Shown here: positions 1-14,055 of the stretch, piece after piece
How positions within the stretch are numbered: the first letter of the stretch is position 1
Layout of the letters: the number at the start of each line of letters is the position of its first letter
IMG/VR virus record: IMGVR_UViG_2690316097_000008
Length of the DNA stretch: 14,055 bases
DNA from: a virus
Lineage: Duplodnaviria; Heunggongvirae; Uroviricota; Caudoviricetes
Direction: 5' to 3' (one strand)
Notes under the pieces: model-generated
What the model saw: only the letters and a program-made list of their open reading frames with translations
Told to the model about the DNA's origin: nothing
Database searches by the model: none
Program-made: the position numbers and the translations under genes

Positions 1-83
1 GCCAAACTGCGATCGATTCAGATGCCATTTTGCAATCAGCGCCAGAACAGCAGCTGACAGGCCGTATTTGATTTTTGCGCTCA
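1..83 (-). CDS. Endolysin (phage lysozyme), N-terminal fragment running off the window start
   Basis: Reverse complement of 1..83 gives ATG at 83..81 and reads MSAKIKYGLSAAVLALIAKWHLNRSQFG, a short hydrophobic N-terminus as recalled for Qin/DLP12-type SAR endolysins; position downstream of the pinholin fits. Only 27 codons are visible and the ORF track does not list it. Confidence 0.45.
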
Positions 84-139
84 TGGATATTTATCAGGAT
101 GCTACCAATGAAAGATACTGGAAAGCCAACTGCAAAAAG

Positions 140-454
140 CTAACAACCCGTAATCGAGTTATCAGAACTGTTAATTTTTATGGTATACCGCGCCTCTGAA
201 CAGGGGCGCGTTTCTGGCAACAGCTCGTCCCCTTCACATAACCCGGCAGCAACATCCAAGAAGACCTGTCTGATGCTCCTTCTGGCTGCTGCCTCATAAA
301 ACTCCAGCGCGGCACCTTCAACACGGTCCAGCGAGATGTCCAGGTCAAAAATTTCACCGTCAAAGCGTTTTTTGTCCCGTAACGCTAAAGTTACCGTAAC
401 TTTATTCTCAAAATTGCGGATCCCTTTCACAATCAGTTCATAGTTTTGAGTCAT
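140..454 (-). CDS. Small phage protein between holin and endolysin, YdfR-like (DUF1327) by position and recalled sequence
   Basis: 104-aa ORF with ATG start at 454 and a GGGGAGAG Shine-Dalgarno overlapping the holin 3' end. It sits in the same position as ydfR in the E. coli K-12 Qin lysis cassette (essQ-ydfR-rrrQ). Confidence 0.7.
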   Translation of the reverse strand: MTQNYELIVKGIRNFENKVTVTLALRDKKRFDGEIFDLDISLDRVEGAALEFYEAAARRSIRQVFLDVAAGLCEGDELLPETRPCSEARYTIKINSSDNSITGC

Positions 455-458
455 TGAA

Positions 459-674
459 TTACTCTCCCCGTGCAGCCTTACGACGGTCCTCTCTGATTTT
501 GAAATACAGGTTAGTCAGATATGTCAGCAGCCCAAACAGCAGACTCCCCAGCACGCCTATTGCCGCCCACTGAGACGGGGAAACCCTGTCCAGCAACTGC
601 AGGAACCAGTAGCCCGTTCCCACCGCTGACGTGGTGTATGACACACCTGTTGTGATTTTTTCCATCTGGTACAT
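459..674 (-). CDS. S: Class II holin (pinholin), phage 21 S-like, with dual-start motif
   Basis: From the internal Met the product reads [71 protein letters not shown], nearly identical to the recalled phage 21 S21 pinholin. Two Met codons three residues apart match the S21 71/68 antiholin/holin arrangement. GGGAGA lies about 10 nt upstream; the track ORF 459..752 is an in-frame upstream extension with no RBS. Confidence 0.85.
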
Positions 675-824
675 ACCCCGTCTCCCGTTATCCGGAAGCT
701 GACAACAATAAAAAAAGCCACCAGTTAAGTACTGATGGCTCTGATAACTCATGCAGGCATCTCAGACGACCCACTGACACTACCGGTGAGTTTAACGATA
801 CCTTCCATTTGGCTGGCTCACTTT

Positions 825-2678
825 TTATGATGATGCCGGTGCATTTATCTCCAGCACCAGACTTTCTATCTCAACGCCATACGCTGCATTTTTGGTAATA
901 TCCGTCAGCGTCAGCGCATTCAGCCCCAGTGTCAGACTGTCTTTTATGACCTGGAATGCCGGGCCAGCCACTCCATTCAGTTTCGGAGTAACCGTGGCAC
1001 TGCCGGCGGTGAACACCAGCTCCAGCGTCAGCCAGTCGTTACTGTAATTCCCGAACTCGCCCAACTTTGTGTTTCCTGCTTTCTTGTGATGCATCAGATT
1101 CAGTTTGCCGTCTGTGGTCTGGGTGAAGAACGACATCAGGAACGGGTTACCAGTCCCGGTCATCGCCACGACGTCAGGTAACGCTACATCGGTATACAGA
1201 TAAATTCCCAGACCGAACTGGTTGTTGGTCAGTGCGCCTGACAGTCGAAACTTACAGCTCAGTCTGCCACCCCGTGTCAGCAGGGAGACTGCGTCATCCA
1301 CCGGGCGCGTCAGGGACCAGGCTTTATTGCTCTGCTTGGTGATCTTAAATACACCATCTGACAACTGAACTCCGCCATTCTTAATGCTCCAGCCCTGCGC
1401 AGCAGCGTCTCCGGCTGTCGGCAACAGGGAGATTGTGCGTATGGATGCATCTTCAGACGGCCCCGATGGCGTGTCGCCGCCGGGCGAGGGTTTGATTTCC
1501 GGTGCCTTACCACTAATGAAGGCTAAGGTGCGACCGGCTACGTTCAGAATAGCAGTTGCCATACGATCGGGAATAATGCCACGACGCGCCCATGAGCTGA
1601 AATGCGTCGGGCGATTTGATGATACCCAGTTTTTGTTCGTTCGGGATGCCGAACCGTAATAACCAGACCCGGCAATATCAGGATCTTCTGACGGGTTGTT
1701 TGTCGGTGTATTAACTCCGCTACCATCGGTCATAAAGGGAACAAAATAAATCTGCTGGGATTCTTTACCTTTATATGCACCATATACCACTTCATATTGC
1801 GTACCGTGTTCTTGTTTCCACGCGTATGTCGTGTCGCCACAAATCCAGGGGACTGATGCCGGACTTCCACCGTGACACTGCGCCGCCAGCCCGGCAAGGT
1901 CAGCACGGAACTGCTGTACCATTGCAAGAAATGCTGCTGGCTGCTGGGCGTAACTGGCATTCGTCATATCGAATTCCCCCTGCATCCAGCATATCGCCAG
2001 CAAAACGTTTTTCGGGTTTTTCTGCAATGCTGCCTTCGTGCGGAAAAGCAGATCCTGATATAACGGCTTACCCACTCCCCAGCGAGCCGAATCCTGACTG
2101 GCCCCCGTGGACTCGCTGAATGTCCCCTCCGTGCCCTGGGTGAATGCCGAACCACCACAACAGCATGGTACCAGCAGGATCCCCGCATTATTAGGGATAT
2201 ACGGAAGCAGTTTTTTGGCAATATGTAAGCCCTGTCCGACACAGCCGTACTGCCCTTTGCTCAGGTCAGCCCGGGGATGGTTAATCGTACTCATATCCTG
2301 AACATCATGCAGACAATGGTCAGCAGGAATGATGTCGTTAAATACGCATACTTCACCACCGGGAGTCACTGTGTTACGACGGGCCAGTTGCTTAATGCGC
2401 GGATGGGGCGCATCGTATGAATCCGGAAGCGGAAGACCTTCACCGTAAGCCATGGCATTGGATTGCCCGGCCAGTACGATGACGTAGTACCACTCCGGCT
2501 CAGTTGCACCACTGACGACCACATCACCTTCTGCTGCAATCGCCTGCATCAGGGTATAAGGGGTTATGGCCACCGGACTACCAAACGGCTGCCAGCCCTC
2601 CTTCAGTTTTTGTGTCAGTCGTTTCGCAAGGTCTGACGGCGATGCCGCCCTGACCACGTCATAGTGTTTAAATGCCAT
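825..2678 (-). CDS. nanS-p: Prophage sialate 9-O-acetylesterase NanS-p (N-terminal DUF1737-like region plus SGNH/SASA esterase domain)
   Basis: 617-aa ORF with ATG at 2678 and GGGAGGA 5 nt upstream. The block YYVIVLAGQSNAMAYGEGLPLPDSYDAPHPRIKQLARR...DIIPADHCLHDVQDMS...LLVPCCCGGSAFTQG...WMQGEFD matches recalled E. coli NanS/YjhS including the GQSN catalytic motif. Location upstream of the lysis genes is typical for lambdoid and Stx prophages. Confidence 0.9.
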   Translation of the reverse strand: MAFKHYDVVRAASPSDLAKRLTQKLKEGWQPFGSPVAITPYTLMQAIAAEGDVVVSGATEPEWYYVIVLAGQSNAMAYGEGLPLPDSYDAPHPRIKQLARRNTVTPGGEVCVFNDIIPADHCLHDVQDMSTINHPRADLSKGQYGCVGQGLHIAKKLLPYIPNNAGILLVPCCCGGSAFTQGTEGTFSESTGASQDSARWGVGKPLYQDLLFRTKAALQKNPKNVLLAICWMQGEFDMTNASYAQQPAAFLAMVQQFRADLAGLAAQCHGGSPASVPWICGDTTYAWKQEHGTQYEVVYGAYKGKESQQIYFVPFMTDGSGVNTPTNNPSEDPDIAGSGYYGSASRTNKNWVSSNRPTHFSSWARRGIIPDRMATAILNVAGRTLAFISGKAPEIKPSPGGDTPSGPSEDASIRTISLLPTAGDAAAQGWSIKNGGVQLSDGVFKITKQSNKAWSLTRPVDDAVSLLTRGGRLSCKFRLSGALTNNQFGLGIYLYTDVALPDVVAMTGTGNPFLMSFFTQTTDGKLNLMHHKKAGNTKLGEFGNYSNDWLTLELVFTAGSATVTPKLNGVAGPAFQVIKDSLTLGLNALTLTDITKNAAYGVEIESLVLEINAPASS

Positions 2679-2870
2679 GAATCCTCCCGGCCGGGATAAT
2701 ATTGTGAGTAAAATAAGGAGCGGGCTGAAGTCCGGAAGTTACAGGACAATGGCAGAAGAGAGACGACAGCCCGCAATTCGAAAAAGACCGCGCAGTTGCG
2801 CAGAGTGATTACTATGGGGTATTATTCGCCAGCTGAAATATTACTTCACGTTTTATTGTTTATTCCTTGC

Positions 2871-2900
2871 CGCCCGCGTCTCCCAGCGCGGGCTTTTTTT
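2871..2900 (+). terminator. Intrinsic terminator-like hairpin followed by T7 on the plus strand
   Basis: gcccgcg-tctcccag-cgcgggc at 2872..2893 followed by ttttttt at 2894..2900. Confidence 0.45.
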
Positions 2901-2909
2901 GCCCACAAG

Positions 2910-2935
2910 AAAACCCCTCCGGAGAGGGGCTAAAG
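2910..2935 (-). terminator. Terminator-like hairpin (cccctc-cgga-gagggg) with U-rich tail on the minus strand
   Basis: Stem-loop at 2914..2929; the minus-strand transcript reads ...cccctctccggagggg then ttttctt. A near-identical hairpin recurs at 4222..4239. Confidence 0.4.
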
Positions 2936-2987
2936 CCGCGTATCTGTATCATCATGCACATGGTGCCGGGTGCCTCCCGGTGAGTTC

Positions 2988-3111
2988 NNNNNNNNNNNNN
3001 NNNNNNNNNNNNNNNNNNNNNNNNNNNNNNNNNNNNNNNNNNNNNNNNNNNNNNNNNNNNNNNNNNNNNNNNNNNNNNNNNNNNNNNNNNNNNNNNNNNN
3101 NNNNNNNNNNN
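2988..3111. other. Run of N (124 nt), assembly gap or masked sequence
   Basis: Direct observation. It is flanked by sequence repeated at 4264..4288 on one side and by a second nanS-p start on the other. Confidence 1.
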
Positions 3112-3133
3112 CATCATAGTGTTTAAATGCCAT
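3112..3133 (-). pseudogene. 5' end of a second nanS-p-like gene, interrupted by the N run
   Basis: Reverse complement reads ATGGCATTTAAACACTATGATG = MAFKHYD, matching the nanS-p start at 2678..2657, with a GGTGGAAAG RBS-like sequence upstream. Confidence 0.5.
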
Positions 3134-3326
3134 GGTTCTTTCCACCATCTGAAAAATAATTCTTTAAAATACCTGACATGTAATACAGAAAAAACACAAA
3201 ACCATACCTTAAATAAAAACCTGATTATCAAGCAGATATGCATGGATAAACTACAAGACGAGATATAAACCACCCTGCATTTAAATAAACAATAAACAAC
3301 ATCAGAAAAATAATTCTGCTCTATGG

Positions 3327-3353
3327 TTTACATTCAAAAATATCATTTATACT
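3327..3353 (+). promoter_or_regulatory. Candidate sigma70 promoter for the AT-rich plus-strand ORF
   Basis: TTTACA at 3327..3332, 15-nt spacer, TATACT at 3348..3353, about 40 nt upstream of the ATG at 3394. Sequence-only prediction in AT-rich DNA, so the false-positive risk is high. Confidence 0.3.
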
Positions 3354-3393
3354 TTTCAGAACATCACCAGCAAGGCATAAACAAGGAAACTAA

Positions 3394-3729
3394 ATGAAGT
3401 GGATTGTGATTGATACAGTTATCCAGCCATCATGCGGAATATCTTTTTCAGTCATATGGAGTAAAATAAAATTAATAATCTGGTATCAATCGGATGCTTT
3501 CTTACCTCCTGAAAGTATATTTACACTGACTCACACAGGCATCATGCTCAATAACAAAGTGCTACCTGTAACCATTTACAACGTAGTACCATTCAATAAA
3601 ACATTCTGGAATTCAATCAAAAATAGCCAGGAATGCCCTACAAATACAGATAACGTATTGAATGAATGCTTTAATAACCGTTGCACTCTGCAAATATGTC
3701 CTTATGGACTAAAACAACAAAGTCCATAA
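3394..3729 (+). CDS. Hypothetical protein, AT-rich ORF of 111 aa with a Cys-rich C-terminus
   Basis: ORF with AAGGAAA Shine-Dalgarno 6-7 nt before the ATG. It is opposite in orientation to every other prophage gene here and its stop codon lies inside the 3699..3732 hairpin. No recognised family. Confidence 0.4.
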
Positions 3730-3765
3730 GGAGTTTACTCACATCTGACAAAATCAATATAAACA
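3582..3765. repeat. Direct repeat, copy 1 (3' part of the AT-rich ORF plus hairpin); copy 2 at 4046..4217
   Basis: 184 bp near-identical to 4046..4217 except that the hairpin loop is inverted. Copy 2 is preceded by N runs. Confidence 0.9.
3699..3732. repeat. Perfect 12-bp stem hairpin (tccttatggact / agtccataagga) with loop aaaacaacaa
   Basis: Direct observation; the loop is the exact reverse complement of the loop in copy 2. Confidence 0.9.
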
Positions 3766-3977
3766 NNNNNNNNNNNNNNNNNNNNNNNNNNNNNNNNNNN
3801 NNNNNNNNNNNNNNNNNNNNNNNNNNNNNNNNNNNNNNNNNNNNNNNNNNNNNNNNNNNNNNNNNNNNNNNNNNNNNNNNNNNNNNNNNNNNNNNNNNNN
3901 NNNNNNNNNNNNNNNNNNNNNNNNNNNNNNNNNNNNNNNNNNNNNNNNNNNNNNNNNNNNNNNNNNNNNNNNNNNNN
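3766..3977. other. Run of N (212 nt)
   Basis: Direct observation. Confidence 1.
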
Positions 3978-4003
3978 AAAAAGGCCCACCGGAGCGGATG
4001 GGC

Positions 4004-4045
4004 NNNNNNNNNNNNNNNNNNNNNNNNNNNNNNNNNNNNNNNNNN
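4004..4045. other. Run of N (42 nt)
   Basis: Direct observation; the island 3978..4003 between the two N runs carries another ccgga-containing hairpin-like sequence. Confidence 1.
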
Positions 4046-4217
4046 CATTCAATAAAACATTCTGGAATTCAATCAAAAATAGCCAGGAATGCCCTACAAA
4101 TACAGATAACGTATTGAATGAATGCTTTAATAACCGTTGCACTCTGCAAATATGTCCTTATGGACTTTGTTGTTTTAGTCCATAAGGAGTTTACTCACAT
4201 CTGACAAAATCAATATA
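4046..4217. repeat. Direct repeat, copy 2 of 3582..3765
   Basis: Near-identical to copy 1, then followed by the 4222..4239 hairpin. Confidence 0.9.
4155..4188. repeat. Same 12-bp stem hairpin as 3699..3732 but with the loop inverted (ttgttgtttt)
   Basis: Direct observation. Confidence 0.9.
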
Positions 4218-4444
4218 AACAGCCCCTCCGGAGAGGGGCTGGAGAGTGGCGCTATGTGCCATTGCATGGTGCCGGGTGCCTCCCGGTGAATTCAGTACCA
4301 GCACCTGAATCCGCGATTATCCCATATACCTACTCGCTGATTGCCCCTCCGCACAGGGGGATTCACCATGCCAGTTTCTTTTAACAAACTCCCCGCAAAC
4401 CAGACAACAGTCAACCGCCTGAATTGTGAAGTATTTAAAAATTT

Positions 4445-4525
4445 CTCCCGCTAACTGATACCCGGCTAACAGTCTGGCGTTTTCTTTTTCAGCAACGGGA
4501 AAGCAACAACCACCACACCCGCCAC
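4445..4525. repeat. 81-bp direct repeat, copy 1 (copy 2 at 4599..4679), separated by a 73-nt N run
   Basis: ctcccgctaactgatacccggctaacagtctggcgttttctttttcagcaacgggaaagcaacaaccaccacacccgccac occurs twice. Confidence 0.9.
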
Positions 4526-4598
4526 NNNNNNNNNNNNNNNNNNNNNNNNNNNNNNNNNNNNNNNNNNNNNNNNNNNNNNNNNNNNNNNNNNNNNNNNN
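4526..4598. other. Run of N (73 nt)
   Basis: Direct observation. Confidence 1.
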
Positions 4599-4679
4599 CT
4601 CCCGCTAACTGATACCCGGCTAACAGTCTGGCGTTTTCTTTTTCAGCAACGGGAAAGCAACAACCACCACACCCGCCAC
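4599..4679. repeat. 81-bp direct repeat, copy 2
   Basis: Identical to 4445..4525. Confidence 0.9.
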
Positions 4680-4786
4680 CAGCACACCGTCAGCCAGCAC
4701 TGACATTATCCGGCTGCTGCAATGCCATTCACAAAAACAGTAAGCAATCACTTTTTACCGTAACAGGTGATAATCCAGATATGTAT

Positions 4787-5113
4787 CTACCCCAGATGAG
4801 TAATCCGAAGTTCATCCATACCACAGGTCCTGGCTATTCTGTTGTACTCCTGAACAAGAGCAAATAATTCTGAATTAGCAACCATGAACTCATCGCAAAC
4901 CCTCTGTATAGCATCACTATTCAGAATAATAACGTCTCTTCCCGAAAGACGATCAGGAGTACAGAACAAAACTGTCAAACGGCTGAAGGCCTTTGCTCGT
5001 GCTGCATTGACTATATCAATACGCTGCCTAAGGATGAAACACCCCGACGCCTCATCAATATTCACTCTACCCACACCATATGAATGATAAATATTTAATG
5101 CTGAAAAAACCAT
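4787..5113 (-). CDS. Hypothetical ORF in the position occupied by stxAB in Stx phages; coding status uncertain
   Basis: Track ORF 4787..5140 starts at TTG; the first ATG is at 5113. Neither start has a convincing Shine-Dalgarno. Low-GC segment; no recognised family and no resemblance to Shiga toxin subunits as recalled. Confidence 0.3.
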   Translation of the reverse strand: MVFSALNIYHSYGVGRVNIDEASGCFILRQRIDIVNAARAKAFSRLTVLFCTPDRLSGRDVIILNSDAIQRVCDEFMVANSELFALVQEYNRIARTCGMDELRITHLG

Positions 5114-5250
5114 TAGACCGTATAACAAACACTCAATCAATACTTAACAGAACTTTTATTTTTGACAAACATAAAATATTTTCAACAATATCCTGAGCCA
5201 GGTATATTTCAGTATAAGGCTCTGCCGGAAGGAATCTGGAAGAATGAATA

Positions 5251-5327
5251 TGGCGCGCTGTACTGGATTCGAACCAGTGACCGATTGCTTAGAAGGCAAT
5301 TGCTCTGTCCGGCTGAGCTAACAACGC
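5251..5327 (-). tRNA. argO: tRNA-Arg (anticodon UCU)
   Basis: Manual fold of the reverse complement: acceptor GCGTTGT/ACAGCGC, D-stem GCTC/GAGC, anticodon stem ATTGC/GCAAT with loop CTTCTAA, T-arm ACTGG-TTCGAAT-CCAGT, encoded CCA. The symbol is assigned by position in the recalled 933W ileZ-argN-argO order and is tentative. Confidence 0.8.
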
Positions 5328-5340
5328 ATGATGCAGATAA

Positions 5341-5417
5341 TGGACCGCCATCGGGGACTTGAACCCCGCGCAGCCAGCTTCGAAGGCTGGCGCTCTTTCC
5401 TGATGAGCTAATGGCGG
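5341..5417 (-). tRNA. argN: tRNA-Arg (anticodon UCG)
   Basis: Manual fold: acceptor CCGCCAT/ATGGCGG, D-stem GCTC/GAGC, anticodon stem CCAGC/GCTGG with loop CTTCGAA, T-arm CGGGG-TTCAAGT-CCCCG, encoded CCA. Symbol by position and tentative; a C1 5' base is unusual. Confidence 0.7.
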
Positions 5418-5424
5418 TATGTGA

Positions 5425-5500
5425 TGGTGGCCCTTGCTGGATTTGAACCAGCGACCTGGCGATTATGAGTCGCTCGCTCTCACCACTGAGCTAAAGGGCC
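5425..5500 (-). tRNA. ileZ: tRNA-Ile2 (anticodon CAU, lysidine-type; could also be read as tRNA-Met)
   Basis: Reverse complement GGCCCTTTAGCTCAGTGGTGAGAGCGAGCGACTCATAATCGCCAGGTCGCTGGTTCAAATCCAGCAAGGGCCACCA is close to recalled E. coli ileX/ileY; anticodon loop CTCATAA. Confidence 0.8.
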
Positions 5501-5540
5501 GGGAGCCGCATAATAACGACGCGTAATTAATTCTTCAATA

Positions 5541-6599
5541 TCATCCGTTCTGGCTGACTAAATCCTGTACTTCCCGAACCGTCTGCTCAAAACGTTCAGT
5601 CTCCAGCTCAACGCCAATTGCACGACGCCCGAGCGCCAGTGCCGCTTTCACTGTCGAACCCAACCCCATGAAAAAATCTGCAATCAGGTCACCCGGACGA
5701 CTGCTAGCGCTGATTATCTGCTGCAGCATTTCTGCCGGTTTTTCGCACGGATGTTTCCCGGGATAGAACTGCACCGGTTTATGCGTCCACACATCGGTAT
5801 ACGGCACCTGCACCGTCACGCCAAAATACCGCCGCAGATGTTTATATTCACTCAGCAGCTCCGCATACTGCCGGTTCAGTGAGGTATACGTATCCACCAG
5901 CTGGTGGTGGAGCTTTTCCAGTTCACCACGCCGATGCTTCTCTTCTGCCACCCGGGCAAACAGCGCCTGTAATTTCAGATAATCGCTTTCATTCGGCAAC
6001 TGCCACTGACCGGCACTGAACCAGTGCGACACCATGTTTTTCTTTCCTGTGGCATCTGCAATCTGTTTTGCCGTTATCCCCAGGGCAGCTCGCGCATCAC
6101 GAAAGTAAGAAATCAGCGGGGCCATCACATGCTGTTTCAGTGCACTGCCCTTCGCCGCATACCCGGCATCTTTCGGACGATACGGCCCCTGATAATGTTC
6201 CGCGAACAGAATGCGCTCTGTGGCGGGGAAATACGCCCGCAGGCTTTCCTTGTTGCATCCGTTCCAGCGTCCGGACGGCTTCGCCCAGATAATATGGTTC
6301 AGCACACTGAAGCGTTCACGCATCATGATTTCGATATCAGATGCCAGGCGATGACCACAGAACAGGTAAAGACTTCCGGCAGGTTTCAGCACCCGCCAGA
6401 ACTGCGCCAGACACTGGTCCAGCCACTTCAGGTAATCATCGTCGCCCTTCCACTGGTTATCCCAGCCCTCAGGCTTCACTTTAAAGTACGGCGGGTCCGT
6501 GACTATCAGGTCAACAGAATTTTCGGGTAACGACCGGATAAATTCCAGGCAGTCGGCGTTGATTAACTCACAACTGGATATTTTTACAGCATTAAGCAT
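5541..6599 (-). CDS. Orphan DNA methyltransferase (beta-class; N6-adenine or N4-cytosine)
   Basis: 352-aa ORF with ATG start. DLIVTDPPY catalytic motif near the N-terminus and FFMGLGST (FxGxG AdoMet motif) near the C-terminus give the motif IV-before-I order of beta-class amino-MTases. No restriction endonuclease gene is adjacent. Weak Shine-Dalgarno. Confidence 0.85.
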   Translation of the reverse strand: MLNAVKISSCELINADCLEFIRSLPENSVDLIVTDPPYFKVKPEGWDNQWKGDDDYLKWLDQCLAQFWRVLKPAGSLYLFCGHRLASDIEIMMRERFSVLNHIIWAKPSGRWNGCNKESLRAYFPATERILFAEHYQGPYRPKDAGYAAKGSALKQHVMAPLISYFRDARAALGITAKQIADATGKKNMVSHWFSAGQWQLPNESDYLKLQALFARVAEEKHRRGELEKLHHQLVDTYTSLNRQYAELLSEYKHLRRYFGVTVQVPYTDVWTHKPVQFYPGKHPCEKPAEMLQQIISASSRPGDLIADFFMGLGSTVKAALALGRRAIGVELETERFEQTVREVQDLVSQNG

Positions 6600-6691
6600 G
6601 GATCATTAAGCCTGTCTCTGATAGGCTCATTCTGCTTTTGCGCAAAGCAGTGGGCCTGAGGTTTGCTTGTGAACCCAACGCATGAGCAGAT

Positions 6692-6722
6692 GGCTGGTGG
6701 GTGCCCCTAACACCCACCAGCC
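6692..6722 (-). other. Very stable hairpin, 12-bp perfect GC-rich stem with 7-nt loop, in the HTH-MTase intergenic region
   Basis: ggctggtgggtg-cccctaa-cacccaccagcc. No U-tract follows on the minus strand, so it is not a classic intrinsic terminator. Confidence 0.6.
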
Positions 6723-6735
6723 GCCCATTTACCAC

Positions 6736-6763
6736 AAATAAAAAAGCCTTCACTGCGGAAGGC
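6736..6763 (-). terminator. Intrinsic terminator downstream of the small HTH ORF
   Basis: Minus-strand RNA reads gccuuc-cgcagu-gaaggc followed by uuuuuuauuug; the hairpin overlaps the ORF stop codon. Confidence 0.6.
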
Positions 6764-6947
6764 GTCTGTAACAACCGAACTGATAGTCTGCCAGACCCGC
6801 CATAACCAGCTGGGTCAGTATTAACTGGCAGCGTTCGCGTGAAAGGTAAGTATTCTGCGCTATCTCCCCGACTGTCGCCGGTTCGGTAACGCTTAATTCA
6901 TTAAACACCACTCTGGCGGTTTCTGTCATATCCTGCTGTTTTAGCAT
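6750..6947 (-). CDS. Small helix-turn-helix protein (65 aa), putative transcriptional regulator
   Basis: ATG with AAGGAAAAG Shine-Dalgarno 6-7 nt upstream. The segment TVGEIAQNTYLSRERCQLILTQL has HTH character. It lies between the pR'/tR' region and the MTase. Confidence 0.6.
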   Translation of the reverse strand: MLKQQDMTETARVVFNELSVTEPATVGEIAQNTYLSRERCQLILTQLVMAGLADYQFGCYRRLPQ

Positions 6948-7063
6948 GTCTTTTCCTTTTCCGGTTAACGTGACACACCAATAACTCTTGTCGAAAAAGC
7001 CAGCAAGCTGAAAGACAGGTATTCACCGCCACCAGCGCGTTTACTGTACTGACGCGATTTCAG

Positions 7064-7091
7064 TCATAAAAAACCCGCTCGGCGGCGGGTT
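7064..7091 (-). terminator. tR'-like intrinsic terminator about 40-65 nt downstream of the late promoter start site
   Basis: Minus-strand RNA reads aacccgc-cgccga-gcggguu followed by uuuuuuaug (plus-strand hairpin 7072..7091 preceded by ataaaaaa). Confidence 0.6.
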
Positions 7092-7126
7092 GTAGAAACT
7101 CTTCTAACGTCAGGCATAAAACGCCC

Positions 7127-7166
7127 ATCGTTATGACGAATTTACCACAGATTCCGGAAAAATCAA
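7127..7166 (-). promoter_or_regulatory. pR'-like late promoter with lambda-type promoter-proximal pause element (Q utilisation region)
   Basis: Minus strand: -35 TTGATT (7166..7161), 16-nt spacer, -10 TAAATT (7144..7139), then CGTCAT and AACGATGGG at about +1..+9. Recalled lambda pR' is TTGACT...TAAATT TGACTC AACGATGGG. It starts 5 nt after the Q stop codon. Confidence 0.65.
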
Positions 7167-7171
7167 CCTTG

Positions 7172-7993
7172 TTACCTAGTTACCTTTTTTAACTGCCGCT
7201 CAGCCCATGCTTCTTCAATATCAAACCGGGTCACCAGCGCATCATAGAATTTCTTAACTGTTTTTTCCCATGACGCGCGTGTTATCTGGTTTGTCACCTC
7301 GCATATAGCATTAAATGCCTCCGTTGATGGTAGTCTTTCATAGCCACGACCACCACAACGCTGGCAGTCTCTGATAACAGGCATACCACGTTTTACCGAC
7401 TCTTCACGATGAATGGCGACACCACGCCCACGGCAATCCTTACAGGCGGTGGAAACCTCACCCTTTCCGCCACACTCCGGACAGGCAACTTTTACCACCT
7501 CCCTGACTTTTTTCCATTCTTCCCAGTAAGACGGATACACACCTTTCGTACACTTTGCCCATACCGGCGGCTTACCATCCGGATACTGGATCTTGTTTGT
7601 AAAAACCTCGCTTTCAATAAATTTTTTTCCGTGACAGCAGGGGCACTGTTTTTTGCTCGCCGCGCTACGGGCATAATCTTCAAACGCATACGAAGCCATA
7701 ATACGCATCACTGCCGGTTTTATTTCTGCCGGGAGTTTTCTTAACGCCGCCACGCGATCACACCGACTGAGTGCATATTCTGTCAGCAATTCTGTTGCCC
7801 GCTCTCTGTCATTCATACTAATGCCCATTTTCCCAAGGAACGCAGAAACCCCCATCTCAGCCCGATTCTGTGTCATGCCCTGCGCGGCCATCACATCAGT
7901 GATACTCAGCGCATCTTTCGACGTTGAGGCCGATGCATCAGTCAGGCCGGGGGATTTTGGGGAGTAGTATTTCGGTAAATCTTCCAGTTTCAT
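7172..7993 (-). CDS. Q: Late-gene antiterminator Q (QuuQ/Qin-type, zinc-binding), copy 1
   Basis: 273-aa ORF. N-terminus MKLEDLPKYYSPKSP...SITDVMAAQGM and C-terminus ...QLKKVTR match recalled E. coli QuuQ, with several CxxC pairs. Its start overlaps the rusA stop (ATGA) and the pR' promoter follows immediately downstream. Confidence 0.8.
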   Translation of the reverse strand: MKLEDLPKYYSPKSPGLTDASASTSKDALSITDVMAAQGMTQNRAEMGVSAFLGKMGISMNDRERATELLTEYALSRCDRVAALRKLPAEIKPAVMRIMASYAFEDYARSAASKKQCPCCHGKKFIESEVFTNKIQYPDGKPPVWAKCTKGVYPSYWEEWKKVREVVKVACPECGGKGEVSTACKDCRGRGVAIHREESVKRGMPVIRDCQRCGGRGYERLPSTEAFNAICEVTNQITRASWEKTVKKFYDALVTRFDIEEAWAERQLKKVTR

Positions 7994-8095
7994 TTTTTGA
8001 CCTGCCCTTCAAGCATTATGGGATAAATCTTCACCCCCAGACGTCCACCAGATACTGGCTGAGCACGAACGATATTGATTTCATCAAACTGCTCA
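7990..8095 (-). pseudogene. rusA: rusA 3' fragment (about 35 C-terminal codons), cut off by the N run
   Basis: Near-identical to the 3' end of the rusA copies at 8849..8955 and 10592..10700. Confidence 0.6.
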
Positions 8096-8106
8096 NNNNN
8101 NNNNNN
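8096..8106. other. Run of N (11 nt) at a duplication junction
   Basis: Separates the rusA 3' fragment from sequence internal to Q copy 2. Confidence 1.
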
Positions 8107-8852
8107 AATTTCTTAACTGTTTTTTCCCATGACGCGCGTGTTATCTGGTTTGTCACCTCGCATATAGCATTAAATGCCTCCGTTGATGGTAGTCTTTCAT
8201 AGCCACGACCACCACAACGCTGGCAGTCTCTGATAACAGGCATACCACGTTTTACCGACTCTTCACGATGAATGGCGACACCACGCCCACGGCAATCCTT
8301 ACAGGCGGTGGAAACCTCACCCTTTCCGCCACACTCCGGACAGGCAACTTTTACCACCTCCCTGACTTTTTTCCATTCTTCCCAGTAAGACGGATACACA
8401 CCTTTCGTACACTTTGCCCATACCGGCGGCTTACCATCCGGATACTGGACCTTGTTTGTAAAAACTACGCTTTCAATAAATTTTTCCCCATAGCAACAAG
8501 GGCACTGCTTTTTACTCGCTGCGCTGCGGGCATAATCCTCAAAAGCGTACGAAGCCATAATGCGCATCACTACCGGTTTTATTTCTGCCGGAAGTTTTCT
8601 CAACGCCGCCACACGATCGCACCGACTGAGTGCATAATCTGCCAGTAATTCTGTTGCCCGCGCCCTGTCATTCATACTGATGCCCATTTTCCCCAGGAAC
8701 GCAGAAAACCCCATCTCAGCCCGATTCTGTGTCATGCCCTGCGCGGCCATCACATCAGTGATACTCAGCGCATCTTTTGACGTTGAGGCCGATGCATCGG
8801 TCAGGCAAGGGGATTTTGGGGAGTAGTATTTCGGTAAATCTTCCAGTTTCAT
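8107..8852 (-). CDS. Q: Antiterminator Q, copy 2; the last ~25 codons are missing at the N-run junction
   Basis: About 96% amino-acid identity to copy 1 over about 248 residues, with scattered substitutions (G16C, V49F, E64A, H118Y and others), so it is a distinct paralog and not an exact duplicate. The track ORF 8031..8852 reads through the Ns into the rusA fragment. Confidence 0.75.
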
Positions 8853-9223
8853 TTTTTGACCTGCTCTTCATGCATTATGGGGTAAATCTTCACCCCCAGA
8901 CGTCCACCAGATACTGGCTGAGCACGAACGATATTGATTTCATCAAACTGCTCATCGTCCATTAACACTCCCGCATGTGTCAGTGCATCCAGTGGTGCTT
9001 TCAGGATATTGTCCAGGTCACGACGGCGCTTATCCGGTGGCTCTGCAATAATCTTTATCGCCAGTCTTCCGGACAGGCTTAATTTCAGTCGCTGCTGACG
9101 GACAATAAGCGCCACATCCCGGCGATAACGCTCACCGGCTTTTGATACAAAATATGTGTTGTCACGACGTCGCCAGTAAGTATTCACCGTCGGCGGATAA
9201 GGTAAAATAAACTCATGGCGCAT
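8849..9223 (-). CDS. rusA: Holliday junction resolvase RusA
   Basis: 124-aa ORF with ATG start. LPYPPTVNTYWRRR...PDKRRRDLDNILKAPLDALT matches the recalled RusA family including the catalytic Asp cluster. Its stop overlaps the Q start. Confidence 0.85.
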   Translation of the reverse strand: MRHEFILPYPPTVNTYWRRRDNTYFVSKAGERYRRDVALIVRQQRLKLSLSGRLAIKIIAEPPDKRRRDLDNILKAPLDALTHAGVLMDDEQFDEINIVRAQPVSGGRLGVKIYPIMHEEQVKK

Positions 9224-9480
9224 CAGCGCAGCACCTCCTGCACCAGTTTTTCAAACTTTCCGACTCTGGTTTCCAGCTCTGCCACACAGTCCACCAGCTC
9301 ATCTACTGCTTTCTGTGCGCGATGCTTCGCCTGCATCAGTTCCCGAAGCGCGGGTACCATATCTTTACGGATAGCGTCTTTTGTTATGCCCGTTTTTTCG
9401 AGTTGTTCAGCATGACGCAGCATTTCCTGCGCGTGTTTACGCAATTGTTCAGGGGTAAAAGTCATTGTCTGGTTGTTCAA
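9223..9480 (-). CDS. Hypothetical small phage protein, predicted helical
   Basis: Track start at 9480 is TTG with GGAG 9 nt upstream; the first ATG is at 9465 with no Shine-Dalgarno. Its stop overlaps the rusA start by 1 nt. Confidence 0.55.
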   Translation of the reverse strand: MNNQTMTFTPEQLRKHAQEMLRHAEQLEKTGITKDAIRKDMVPALRELMQAKHRAQKAVDELVDCVAELETRVGKFEKLVQEVLR

Positions 9481-9691
9481 AAGAAACGCTCCATCTTACT
9501 GCTGTCAGTTCGTTTATTACTGTATCTGCGCGGATTGCCGGGCTTCATGGGAGTGGAAAGCACCCGTGCACTTTCCTGGTCCACAGGCAGAAAATGTCCG
9601 TAGACTGGCCCCCTGAATCTCCAGACAACCAGTATCACTTAAATAAGTGATAGTCTTAATACTAGTTTTTAGACTAGTCATTGGAGTACAG

Positions 9692-10057
9692 ATGATTGAT
9701 GTCTTAGGGCCGGAGAAACGCAGACGGCGTACCACACAGGAAAAGATCGCAATTGTTCAGCAGAGCTTTGAACCGGGGATGACGGTCTCCCTCGTTGCCC
9801 GGCAACATGGTGTAGCAGCCAGCCAGTTATTTCTCTGGCGTAAGCAATACCAGGAAGGAAGTCTTACTGCTGTCGCCGCCGGAGAACAGGTTGTTCCTGC
9901 CTCTGAACTTGCTGCCGCCATGAAGCAGATTAAAGAACTCCAGCGCCTGCTCGGCAAGAAAACGATGGAAAATGAACTCCTCAAAGAAGCCGTTGAATAT
10001 GGACGGGCAAAAAAGTGGATAGCGCACGCGCCCTTATTGCCCGGGGATGGGGAGTAA
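9692..10057 (+). CDS. insC: IS2 transposase OrfA (InsC)
   Basis: [56 protein letters not shown]... matches recalled IS2 InsC; 121 aa from the ATG at 9692. Confidence 0.9.
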
Positions 10058-10431
10058 GCTTAGTCAGCCGTTGTCTCCGGGTGTCGCGTGCGCAGTTGCA
10101 CGTCATTCTCAGACGAACCGATGACTGGATGGATGGCCGCCGCAGTCGTCACACTGATGATACGGATGTGCTTCTCCGTATACACCATGTTATCGGAGAG
10201 CTGCCCACGTATGGTTATCGTCGGGTATGGGCGCTGCTTCGCAGACAGGCAGAACTTGATGGTATGCCTGCGATCAATGCCAAACGTGTTTACCGGATCA
10301 TGCGCCAGAATGCGCTGTTGCTTGAGCGAAAACCTGCTGTACCGCCATCGAAACGGGCACATACAGGCAGAGTGGCCGTGAAAGAAAGCAATCAGCGATG
10401 GTGCTCTGACGGGTTCGAGTTCTGCTGTGAT
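10015..10431 (+). pseudogene. insD: IS2 transposase OrfB (InsD), N-terminal part only
   Basis: The orfB frame reads ...[44 protein letters not shown]...[14 protein letters not shown] and then meets the N at 10432 and unrelated phage sequence. Confidence 0.75.
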
Positions 10432-10432
10432 N

Positions 10433-10595
10433 TCCCCAGGAACGCAGAAAACCCCATCTCAGCCCGATTCTGTGTCATGCCCTGCGCGGCCATCACATCA
10501 GTGATACTCAGCGCATCTTTCGACGTTGAGGCCGATGCATCAGTCAGGCCGGGGGATTTTGGGGAGTAGTATTTCGGTAAATCTTCCAGTTTCAT
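10433..10595 (-). pseudogene. Q: Antiterminator Q, N-terminal 54-codon fragment (copy 3), abutting the truncated IS2
   Basis: MKLEDLPKYYSPKSPGLTDASASTSKDALSITDVMAAQGMTQNRAEMGFSAFLG; the DNA matches copies 1 and 2 from about 10433 onward. Confidence 0.7.
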
Positions 10596-10972
10596 TTTTT
10601 GACCTGCCCTTCAAGCATTATGGGATAAATCTTCACCCCCAGACGTCCACCAGATACTGGCTGAGCACGAACGATATTGATTTCATCAAACTGCTCATCG
10701 TCCATTAGCAACCCCGCATGCGTCAGCGCATCCAGCGGCGCTTTCAGAATATTGTCCAGGTCACGGCGGCGCTTATCCGGTGGTTCTGCAATAATTTTTA
10801 TTGCCAACCTTCCGGACAGGCTTAATTTCAGCCGCTGCTGGCGAACAATAAGCGCCACTGCCCGGCGATAACGCTCCCCGGCTTTTGATACAAAATATGT
10901 GCTGCCACGACGACGCCAGTAAGTGTTCACCGTCGGCGGGTAAGGTAAAACAAATTCTATGCGCTCGGTCAT
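10592..10972 (-). CDS. rusA: Holliday junction resolvase RusA (second full copy)
   Basis: 126 aa, about 93% identical to the copy at 8849..9223. Its ATG directly follows the stop of the upstream DUF968-like ORF. Confidence 0.85.
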   Translation of the reverse strand: MTERIEFVLPYPPTVNTYWRRRGSTYFVSKAGERYRRAVALIVRQQRLKLSLSGRLAIKIIAEPPDKRRRDLDNILKAPLDALTHAGLLMDDEQFDEINIVRAQPVSGGRLGVKIYPIMLEGQVKK

Positions 10973-12031
10973 TTATGCTTTCCACTTCAGAACACCCGAA
11001 TTTCTCGCGTGCATTAAAAAACGAATCAGCAACAACAGCTGACTGCCGTGTTTCTCTTCAAAATCTTTTACTCCGGCATGTAGTTCGTTACGGCATTTAC
11101 GGCATAACGGAATAACAAACAAATCATCAGCCTTTGTTCCCATCCCTCCCAGTCCATGACCAATGATGTGATGCGGATCATCTGCCTGATTGCCACACGT
11201 CATGCATTTCTGCGTTTTTACCCAGCGCGTGTATACAGGCATCTCTTCCCGTTGTGATTTCTGGCGCTGGAGATACTGAGCCGGTGACTCCGGATCAACG
11301 GCAATGCTGACCACCGTCTTTTCCTGTGGTGGGTTCTGTTGCTGGTGGACGTGAGGCAGTAACGCAATATTTTTTGTGCGCTGCTTCAGTATGCTGGTGG
11401 CTGTCTGCTCTCCCGGTATGATGTCGCTTTCACTGTACACAGAGCGAATTTTTTCCGCACGCAACCCCAGCGAACGACGTAATACCGCTTCCGGTAGCGC
11501 GTCCGCCACCTGATTGCGGACCGCCCACCAGGATAATTCAGCCAGAGATAATTCACGCTCCTGCGTACCGCTTATTGCGTGACCGATGACGTCAATCATC
11601 CATGCTGACAGGTTTTGATGAGCAAGTTGCTCGAGTGATTCGGATGTCTGGTCACGCAGCTGGTTGTCGCAGTGCCAGCACAACACCATTGCGCCGGTAC
11701 CATAACGGTGAATGACGGTTTCGCTGTGATGATAATCGCCGTGTGGCCACTGGCAGGATTTAATATGGCGCAACAGCCAGTCAGACAATGCACCAGCACC
11801 ACCAGCAGCACGAATCACCCGTGCGTTACTGAAAAACGGCAGCAATGTTTTGTCTTCCACCAGCGGCTGGCGAGCGGCAGGAACGACCCCGGACGGCAGA
11901 TTACGCATGCTTTTTGGTTCCGGCTCCACCAGTATTCTGCCGTTATGGAATGCTGACATTGATTCACGGCCTGGCTTAACGATAACCAGACCGAGTTCCG
12001 GTACCAGAACAGGTCGAAGTAATACCCGCAC
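10973..12031 (-). CDS. Lambdoid prophage DUF968-family protein (YdfU-like) with a C-terminal Cys/His HNH-like motif
   Basis: 352-aa ORF. The C-terminus CMTCGNQADDPHHIIGHGLGG...LCRKCRNELH is zinc-finger/HNH-like. Position upstream of rusA-Q matches the Qin ydfU position. The start codon is GTG with GGAGG 4 nt upstream and overlaps the upstream ORF stop. Confidence 0.7.
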   Translation of the reverse strand: MRVLLRPVLVPELGLVIVKPGRESMSAFHNGRILVEPEPKSMRNLPSGVVPAARQPLVEDKTLLPFFSNARVIRAAGGAGALSDWLLRHIKSCQWPHGDYHHSETVIHRYGTGAMVLCWHCDNQLRDQTSESLEQLAHQNLSAWMIDVIGHAISGTQERELSLAELSWWAVRNQVADALPEAVLRRSLGLRAEKIRSVYSESDIIPGEQTATSILKQRTKNIALLPHVHQQQNPPQEKTVVSIAVDPESPAQYLQRQKSQREEMPVYTRWVKTQKCMTCGNQADDPHHIIGHGLGGMGTKADDLFVIPLCRKCRNELHAGVKDFEEKHGSQLLLLIRFLMHARNSGVLKWKA

Positions 12032-12032
12032 A

Positions 12033-12311
12033 TTACCTCCAGATCCGTTGCTGGAATGTGCGGGACGGACGCGTTGGCCGTTCGGAGTAAGGGAGCCTGA
12101 CGGAGATTATCCAGTGACGGTAGTCGAGGCTAAGGGCTTTTTTAACCTCGCATCCGCGCCTGCGGTAACACTGAATGAGCCATTCGGCCTGTTCTTCAGT
12201 GCATGGGGGATGCTGGTACCAATCAGATTTAAATGCGTGAGAGCGCCGCCCGTGCCTGCTGGCAAAGACGGCTGAATTATCAGAATTGTGTAGTCTGGAA
12301 TTTTGCGCCAT
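12033..12311 (-). CDS. Hypothetical Arg-rich small protein (92 aa)
   Basis: ATG with GGAGAAAG Shine-Dalgarno; translationally coupled to the DUF968-like ORF. No family recognised. Confidence 0.5.
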   Translation of the reverse strand: MAQNSRLHNSDNSAVFASRHGRRSHAFKSDWYQHPPCTEEQAEWLIQCYRRRGCEVKKALSLDYRHWIISVRLPYSERPTRPSRTFQQRIWR

Positions 12312-12377
12312 CGGCTTTCTCCGGTGGCACAGTGTTACTCAACAGGGGTTCAGCCCTGCGCTGAATTGTAGATGAAT

Positions 12378-12638
12378 TCACTCATCTTCAAAAGCAGAAA
12401 AACCAGCCTTAATCCCAGCTTCTTTCAGAGACGGCAACGATGTGACAAATTCATTTGCACGCGAAATAAAACCATCCGTCACAAGCCCATCCACAAAATG
12501 AATTAACGCAGCTCCACTCTTCCTTTGTTGAGACTGTAAACATTTAATACGGCAGTGGCTGACAATAGCGCCATTCTCAACGCGCACAGTATAGAGGCCA
12601 TCTTCACTAAAAATTTCACGTAATTCTTCGATTTTCAT
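12378..12638 (-). CDS. Hypothetical small protein (86 aa from the ATG)
   Basis: ATG at 12638 with GGAAGGA Shine-Dalgarno 8 nt upstream. It sits between hokD and the DUF968-like gene, the slot occupied by rem in the K-12 Qin prophage; the product was not compared with Rem. Confidence 0.55.
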   Translation of the reverse strand: MKIEELREIFSEDGLYTVRVENGAIVSHCRIKCLQSQQRKSGAALIHFVDGLVTDGFISRANEFVTSLPSLKEAGIKAGFSAFEDE

Positions 12639-12754
12639 CAACAGAATCCTTCCAGATAAATAGCACTCCCCTGTTCGGGGTCCATCCCTCTTCTCCCTGC
12701 GCGCTACTTAAGTATTTTTGATTCTATTCCGGCACCATCTAAAACTTCAAACGC

Positions 12755-12790
12755 GTTGAAAATAAAAACAAAAACCCGCCGAAGCGGGTT
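12755..12790 (-). terminator. Intrinsic terminator downstream of hok
   Basis: Minus-strand RNA reads aacccgc-uucg-gcggguu followed by uuuguuuuuauuuu. Confidence 0.65.
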
Positions 12791-12858
12791 AAGTGTGGGT
12801 GCATTGAGGATGCCTGACCCATCAGAGGTGGCGAGGGATTTCTCCCCCGCCTGGTCTC

Positions 12859-13014
12859 TTACTCCTCAGGTTCGTAAGCTGTGAAGACAGCGACCTCCGT
12901 CTGGCCGGTTCGAATTCGTACCTCGCAGAGGTCTTTCCTCGTTACCAGTGCCGTCACTATGACGGTTAAACAGATGACGATCAGGGCGATTAACATCGCC
13001 TTTTGCTGCTTCAT
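12859..13014 (-). CDS. hokD: Hok/Gef-family type I toxin, HokD (RelF)-like, 51 aa
   Basis: MKQQKAMLIALIVICLTVIVTALVTRKDLCEVRIRTGQTEVAVFTAYEPEE matches recalled E. coli HokD. AGGAG lies 9 nt upstream of the ATG at 13014. The track ORF extends in frame to an ATG at 13071 with its own GAGG. Confidence 0.85.
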   Translation of the reverse strand: MKQQKAMLIALIVICLTVIVTALVTRKDLCEVRIRTGQTEVAVFTAYEPEE

Positions 13015-13305
13015 AGCCTGCTTCTCCTTGCCTTTCGGCACGTAAGAGGCTAACCTAGATTTGCCGTTCATAGATTGAGCCTCAGATTAATGTTAAGCGT
13101 CTTGCCGGACGCGTAATGTTAACTGGGGCTTTTCTCTATCTGCCTTTTGGTGTTCATGCCTGAGACAGATAGCCTCAAGCACCCGCTGCAATTCTACTTA
13201 ACTCTCCTTTTCCCGCAAACCGTTTTTATCCCCAGCGGCAAATCGAATACACCACCAGCGCCACCGCCATCGCAATTCCTACCGTTGTTAATGCTTCAGG
13301 CCAGG

Positions 13306-13650
13306 TCATCGTAAAATATCCTCCACGCTTATCAGTCCGTTCCGCTCCAGATAACTCATCGCCTTATCCGGTAATTTGCAGTCTGGCTTCGCTTTTCTCA
13401 GTTGCCAGGTTAACTGCTTTACCAGCATGGTTAACTCATCGACCAGACGCTGATATCCCACTGGTTTGTATTCATGCAATTTACCGGCTGGCTCTGCTGC
13501 CAGCGATACCAGTGCGATTTCCAGAACAGCAATATCCATCTTATATGTGCGGATGATGTCATGGTCGATTGTGCCCGGTATGCACAGTCTCTGTGCTTCA
13601 ATAGTCTCCTCTGCGTGAGCTATTAACTGCTCTCTGGTAAAAGTCGTCAT
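13306..13650 (-). CDS. Hypothetical phage protein (114 aa)
   Basis: ATG overlaps the stop of the upstream 55-aa ORF (ATGA). Its N-terminal half is paralogous to that ORF. Confidence 0.6.
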
Positions 13651-13814
13651 GCCGTAGCCCCTTCTTGATATTTTTCAAACCAGAACACAACCGGCTCTGC
13701 TTCCAGCGATGCCAGCGCAATCCGTGCCAGTTCCATTTGTTCACCACGGGTAAGCCCGTTTTCAAGCGGGTTTTTAATGAACAATTCAATACGTTCTTTG
13801 GTAATAGTGGTCAT
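13647..13814 (-). CDS. Hypothetical small protein (55 aa), paralog of the N-terminal half of the 114-aa protein
   Basis: Manually translated: [55 protein letters not shown], with AAGGAG 6 nt upstream of the ATG at 13814. Absent from the ORF track because it is under 60 aa. Confidence 0.55.
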
Positions 13815-13824
13815 GTGTTACTCC

Positions 13825-14055
13825 TTAACCCGCAGTGCTTTCAACTGATGAGGGGAACAAAATCTTTTCATCAAACCCTGCATTCATATCATGAACAGCA
13901 ACACACCAATCCATCGACGAACGATTATCAAGAGCCTCCATGATTTCATCCATGCGGCGTAGGTCATACAGGTAAATGCTTTTATCGCCAATGGTGTAAA
14001 AGCCAATTTTTTTCGGTGATGGATGAGGTGTACTGGCAATAGCGGACACTACCAT
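13825..14055 (-). CDS. Hypothetical protein, ORF reaching the window end (possibly N-terminally truncated)
   Basis: ORF with ATG at the last window bases; upstream context is not visible. Same strand and tight spacing with the downstream small ORFs. Confidence 0.4.
   Translation of the reverse strand: MVVSAIASTPHPSPKKIGFYTIGDKSIYLYDLRRMDEIMEALDNRSSMDWCVAVHDMNAGFDEKILFPSSVESTAG

Follow-up and report, generated by a model that had tools for sequence, protein, structure and literature searches.

The late region of the 14,055-nt viral DNA analyzed here (IMG/VR record IMGVR_UViG_2690316097_000008, referred to in full as the window) raises the question of what occupies the position at which Stx2-converting phages carry stx2AB. 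The original prediction placed an undescribed payload in this slot, expressed with the late genes and partly hidden by runs of N. The comparison with finished genomes reveals that the slot is very likely the known iraL/STnc100 cassette of lambdoid E. coli prophages, enlarged by a scaffold that strings two alleles together serially.

The late-gene order (Q, DNA methylase, tRNA trio, slot, nanS-p and holin) is confirmed by Pfam and ARAGORN, with all genes on the minus strand. The Q antiterminator (7172-7993, Pfam Antiterm) is separated from the tRNAs by an N6/N4 DNA methyltransferase (5541-6599, Pfam PF01555), which is found in the same place in O104:H4. The tRNA trio (5251-5500), which forms the upstream boundary of the slot, consists of tRNA-Met/Ile(CAT) at 5425-5500, tRNA-Arg(TCG) at 5341-5417 and tRNA-Arg(TCT) at 5251-5327, all identified by both ARAGORN and Rfam. 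The downstream boundary is a nanS-p-type esterase of 617 aa with DUF1737, SASA and DUF6645 domains (825-2678, Pfam), followed by a P21-type holin (459-752, Pfam) and DUF1327/YdfR (140-454, Pfam). The order of the Q antiterminator, tRNA trio, esterase and holin on a single strand is of the Stx-phage type, and the slot flanks have homologous counterparts in Stx2 phages, which supports its placement at the stx position: in phage Lyz12581Vzw, for example, stx2A/stx2B is bracketed by sequences that match the nanS-p start and the tRNA-Arg flank of the window. As originally noted, stx itself is absent. No stx-sized ORF is present in 2700-5250, no stxA or stxB was found between the tRNAs and nanS-p, where the longest ORF is at most 137 aa, and the sole annotations in finished counterparts of the slot are IraM, DUF3927 and a pseudo-ORF. 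The four N runs of the slot and its enrichment in terminator-like hairpins (10 observed, 2.7 expected) are also evident. A weak OmrA-B match at 2812-2900 (25 bits) falls under the gathering score of 40 and was dismissed.

The AT-rich ORF on the plus strand (3394-3729, 34.5% GC) exists as described, and its 111-aa product is the RssB anti-adaptor IraL, with 110 of 111 residues identical to the CFT073 protein. The product scores 162 bits against NCBIfam NF007393 (cutoff 121), matches the IraM of PDB 8TWD with an E value of 6e-31 and shares 61% identity with K-12 IraM. IraL is distinguished from IraM by an identity of at least 95% to CFT073 iraL and approximately 59-61% to K-12 IraM (PMC4045071), and by these values the slot protein is an IraL and not an IraM. 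K-12 IraM (b1160, beside the e14 element) and the 8TWD protein belong to the same family as the slot IraL; however, the genomic context of K-12 IraM is unlike that of the slot gene. According to PMC10844676, IraM is induced by Mg2+ starvation.

The similarity to CFT073 extends beyond the coding sequence. A 654-nt segment containing iraL is 99.1% identical to CFT073, and positions 3361-3392 agree at 31 of 32 nt with the 5'-RACE-mapped start of the CFT073 iraL mRNA (PMC4045071), which by homology places the transcription start at 3361, within a promoter and 5' UTR region (3348-3392, plus strand) whose -10 element is TATACT (3348-3353). In uropathogenic E. coli CFT073, iraL occupies this very slot in the potB prophage; a sigma-70 promoter of its own drives its expression in log phase, and IraL binds RssB and stabilizes sigma-S (PMC4045071). 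Because the protein encoded here is 99% identical to that of CFT073, it would likewise be expected to bind RssB and stabilize sigma-S. The expression of the cargo with the late genes does not apply to iraL, which lies on the opposite strand and has its own sigma-70 promoter. Nor is an uncharacterized cargo supported: the 111-aa ORF is a gene experimentally characterized in CFT073. A full-length STnc100 sRNA and a DUF3927 ORF had also been missed.

STnc100 is located at 4400-4211 on the minus strand and matches Rfam RF02076 over model positions 1-206 of 206, scoring 132.4 bits (gathering score 47). It ends in an intrinsic terminator (4241-4220, minus strand) with a 9-bp GC-rich stem followed by a T-rich tail, which is arranged back to back with the hairpin of iraL. 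STnc100 is a prophage-borne base-pairing sRNA; the locus belongs to this family, and its RNA product is predicted. PasA and PasD, relatives and neighbors of STnc100, are tied to esterase genes in lambdoid/Stx-type prophages (Zhu, Shabalina and Storz, bioRxiv 2026, 10.64898/2026.05.13.724894), and the esterase-adjacent location of the full-length match to the STnc100/PasD sRNAs in the window fits this preprint. The DUF3927 gene (4620-4751, minus strand) encodes a small protein of 43 aa with a hydrophobic core, which matches Pfam PF13064 (95.6 bits, cutoff 25) and phrog_1470 and is annotated by PGAP in three comparison loci (L001, L006 and L014).

The sole uncharacterized piece of the slot is ORF92, a 92-aa ORF with a GTG start (5065-4787, minus strand), which is the first CDS past the tRNAs on the late strand. 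A low-GC ORF of 117 or 108 aa had been reported here. A minus-strand ORF ending at 4787 does exist, but in-frame conservation is confined to a core of 92 aa that starts with the GTG at 5065, and its GC content is only mildly low (44%, versus 49% for the window). The ORF matches phrog_2873 over profile positions 1-108 of 108 (E 3.8e-70), with in-frame conservation across clades limited to residues 17-108. ORF92 DNA has matches in 1,314 of 5,426 finished E. coli genomes (24%), and the frame is intact in 81 of 82 loci.

One explanation treats ORF92 as a chance ORF in conserved noncoding DNA, such as a leader or processing region 3' of the tRNAs. This would explain the missing PGAP call, as ORF92 is not annotated by RefSeq in the ten high-identity finished-genome rows sampled or in L001, L006 and L014, and it is in keeping with the GTG start, the weak Shine-Dalgarno-like sequence that precedes it and the lack of a family annotation. 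However, the in-frame dN/dS is 0.25-0.27 in three inter-clade pairs, compared with approximately 0.85-1.25 in the other frames, and third-position differences are approximately twice as numerous as those at the first or second position. Not one indel is present over the 92 codons at an amino-acid identity of 59-63%, whereas the upstream extension contains frame-breaking indels. Relatives detected by HMMER are 91-95 aa long with 33-44% identity, and the AF2 model, a two-helix hairpin, is confident (pLDDT 88). A chance ORF is thus rather improbable, and ORF92, judged by its substitution pattern, is under purifying selection. ORF92 is probably a genuine, translated coiled-coil hairpin protein of 92 aa at the stx position, which it occupies in roughly one in four finished E. 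coli genomes, those of CFT073 and O104:H4 among them.

Searches with ORF92 yield few further clues. The window protein has no match in Pfam, NCBIfam or PADLOC; across all family members, Pfam searches with E values up to 1 return just scattered single-member noise, and one distant member has a single weak PADLOC match (E 0.009). The family profile retrieves nothing credible from the PDB sequences, the best match being a designed coiled coil (E 0.004). When the AF2 model is compared with PDB and BFVD by Foldseek, only generic helical hairpins with E values of 0.1 or worse are retrieved; these matches include prefoldin beta, the EmrA hairpin and BAR domains. Among 50,697 phage records searched by tblastn with the 108-aa form, the sole match is mEp460_ev081, and curated phage genomes therefore give no help on the context of ORF92; a scan of species-representative genomes using a narrower alignment yielded only two loci. 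ORF92 is most likely a cytoplasmic two-helix coiled-coil hairpin that would act by binding another protein.

The slot had been described as 2.5 kb in length, but the best finished-genome matches shrink the query to 1,636 bp, and the true IraL-type slot is approximately 1.5 kb in finished genomes. A query coverage of at least 80% is reached by none of the 2,981 matching records and by no finished E. coli genome. The draft scaffold appears to have placed contigs of two slot alleles end to end with N spacers between them: allele A would be the IraL-less type of E. coli H3 (L005), and allele B the IraL-bearing type of CFT073 and O104:H4 (L006). We infer from the mapping to other genomes that two prophage alleles coexist in this strain. 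Once mapped to finished genomes, the flanks of every N run overlap or interleave. Positions 3112-3765, 4046-4525 and 4599-5540 map to the overlapping L001 coordinates 6058-6711, 6536-7015 and 6935-7876, respectively, and their O104:H4 and CFT073 mappings likewise overlap. The IraL-less slot of H3 is collinear with 203-2987 (99.4% identity, including the nanS-p-type esterase), 3978-4003 (100%), 4218-4441 (98.2%) and 5238 onward (95.4%).

N run 1 (2988-3111) joins the allele-A contig to the allele-B contig and is not an intra-locus gap. On the allele-A side (203-2987, corresponding to L005 1404-4188), it cuts a second STnc100 copy, of which the 3' 87 nt remain (2901-2987, minus strand) with a terminator-like hairpin at 2931-2912; the H3 counterpart at L005 4102-4311 scores 161 bits. 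The allele-B contig starts with a duplicate of the first 22 nt of the nanS-p CDS (3112-3133, minus strand), with 3112-3765 corresponding to L006 2124-2777, within which the esterase CDS ends at 2145. The apparent second nanS-p start is where a contig of the other allele ends. N run 2 (3766-3977) and N run 3 (4004-4045) enclose a 26-nt island (3978-4003) that is identical to L005 4379-4404 and contains the terminator hairpin of allele A, with a minus-strand terminator-like site at 4003-3984. The sequence after N run 3 (4046-4221, plus strand) is a scaffolding duplicate of 3590-3765, the 3' end of iraL, and both copies map to the same L001 and L006 coordinates. N run 4 (4526-4598) lies between identical 81-nt copies, and no sequence is missing there, judging from the overlap of its flanks in L001 (6536-7015 and 6935-7876).

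The tandem repeats of the original prediction are exact duplicates that straddle N runs (3590-3710 and 4046-4166, 3721-3765 and 4177-4221, 4445-4525 and 4599-4679), and TRF detects no real array. The duplicates flanking the N runs of the slot end exactly at those runs and are 100% identical, apart from the copy of the iraL hairpin. This pattern is seen again at Q (7066-8095 versus 8107-9226), where a second Q copy (8031-8852) with overlapping mappings is a scaffolding duplicate beyond an 11-N run, and once more at 10433. The iraL hairpin is a perfect inverted repeat that overlaps the stop codon (3699-3732, plus strand), and its second copy (4155-4188) has an inverted loop. Of 5,426 finished genomes, 1,419 carry the iraL 3' segment, and all of these lack the inverted loop. 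A real C-terminal variant of IraL (KQQ to CCF) was rejected on this basis; the loop is more likely artefactual or a rare variant at the read level. Because the arms are only 12 nt, the inverted copy does not arise from simple k-mer collapse and may reflect real heterogeneity among the reads.

The contig ends of the IraL allele overlap across the gaps, which leaves no hidden payload there. The gaps of allele A stand for approximately 380 nt, which in the finished genome comprise the rest of the STnc100 copy and intergenic sequence, and the N-run lengths (124, 212, 42 and 73) differ from the missing allele-A lengths (approximately 190 and 192 nt). Deliberate masking of real sequence was considered for the N runs and rejected, since their flanks are either duplicates or interleaved. 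The original prediction had itself named a collapsed assembly of ordinary prophage sequence as evidence against its claim, and this is in substance what the finished genomes reveal. An undescribed, late-expressed moron payload lying partly under the N runs is consequently very improbable: the slot coincides with the stx position and ORF92 has neither an assigned function nor a Pfam, NCBIfam, PADLOC or PDB match, but the largest ORF is the characterized iraL, antisense to the late operon with its own promoter, STnc100 and DUF3927 belong to catalogued families, and the sequences beside the gaps overlap or correspond to finished alleles, with no space for more genes. A real local duplication of the iraL 3' end, the DUF3927 region and the nanS-p start, with the Ns as ordinary unresolved sequence, is hardly credible either, for although the hairpin copies are not byte-identical and template switching at quasi-palindromes is a known source of mutations, such an arrangement or inverted loop occurs in none of the 5,426 finished genomes, the other copies are 100% identical and stop exactly at N runs, and the recurrence at Q and 10433 points to a scaffolding habit and not to local biology.

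The cassette reading is consistent with known prophages. The CFT073 potB prophage (Hryckowian et al. 2014, mBio, PMC4045071) has the same gene order as the window: Q, tRNA-Ile/Arg/Arg, an unannotated ORF92 stretch, DUF3927, a PGAP pseudo-ORF, iraL, nanS-p/DUF1737, holin, YdfR and lysozyme. It differs in carrying an IS200, and not the DNA methylase of the window, between Q and the tRNAs, and in having only a truncated DUF1737 remnant of nanS-p in place of the full 617-aa esterase. The non-Stx lambdoid prophage of O104:H4 (NZ_CP027394, L006) shares the complete gene arrangement with methylase and 617-aa esterase, in the order Q, hypothetical, methylase, tRNAs, ORF92, DUF3927, STnc100, iraL, esterase and holin, and 4599-8094 of the window is 95.3% identical to it; unlike the window, its slot of approximately 1.5 kb contains one clean copy of each segment. 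Stx2-converting phages (933W/Sp5 type, e.g., Lyz12581Vzw) share the frame of Q, tRNA trio, nanS-p and holin with homologous slot flanks, but carry stx2AB where the window has ORF92, DUF3927, STnc100 and iraL.

The real IraL-type slot would thus run along the late strand from the tRNAs through ORF92, DUF3927 and STnc100, followed by iraL on the opposite strand and then nanS-p. This order recurs in the great majority of the 82 IMG/VR and genome loci; most of the deviating loci end at a contig edge, and three have a different order. ORF92 and DUF3927, which are 35 nt apart and in the same direction as the late genes, may be transcribed by Q-antiterminated read-through, and a weak promoter-like site at 5185-5158 perhaps also drives them.

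For draft scaffolds of poly-lysogenic E. coli, these results are a caution that alleles of one slot can be interleaved, mimicking an enlarged, repeat-rich locus. The cassette itself is already known: iraL has been in the literature since 2014, and the STnc100 family of prophage sRNAs is catalogued. The cassette indicates that non-Stx prophages use the stx position for a regulatory cassette (iraL and STnc100) that rewires the general stress response of the host. Should ORF92 be produced upon prophage induction or by the lysogen, it would represent a conversion factor or late accessory factor that is very common yet overlooked, with links to DUF3927, STnc100 and iraL.

A comparison of the slot, the stretch between the late-operon tRNAs and nanS-p (approximately 2700-5250), with finished genomes indicates that the scaffold is composed of two interleaved slot alleles, presumably derived from two lambdoid prophages in one strain. 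Three blocks (3112-3765, 4046-4525 and 4599-5540) map to 6058-6711, 6536-7015 and 6935-7876 of the NZ_CP026723 locus (L001), which reveals an iraL-carrying allele broken into three contigs with end overlaps of 176 and 81 nt; overlapping contig ends are also seen against O104:H4 and CFT073. The other pieces are collinear with an IraL-less allele in the E. coli H3 locus (L005): 203-2987 with 1404-4188 (99.4%), a 26-nt island at 3978-4003 with 4379-4404 (100%), 4218-4441 with 4597-4820 (98.2%), and 5238 onward with 4843 onward (95.4%). Among 2,981 matching E. coli records, none spans at least 80% of the 2.7-kb query, which the best matches compress to 1,636 bp. The slot owes its size, repeats and N runs to a scaffolding artefact.

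The anatomy in the original prediction is real, but its interpretation is largely wrong, the oddities being assembly artefacts. The slot has four N runs (2988-3111, 3766-3977, 4004-4045 and 4526-4598), and the supposed repeats are exact copies that flank N runs, namely 3590-3710 and 4046-4166, 3721-3765 and 4177-4221, and 4445-4525 and 4599-4679; Tandem Repeats Finder detects no real array. The apparent second nanS-p start (3112-3133) is simply where the IraL-allele contig begins. The Ns do not hide a payload, as nothing is missing under them in the IraL allele, and in the H3-type allele they stand for about 190 + 192 nt, occupied in the finished genome by what is left of an STnc100 copy and by intergenic sequence. 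The same pattern recurs elsewhere: Q occurs at 7172-7993 and 8031-8852, in blocks 7066-8095 and 8107-9226 across an 11-N run (8096-8106), RusA occurs at 8849-9223 and 10592-10972, and a third restart (block 10433-12332) follows a single N at 10432. Because the successive blocks of 7066-9226 and 10433-12332 map to overlapping coordinates of one finished prophage, the whole window is not one contiguous locus but a scaffold in which at least two or three lambdoid prophages are interleaved. An IS3-family transposase pair (9647-10569; HTH_Tnp_1 orfA, 9647-10057; HTH_21 start of orfB, 10015-10569), cut by the N at 10432, sits between two copies of the RusA/Q region.

The predicted late-gene order is borne out on the minus strand, which carries Q (7172-7993), an N6/N4 DNA methyltransferase (5541-6599), three tRNAs (CAT anticodon, 5425-5500, tRNA-Ile according to PGAP in finished genomes; Arg-TCG, 5341-5417; Arg-TCT, 5251-5327), the slot, a 617-aa nanS-p-type esterase with DUF1737, SASA and DUF6645 (825-2678), a P21-type holin (459-752) and a DUF1327/YdfR protein (140-454), with a lysozyme gene start at the left edge of the window. 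The slot is the positional homologue of the stxAB slot, since its flanks match those of stx2A/stx2B in Stx2 phages. No ORF in the slot exceeds 137 aa, and stx is therefore absent, as predicted. The interval between Q and the methylase contains two strong intrinsic-terminator-like hairpins (6746-6763 and 7072-7091, minus strand), one of which should be tR' of the late operon; a simple scan of 6500-7250 did not pick up a sigma-70 consensus promoter. A hok/sok type I toxin-antitoxin (12859-13184; Hok/Gef ORF, 12859-13071, minus strand, Pfam 81.6 bits; Sok antisense RNA, 13009-13184, Rfam 112 bits) occupies the usual hokD position of these prophages.

The cassette in the slot is stereotyped. Through ORF92, a 92-aa GTG-start ORF, 82 loci were recovered (80 from IMG/VR and two from genome contigs), in which the recurrent order is tRNAs > ORF92 > DUF3927 > STnc100 < iraL > nanS-p; most deviations are contig-edge ends, and three loci have a different order. 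This cargo, described as uncharacterised in the original prediction, is already known and widespread, with iraL, STnc100 and DUF3927 (43 aa, 4620-4751, minus strand, Pfam 95.6 bits) all identified.

The gene iraL (3394-3729, plus strand, 34.5% GC) encodes a 111-aa product that exceeds the cutoff of 121 for NCBIfam NF007393 "anti-adapter protein IraM" with 162 bits, shares 61% identity with K-12 IraM and matches the CFT073 protein in the same position at 110/111 residues. The CFT073 gene was named by Hryckowian et al. 2014 (PMC4045071), where the mRNA 5' end was mapped; 31 positions of the published 32-nt 5' sequence match window 3361-3392, and a -10 hexamer, TATACT, is located at 3348-3353. 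The "potB genomic island" to which iraL was assigned in CFT073 (PMC4045071) is, from the RefSeq annotation, a lambdoid prophage, and iraL occupies precisely this slot in it. In growing cells, IraL blocks RssB, which spares RpoS from ClpXP (PMC4045071). Others have shown that iraL, which lies antisense to the late operon under a promoter of its own, is a lysogenic-conversion gene rather than a late-operon passenger, so the expectation that the cargo is expressed with the late genes fails for it. The iraL stop codon is overlapped by a terminator hairpin (3699-3732), the second copy of which (4155-4188) has identical 12-nt arms and an inverted loop that would turn the IraL C-terminus GLKQQSP into GLCCFSP. 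This form is found in none of the 1,419 finished E. coli genomes carrying the segment (best identity 91.1%); either it is an artefact or the reads contain a rare template-switch variant.

STnc100 (4400-4211, minus strand), overlooked in the original prediction, covers the full Rfam model RF02076 at 132.4 bits (gathering score 47) and has its own terminator at 4241-4220; family membership suggests a base-pairing sRNA. A 2026 Storz laboratory preprint (10.64898/2026.05.13.724894) presents STnc100 as a PasD-related prophage sRNA and links PasA and PasD to genes for esterases. The H3-type allele contains two copies, and the 3' end of one of them makes up window 2901-2987. A partial pseudo "hypothetical protein" called by PGAP in finished genomes (window 4256-4384, plus strand; L001, 6746-6871; O104:H4 locus L006, 2812-2937; CFT073 locus L014, 23270-23395) lies antisense inside STnc100, so the call is probably a spurious one made across an RNA gene.

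ORF92 (4787-5065, minus strand, GTG at 5065) is the conserved core of the predicted 117/108-aa ORF, which matches phrog_2873 (E 3.8e-70); in-frame conservation is limited to these 92 codons, and the extension upstream of the GTG is broken by frame-breaking indels in alignment with a divergent clade. The ORF is intact in 81/82 loci, the GTG and exactly 92 codons are kept in three clades at 59-63% amino-acid identity, dN/dS across these clades is 0.25-0.27 in frame versus 0.85-1.25 off frame, and third-position differences are approximately twice those at other positions. An exhaustive HMMER search returned only 20 cluster representatives, including 91-95 aa members at 33-44% identity. A relative on the 2.7-kb contig JAEWMQ010000075.1 (62% identity, GTG start, 92 codons) is binned as a "Bacillota bacterium" MAG; the contig is probably a mis-binned enterobacterial phage fragment, because the distribution of ORF92 is otherwise enterobacterial. 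In other E. coli prophages (loci L008, 2933-5360; L012, 3969-5062; and L009-L013), the same slot contains the divergent clade (59-61% amino-acid identity), directly downstream of a 241-aa AraC-type (HTH_18) regulator and upstream of DUF1737/nanS-p. An IS3-family insertion sometimes separates the regulator from ORF92, and in L012 Q is immediately followed by a PemK-type toxin gene.

The confident AlphaFold model of ORF92 (pLDDT 88) has two long helices with a short beta tip between them. Fold and sequence searches returned generic coiled-coil hairpins only, with no functional clue, and sources name the product "hypothetical protein"; its likely mode of action is that of a small coiled coil binding another protein. 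On the late strand, ORF92 and DUF3927 are separated by 35 nt and would be transcribed by Q-dependent read-through past the tRNAs, perhaps with additional initiation at a weak promoter-like site nearby (5185-5158). Of 5,426 finished E. coli genomes, 1,314 contain a match to ORF92 DNA (near-identical main clade in about 1,185, divergent or partial in the others), and every high-identity record sampled, CFT073 and O104:H4 among them, lacks its annotation. The residual interest of the slot is limited to ORF92, which is common, under selection and, in the records sampled, absent from the RefSeq annotation.

Follow-up and report, generated by a model that had tools for sequence, protein, structure and literature searches.

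An AT-rich open reading frame antisense to the late genes of a lambdoid prophage is very probably iraL, the known gene of an RssB anti-adaptor

The 111-codon open reading frame on the plus strand of the window (the whole 14,055-nt stretch of DNA analysed here, IMG/VR record IMGVR_UViG_2690316097_000008) is, with high confidence on the basis of sequence comparison, iraL, the RssB anti-adaptor gene of a lambdoid-prophage moron. This gene has been described before: a 2014 publication, since cited by others, covers iraL together with its promoter, distribution and mechanism. The elements of the gene and of the cassette that carries it are as follows.

3112-3134 (-): 23-nt leftover of the DUF1737/SASA esterase gene, namely its 5' end with the ATG (reverse complement of 3131-3133); left edge of the cassette, right after the N-run ending at 3111
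3135-3326 (+): AT-rich region upstream of iraL, ~30% GC; in relatives, the divergent intergenic region shared with the esterase gene
3327-3332 (+): -35 element TTTACA of the sigma-70 promoter of iraL, identical in CFT073
3348-3353 (+): -10 element TATACT, identical in CFT073, ending 7 nt before the mapped start
3361 (+): transcription start of iraL, placed by homology to published 5' RACE
3383-3389 (+): Shine-Dalgarno sequence AAGGAAA, read from the sequence, 4 nt before the ATG
3394-3729 (+): iraL coding sequence for an RssB anti-adaptor of 111 aa, ATG start; differs from the CFT073 allele by L74S
3699-3710 / 3721-3732 (+): hairpin with a perfect 12-bp stem and a 10-nt loop, covering the last codons, with the TAA (3727-3729) within the 3' arm
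3733-3765 (+): last part of the cassette (3' tail), directly bounded by the N-run 3766-3977

The encoded protein is identical at 110 of 111 residues to IraL of E. coli CFT073 (WP_000871291.1, c1429), and the coding sequence matches CFT073 iraL (L115 23466-23801) at 334 of 336 nt. Hryckowian et al. (2014) divided iraL from iraM by a threshold of 95% nucleotide identity or more to CFT073 iraL, taken over the full coding region (PMC4045071), and the coding sequence of the window lies well inside it. The two loci further share the hairpin over the stop codon and the prophage slot; they differ by L74S and by two base changes near the start site. A profile-HMM search, which the initial annotation had recommended for this 111-aa plus-strand frame, assigned the protein to NCBIfam NF007393, "anti-adapter protein IraM" (162 bits against a curated cut-off of 121, E 4.7e-48, covering residues 1-110 of 111). 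A search of the PDB returned 8TWD (IraM; E 6e-31), with residues 1-78 aligning to the crystallised IraM core, and a search of PHROGs returned family 4407, of unknown function (E 3e-72). The protein is 62% identical to K-12-type IraM, in line with the published value of 58.9% between IraL and IraM, all iraL copies being at least 95% identical to one another (PMC4045071).

The 654-bp block (3112-3765) was found at no less than 90% identity in 1446 of 5426 complete E. coli genomes, in which RefSeq names the gene "anti-adapter protein IraM". That name masks the difference between IraL and IraM in regulation and in the mode of RssB binding, and correct annotation would be useful. Strain JJ1886, which carries two iraL copies (PMC4045071), is one of the 99.2% matches among these genomes, at two places. 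It had been proposed that frameshifts or stops in related sequences would speak against a functional gene; these were looked for, and all 103 full-length iraL copies in the loci fetched for comparison are intact open reading frames.

A TTTACA/TATACT promoter-like pair and the AAGGAAA Shine-Dalgarno sequence had both been pointed out in the initial annotation, and each is found where it was placed. Judged from composition, the pair would not stand out: the AT-rich stretch holds 6 promoter-like sites compared with 5.8 +/- 2.8 in shuffled versions, so that the pair is not above chance from sequence alone, and the consensus promoter scan did not call it because the spacer is only 15 nt. What validates the pair is solely the published 5'-RACE start of the near-identical allele, which maps to position 3361 and makes the promoter call correct. 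Sigma-70 elements were predicted for iraL and 5' RACE was carried out, giving the 5' end ACATCACCAGCAAGGCATAAACAAGGAAACCA (PMC4045071), and this sequence matches the window at 31 of 32 positions (3361-3392). A fragment from -100 to +33, together with the gene, complements a CFT073 iraL deletion and raises sigma-S in K-12 (PMC4045071); during log phase this CFT073-type promoter works in S. sonnei and K-12 as it does in CFT073. The 282 nt upstream of the coding sequence are ~99% identical to CFT073 and have a GC content of 29.8% (3112-3393). Among 101 fetched copies the -10 element TATACT is invariant, and the -35 element varies (TTTACA in 69, a one-base deletion, TTTA-A, in 21 and TTTATA in 11), in agreement with the -35 mutation published for the iraL2 copy of JJ1886; the authors of that report doubt that -35-mutant copies are expressed (PMC4045071). 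With a variable -35 and a fixed -10, iraL expression may be tuned from strain to strain, or lost.

The 12-bp hairpin over the stop codon is likewise real as a sequence feature of this allele, with a folding energy of -17.5 kcal/mol (z = -4.96) that none of 200 shuffled sequences equalled. Two roles were considered for it and rejected. A canonical intrinsic terminator is rejected, as only 5 of the 12 stem pairs are G-C, the stem is followed by GUUUACUCAC with no T-run, and the terminator scan does not list 3699-3732. A conserved functional RNA structure is also ruled out, as the hairpin decays without compensatory changes in the 88% allele (L119, z = -0.5), in the 75% allele (L116, z = -0.6) and in iraM (z = -0.9). 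The 3' arm is an inverted copy of the PYGL codons and supplies the extra QQSP and stop that set IraL apart from IraM, which ends in ...GLK. The hairpin is best described as an allele-specific inverted repeat that may, at most, modestly stabilise the 3' end of the mRNA. No terminator was assigned to iraL. The bases 3' of the cassette are N in the window; in relatives the next element is the convergent STnc100 terminator, which has no T-run on the plus strand.

The cassette sits in the late-regulatory region of a lambdoid prophage, which is encoded on the minus strand; the annotated parts of this segment are listed below.

459-752 (-): holin, the last element in the direction of transcription
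825-2678 (-): nanS-p-type esterase (DUF1737/SASA), downstream of the iraL slot in the direction of transcription
2904-2987 (-): 3' part of a second STnc100-like copy, which shares ~80% identity with STnc100 regions in L001 and L002, cut by the N-run 2988-3111
4211-4400 (-): gene for the sRNA STnc100 (Rfam RF02076 at 132 bits, gathering score 47), convergent to iraL
5251-5500 (-): three tRNAs, between the DNA methylase and STnc100
5541-6599 (-): DNA methylase, late-regulatory region
7172-7993 and 8031-8852 (-): Q antiterminators of 273 aa each (Pfam Antiterm)
8849-9223 and 10592-10972 (-): RusA genes, late-regulatory region
9647-10569 (+): IS3-family orfA and start of orfB (HTH_Tnp_1, E 2e-19; HTH_21), cut off at the single N at 10432
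10973-12031 (-): DUF968, late-regulatory region
12859-13184 (-): hok/sok type I toxin-antitoxin module (Pfam HOK_GEF for the open reading frame 12859-13071; Rfam sok 13009-13184)

The order in CFT073 is Q, tRNAs, DUF3927, STnc100, iraL (opposite strand), DUF1737/esterase and holin, and the same order is present in the window. The tRNA at 5425-5500 (-) is called tRNA-Met (CAT) by ARAGORN, and the homologous gene of relatives is tRNA-Ile in RefSeq; presumably it has the usual ileZ-type CAT anticodon, which is read as Ile after lysidine modification. The iraL frame had been described as the only convincingly plus-strand unit of the segment, a statement that fails because the IS3-family orfA and the start of orfB also lie on that strand.

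Both edges of the cassette can be placed by comparison with relatives. At the left, 3114-3134 repeats without a mismatch the start of the esterase open reading frame (2659-2679), and the esterase start directly adjoins the iraL upstream region in relatives (L045, L004 and L005). At the right, the base after the cassette tail in relatives begins the STnc100 terminator, GCCCCTCCGGAGAGGGGC, and in the window the terminator-like site of STnc100 (4241-4220) abuts the cassette end. The partial STnc100-like copy at 2904-2987 also contains a terminator-like site (2931-2912). STnc100 copies flank the iraL cassette, and two are also found in L002 (6871-7080 and 7358-7548). A 2026 preprint ties STnc100 to PasD and to the esterase neighbourhood. 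The STnc100 repeats are likely substrates for module shuffling.

The GC content of the 654-bp block is 32.3%, compared with 51.9% for positions 1-2987 and 53.3% for positions 4222-4525 (Ns left out), so the low GC content relative to the flanks that had been noted earlier is borne out. The cassette is carried by a prophage locus of E. coli 042 (L001), by L045 and by CFT073 (L115), and is missing from a second, syntenic locus of E. coli 042 (L002). It lies antisense between the Q/tRNA genes and the esterase/lysis genes, which is the slot of stx in Stx phages, and the term "moron" is therefore apt. The earlier reading of the frame as a horizontally acquired, independently transcribed unit within the late operon is supported by its deviant, AT-rich composition, its presence or absence in syntenic prophages, its antisense position and a promoter identical to the published, mapped one. 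Other morons of the Q-to-lysis region, namely the stx operon and the STnc100/PasD sRNAs, lie in this slot too, with the tRNAs on one side and the nanS-p-type esterase on the other, and likewise show presence/absence polymorphism and a composition unlike that of the flanks. However, stx points the same way as the late transcript, on which it depends, whereas iraL is antisense and has its own sigma-70 promoter.

Extrapolating from the published near-identical allele, the sigma-70 promoter (TTTACA, 15 nt, TATACT) would drive transcription from 3361, in a direction predicted to be antisense to the phage late transcript. IraL of CFT073 co-purifies with RssB, of which it binds the N-terminal receiver domain alone, and deletion of iraL halves the log-phase half-life of sigma-S in that strain, from about 5 to about 2.5 min (PMC4045071); iraL mRNA or protein is increased in a CFT073 fur mutant and after a shift to 37 C. 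The 111-aa product of the window, one residue different from the CFT073 allele, would likewise bind RssB, a response-regulator-like adaptor, via the N-terminal receiver domain. Such binding would stop RssB from handing RpoS (sigma-S) to ClpXP, and RpoS would be stabilised in exponential growth.

H-NS frequently silences DNA that is as rich in AT as this, and the upstream region of iraL has only ~30% GC. The gene might be a cryptic passenger of its host, silenced or disabled by L74S and having no effect on RpoS. We consider this highly improbable. L74S is indeed a minority allele, carried by 5 of the 103 full-length copies fetched, and it adjoins the position equivalent to Leu75, a contact residue of IraM (PMC10844676); the variation of the -35 among strains, and the published doubt about copies mutated there, also fit a silent gene. 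Against this, the window carries the CFT073-type -35 and -10, the promoter type that is active in log phase in three hosts, iraL mRNA responds to fur and to the shift to 37 C in CFT073, and the reading frame is universally intact (103/103).

In the structure of the IraM-RssB complex, residues 1-78 of IraM form a PmrD-like beta-barrel that lies over the 4-5-5 face of the receiver domain and reshapes the linker (PMC10844676). By homology with IraM (PDB 8TWD), residues 1-78 of the window protein are predicted to form such a PmrD-like barrel in contact with RssB, and residues 79-111 a flexible tail with four invariant cysteines. The contact residues named for IraM are kept in the IraL of the window at C14, F18, W30, I61 and Y62 and differ at four positions (T13S, H63N, I64V and L75I). 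The crystallised IraM 1-78 is a soluble beta-barrel, obtained with cytoplasmic RssB; the C-terminal tail was removed for crystallisation as proteolytically unstable, and it was called flexible and less conserved (PMC10844676). An AlphaFold2 model of the window protein built from a 12-sequence alignment was too poor to use (pLDDT 39, pTM 0.28).

The Cys-rich tail that had been noticed in the translation consists of C81, C92, C97 and C102 (3634-3708, codons 81-105). Together with P103, Y104 and G105, which complete a CPYG motif, these cysteines do not vary among 12 representatives of the family (54-97% identical), an observation that contrasts with the description of the tail as less conserved in the structure paper (PMC10844676). 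The invariant four-cysteine tail is a small lead, for which a metal-binding or redox role is only a candidate.

The fold itself invites another reading, in which the protein would be a PmrD-type connector acting on a response regulator other than RssB, for example PmrA. The folds of IraM and PmrD can be superposed with an rmsd of about 1 A (PMC10844676), and the precomputed Pfam label of the whole family (P0001-P0020, L116-L119) is PF11183 (PmrD). Unlike this label, a search of Pfam-A with the window protein and its relatives (12 family members, E up to 10) gave no PF11183 and only a chance match to Nairovirus_NSm (E 0.056), and neither phmmer nor a profile search of the PDB matched a PmrD chain. 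Going by the structure of IraM (PMC10844676), PmrD (PDB 4HN7; PF11183) would share with IraL the small beta-barrel fold, and both bind a response-regulator-type receiver domain; these searches detected no sequence similarity between the two, their partners are PmrA and RssB, respectively, and the outcome of binding is different. Since RssB binding and sigma-S stabilisation have been directly shown for a 99%-identical protein, we regard a PmrD-type connector as exceedingly improbable and retain the assignment as an RssB anti-adaptor.

IraM of E. coli K-12 (YcgW/ElbA, encoded next to e14; PDB 8TWD) resembles IraL in family (NF007393), core length, the four tail cysteines, the CPYG motif and the target, RssB. 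The two differ in when they act, IraM upon Mg2+ starvation, which induces it, and IraL in log phase, and in that IraM binds both domains of RssB whereas IraL binds the N-terminal domain only. The iraM gene has no hairpin at its stop codon, is followed by an ordinary terminator and lies in another genomic context. RssC of Salmonella, compared by description only, is an IraL/IraM-like anti-adaptor, about 49% identical to iraL and restricted to Salmonella (PMC4045071).

Part of iraL occurs a second time in the given sequence.

4046-4221 (+): the 3' end of iraL once more, from codon 67 to codon 111 and 36 nt beyond, matching 3590-3765 at 166 of 176 positions

The initial annotation had described this partial duplication as reaching 4217; it is present as far as 4221, but as a feature of the genome it does not hold up well, since it abuts an N-run like every other sizeable direct repeat of the window. 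Six N-runs are present (2988-3111, 3766-3977, 4004-4045, 4526-4598, 8096-8106 and 10432), and in a self-comparison all sizeable direct repeats end exactly at one of them. The members of the 176-nt pair are separated by 3766-4045, which comprises two N-runs and a 26-nt island (3978-4003). A perfect 81-nt pair surrounds N4526-4598 (4445-4525 equals 4599-4679), an 848-nt pair that is 95.5% identical and represents two Q alleles surrounds N8096-8106 (7248-8095 and 8107-8954), another direct repeat starts right after N10432, and the 21-nt repeat of the esterase start lies two bases after N3111. With one copy and the gap taken out, the window is collinear with four close relatives (L001, L022, L045 and L079), and L003, also inspected, has the ordinary single-copy arrangement. 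Because the repeats all end at N-runs and the relatives are collinear, the N-runs are read as gaps and copy 2 as an artefact; masking by content would have hit both copies, and random masking would not fall on repeat boundaries. The N-runs would thus be scaffold gaps between overlapping contig ends, or bubbles from two similar prophages laid in tandem, and copy 2 is likely a scaffolding artefact, an unmerged contig end. In its behaviour the window resembles a scaffold with gaps in which two similar prophages are mixed. The two Q genes and the two RusA genes, which are divided by N-runs and the IS fragment, probably reflect the same scaffolding effect rather than a true tandem. The differences from the CFT073 locus, namely the STnc100-like segment and N-run between the esterase gene and the cassette, and the 3' fragment, are probably assembly effects also. 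Repeats beside N-runs in this window are not to be read as duplications.

The 10 mismatches between the copies are the hairpin loop, which is exactly reverse-complemented in copy 2 (4167-4176), and this detail gives some weight to the alternative that copy 2 is a real pseudogene fragment, produced by illegitimate recombination between two STnc100-flanked prophage modules, with inversion of the loop in vivo via the 12-bp inverted repeat at the same time or later. An exact reverse complement of the loop as the sole difference is not something that a de Bruijn graph with k > 34 would invent, and the island at 3978-4003 matches the spacer of iraL-less prophages (L002 7148-7173), so material of another module lies between the copies. 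The STnc100 repeats that flank the region could in addition drive a rearrangement (PasD/STnc100 preprint). Nevertheless, the other direct repeats, including the perfect 81-nt pair, also end exactly at N-runs, the relatives become collinear on removal of one copy, and searches of 1419 complete E. coli genomes, of metagenome contigs and of fetched loci (114 examined, 109 of them with the normal form) turned up neither a tandem arrangement nor a flipped loop. Loop orientation in the fetched loci was scored with asymmetric flanks, the bare hairpin being its own reverse complement apart from the loop. A simple tandem duplication is ruled out as the source of copy 2, as 4434-4459 does not equal 3978-4003. 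We therefore regard a real fragment as unlikely, though well short of negligible, and prefer the scaffolding artefact.

The flipped loop could stem from a minor allele, from a second copy or from a template switch at the inverted repeat. That it represents real biology, with the 12-bp inverted repeat acting as a small flip-flop or recombination hot spot at the right edge of the cassette, seems very improbable. If true, the flip in a full-length gene would change the C-terminus from KQQSP to CCFSP, adding two cysteines to the invariant four-cysteine tail, and would touch a part of the protein with candidate roles in metal or redox sensing or in the control of proteolytic instability.

Members of the IraL/IraM family also occur beside stx. 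The inducible phage 2851 (FM180578.1, about 24239-24562 on the complementary strand; L120 3001-3324, +) carries an intact, unannotated 107-aa open reading frame of this family between stx2cB and the esterase gene, on the opposite strand. Its product is 73% identical to IraL and 65% identical to IraM, and it is preceded by a TTGCTT/TATAAT promoter-like pair. The same frame is present, mostly unannotated, in 41 Stx2a/Stx2c phage records, and the 75% iraL allele lies in the same place beside stx in three E. coli genomes (L116-L118 3001-3336). These stx-side open reading frames fell outside the 2014 iraL survey because of its identity cut-off of 95%. If active, the IraL/IraM-family frame adjacent to stx2c would link carriage of a toxin phage to RpoS-dependent stress resistance.

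Follow-up and report, generated by a model that had tools for sequence, protein, structure and literature searches.

False duplications, in which one locus is written twice in an assembly and the renderings are separated by gaps, are a documented assembly error, and gaps between the duplicates are their recognised mark (Kelley & Salzberg 2010, PMC2864568; Ko et al. 2022, PMC9516828). Sequence in inverted orientation can also appear at hairpins. An inter-strand template switch inverts hairpin loops, including those of bacterial rRNA (Löytynoja & Goldman 2017, PMC5453318; Mönttinen & Löytynoja 2022, PMC8794818). Artefacts of library preparation that put sequence from the opposite strand at inverted repeats and in the centres of palindromes have been described as well (Tanaka et al. 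2020, PMC6941819; FADE preprint, bioRxiv 10.1101/2020.01.30.927491; PDSM model, PMC10908179). Two orientations of a segment bounded by inverted repeats are further known from the flip/flop hairpins of parvoviruses and AAV and from the Hin, Gin and Fim switches. Quasipalindrome template switching occurs in Escherichia coli.

We analysed a stretch of 14,055 nt (the window) from a tailed phage record (IMG/VR IMGVR_UViG_2690316097_000008). An initial annotation had described a hairpin with two repeat copies in one molecule, the loop of one copy being inverted. Our analysis makes it very likely that one locus was falsely duplicated and that the flip is the product of a non-programmed strand switch. 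That the "two repeat copies" are an assembly artefact is held with still greater confidence.

Results and discussion

Hairpins at the 3' end of iraM

Both hairpins were found at the positions and with the sequences first annotated (Table 1). Their stem arms, TCCTTATGGACT and AGTCCATAAGGA, pair at 12/12 positions and are the same in the two hairpins, and the two 34-mers are 100% reverse-complementary to each other. The surrounding 176-nt blocks were compared position by position and had 10 mismatches, at 3711-3720 versus 4167-4176. The remainder consisted of perfect direct repeats (3590-3710 = 4046-4166 and 3721-3765 = 4177-4221). All ten loop positions were reverse-complemented and none of the 166 flank positions was changed, which bears out the earlier description of an identical stem, an exactly reverse-complemented loop and identical flanks. 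Since the ten changed bases form an exact reverse complement and the 166 flank bases are unchanged, chance is excluded. The loop has truly been inverted, and inversion of the entire 34-bp palindrome would give the same result. As RNA, the flipped and native hairpins fold equally well (-17.9 vs -17.5 kcal/mol; z = -4.2 for the native form).

The native hairpin overlaps the iraM stop codon and the 10 codons before it. The iraM product matches Pfam PF11183, and "anti-adapter protein IraM" is the RefSeq label below the match in 1,446 genomes. Exactly the IraM protein of the window is carried on at least 999 contigs, from Shigella sonnei and other records. In the truncated second rendering of iraM, the tail is ...GLCCFSP-stop. 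The flip turns KQQ in the tail of IraM into CCF, keeping the reading frame and changing three residues. The altered C-terminus reported initially (GLKQQSP versus GLCCFSP) was confirmed both in the ORF at 3394-3729 and in the partial second copy.

The left arm of the palindrome encodes a conserved P-Y-G-L, as seen when window 3699-3732 is compared with the homologous loci L118:480-640 and L119:480-640. The right arm, its exact reverse complement, supplies Ser-Pro-stop and with it the QQSP extension of the window allele. The O157 allele ends in GRK, as opposed to this QQSP extension, and the C-terminus of K-12 IraM is presumably GLK. In the OkiPb01705 allele, which is 88.8% identical, 6/12 stem pairs are kept. 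The hairpin was not found in the O157 iraM allele, and a T-run 3' of the stem was not found in the window sequence. A conserved functional RNA or a terminator hairpin was rejected, given the decay of the stem in these divergent alleles and the absent T-run. The perfect palindrome appears to be the derived state, and the comparison of alleles makes the hairpin look like the creation of an older template-switch event.

Many public IraM entries are partial and cut by contig ends (P0014, P0005-P0011). Entry P0014 (104 aa), for example, stops at ...ICPY, within the palindrome's left arm. Breaks in or close to the iraM locus are frequent in short-read assemblies.

Table 1 Features of the window and their counterparts in the Shigella sonnei 53G prophage loci X (L122) and Y (L111).
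Feature	Position in window	Strand	Reference counterpart	Details
iraM	3394-3729	+		anti-adapter protein gene, prophage moron, 111 aa, ends ...GLKQQSP-stop
Native hairpin	3699-3732	+		tccttatggact-aaaacaacaa-agtccataagga; 12-bp perfect stem, 10-nt loop AAAACAACAA
Inverted-loop hairpin	4155-4188	+		tccttatggact-ttgttgtttt-agtccataagga; loop TTGTTGTTTT
First rendering of 176 nt	3590-3765	+		tail of contig B (3112-3765), ends at last base before N-run
Second rendering of 176 nt	4046-4221	+		head of contig C (4046-4525), starts directly after N-run
Scaffold gap between hairpin copies	3766-4045			N-runs 3766-3977 and 4004-4045 enclosing 26-nt island 3978-4003
Second gap-flanking redundancy	4445-4679			4445-4525 = 4599-4679, 81 nt, 0 mismatches, around 73-N run 4526-4598
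Third gap-flanking redundancy	7248-8954			Q antiterminator region, 7248-8095 (X) and 8107-8954 (Y) around 11-N run 8096-8106
STnc100 sRNA family match	4211-4400	-		Rfam, 132 bits
Tile	1-2987		locus X (L122)	2987/2987 identical
Tile (contig B)	3112-3765		locus Y, L111 2719-3372	654/654 identical
Tile (island)	3978-4003		locus X, L122 3501-3476 and L107 5619-5644	26/26 identical
Tile (contig C)	4046-4525		locus Y, L111 3197-3676	470/480; all ten mismatches are the loop
Tile	4599-5327		locus Y	100% identical
Tile, same contig as 4599-5327	5238-8095		locus X	99.76% identical; joined via shared tRNA-Arg
Tile	8107-9731		locus Y	99.94% identical
Tile	10433 onward		locus X	99.55% identical

Gaps and gap-flanking repeats

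Six N-runs interrupt the window, at 2988-3111, 3766-3977, 4004-4045, 4526-4598, 8096-8106 and 10432. The initial annotation mentioned neither the runs between the hairpin copies nor the repeat blocks ending and starting at gap edges. Repeat edges are gap edges at 3765/N and N/4046, and likewise at 4525/N and N/4599, at 8095/N and N/8107, and at N/10433. Both copies of the 81-nt repeat map to L111 3596-3676. The two blocks around the 11-N run align without gaps over 848 nt with 38 scattered mismatches and are two alleles of the Q region, one (7248-8095) mapping to L122 and the other (8107-8954) to L111. Positions 10433-10697, which follow immediately on the single N at 10432, repeat 7831-8095.

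Deliberate masking of contiguous real sequence was rejected as an explanation of the N-runs. The 73-N run is flanked by an 81-nt repeat whose presumed twin is unmasked, and one of the runs is a single N. The 26-nt island and its neighbours also come from different loci, at distances that fit neither reference. The equal spacings of 455 and 456 nt between two repeat pairs were likewise rejected as a real tandem unit, the segments 2680-2987 (locus X) and 3135-3442 (locus Y) being unrelated.

Tiling onto two Shigella sonnei prophage loci

For BLAST comparison, two loci of S. sonnei 53G (HE616528.1) served as references: locus X (iraM-less, at ~2.09 Mb) and locus Y (iraM-bearing, at ~1.32 Mb), which lie ~0.78 Mb apart. 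By exact-protein look-up, the IraM and SASA-esterase alleles of the window belong to different prophage remnants of this strain. The window is colinear with closed E. coli references apart from step-backs at the gaps, after each of which it returns on the reference, by 23, 176, 81, ~800 and ~540 nt. Contigs B and C overlap by 176 nt on L111, and hairpin copies 1 and 2 both map to its single-copy stretch 3197-3372. The native loop orientation is 100% identical to S. sonnei 53G. One iraM 3' end was present at the locus in each reference examined (L001, L120, L111). The contig at 4599-8095 is itself chimeric and changes locus inside the shared tRNA-Arg gene. Scaffold joins were located at 2988, 3766, 4004, 4526, 5238-5327, 8096 and 10432 of the window (1-14055).

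These alignments indicate that the whole window is a chimeric scaffold alternating between two related lambdoid prophage remnants. It is a gapped draft scaffold, and its source is most likely S. sonnei or a strain nearly identical to it.

False duplication of one locus

The copies are separated by N-runs, the repeat edges fall on gap edges and both copies map to one stretch; the duplication is therefore regarded as an assembly artefact. There is one hairpin locus and not two, the single-copy 3' end of iraM having been written twice. The assembler or scaffolder interleaved contigs of loci X and Y, leaving consecutive Y contigs that overlap by 176 nt and 81 nt unmerged and inserting Ns between them. 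With the overlapping Y contigs unmerged, the iraM 3' end and its terminal palindrome appear twice.

As in described false duplications (PMC2864568, PMC9516828), the blocks in the window are separated by Ns, bounded by contig ends and single-copy in finished genomes, and the hairpin renderings differ by a small variant that blocked merging. Unlike the false duplications of diploid haplotypes, the competing sequences here are two paralogous prophage loci of a haploid bacterium. The window also differs from cases of variant-blocked merging in that its perfect 81-nt overlap was left unmerged too, which argues for the scaffolder, and not the variant, as the general cause.

The initial reading was a real tandem duplication of ~456 bp, with two hairpins in one molecule and one of them flipped. 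In its favour are the two copies in the window, 456 nt apart from start to start, a support that comes from the window alone. Against this, the spacer consists of Ns and a 26-nt fragment of the other locus, the repeat ends fall on gap edges, each of the remaining gaps of the window has a redundancy of this kind as well, and the closed references named above hold one copy at the locus. We consider such a duplication very improbable. The supposed two copies in one molecule flank N gaps and both correspond to the same L111 stretch. Mis-assembly, which the initial annotation had itself named as speaking against its reading, is close to what was found, namely an interleaved mis-scaffold.

Gene context and RNA elements

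The genes are ordered as in a lambdoid late region, with the Q antiterminator, a DNA methyltransferase, tRNAs, DUF3927, iraM (on the opposite strand), a SASA-family esterase, a holin and a lysozyme. Annotated neighbours in homologous loci also include RusA and DUF968. Tandem Q genes (7172-7993 and 8031-8852) lie in the chimeric scaffold.

The STnc100 segment is common to both prophage loci, whose haplotypes X and Y come together at ~4217 and separate at ~4441. The contigs end at the edges of this shared segment, as would be expected of a short-read assembler. The STnc100 match lies between the tRNA/DUF3927 region and iraM and ends in a GC-rich hairpin (4220-4241). A partial STnc100 copy (80%) was found at 2914-2987. 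By its position, the segment may be a candidate for the late-promoter leader/terminator region of lambdoid phages.

A match to the sok antitoxin RNA was found at 13009-13184 on the minus strand (Rfam, 112 bits), and the closest complete genome has a hokD toxin gene annotated at the corresponding position (L120 11457-11612). Three tRNA genes lie within 5251-5500 on the minus strand: Arg-TCT, Arg-TCG and one with a CAT anticodon. The last was called Met by ARAGORN, and its homologue is Ile in RefSeq. The middle tRNA region differs between loci Y and X.

In E. coli O157:H7 EC4115, a divergent iraM adjoins the Stx2c B-subunit gene (L119, NC_011353.1 2695349-2696307). From this neighbourhood it follows that the iraM moron occupies the slot of the late region that holds the Shiga toxin genes in Stx phages.

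Loop orientation in public sequences

With a 102-nt query centred on the flipped hairpin, the flipped loop was found in none of the 1,419 complete E. coli genomes with the locus. The best identity to this query was 90.2%, which corresponds to all ten loop bases being mismatched in every genome; the native loop was the only orientation seen in the complete genomes. None of the four phage records with the locus had the flipped loop. An exact flipped 42-mer gave 0 matches in IMG/VR, GTDB species representatives and JGI metagenomes, and the normal 42-mer gave 105 matches in IMG/VR.

At the protein level, the flipped form of the window's own allele was absent among ~15 billion proteins, while the normal form is found on at least 999 contigs. 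The 45-aa fragment encoded by copy 2 was also not on record among public proteins. For the commonest E. coli IraM allele, the flipped form is recorded once and the normal form on at least 1,000 contigs. The sole flipped record (P0002; WP_427045945.1 / MGE2656410.1) is a full-length protein from one 8,902-nt E. coli draft contig, in the background of an iraM allele different from that of the window. Sixteen further flipped IraM backgrounds were absent, comprising 13 full-length alleles (the window's own among them) and three N-terminally shortened ones. The flip is extremely rare, yet it has been recorded independently at least once. The flip-flop population considered in the initial annotation found no support in the comparison with complete genomes (0/1,419 flipped).

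Origin of the loop inversion

The difference between the two renderings suggests that the read set held molecules with both loop orientations. Strand switching across the perfect 12-bp inverted repeat, put forward initially as template switching or recombination, is the right class of mechanism; the accompanying premise of two copies did not stand. Two strand switches using the arms as homology are the only simple route to a 10-nt inversion that leaves arms and flanks untouched. The left arm would be copied, followed by a jump to the complementary strand, copying of the loop backwards and a jump back.

A programmed invertible element, acting as a flip-flop or phase switch that toggles the IraM C-terminus, would be consistent with the flip keeping the reading frame and changing three residues. 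Against it, no recombinase or invertase gene was found within ~4-5 kb on either side in three annotated homologous loci. One orientation is essentially fixed (0/1,419 genomes flipped; for the commonest allele, at least 1,000 normal contigs versus one flipped), and the palindrome is not conserved in divergent iraM alleles. To our knowledge, a segment of 10 bp is far too short for known invertases. The locus differs from the Hin, Gin and Fim switches in having no invertase gene nearby, a segment of 10 bp and not hundreds, and one fixed orientation. On these grounds, a programmed switch has next to no probability. A terminal flip/flop hairpin was also rejected: unlike in parvoviruses and AAV, the hairpin is internal to the prophage and not at a genome terminus.

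For a non-programmed flip, an origin in vitro or during assembly is somewhat more likely, a variant arising by template switching during replication in vivo is distinctly less so, and any other origin is improbable. In vitro, inverted repeats would fold back or pair with the other strand in fragmentation, end repair or PCR. Of the two fold-back chimeras, one would supply the junction from the left flank through the stem into the inverted loop and the other that from the inverted loop through the stem into the right flank. At k of ~35 or less, a de Bruijn graph could merge both kinds into one cleanly flipped path. A short-k, scaffolded and gap-filled short-read assembly would fit the single-N gap and the 26-nt contig island. 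As in the known library artefacts (PMC6941819; 10.1101/2020.01.30.927491; PMC10908179), the aberrant bases here represent the opposite strand and form a multi-nucleotide cluster central in a perfect palindrome. Unlike those artefacts, which are low-frequency chimeras at the read level and usually run into the wrong-strand flank, the flip is flank-correct and present at the contig level. Contig C has correct flanks on both sides of the flipped loop, which requires that one molecule switched twice or that the two kinds of chimera were joined in a small-k graph. A counterpoint to an in-vitro origin is that fold-back artefacts are normally single-switch chimeras (flank, hairpin, reverse complement of the same flank). 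Pure de Bruijn ambiguity in the absence of aberrant reads was rejected by reasoning, as the stem is only 12 bp and an unrealistic k of ≤13 would be needed.

Alternatively, template-switch loop inversion in vivo gave a flipped iraM allele beside the normal one, in a subpopulation or as a second iraM copy, and both alleles were kept as separate contigs. This concerns the origin of the flip only and is compatible with false duplication. For perfect hairpins, loop inversion by template switching is on record, bacterial cases included (PMC8794818), and the locus shares with the described cases a perfect inverted repeat and a loop turned into its exact reverse complement with stems and flanks intact (PMC5453318, PMC8794818). 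It differs in its 10-nt loop, the reported ones being mostly of 4 nt with a few of 7-8 nt, and in its position at a coding 3' end; an event in the cell is putative here. The same flip occurs in a full-length protein from an independent E. coli draft whose iraM allele is another one (P0002), which implies that the flip can be a consensus-level state and is possibly real, and in ~10% of the locus-bearing E. coli genomes iraM is present at more than one place. On the other side, the S. sonnei records listed show iraM at one place each, making a paralogous second copy unlikely, and a spontaneous event would be assembled only if a high fraction of the clonal culture carried it. None of the 1,419 closed genomes is flipped, and the flipped form of the window allele is not on record, as against at least 999 contigs with the normal form. 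Taken together, we regard an in-vivo flip as possible and rather unlikely. The single iraM place in S. sonnei and the high culture fraction needed favour the technical origin. It is more doubtful still that the iraM 3' palindrome is a natural template-switch hot spot, with both orientations present in the sequenced Shigella culture and, independently, in E. coli (WP_427045945.1), and KQQ turned into CCF each time.

Implications

Repeats that border on N-runs in a draft scaffold should not be given a biological interpretation. Every apparent duplication or gene order in the window is suspect, that of the tandem Q genes included. At perfect palindromes, sequence from the opposite strand can find its way into reads and assemblies. 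If the flip did arise in vivo, it would add one more natural example of an already described mutation type. Its effect would be minor, a change of three residues in the non-conserved C-terminal tail of a prophage-borne IraM.

Follow-up and report, generated by a model that had tools for sequence, protein, structure and literature searches.

An M.EcoGII-family adenine methyltransferase gene is carried on the minus strand of a 14,055-nt stretch of viral DNA (Caudoviricetes, IMG/VR record IMGVR_UViG_2690316097_000008), the whole of which is called the window here. The locus is probably a lambdoid-prophage copy of the M.EcoGI/M.EcoGII type that lies among the first genes of the late operon, stays silent in the lysogen, depends on the antiterminator Q for expression upon induction, and protects phage DNA. 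As a prophage gene the methyltransferase is ordinary and very common, its family is already known, and the sole new lead at the locus is the conserved folded leader of about 140 nt directly before it, a candidate new cis-regulatory RNA. M.EcoGII is a commercial enzyme, widely used in m6A chromatin footprinting and engineered RNA methylation, and the literature searched says very little about its natural regulation. Placement behind the late promoter pR', the terminator tR', and a second terminator offers a concrete and testable reason for silence in the lysogen and for the harm done by constitutive expression.

Read along the minus strand, the features are Q, pR', tR', a 65-aa open reading frame (ORF65), the second terminator, the 352-aa beta-class methyltransferase, and three tRNAs (Table 1). 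The coordinates and features listed for this strand in a preliminary description were all as described. Its placement of the methyltransferase after pR'/tR' and the second terminator and before the tRNAs also stands, as terminator-like hairpins, the pR' element, and the tRNA cluster were all found.

Table 1. Features of the late region of the window, in order of transcription
Feature	Coordinates	Strand	Evidence or remarks
Late antiterminator Q, 273 aa, lambda-Q family, extra zinc-finger insert	7172..7993	-	PF03589, E 1.6e-53
Candidate late promoter pR'	7124..7166	-	-35 TTGATT, -10 TAAATT, -10-like element; function assigned by lambda homology
Intrinsic terminator tR'	7066..7091	-	7-bp GC-rich stem (hairpin 7091-7072) and T run
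Conserved 5' untranslated region of ORF65	6948..7065	-	Nearly invariant among E. coli phages
ORF65, small winged-helix protein, 65 aa, phrog_331	6750..6947	-	phrog_331, E 1.4e-37
Second terminator-like hairpin, GCCTTC cgcagt GAAGGC + T6AT3	6736..6763	-	Hairpin 6763-6746 and T run
Conserved structured leader, ~140 nt, ending at methyltransferase ATG	6600..6736	-	Covariance model R1, base-pair covariation
Leader helix P1	6722-6711 with 6703-6692	-	Compensatory changes
Leader helix P2	6690-6685 with 6667-6662	-	Compensatory changes
Leader helix P5	6656-6650 with 6630-6624	-	Compensatory changes
Leader helix P3	6648-6644 with 6638-6634	-	Compensatory changes
M.EcoGII-family beta-class N6-adenine DNA methyltransferase, 352 aa	5541..6599	-	PF01555; 93% identity to M.EcoGII
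tRNA cluster, ileZ-argN-argO type	5251..5500	-	ARAGORN and Rfam; tRNA-Ile, Arg, Arg annotated in relatives; downstream, same orientation

The methyltransferase and its module

The 352-aa protein matches PF01555 (N6_N4_Mtase; E 7.9e-42, Pfam) and has the beta-class order, in which DPPY (aa 35-38; nt 6486-6497) is followed by a central target-recognition domain and FxGxG (aa 310-314, F-M-G-L-G; nt 5658-5672) within the N6_N4_Mtase fold. These assignments uphold the earlier identification of an orphan beta-class enzyme, as does PADLOC, whose restriction and defence models, run on ten proteins across the window, matched none except the methyltransferase itself. Nor did Pfam reveal a nuclease partner among the neighbours, where only RusA and a DUF968/HNH-like protein of the nin region were seen. 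The protein is identical to M.EcoGII at 323/349 residues (93%; E 0.0), and the true identity is probably slightly higher because the reference was machine-read from the supplement of PMC11551740 and contains a few reading errors. The two enzymes also share their length class (352 vs 349 aa), the beta-class order, and a lambdoid-prophage location, and they differ in that the window allele has Leu313 in place of Ser, plus Ala4. The pR'/tR' placement, ORF65, and the leader are absent from the published descriptions found.

Murray and coworkers (2018) showed that M.EcoGII and M.EcoGI, from prophages of E. coli O104:H4 C227-11, are nonspecific N6-adenine DNA methyltransferases (PMC5778455). M.EcoGII methylates any adenine, is silent in its native strain, and when expressed constitutively slows and destabilizes cells (PMC5778455). 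The proposal in the preliminary description to map a defined modified motif therefore does not fit an enzyme of this characterized family. For a homologue in ST131 the methylation pattern was undetectable and the enzyme was predicted to be inactive from RT-PCR, which gave no transcript (PMC4659465), and O111 strains displayed no methylation signature attributable to homologues (PMC6602927). Phage 1720a-02, named by Murray et al. as the carrier of a very similar enzyme (PMC5778455), matches the window DNA at 94.6%. Promiscuous alpha-class phage adenine methyltransferases such as M.HaeV are likewise phage or prophage products of very relaxed specificity, with a presumed role against restriction (PMC5778455), but their FxGxG precedes DPPY and their target-recognition domain is unrelated. 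M.EcoGIX was considered as the phage enzyme and dropped, as the literature describes it as plasmid-borne and specific for single-stranded DNA.

Matches to the module occur in 3177/5426 complete genomes of E. coli, as well as in many Stx2 phages. Since homology to Stx2 phages with other Q types begins exactly at the tR' hairpin, tR', ORF65, and the methyltransferase form one module behind interchangeable Q/pR' modules; mosaic breakpoints are found on both of its sides. Among the 64 species-level loci with full flanks, a recognizable Q is present upstream in 39 and a holin or lysin is present downstream on the same strand in 44. A terminator lies ahead of the methyltransferase cassette in all genera examined. 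In the Kosakonia locus L093 the order is Q, AACGATGGG, terminator, leader, and methyltransferase, without ORF65.

Predicted control by Q, pR', and the two terminators

The Q protein of the window and lambda Q belong to the same Pfam family (PF03589) and are 32% identical (BLASTP, E 4e-41). Candidate pR' is composed of TTGATT (7166-7161), a 16-nt spacer, TAAATT (7144-7139), 6 nt, and AACGATGGG (7132-7124), the last of which is a -10-like pause and Q-loading element that reads AACGAT GGG. The pattern TAAATT-N6-AACGATGGG is identical to that of lambda pR', with the last 21 nt exact in the 15 specified bases; the window contains it a single time, and 0/200 shuffles contain it. A consensus promoter scan with a threshold of 9/12 hexamer matches missed pR', which has 8/12, and it detected no sigma-70-like site of at least 9/12 on the coding strand from tR' to the methyltransferase ATG. 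The tR' hairpin is retained with variable loops in 5/5 aligned phages whichever type of Q they carry. The terminator previously placed after the 65-aa open reading frame was found as a hairpin (6763-6746) with a T run after it. Its loop-stem junction falls within the stop codon of ORF65, and the hairpin is maintained across genera by compensatory changes, with a T run that is weak in many.

The arrangement resembles lambda late control (Q, pR', pause element, 6S RNA, tR') in its PF03589 Q, the identical TAAATT-N6-AACGATGGG, and the terminator after the promoter. The terminated pR' RNA of lambda (6S) is 194 nt long, whereas the uninduced pR' transcript of the window would end at tR' after about 65 nt. 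Other differences are the spacer that holds the Q-binding site, a zinc-finger insert of about 66 aa in the window Q, and the presence of ORF65, the methyltransferase, and tRNAs between tR' and the lysis genes.

In a lysogen, polymerase starting from pR' (7166-7139) would halt at tR' (7091-7066), and any that read through would meet the second terminator at the end of ORF65 (6763-6736), so that the enzyme would not be made. This silence would matter since constitutive M.EcoGII harms the cell. Upon induction, the lambda-family Q would engage polymerase paused at AACGATGGG, and the Q-modified polymerase would pass both terminators to yield a read-through transcript that runs from ORF65 through the structured leader, methyltransferase, and tRNAs into the lysis genes. 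Genomes packaged thereafter would resist m6A-sensitive restriction systems of the next host. Q-dependent expression is a prediction well supported by the sequence, and the position of the gene after pR'/tR' and the second terminator makes silence in the lysogen and expression only after induction the expected behaviour, in agreement with published data on the near-identical M.EcoGI and M.EcoGII, for which uninduced cultures gave no methylation signature (PMC5778455, PMC4659465, PMC6602927). A weak or noncanonical promoter might lie hidden in the conserved ORF65 5' untranslated region (CTTGCTG-N17-TAT...) and would count against control by Q only. In the open-access literature no paper was found that mentions EcoGII together with antitermination, and the literature searched contained no report of Q dependence or induction of EcoGI/GII. 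Late placement predicts heavy adenine methylation of progeny phage DNA, a point relevant to the passage of Stx-type phages across restriction barriers.

ORF65 and the structured leader

ORF65 is preceded by a good ribosome-binding site (AAGGAAAAGAC ahead of the ATG) and is under purifying selection (dN/dS of 0.00-0.11 against orthologues), which marks it as a real gene. The 5' untranslated region contains CTTGCTG, about 17 nt, CAAGAGTTATTGGTGTGTCAC, and the ribosome-binding site, a motif that is kept as far as Providencia and Photorhabdus. The AlphaFold2 model (pLDDT 86) is a winged helix, with H1-H2-H3 and a beta-hairpin wing; the gene of the preliminary description is thus upheld and its classical HTH is not. 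Structural neighbours are IclR/MarR/ArsR winged-helix domains, N-terminal domains of O-methyltransferases, and SelB domains. The query-normalized TM-score reaches at most 0.83 against IclR-type winged-helix domains, with Foldseek E values that are weak (at least 3e-3), as expected at 65 aa. The only Pfam match to ORF65 is TrmB, below threshold (18 bits against a cut-off of 25.6), and a few homologues have a precomputed match to PF17782 (DprA_WH). ORF65 is located upstream of the methyltransferase in 67/68 viral loci and 51/75 species-level loci, and in the remaining 24/75, roughly a third, it is absent and the methyltransferase is still kept. Among ORF65-less loci, 22 were searched with the covariance model described below (all except L147); the methyltransferase is retained in these, and 20/22 have the same leader. 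The winged-helix protein encoded by ORF65 is a common accessory, yet a dispensable one.

The region 6600-6750, formerly taken as intergenic DNA, is a conserved leader with base-pair covariation that accompanies the methyltransferase with or without ORF65. Covariance model R1 matches the leader in 55/57 loci, and the 53 matches with a directly mapped methyltransferase start, ORF65-less loci included, have the same end position at the ATG. Base pairs changed on both sides number 17/29, compared with 6.0 in shuffles (0/500 reaching this count) and at most 8 in slid controls, and the fold of the leader RNA has a z-score of -3.2. Helices P0 and P4 and the long-range pairing GGUCA:UGAUC are 88-97% paired and too conserved for covariation. 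A Shine-Dalgarno-like 4-mer is missing in 46/54 distinct leader sequences. RNAalifold on a plain MAFFT alignment gave a covariation term of -0.65 with the 3' arm of P1 misaligned, and the covariance-model alignment was used instead. A coding explanation was also rejected, as a 60-aa open reading frame with a TTG start (6592-6774) is interrupted in other genera by stop codons and indels, and no frame is conserved.

Rfam 15 (4227 families) contains no match to the leader, with nothing below E ~2 on the leader strand of the window, and in loci L091 and L165 no match with E of 1 or less overlaps it. A sub-threshold match to P26 (E 0.011) is present in the window on the strand opposite to the leader. 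STnc100 (4211-4400) was considered as an alternative late-leader RNA and set aside, because published work treats it as a distinct prophage small RNA with a relationship to PasD.

The element resembles leaders that gate translation (riboswitches, RNA thermometers, protein-binding leaders) in several properties, namely a length of about 140 nt, a position adjoining the start codon, four covarying helices, the usual lack of a Shine-Dalgarno sequence, and a possible helix over the bases just 5' of the methyltransferase AUG. It differs from them in matching 0/4227 Rfam families and in that its regulation is putative. Bases of the leader may pair just upstream of the AUG, and the leader probably limits or times translation of the methyltransferase. 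That it is a previously undescribed cis-regulatory RNA gating translation of a harmful nonspecific adenine methyltransferase is proposed tentatively, as possible rather than probable. It might work by switching between two folds: an extended hairpin of P0 and P1 together with GGUCA:UGAUC would cover the ribosome-loading region, and P2 would free it. The signal for such a switch could be ORF65, autoregulation by the methyltransferase (possibly through m6A on its own leader), or a metabolite, for example SAM or SAH. SelB-type winged helices bind RNA hairpins. The structured leader and its winged-helix partner offer leads on the dosage control of a cell-damaging enzyme in lytic growth.

Two other readings of the conserved noncoding DNA were weighed, and both seem improbable. 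In one, ORF65 is a dedicated controller-like regulator that binds its own 5' untranslated region and/or 6600-6750 and turns the methyltransferase on or off at a local promoter, with little dependence on Q. The winged-helix fold resembles IclR/MarR/ArsR repressors, purifying selection on ORF65 is strong, the distance to the methyltransferase is fixed at about 150 nt in Enterobacteriaceae, and the highly conserved noncoding DNA that flanks ORF65 carries a YCAGAGTTA motif ahead of each of the two start codons. The controller (C) proteins of type II restriction-modification systems belong to the Xre-type HTH class; they recognize C-box inverted repeats and set the timing of nuclease expression. 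Like C.PvuII and C.AhdI, ORF65 is a small protein of DNA-binding type encoded just upstream of a modification gene, but the position of controller protein that had been assigned to it is not sustained. ORF65 is a winged helix and not an Xre-type HTH_3 protein, there is no nuclease gene, and no inverted repeat of at least 8 nt, hence no C-box-like repeat, occurs upstream of it (7060 to 6948). Moreover, neither the 5' untranslated region nor 6600-6750 contains a promoter-like site at the scan threshold, a terminator intervenes before the methyltransferase, and the many lineages that dispense with ORF65 mostly keep the same leader. The start of the putative recognition helix also varies between lineages while the leader is unchanged. 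In the other reading, which is no more probable, the ~140-nt element acts as DNA and not RNA, either as a palindromic protein-binding site or as a Chi-bearing recombination linker through which phage modules are exchanged. Chi is present in the 5' arm of P1 and again upstream of ORF65 (7029-7036, inside the 5' untranslated region), the window has 12 Chi sites against 0.58 expected, and mosaic breakpoints flank the module. The counts that might reveal the folding strand, G-U at 95.0% and A-C at 94.0%, are nearly equal and favour neither strand. Five E. coli phages had suggested Chi as the conserved feature of P1, an idea abandoned because Providencia, Yersinia, Rahnella, and Lonsdalea lose Chi and keep the pairing; P1 is preserved through two-sided changes where Chi is lost (L165, L160, L163, L136). 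Covariation in four separate helices, the constant position of the element next to the ATG in a single orientation, and the usual lack of a Shine-Dalgarno sequence likewise argue for an RNA leader.

State of the window allele and role of the enzyme

Motif I of the family is DFFMGSG, with G-S-G in 117/117 cluster representatives that yielded the motif, and the window has DFFMGLG instead, which still formally satisfies FxGxG. The private substitution S313L (codon TTG at 5661-5663) places Leu where it occurs in 0/108 aligned homologues, and Leu313 and Ala4 are the only two private substitutions of the protein. No complete E. coli genome is identical over the 130 nt containing codon 313, the best having one mismatch (99.2%). 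Since Leu replaces a family-invariant Ser within FxGxG, S313L may impair the methyltransferase, whose activity in this allele is putative. The surrounding prophage is rearranged and may therefore not be inducible; Q and RusA genes occur in duplicated and truncated form, and an IS3-family element and stretches of N are also present.

These observations could mean that the window copy is a decaying, nonfunctional allele of a cryptic prophage, in which S313L in the S-adenosylmethionine-binding loop kills activity and the gene has no present function. The invariance of Ser among homologues, the rarity of the codon-313 stretch, and the rearrangements nearby all point that way, and yet decay is unlikely. 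The frame is full length, all other motifs are intact, private substitutions are limited to two, and Q, pR', tR', and the leader are intact as well. Val occupies the position matching 313 in CcrM, a beta-class methyltransferase of solved structure, and S313L is a single C-to-T transition that could be a sequencing error. Protection from restriction is the role that the authors of M.EcoGI/M.EcoGII proposed for phage DNA and that we infer here. It is very unlikely that the main role lies elsewhere, such that RNA or single-stranded DNA intermediates or host DNA are methylated to reprogramme the lytic cell, or that phage DNA is marked against m6A-sensitive phage or host nucleases. Such a role would suit the coexpression of the enzyme with phage tRNAs ahead of the lysis genes and the structured RNA of its own leader, a possible substrate. 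In vitro, M.EcoGII acts on single-stranded DNA, RNA:DNA hybrids, and RNA, but its activity on RNA is far below that on DNA (PMC5778455). Blanket m6A blocks many restriction enzymes in vitro (PMC5778455), which is a sufficient selective explanation for the methyltransferase.

Identity and setting of the methyltransferase

The window is a lambdoid prophage, described here along its minus strand, and the preliminary description of an orphan beta-class methyltransferase in it is confirmed. The coordinates and motifs reported for the gene are right, with DPPY at residues 35-38 and FxGxG at residues 310-314, both within the PF01555 domain. None of the ten window proteins tested matches a PADLOC nuclease or defence model, so the methyltransferase is indeed an orphan with no cognate nuclease. 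It is a known enzyme, the M.EcoGI/GII prophage methylase; of interest are its explicit tie to lambda-type late control and an unannotated structured leader that has a winged-helix neighbour.

Features of the prophage window
Feature	Position	Strand	Remark
sok antisense RNA	13009-13184	-	Rfam, 112 bits; hok-type toxin ORF in early region
DUF968 gene	10973-12031	-	followed in gene order by RusA
RusA, two copies	8849-9223; 10592-10972
N-terminal Q fragment	10392-10595		adjoins IS3-family transposase ORFs 9647-10430
Second Q copy	8031-8852		C-terminus replaced after N run 8096-8106
Q	7172-7993	-	after RusA in gene order
Candidate pR'	7124-7166	-
Gap, Q to ORF65			224 nt
Terminator-like hairpin with T run	7091-7072	-
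ORF65 (65 aa)	6750-6947	-
Terminator-like hairpin with T run	6763-6746	-
Gap, ORF65 to methyltransferase			150 nt
Methyltransferase (352 aa)	5541-6599	-	PF01555, E 7.9e-42
Promoter-like TTGAAG, 17 nt, TATTAT	5510-5538	-	between methyltransferase stop codon and first tRNA
Three tRNAs	5251-5500	-
First tRNA	5425-5500	-	tRNA-Met (CAT) by ARAGORN; tRNA-Ile (ileZ) in phiP27 and RefSeq E. coli annotation
STnc100 small RNA	4211-4400	-	full-length match, 132 bits; partial second copy near 2930-2990
NanS-type esterase	825-2678	-
P21-type holin	459-752	-

The 1.67-kb stretch from the Q stop codon to the tRNAs is extremely widespread: 3177 of 5426 complete E. coli genomes contain a match, and so do 254 phage records. 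Most of these records are Stx2 converting phages, phiP27 and 1720a-02 among them, and in them the stretch sits between Q and stx. The window protein is 93% identical over its full length to M.EcoGII as printed in the supplement of PMC11551740. Murray et al. described M.EcoGII as a 349-aa beta-class enzyme of an O104:H4 prophage that methylates adenine in any context and also accepts single-stranded DNA and RNA. The enzyme is silent in its native strain, and constitutive expression leaves cells slow-growing and unstable. The authors named phage 1720a-02 as the carrier of a very similar enzyme and proposed that prophage excision switches the gene on, defeating restriction (PMC5778455). Uninduced ST131 (PMC4659465) and O111 (PMC6602927) cultures showed no methylation signature from homologues, and the ST131 homologue was predicted to be inactive from the authors' RT-PCR analysis (PMC4659465). 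The identity to M.EcoGII and the literature on the family therefore place the orphan methylase in a characterised family, and it has no defined motif that could be mapped.

Motif I of this copy reads DFFMGLG. G-S-G is found in all 117 cluster representatives in which motif I was located, and Leu313, the product of a single C-to-T change (TCG to TTG), is found in none of 108 aligned full-length homologues. The 130 nt holding codon 313 are identical in no complete E. coli genome (best match 99.2%, one mismatch). Leu313 need not inactivate the methyltransferase, since CcrM, a beta-class enzyme of solved structure, has Val at the equivalent position.

The site at 5510-5538 may serve the tRNAs as a separate promoter. 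The tRNA-to-esterase stretch corresponds to the stx position of Stx phages and is broken up by N runs (2988-3111, 3766-3977, 4004-4045 and 4526-4598), so that the sequence there cannot be judged. A 2026 preprint links STnc100 with PasD, the small RNAs found in Stx-type prophages. The layout at 8031-10972 reflects a rearranged prophage or else a scaffolding artefact of the assembly.

Probable late control by Q

Both the window Q and lambda Q fall in Pfam family PF03589, and the two are 32% identical (E 4e-41); an extra zinc-finger insert is present in the window protein. On the minus strand, the Q stop codon is followed directly by TTGATT, 16 nt, TAAATT, cgtcat and AACGATGGG, whereas lambda pR' has TTGACT, a 17-nt spacer, the same TAAATT, tgactc and the same AACGATGGG. 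A search for the 15-base pR' pattern gave a single site in the window and no site in 200 shuffles. In lambda, Q loads at a sigma-dependent pause that the AACGAT element induces. Without induction the transcript would end at about 65 nt, at the terminator tR' (7091-7066). The predicted pR'-tR' short RNA (7068-7139, minus strand) has a sub-threshold Rfam match (16 bits, E 0.6) to isrK, an Hfq-binding RNA of a Salmonella prophage (Rfam).

In Stx2 phages with another Q family (PF06530), homology to the window starts exactly at the 7091-7066 hairpin, and of the 77 viral loci that carry an identical ORF65 and extend far enough upstream, only 19 have the window-type Q. Q and pR' thus form one exchangeable module, and tR', ORF65 and the methyltransferase form the next. 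A terminator precedes the cassette in all genera examined; among 64 species-level loci with full flanks, a recognisable Q lies upstream in 39 and a holin or lysin lies downstream on the same strand in 44. A consensus scan of the coding strand from tR' to the methyltransferase ATG found no sigma-70-like site. Q-dependent expression is accordingly the reading with most support, one that rests on sequence and on the published silence in lysogens. The late-expression logic previously proposed from the position after pR'/tR' is sound. In the open-access collection searched, EcoGII and antitermination are not named together in any paper.

ORF65 and the structured leader

ORF65 is a real gene, with dN/dS of 0.02-0.11 against orthologues from other genera and 0.00 against phiP27. 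It belongs to phrog_331, which has no assigned function, and its AlphaFold2 model is a three-helix winged helix (pLDDT 86). Among solved folds, those closest to it are winged-helix domains of IclR/MarR/ArsR regulators, along with O-methyltransferase N-terminal domains and SelB RNA-binding domains. Of the 68 viral loci whose downstream sequence was long enough, 67 place ORF65 some 150 nt ahead of the methyltransferase; 51 of 75 species-level loci do likewise, and this arrangement extends to Photorhabdus, Xenorhabdus and Providencia.

This position had suggested a controller protein, a role that does not hold in the restriction-modification sense. Unlike such controllers, ORF65 has no HTH_3 domain, no upstream inverted repeat of 8 nt or more and no linked nuclease gene in the window; a terminator separates it from the methyltransferase, and it is missing from 24 of the 75 species-level loci. 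Among loci without ORF65 searched with a covariance model, 20 of 22 keep the methyltransferase and its leader, as in Kosakonia, where the order is Q, AACGATGGG, terminator, leader and methyltransferase.

The region 6600-6750 is conserved more strongly than ORF65. With a covariance model trained on 31 sequences, the leader was detected in 55 of 57 loci; the rest of the 694 kb gave only three marginal hits. Wherever the methyltransferase start was mapped directly (53 hits), the end of the leader falls at one fixed position at the ATG, whether or not ORF65 is present. In the model-based alignment, which is fitted to the structure and so biased towards it, 95% of cells pair, and 17 of 29 pairs have changed on both sides; shuffles gave 6.0 (0 of 500), and slid partners never more than 8. 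The P1 hairpin has 9 of 12 pairs covarying, a single P2 pair occurs as C-G, A-U, U-A and U-G, and the P1 and P2 compensations are also seen in the raw sequences. The window leader has a fold z-score of -3.2; G-U versus A-C counts do not assign the folding strand. Two further helices, P0 and GGUCA:UGAUC just 5' of the AUG, are 96-97% paired and too invariant for covariation. Each is incompatible with P2, which makes a switch model possible. The leader holds no conserved reading frame and matches no Rfam family, and a Shine-Dalgarno-like 4-mer ahead of the ATG is missing from 46 of the 54 distinct leader sequences. It is a candidate new cis-regulatory RNA that, as we infer, may dose a dangerous enzyme.

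In Photorhabdus and Xenorhabdus (loci L137-L164) the leader is shorter and takes up the 76-101 nt ahead of the methyltransferase start codon. It retains GTGAAATGG, a CCAGAGA motif and a P1-like hairpin that covaries, but is barely detected by the Enterobacteriaceae model. The ORF65 5' untranslated region (6948-7065, minus strand) is conserved upstream of homologues from E. coli to Providencia and Photorhabdus (loci L086-L165), in the order terminator, CTTGCTG, about 17 nt and (A)CCAGAGTTATCTGTATGTCAC. A comparable motif, YCAGAGTTA, is present in most genera 16-24 nt upstream of the methyltransferase start codon. Chi (GCTGGTGG) occurs 12 times in the window (8 minus, 4 plus) against 0.58 expected from shuffles, for example at 7029-7036(-), 6714-6721(-), 6693-6700(+), 5894-5907 (both strands) and 11341-11864, and several sites form inverted pairs. 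In phiP27 (L001, 2702-3931), a gene for a 409-aa GIY-YIG nuclease-family protein, absent from the window, lies between Q and the ORF65 homologue.

Follow-up and report, generated by a model that had tools for sequence, protein, structure and literature searches.

The window, i.e., the whole stretch of 14,055 nucleotides that was analyzed (IMG/VR virus record IMGVR_UViG_2690316097_000008), carries a gene for a Q antiterminator that is directly followed by a promoter-like region and an intrinsic terminator. All coordinates of this cassette are read on the minus strand, and the sequence was examined from position 7260 down to position 6560. The following features could be identified:

7172..7993, minus strand: Q antiterminator gene, 273 aa (Pfam and PDB matches)
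7174-7172, minus strand: Q stop codon TAA, then CAAGG (5 nt) before the -35 hexamer
7166-7161, minus strand: -35 hexamer TTGATT, matching TTGACA at 4/6 positions
7160-7145, minus strand: 16-nt spacer TTTCCGGAATCTGTGG, candidate Q-binding element
7144-7139, minus strand: -10 hexamer TAAATT, the same as in lambda pR'
7138-7133, minus strand: 6-nt discriminator CGTCAT
7132-7124, minus strand: putative sigma-dependent pause element AACGATGGG, consisting of AACGAT (+1 to +6) and GGG (+7 to +9)
7106..7132, minus strand: predicted 5'-terminal RNA hairpin, +1 to +27, -8.6 kcal/mol
7115..7118, minus strand: TATG, predicted pause-stabilizing T-N-Y-G, +15 to +18
7091-7068, minus strand: intrinsic terminator (tR' equivalent) with a 7-bp stem, a 6-nt loop and T6

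In an ORF scan of both strands, no ORF of at least 40 aa overlapping positions 7064-7166 was found.

The Q protein matched PF03589 (Antiterm) in Pfam (1.6e-53), and its top match among solved structures was lambda Q (PDB 7UBM chain Q, E 3.5e-41). PF03589 represents the lambda-Q family, which is distinct from Q21 (PF06530) and Q82 (PF06323) (PMC9388147). In the alignment, residues 1-113 correspond to lambda residues 1-113 and residues 182-273 to lambda residues 116-207. The 68 residues in between (114-181) are an insertion with two extra CxxC motifs, a DnaJ-type zinc finger that is absent from lambda Q, and a weak second Pfam match of the protein was to DnaJ_CXXCXGXG (5.9e-07). This insertion is located at the base of the arm that contacts DNA and sigma, called the "Q arm" in the papers on the lambda structure. 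Judged by these alignments, the window Q is a full-length homologue of lambda Q with an extra zinc-finger insertion, and given its 68 extra residues near the arm, the details of Q loading may differ from those in lambda. The long form of Q (250-277 aa) is the majority form in Enterobacterales. Apart from the insertion, a Q protein from Pectobacterium is nearly identical to lambda Q; it retains the insertion (64 residues), which is scored as gaps in its overall identity of 57%. Because the long form is the commonest and the lambda-like Pectobacterium Q keeps the insertion, the comparison suggests that the 207-aa Q of lambda is a shortened derivative of the long form.

In the preliminary description of this DNA, TTGATT, a 16-nt spacer, TAAATT, CGTCAT and the pause element had been placed 5 nt after the Q stop codon, and every one of these elements was found on the minus strand at the positions listed above. 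Of the 12 hexamer positions, 8 agree with the sigma-70 consensus; because the threshold of the generic promoter scan was 9/12 consensus positions, the site was not listed by that scan. A TG at 7147-7146 (-15/-14) extends the -10 hexamer (TGGTAAATT). The predicted transcription start, placed by analogy with lambda, is 7132.

When the region was compared with lambda pR' taken from J02459 (TTGACT-17-TAAATT-TGACTC-AACGATGGGTTAATTCG; window counterpart TTGATT-16-TAAATT-CGTCAT-AACGATGGGCGTTTTATG), the -10 hexamer TAAATT, the discriminator length of 6 nt and AACGATGGG at +1 to +9 were identical and in register. On the sequence level, this agrees with the earlier proposal of a near-lambda pR' arrangement with a -10-like pause element. 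Also shared with lambda are the homology over the full length of Q, an intrinsic terminator ahead of the late genes, and a 5' hairpin in which AACGA pairs with UCGUU. The two regions differ in the spacer, which has 16 nt in the window and 17 nt in lambda and is of another sequence, with an extended -10 TG present in the window, and in the end of the terminator (∼+65 in the window and +194 in lambda).

The first A of AACGAT is the start of transcription in lambda; this -10-like element is then bound again by sigma region 2, with a pause of the polymerase at +16/+17 (PMC9191641; PMC9388147). T-N-Y-G is the consensus for a scrunched sigma-dependent pause and occupies +14 to +17 in lambda (PMC9191641). 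Compared with lambda, the T-N-Y-G of the window is shifted by +1, and this element varies between subfamilies. By analogy, the pause in the window is predicted at ∼+17/+18, about one nt beyond that of lambda.

The lambda promoter also carries a -35-like TTGACT, located 1 bp upstream of the pause element, for the repositioned sigma region 4. Such a TTGACT adjoining the pause element was not found in the window, where TCGTCA (the last T of the -10 hexamer plus the discriminator) lies in place of the lambda TTGACT and matches TTGACA at 4/6 positions, and this stretch is hypervariable among relatives. Repositioning in lambda places sigma region 4 on the DNA directly upstream of sigma region 2 (PMC9388147). 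For the window, a conserved sigma region 4 site at the discriminator is not supported by the sequence comparison, and TTGACT beside the pause element is perhaps not a hallmark of the whole lambda-Q family.

With hexamers that match the consensus at 8/12 positions only, the promoter-like sequence might be a chance match, and the hairpin behind it might simply terminate the early rightward operon, of which Q is the last gene; it would also halt unmodified transcripts arriving from upstream. However, 15 specified bases are exactly those of lambda pR' and in register; TAAATT-N6-AACGATGGG with at most two mismatches is expected 0.02 times per window by chance, and one exact copy was seen. The same layout also follows Q homologues in dozens of species, with an invariant spacing between the -10 hexamer and the pause element. 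A chance match is therefore hardly credible, and the comparative sequence data effectively refute it.

The recurrence of a lambda-type promoter behind Q was followed in several sets of genomes. A scan of viral contigs with the exact pattern TAAATT-N6-AACGATGGG, in which the -35 hexamer and the spacer were left outside the pattern, yielded more than 120 loci. About a dozen of these were scattered chance matches, and the remaining ones fell into two classes, one lambda-like and one window-like with a near terminator. Loci of the latter class had an almost invariant -35 hexamer and spacer and a freely varying discriminator. Of 5426 complete E. coli genomes, 2461 (∼45%) contain a stretch at least 80% identical to positions 7040-7200, which makes the description of such cassettes useful for annotation.

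The least biased survey consisted of 80 species-level loci that were retrieved by the Q protein alone (Q 37-97% identical). In ∼50 of the 80, the exact AACGATGG lay six nt after a -10-like hexamer and 42-80 nt past the Q stop codon, and most other loci had one or two substitutions in the pause element. The layout recurs after Q homologues down to ∼38% identity in many species of Enterobacterales. In a conservation profile of 35 species-level loci, the -35 hexamer, the spacer, the -10 hexamer and AACGATGGG were near-invariant, and the sequence upstream of the -35 hexamer, the discriminator and the sequence beyond +10 were variable. The first intrinsic terminator of the Q-retrieved loci usually ended at +52 to +74. 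Because of this, the close terminator is, as judged from these sequences, the norm of the family, and lambda, with its 207-aa Q and its terminator at +194, is an outlier that is atypical for its own Q family. In many loci of Enterobacter, Kluyvera and Silvania, among them L128, L129 and L132, an inverted repeat (e.g., GCTCACG...CGTGAGC) was observed between the Q stop codon and the promoter. In these loci the distance from the Q stop codon to the -35 hexamer is ∼45 nt; the window is without the repeat.

The stem of the window terminator (7091-7072) is formed by AACCCGC and GCGGGTT around the loop CGCCGA, with 7 pairs, 5 of which are G-C (-10.6 kcal/mol). A T6 run (7073-7068) comes next, and the hairpin was listed by the terminator scan. 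With +1 at 7132, the stem occupies +42 to +61 and the T-run +60 to +65, as had been expected from the first reading of the sequence, which put a terminator ∼40-65 nt past the start. The very short terminated transcript that this implied also stands, with a predicted RNA that would be ∼63-66 nt long, a size typical of cassettes of the lambda-Q family. In relatives, the terminator stem is kept despite changes in the loop and changes to G-U pairs. The RNA from +1 to the T-run folds as three hairpins (-21.4 kcal/mol, z = -2.0), namely the 5'-terminal one (+1 to +27), a small middle one and the terminator.

No Rfam family was found in 6500-7300 at gathering thresholds. At permissive thresholds, weak matches to Trp_leader, isrK and similar families appeared; they rest on the terminator hairpin and were rejected as homology. 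isrK (RF01394) reached 16.2 bits where the threshold is 50, and the terminator was the sole aligned part.

Lambda (6S RNA) and phages 21, phi80, 82 and P22 are known to give short terminated pR' RNAs, and further ones are StxS of Stx phages and IsrK of Gifsy-1 (PMC7547250). StxS is the terminated pR' RNA of Stx1/Stx2a phages (Sp15/Sp5, 933W type) and is encoded directly after Q; it starts at a constitutive late promoter and stops at tR' in lysogens (PMC7547250). Its primary transcript of 258 nt is processed to 74 nt, and an Hfq-dependent function has been demonstrated (PMC7547250). The window resembles StxS in its architecture, with a predicted short RNA after Q, and differs from it in that StxS is tied to an unrelated 144-aa Q type. 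A link between the window Q and the Q of Shiga-toxin phages was considered and rejected, since StxS goes with that 144-aa type (PMC7547250).

These precedents raise the question whether the main product of the cassette in a lysogen is the short terminated RNA, acting in trans as a regulatory sRNA like StxS in addition to the switch. The lambda type of promoter is constitutive and terminated pR' RNAs accumulate in lysogens; such RNAs have been proposed to be an abundant class, with StxS and IsrK as precedents (PMC7547250). A protected 5' hairpin, a U-rich loop and a terminator ending in a U-tail are predicted for the RNA, and within E. coli there is good conservation of the transcribed sequence. 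Between species, however, the region from +10 to the terminator is kept in structure and not in sequence, which argues against a conserved seed. Together with the lack of an Rfam match above threshold, the isrK match that rests on the terminator alone, and the different Q type that accompanies StxS, this makes a trans-acting role of the RNA unlikely.

The first part of the predicted transcript was found to fold back on the pause element. In the window, AACG pairs with CGUU and GGGCGU with AUGCCU, so that the hairpin includes the RNA copy of the pause element. The probability that nucleotides 2-4 are paired was 0.99, and 3 of 100 shuffled sequences were as good. Nucleotides 1-4 were paired in the minimum-energy fold in 18 of 22 sequence clusters of initial transcribed regions, with 4.1 expected when +10 to +30 was shuffled, and over 70 unique cassettes the mean probability for pairing of nucleotides 2-4 was 0.71 vs 0.36 for the shuffled sequences. 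The position of the 3' arm varies (+20 to +28), and the partner of GGG is CCC, CCU or UUC. When 22 representative initial transcribed regions were aligned with MAFFT and analyzed with RNAalifold, no consensus structure was obtained, owing to misaligned 3' arms and loops of variable length. Folding of each sequence against shuffled ones, contingency counts of 4-mers and a covariance-model alignment were used instead.

In the covariance-model alignment of 48 distinct cassettes, which was fitted to the structure and is thereby biased towards the hairpin, 94.8% of the cells pair, compared with 21-51% when the partner was slid by 1-3 columns. G-U pairs are frequent in the hairpin alignment, and the constraint is therefore strand-specific and acts on the RNA. 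In the 4-mer counts, cassettes with AACG have a downstream CGTT in 42/48 and TGTT in 10/48 cases, and those with AACA have TGTT in 7/7 and CGTT in 1/7 cases (Fisher p ∼1e-4 to 2e-4). Other pause elements with a matched partner are AATGA/TCATT, AACGG/CCGTT and AACAAT/ATTGTT, as well as TAGTGG/CCACTA and GATTAT/ATAATT (in RNA UAGUGG/CCACUA and GAUUAU/AUAAUU), where the variant pause elements represent a handful of independent lineages only. Those of the variants that are rich in AU have a predicted minimum-energy fold other than the hairpin. The covariance model R1 recovered 54 cassettes, none of them with a variant pause element, which made it uninformative on covariation of the outer stem. A statistic on the longest complementary run with G-U allowed (observed mean 4.3 vs 3.6 for shuffled sequences) had no power. 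Reading the conserved CGTT(A) as a -10-like hexamer on the opposite strand (TAACGT) was also considered; this fails in lambda and in the TTCGTT class.

From these sequence comparisons, selection on the hairpin across the Q cassettes of the lambda family is likely but not proven. The wider proposal, that the RNA of the pause element always forms the 5' arm of a 5'-terminal hairpin and that this is a selected, so far undescribed part of the cassette, is put forward tentatively, with the balance lying slightly against it. Literature searches, including one for the hairpin of the lambda 6S RNA, returned nothing on the hairpin or on the promoter type. Concerning its function, the favored guess, which is based on the 5' stem-loops of E. 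coli mRNAs, is that the hairpin shields both the late transcript and the short terminated RNA against decay that depends on the 5' end. Q loading and insulation of the terminator are other steps in which it could take part. The conserved hairpin is of interest for such a possible role in RNA stability or Q loading.

The spacer is the second element that stands out in the comparisons. The block TTTTCC(C/G)GAA(T/A)CTGTG was near-invariant in the 35 loci with a Q that is 50-97% identical, and more distant Q subgroups have other spacers. At the Pectobacterium locus mentioned above, the spacer GTTGAATAACATTGGG resembles that of lambda (TATTGAATAAAATTGGG); the spacer is lambda-like where the body of Q is lambda-like. 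The Q-binding element of lambda is located in the promoter spacer. By analogy, the spacer of the window is a candidate Q-binding element, and its co-variation with the Q subgroup is consistent with this role. The lambda Q-binding element has been described as adjacent to the pause element (PMC9388147). Spacers that co-vary with Q subgroups offer natural specificity variants for the study of Q-DNA recognition.

The cassettes of Qin (E. coli K-12 ydfT/quuQ) and Shigella phage SfV are like that of the window in having a long-form Q of the lambda family, a 5' hairpin, the pause element AACGATGGGC six nt after the -10 hexamer, and a terminator that ends at ∼+62 to +68. They are unlike it in a Q that is 43-44% identical, in the -35 hexamer TTGCAT, in a 17-nt spacer (TTTTCAAAAAATATGGA) and in the -10 hexamer, which is TAAAAT or TAAGAT instead of TAAATT. 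The Qin-type cassette reads TTGCAT-17-TAAAAT-TTTTTC-AACGATGGGC, followed by the terminator. For the Qin copy of K-12, transcription is predicted to start at position 1,642,422 of NC_000913.3 (minus strand) and to end near 1,642,355-1,642,360. On the sequence level, the differences in hexamers and spacer imply a different Q-binding specificity. In the five RefSeq/GenBank records that were inspected, no promoter is annotated at this site and only that of SfV marks a terminator, as a putative rho-independent terminator at the equivalent site. In the literature on the cassettes of Qin and SfV and on promoters of the long QuuQ type, no experimental characterization was found, and prophage sites are not mentioned in the paper on sigma-70 pausing by NET-seq. 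Phages 21 and 82 share with the window the order of Q gene, promoter, sigma-dependent pause, terminator and late genes (PMC9388147); unlike the window, they have Q proteins of the non-homologous families PF06530 and PF06323.

Taken together, the feature is very probably the late-gene regulatory cassette of a lambdoid prophage with a Q of the lambda family. By analogy with lambda we infer where transcription starts and pauses, where Q binds, that the promoter is active and that it depends on Q. Host sigma-70 RNA polymerase would start at ∼7132, using a constitutive promoter whose -35 is weak and whose -10 is extended. Sigma region 2 would then re-bind the -10-like AACGAT (+1 to +6) on the non-template strand, and the polymerase would halt in a scrunched state at ∼+17/+18. 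Without Q, it would escape slowly and terminate at the hairpin and T-run (+42 to +65), releasing an RNA of ∼63-66 nt that consists of the 5' hairpin, the middle hairpin and the terminator hairpin. Q, made just upstream, would bind the conserved promoter spacer and load onto the complex at the pause, where NusA probably takes part as it does with lambda Q. The Q-modified polymerase would resist this terminator and later ones, and would then transcribe the 65-aa ORF, the methyltransferase gene, the cargo region, the esterase gene and the holin/lysis genes.

The cassette would thus mark the start of late transcription of the prophage and the point at which it is held off in a lysogen, which includes any cargo between the tRNAs and the lysis genes, where related phages carry Shiga-toxin genes. 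The logic of the cassette is textbook and the mechanism is unchanged; it is very common in E. coli and unsurprising to a specialist. The conserved 5' hairpin and the specificity variants of spacer and Q are the only parts worth an experiment.

Downstream of the terminator, the following features were identified:

6750..6947, minus strand: first downstream ORF, 65 aa, phrog_331 (phrog match)
6746..6763, minus strand: second intrinsic terminator, -8.9 kcal/mol, overlapping the stop of the 65-aa ORF
6599-5541, minus strand: DNA methyltransferase, next in gene order after the 65-aa ORF
5538-5510, minus strand: promoter-like TTGAAG-17-TATTAT, ∼10 nt upstream of the tRNAs
5500-5251, minus strand: three tRNAs (CAT, TCG and TCT anticodons), CAT being Met by ARAGORN
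4400-4211, minus strand: sRNA STnc100 in the cargo region, 132 bits (threshold 47), with its own terminator at 4241-4220
2678-825, minus strand: sialate O-acetylesterase-like gene (Pfam search)
752-459, minus strand: holin, a late gene

In the nearest complete genome, the order is Q, a hypothetical ORF, methyltransferase, tRNAs, esterase, holin, lysozyme, lysis protein and terminase. The tRNA with the CAT anticodon is annotated there as tRNA-Ile. In the window, the downstream genes are co-oriented and several intrinsic terminators lie among them, an arrangement that fits processive antitermination as far as can be judged from the sequence. The preliminary description had put everything downstream under control of the Q switch. 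This holds in part: the co-oriented genes with terminators between them agree with it, but the tRNAs are preceded by a promoter-like site and STnc100 is a separate gene, and from their sequence context the tRNAs and STnc100 are probably transcribed from promoters of their own.

A very stable hairpin (-29.9 kcal/mol) was observed at 6685-6730 on the minus strand, after the second terminator and before the methyltransferase gene. Its arms (GGCTGGTGGGTGTT / GGCACCCACCAGCC) form 14 consecutive pairs, of which two are G-U, and it lacks a T-run. Runs of N occur at 2988-3111, 3766-3977, 4004-4045 and 4526-4598, mostly in the cargo region (463 N in all), and the content of the slot between the tRNAs and the esterase gene is therefore not fully readable.

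Upstream of the cassette, the window contains a tandem duplication of 859 bp (7248-8989), with copies of Q at 7172-7993 and 8031-8852. The second copy is nearly identical up to residue ∼245, and its last ∼30 residues are swapped at the junction, which holds a run of 11 N (8096-8106). An intact C-terminus of Q and the promoter are found with the downstream copy (7172-7993) only. Two rusA genes are present in the window (8849-9223 and 10592-10972), and the nearest complete E. coli genome has a single rusA and a single Q.

The duplication of Q could be genuine or a problem of the assembly; as an unusual tandem arrangement with N at its junction, it may point to a rearranged or defective prophage. 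In that case the cassette might be an inactive relic of such a prophage, kept by recent descent and no longer acting as a switch in the host. The tandem duplication with its junction N-run and the second rusA point in this direction, and the cryptic prophage Qin of K-12 has the same layout. Against this, the downstream copy of Q is full length and the cassette is intact, as are late genes such as those for the holin and the esterase. Moreover, the elements of the cassette are conserved across genera compared with their variable flanks, which argues for selection on the family. It is thus rather improbable that the cassette is a relic, and the reading as a late-gene regulatory cassette of a lambdoid prophage is preferred. 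Further upstream, beyond the block of DUF968, rusA and Q, a sok antitoxin RNA (hok/sok type I) was identified at 13009-13184 on the minus strand with 112 bits.

Follow-up and report, generated by a model that had tools for sequence, protein, structure and literature searches.

The 14,055-nt stretch of DNA analysed here in full, referred to as the window, includes an apparent series of three modules formed by rusA and the gene for the antitermination protein Q, and this raises the question of whether the modules stand in series in a genome or were placed in one line by the assembly. The window is the entire contig CXBK01000127.1 of assembly GCA_001257435.1, a draft scaffold with N joins. It is identical over 14055 nt to the sequence that we call L090, and its nearest finished relatives are Shigella sonnei chromosomes. 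We consider it highly probable that the three rusA-Q modules in series are a scaffolding error, by which pieces of two look-alike prophages, named X and Y here, were interleaved in a draft S. sonnei assembly.

All genes described below lie on the minus strand with the exception of IS2, which is on the plus strand. The X piece of scaffold segment S5 (5259-8095) includes three tRNA genes, a DNA methylase gene (5541-6599, PF01555), a 65-aa ORF (6750-6947), the gene for Q1, a complete 273-aa antitermination protein Q of the X allele (7172-7993; PF03589, E=1.6e-53, 179 bits), and the last 106 nt of rusA3, which end the contig as a 3′ tail (7990-8095) identical to nucleotides 10592-10697. Two sequences match this piece at 99.76% identity: the IMG/VR contig L044, which is free of N, and the X locus of S. 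sonnei 53G (HE616528.1). A scaffold gap of 11 N (8096-8106) separates it from Q2, the Y allele, from which the last 25 codons are missing (8107-8852; PF03589, E=2.6e-46, 156 bits); both Q1 and Q2 score above the PF03589 gathering cut-off of 26.7 bits. Next to Q2 are rusA2 of Y (8849-9223, PF05866) and an 85-aa ORF of prophage Y (9223-9480), for which no Pfam match reached the cut-off and whose exact protein adjoins RusA-Q in finished chromosomes. Then come the 124 nt (9477-9600) that remain, at the 3′ end, of the DnaB-type replicative helicase gene of Y, which IS2 has interrupted, and 831 of the approximately 1331 nt of IS2 counted from its left terminus (9601-10431), which match annotated IS2 at 99.8% identity. 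A single N at 10432 then leads to a 5′ fragment of Q (10433-10595), which duplicates nucleotides 7831-7993 of Q1, to rusA3 (10592-10972, PF05866) and to a DUF968 gene (10973-12031; PF06147, E=2.6e-62), the latter two being the genes that in X truly lie upstream of and next to Q1. By sequence comparison rather than a Pfam scan, the 54-aa third Q fragment equals residues 1-54 of Q1 except for V49F. Further N runs are located at 2988-3111, 3766-3977, 4004-4045 and 4526-4598. The first-pass annotation had placed the Q genes (including the Q2 that lacks its C-terminus), the rusA and DUF968 genes, the small ORF, IS2 and both N joints correctly; the helicase remnant was absent from it.

The repeats within the window are far above chance (BLAST E-values from 0 to 1e-136). 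Copies 1 and 2 show 38 differences in 848 nt (4.5%), copies 2 and 3 differ by 6.8% over 533 nt, and copies 1 and 3 by two nucleotides in 265, both of them at or before nucleotide 19 of copy 3. These figures, together with the uneven placement of the differences, replace the 3-4% divergence at scattered positions that had been described. The first 343 nt shared by copies 1 and 2 (7248-7590, equal to 8107-8449) are a block identical in X and Y with zero mismatches, all 38 differences fall in 7591-8023, and none is found in 8024-8095. Within Q, the abrupt border between 0% and 8.7% divergence records a genuine past exchange among lambdoid phages, that is, ordinary mosaicism. Copies 1 and 3 agree fully from 10452 on, nucleotides 7850-8095 matching 10452-10697 without a mismatch.

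The loci to which these copies belong can be recognized in finished chromosomes. The order in X is DUF968-rusA3-Q1-65aa-methylase-tRNAs, continuing to an SASA esterase and a holin, and the order in Y is IS2-helicase remnant-85aa-rusA2-Q2-tRNAs-DUF3927-IraM. Both share the canonical order of the lambdoid late-regulatory module of E. coli and Shigella prophages (DUF968-rusA-Q, then tRNA and lysis genes) with overlapping start and stop codons of rusA and Q; Y differs in having helicase-85aa-rusA-Q instead, and once the pieces are untangled there is otherwise no difference. In the two finished chromosomes CP104423.1 and CBDDMI010000001.1, X and Y are approximately 660 kb apart. The Q1 module occupies nucleotides 1,858,805-1,869,626 of the former and 1,821,342-1,832,163 of the latter, and the 85aa-rusA-Q2 module nucleotides 2,525,238-2,541,495 and 2,482,373-2,498,630, respectively. 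This is the location of the copies in separate prophages, in related finished S. sonnei chromosomes, that had been named beforehand as the observation that would speak against a tandem. The exact Q1 protein is always found in finished chromosomes within one DUF968-RusA-Q-65aa-methylase module, and the exact RusA3 protein lies in a single module in all ten long contigs among the matches listed. The 53G X locus matches nucleotides 10433-14055 at 99.92% identity, and Y loci in finished chromosomes match nucleotides 8107-9759 at 99.8-99.9%. At Y loci Q is full-length, with 284 aa in finished chromosomes and 273 aa in contigs L099 and L105; its truncation in the window thus appears, from these comparisons, to be the start of a contig and no cut in the genome, as the gene is complete in finished genomes.

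Removal of the interposed piece restores a known arrangement. If nucleotides 8096-10697 are left out, the window has one DUF968-rusA-Q-methylase set, in the same layout as finished chromosomes. The 3131-nt sequence obtained by splicing 6600-8095 to 10698-12332 is found as one N-free piece in L044 with 99.97% identity, is 99.8-99.9% identical to the X locus of 53G, and aligns over at least 80% of its length at a single site in 1493 complete E. coli genomes. For the unspliced 14-kb window, none of 5426 such genomes gives this coverage at a single site. In sister contigs L009 and L007, Q1 leads at 100% identity into the full rusA3-DUF968. In sister and finished sequences nucleotide 8095 of the window continues directly into 10698; nucleotides 7990-8095 and 10592-10697 represent one and the same DNA, and copy 3 repeats the end of copy 1 as an overlap.

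The joints themselves point to the same origin. Both novel joints (8096-8106 and 10432) consist of N and neither is spanned by any sequenced base; the first, from the X contig to the Y contig, is a false or unsupported join whose two sides share 848 nt when placed on the reference, and the second joins the IS2 repeat contig to the X contig. After the gaps that can be placed, the scaffold jumps backwards in reference-prophage coordinates by 23, 176, 81 and 848 nt, with another backward jump at 10433, where the overlap amounts to 265 nt (7831-8095 against 10433-10697) with the Y piece lying in between. The 81-nt duplicate of the window is merged in sister contig L011. The whole scaffold alternates between the two loci in the order X, Y, X (a 26-nt island), Y, Y switching to X, Y, and X. 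The breaks fall on the borders of sequence shared exactly by X and Y. Copy 2 begins at the first base of the 343-nt block (8107, equivalent to 7248), which in a finished chromosome is bounded by single-nucleotide differences at 7247 and 7591 and is the longest identical X/Y stretch within one finished chromosome; the longest exact identities are this block and one of 69 nt, both inside Q, and one of approximately 82 nt inside rusA. Copy 1 ends 10 nt short of the next X/Y difference, and sister contigs end at the same block borders (L011 at 7590 and L089 at 7248).

The apparent series could be generated by short-read assembly followed by scaffolding and gap filling. Because X and Y have exactly identical stretches, branches would arise in the assembly graph, with the 343-nt block acting as the repeat at a branch. 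A greedy scaffolder would then set X and Y contigs in one line with N between them, and the contig ends would presumably be lengthened into the assumed gaps up to the point where the reads of one copy conflicted with those of the other. The outcome would be overlapping ends of one X module (7172-8095 and 10433-12031), a Y module (8107-9600), and a multi-copy IS2 (9601-10431) truly abutting Y. Tools of the greedy Velvet/SSPACE/GapFiller type can make false joins and put N gaps between joined contigs (Page et al. 2016, PMC5320598), and the combination of Velvet, SSPACE and GapFiller produced 299 S. sonnei assemblies with a mean of 405 contigs, making it the most fragmented species there (PMC5320598). 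GCA_001257435.1 does not appear in one part of the supplement of that paper, where neighbouring S. sonnei accessions with the prefix CWW do, and we infer that the same SSPACE/GapFiller pipeline was used for it. With the false joins at repeats and the unclosed negative gaps of short-read scaffolds from pipelines of this type (Page et al. 2016, PMC5320598), the window shares N joints of estimated or unit length, overlaps across gaps, breaks at repeat borders or IS termini, and differing layouts in sisters; its regular alternation of two loci along 14 kb makes it an unusually clean example.

Related drafts carry similar joins. Seven sister contigs, drafts from the accession series of the window, have X and Y pieces joined via a single N, and in the sister scaffolds L088 and L089 the N is located exactly at the IS2 terminus. 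A search of IMG/VR for the pattern rusA tail, 11 nucleotides of any base and Q-internal sequence gave no match, although N stored literally may escape such a pattern. Contig L011 includes two versions of the tRNA-methylase region, with 100% and 99.6% identity to the window. Contig L089 carries one 2451-nt X stretch twice with zero mismatches, which is odd for an assembler that collapses repeats.

The existence of several such scaffolds could also be read as a real, clade-specific rearrangement, in which IS2-mediated or homologous recombination brought the Y part (IS2-helicase remnant-85aa-rusA2-Q2) into or beside X, so that two or three rusA-Q modules would truly be serial and the N would hide junctions that are hard to sequence. 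Six scaffolds of the same project agree in placing the X upstream piece beside IS2-Y, L089 has its two identical X stretches, and a Q gene split by IS2 exists in finished E. coli, for instance in CP148391.1 and CM142774.1. No finished genome represents the lineage with the exact rusA2 protein, which is found only in eight draft contigs, all of the same accession series, so that the finished genomes may be of other clades; isolates with the accession prefixes CXAW, CXFM, CXFS, CXDK, CXBJ, CXAU and CXFU carry this rusA2 allele. However, no scaffold has a sequenced junction and the N is always precisely at the joint. The break in Q1 beside the IS2 joint lies at 7831, 7892, 7248, 7602, 7788 and 7761 in six assemblies, unlike a fixed inherited junction, and the breaks fall on the borders of blocks exactly identical in X and Y. 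X restarts 265 nt before its stop, which is an overlap and no target-site duplication; that of IS2 is 5 bp, and to our knowledge 265 nt matches the target-site duplication of no transposition mechanism. The distance of some 660 kb between X and Y in related finished chromosomes, and the recurrence of the overlap-at-N pattern at unrelated places of the scaffold, also speak against such an event. We found neither sequenced junctions nor breakpoints shared among relatives, nor the tandem arrangement in finished genomes, and consider this rearrangement very unlikely. Equally slight is the chance that an IS2-associated event truly set the Y module beside X in this S. sonnei clade and that the draft scaffolds are an imperfect picture of it; if the rearrangement were true, the hybrid remnant formed from the two prophages would encode two serial Q antiterminators, both intact or almost so.

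The IS2 element in the window is incomplete. Its orfA (PF01527) is present, and of orfB only the N-terminal PF13276 (HTH_21) domain; the sequence is cut before the rve domain, which is missing together with the right terminus because the contig stops. The junction of IS2 with the helicase gene at 9600/9601 is real and occurs in six IMG/VR contigs. The intact helicase in CP065613.1 and UGBG01000002.1, to the 3′ end of whose coding sequence the remnant was aligned, is a protein of 463 aa. The junction at 9600/9601 has no match in the species-representative genomes of GTDB. GTDB places Shigella sonnei within E. coli, and as the closest relatives are S. sonnei the strain would not be a species representative, which fits the null result. 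In eight finished chromosomes IS21 interrupts IS2 at the position equivalent to 9759 of the window, and the part of IS2 past 9759 may derive, through gap filling, from IS2 copies elsewhere. The adjacency of IS2 and a Q fragment resembles the finished sequences CP148391.1 and CM142774.1. While those have a complete IS2 with Q halves on both sides and sequenced junctions, the IS2 of the window ends at its nucleotide 831 in the middle of orfB and is followed by N, and the Q fragment beside it duplicates one end of Q1, which is itself intact. A real insertion of IS2 into Q was also considered, and was rejected in view of the stop in the middle of IS2, the N on the IS2 terminus in sisters and the variable breaks in Q.

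Another possibility is that the scaffold strings together three true paralogues at separate Q-rusA loci, the third being in a prophage Z with a recombinant Q allele. The first-pass annotation had correctly noted that the third Q fragment combines copy-1 and copy-2 variants (G16 with F49), and the two versions of the tRNA-methylase region in L011 could be taken to indicate an additional locus. The two Y-type bases are, however, located in the first 19 nt of the contig, beside the N, and their combination is found only in this contig, in one of 24 informative occurrences of an X anchor, finished chromosomes and sister drafts included. The bases of copy 3 are of the Y type before the 69-nt identical block and of the X type after it, and from 10452 on the copy cannot be told from copy 1. 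In the tRNA region, the differing positions are concentrated at 5242-5258, where the scaffold switches from Y to X, as expected of a chimeric contig. A third prophage was thus rejected as the source of the mosaic fragment and of the variants at 5238-5258, the odd bases being at contig ends or switch points and unique to this assembly, and we regard three separate loci as extremely improbable.

Of the two origins proposed at first, the chimeric assembly of near-identical prophages is the one supported; a recombination hotspot driven by IS2 or homology with altered Q dosage lacks support, given joints made of N, breaks that vary among sisters, and a "recombinant" allele confined to a contig end. 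Q is represented in the genome by two alleles rather than three, without a tandem arrangement. The source genome most likely has two IS-riddled lambdoid prophage remnants, X and Y, as in finished relatives, from which we infer the layout in the strain behind GCA_001257435.1. This scaffold and at least six sister scaffolds, listed as viral genomes in IMG/VR (L006-L011), are chimeras of two prophage remnants, and inferences on gene dosage, synteny or recombination hotspots drawn from them would mislead. The chief value of the finding is in data hygiene: breaks exactly at the borders of identical blocks, overlaps flanked by N, and variants confined to contig ends are three fingerprints by which chimeric scaffolds could be flagged automatically. 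What is real is also ordinary, namely the presence of two mosaic Q alleles in one genome and an IS2 inserted in a prophage helicase gene, and the biology that remains is that of mosaic lambdoid Q alleles residing together and of IS insertions in decaying Shigella prophages.

The elements that the first-pass annotation had listed for this stretch were all found at their coordinates, and the genes were confirmed by Pfam. On the minus strand are the complete Q1 (7172..7993, 273 amino acids, PF03589), Q2 without its last 25 codons (8107..8852, PF03589), rusA2 (8849..9223, PF05866), rusA3 (10592..10972, PF05866), and a DUF968 gene (10973..12031, PF06147), to which we add 124 nt remaining from the 3′ end of a DnaB-type helicase gene (9477..9600), which were missing from that list. 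The N joints were also present, as was a truncated IS2 on the plus strand (9601..10431), which has its true left terminus at 9601, ends at nucleotide 831 of about 1331, and includes orfA (PF01527) and, by Pfam, only the N-terminal part of orfB. As for the arrangement of three rusA-Q modules in series, it is very probably not a real feature but the product of a chimeric scaffold.

A search with the exact rusA2 protein led to the 14,055-nt contig CXBK01000127.1 (GCA_001257435.1), whose retrieved stretch, 4046-14055, matches the window at 100% identity. The window has six N runs and is therefore a scaffold rather than a contig, and the two novel joints in the proposed tandem array, 8096-8106 and 10432, consist of N. 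When the window was aligned to a single prophage of a complete genome, the sequence after the placeable gaps stepped backwards by 23, 176, 81, and 848 nt. An exact 81-nt duplicate (4445-4525 and 4599-4679) flanks the 73-N run at 4526-4598, and in the sister contig L011, a draft of the same accession series, these flanks are merged into continuous sequence. This gap is therefore spurious, a negative gap, and unclosed negative gaps are thus a general property of this scaffold.

The copies can be assigned to two look-alike prophage remnants, X (DUF968-rusA3-Q1-65aa-methylase) and Y (helicase remnant-85aa-rusA2-Q2). Copy 1 (Q1 and a rusA tail) and copy 3 (the Q 5′ fragment and rusA3 from 10433) appear, from their sequence, to be the same gene of X, which restarts 265 nt before its stopping point, past the interposed Y and IS2 piece (10433 corresponds to 7831). 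Splicing 6600-8095 to 10698-12332 gives 3,131 nt that are found as one N-free piece in the IMG/VR contigs L044 (99.97% identity) and L054 (99.94%), and that align in one place with at least 80% coverage in 1493 complete E. coli genomes. Coverage of 80% was not reached by the unspliced 14-kb window in any of 5426 genomes, and by region 7000-11400 in only four genomes; the three of these that were inspected contained either a Q split by an IS or an IS2 at another site in the prophage. In L009 and L007, both sister contigs, Q1-type sequence continues directly into the full rusA3-DUF968 at 100% identity; the exact RusA3 lies in one DUF968-RusA-Q-65aa-methylase module in all ten long contigs among the matches listed, and the exact Q1 protein occurs in finished chromosomes including Shigella sonnei 53G (HE616528.1).

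Copies 1 and 3 differ at two sites only, both inside the first 19 nt of copy 3, and these are the source of the G16/F49 combination, which was reported correctly for the third Q fragment. A true third Q-rusA locus could account for it, but is the least probable of the explanations considered: copy-1 bases precede the X-type anchor (10521-10640) in 23 of the 24 occurrences that were informative, those in all sampled finished chromosomes among them, and the one occurrence of the "mosaic" bases is the window's own contig.

Copy 2 (the Q2/rusA2 piece from 8107) very probably belongs to the other prophage, Y. Nucleotides 8107-9759 match the second locus of finished S. sonnei chromosomes at 99.8-99.9% identity, where the order is IS2 (interrupted by IS21), helicase remnant, 85-aa ORF, rusA, full-length Q, tRNAs, DUF3927, and IraM. 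The two loci lie about 660 kb apart in CP104423.1 (X, 1,858,805-1,869,626; Y, 2,525,238-2,541,495) and CBDDMI010000001.1 (X, 1,821,342-1,832,163; Y, 2,482,373-2,498,630). In these finished relatives, though not by direct evidence from this isolate, the copies described as a tandem array thus lie in separate prophages, the result that the first-pass annotation had said would refute such an array. The IS2 insertion into the Y helicase gene, at its 3′ end, is real, the junction being seen in sister drafts and finished genomes. An IS21-family element splits this IS2 at the position equivalent to window 9759 in eight finished S. sonnei chromosomes (loci L096-L098 and L100-L104, at about 5661-7720) and three sister drafts; the IS2 is uninterrupted in N-bearing scaffolds only (the window, L088, L089, L091, and L009). 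Either the latter strains lack the IS21 insertion or other IS2 copies supplied the sequence that fills this IS2 past 9759.

The 3-4% divergence at scattered positions that had been reported is in fact uneven. Copies 1 and 2 are identical over the first 343 nt of copy 2 (8107-8449, equivalent to 7248-7590), all 38 differences fall in 7591-8023, and the final 72 nt are identical again. Within the Q 5′ 403 nt (7591-7993) 35 bases differ between the two alleles (8.7%), the 3′ 343 nt being identical. The two co-resident Q alleles are real, and so sharp an identity boundary between them is normal lambdoid mosaicism.

X and Y pieces alternate along the entire scaffold: 1-2987 is X (575-2987 100% identical to 53G); 3112-3765 is Y (100%); 3978-4003 is a 26-nt X island between two N runs amid Y material, present in 53G-type X loci and L044; 4046-4525 is identical to finished Y except for a flipped 10-nt hairpin loop found in this assembly only; 4599-5237 is Y (100% to finished Y); about 5259-8095 is X; 8107-9600 is Y; and 10433-14055 is X (99.92%). 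Segment 4599-8095 is chimeric though N-free, Y giving way to X at the border of a tRNA-Arg gene; save for 6590 and 7247, every difference from finished X falls within a cluster at 5242-5258. Base 7247 is the Y allele (G; finished X has A) in otherwise X sequence, directly left of the 343-nt block. Three tRNA genes (Arg-TCT, Arg-TCG, and one with a CAT anticodon called Met) lie within 5251-5500, downstream of Q and the methylase gene, as is usual in lambdoid prophages of E. coli and Shigella. The flipped loop is that of a hairpin whose 12-nt stems pair perfectly (GTCCTTATGGAC / GTCCATAAGGAC); the loop has opposite orientations in the hairpins at 3699-3732 and 4155-4188, which lie in overlapping contig ends to the two sides of the N runs at 3766-4045. 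The second orientation (4167-4176) is confined to this contig, and the first is present at 20 other loci, among them every finished Y locus. The flip is probably an artefact of sequencing or gap filling that was induced by the hairpin and kept the ends from merging; a real flip by template switching is less probable.

The breaks coincide with sequence common to X and Y. The longest exactly identical stretch in one finished chromosome is 343 nt (7248-7590), followed by one of 69 nt (7850-7918). The Y contig begins on the first base of the former (8107 corresponds to 7248), L011 terminates on its last base (7590), and the X piece of L089 terminates at 7248; the X contig ends at 8095, 10 nt short of the next X/Y difference, and in copy 3 the bases are of Y type ahead of the 69-nt block and of X type beyond it. 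The N of L088 and that of L089 fall exactly on the IS2 terminus, as expected of a collapsed multi-copy IS contig. Exact blocks common to the two paralogous remnants would create branch points in the assembly graph, a greedy scaffolder would chain X and Y contigs, and a gap filler would extend contig ends along the copy with dominant reads until reads disagree. This scheme fits the published description of the Velvet+SSPACE+GapFiller pipeline, which may have been used for GCA_001257435.1: N gaps are left at read-pair joins, false joins are explicitly warned of, and 299 assemblies of S. sonnei are listed, which have 405 contigs on average (PMC5320598).

A real clade-specific rearrangement placing the Y module beside X keeps a slim chance, slightly better than that of a third locus, because the exact rusA2 allele was found in no genomes other than eight drafts of this accession series. 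These drafts repeatedly set the X upstream piece next to IS2-Y, and L089 (CXFM01000154.1) carries an identical 2,451-nt X stretch (DUF968-rusA3-Q1) twice, at 841-3291 and 7096-9546, flanking a Y piece, a repeat that exceeds ordinary repeat resolution with short inserts. However, both novel joints are N, and the Q1 break beside the IS2 joint lies at 7831, 7892, 7248, 7602, 7788, or 7761 depending on the assembly, as would not be expected of a fixed, inherited junction.

Sister scaffolds L006-L011, which have single-N joins and interleave X and Y, are entered in IMG/VR as viral genomes (UViGs). One of them, L007, agrees with the NCBI draft contig CXDK01000149.1 in length, N positions, and window alignment, so that chimeras of this sort have reached a virus database. 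The only use of this scaffold is as a warning that scaffolds of its kind, several of them in IMG/VR as viral genomes, are chimeric.
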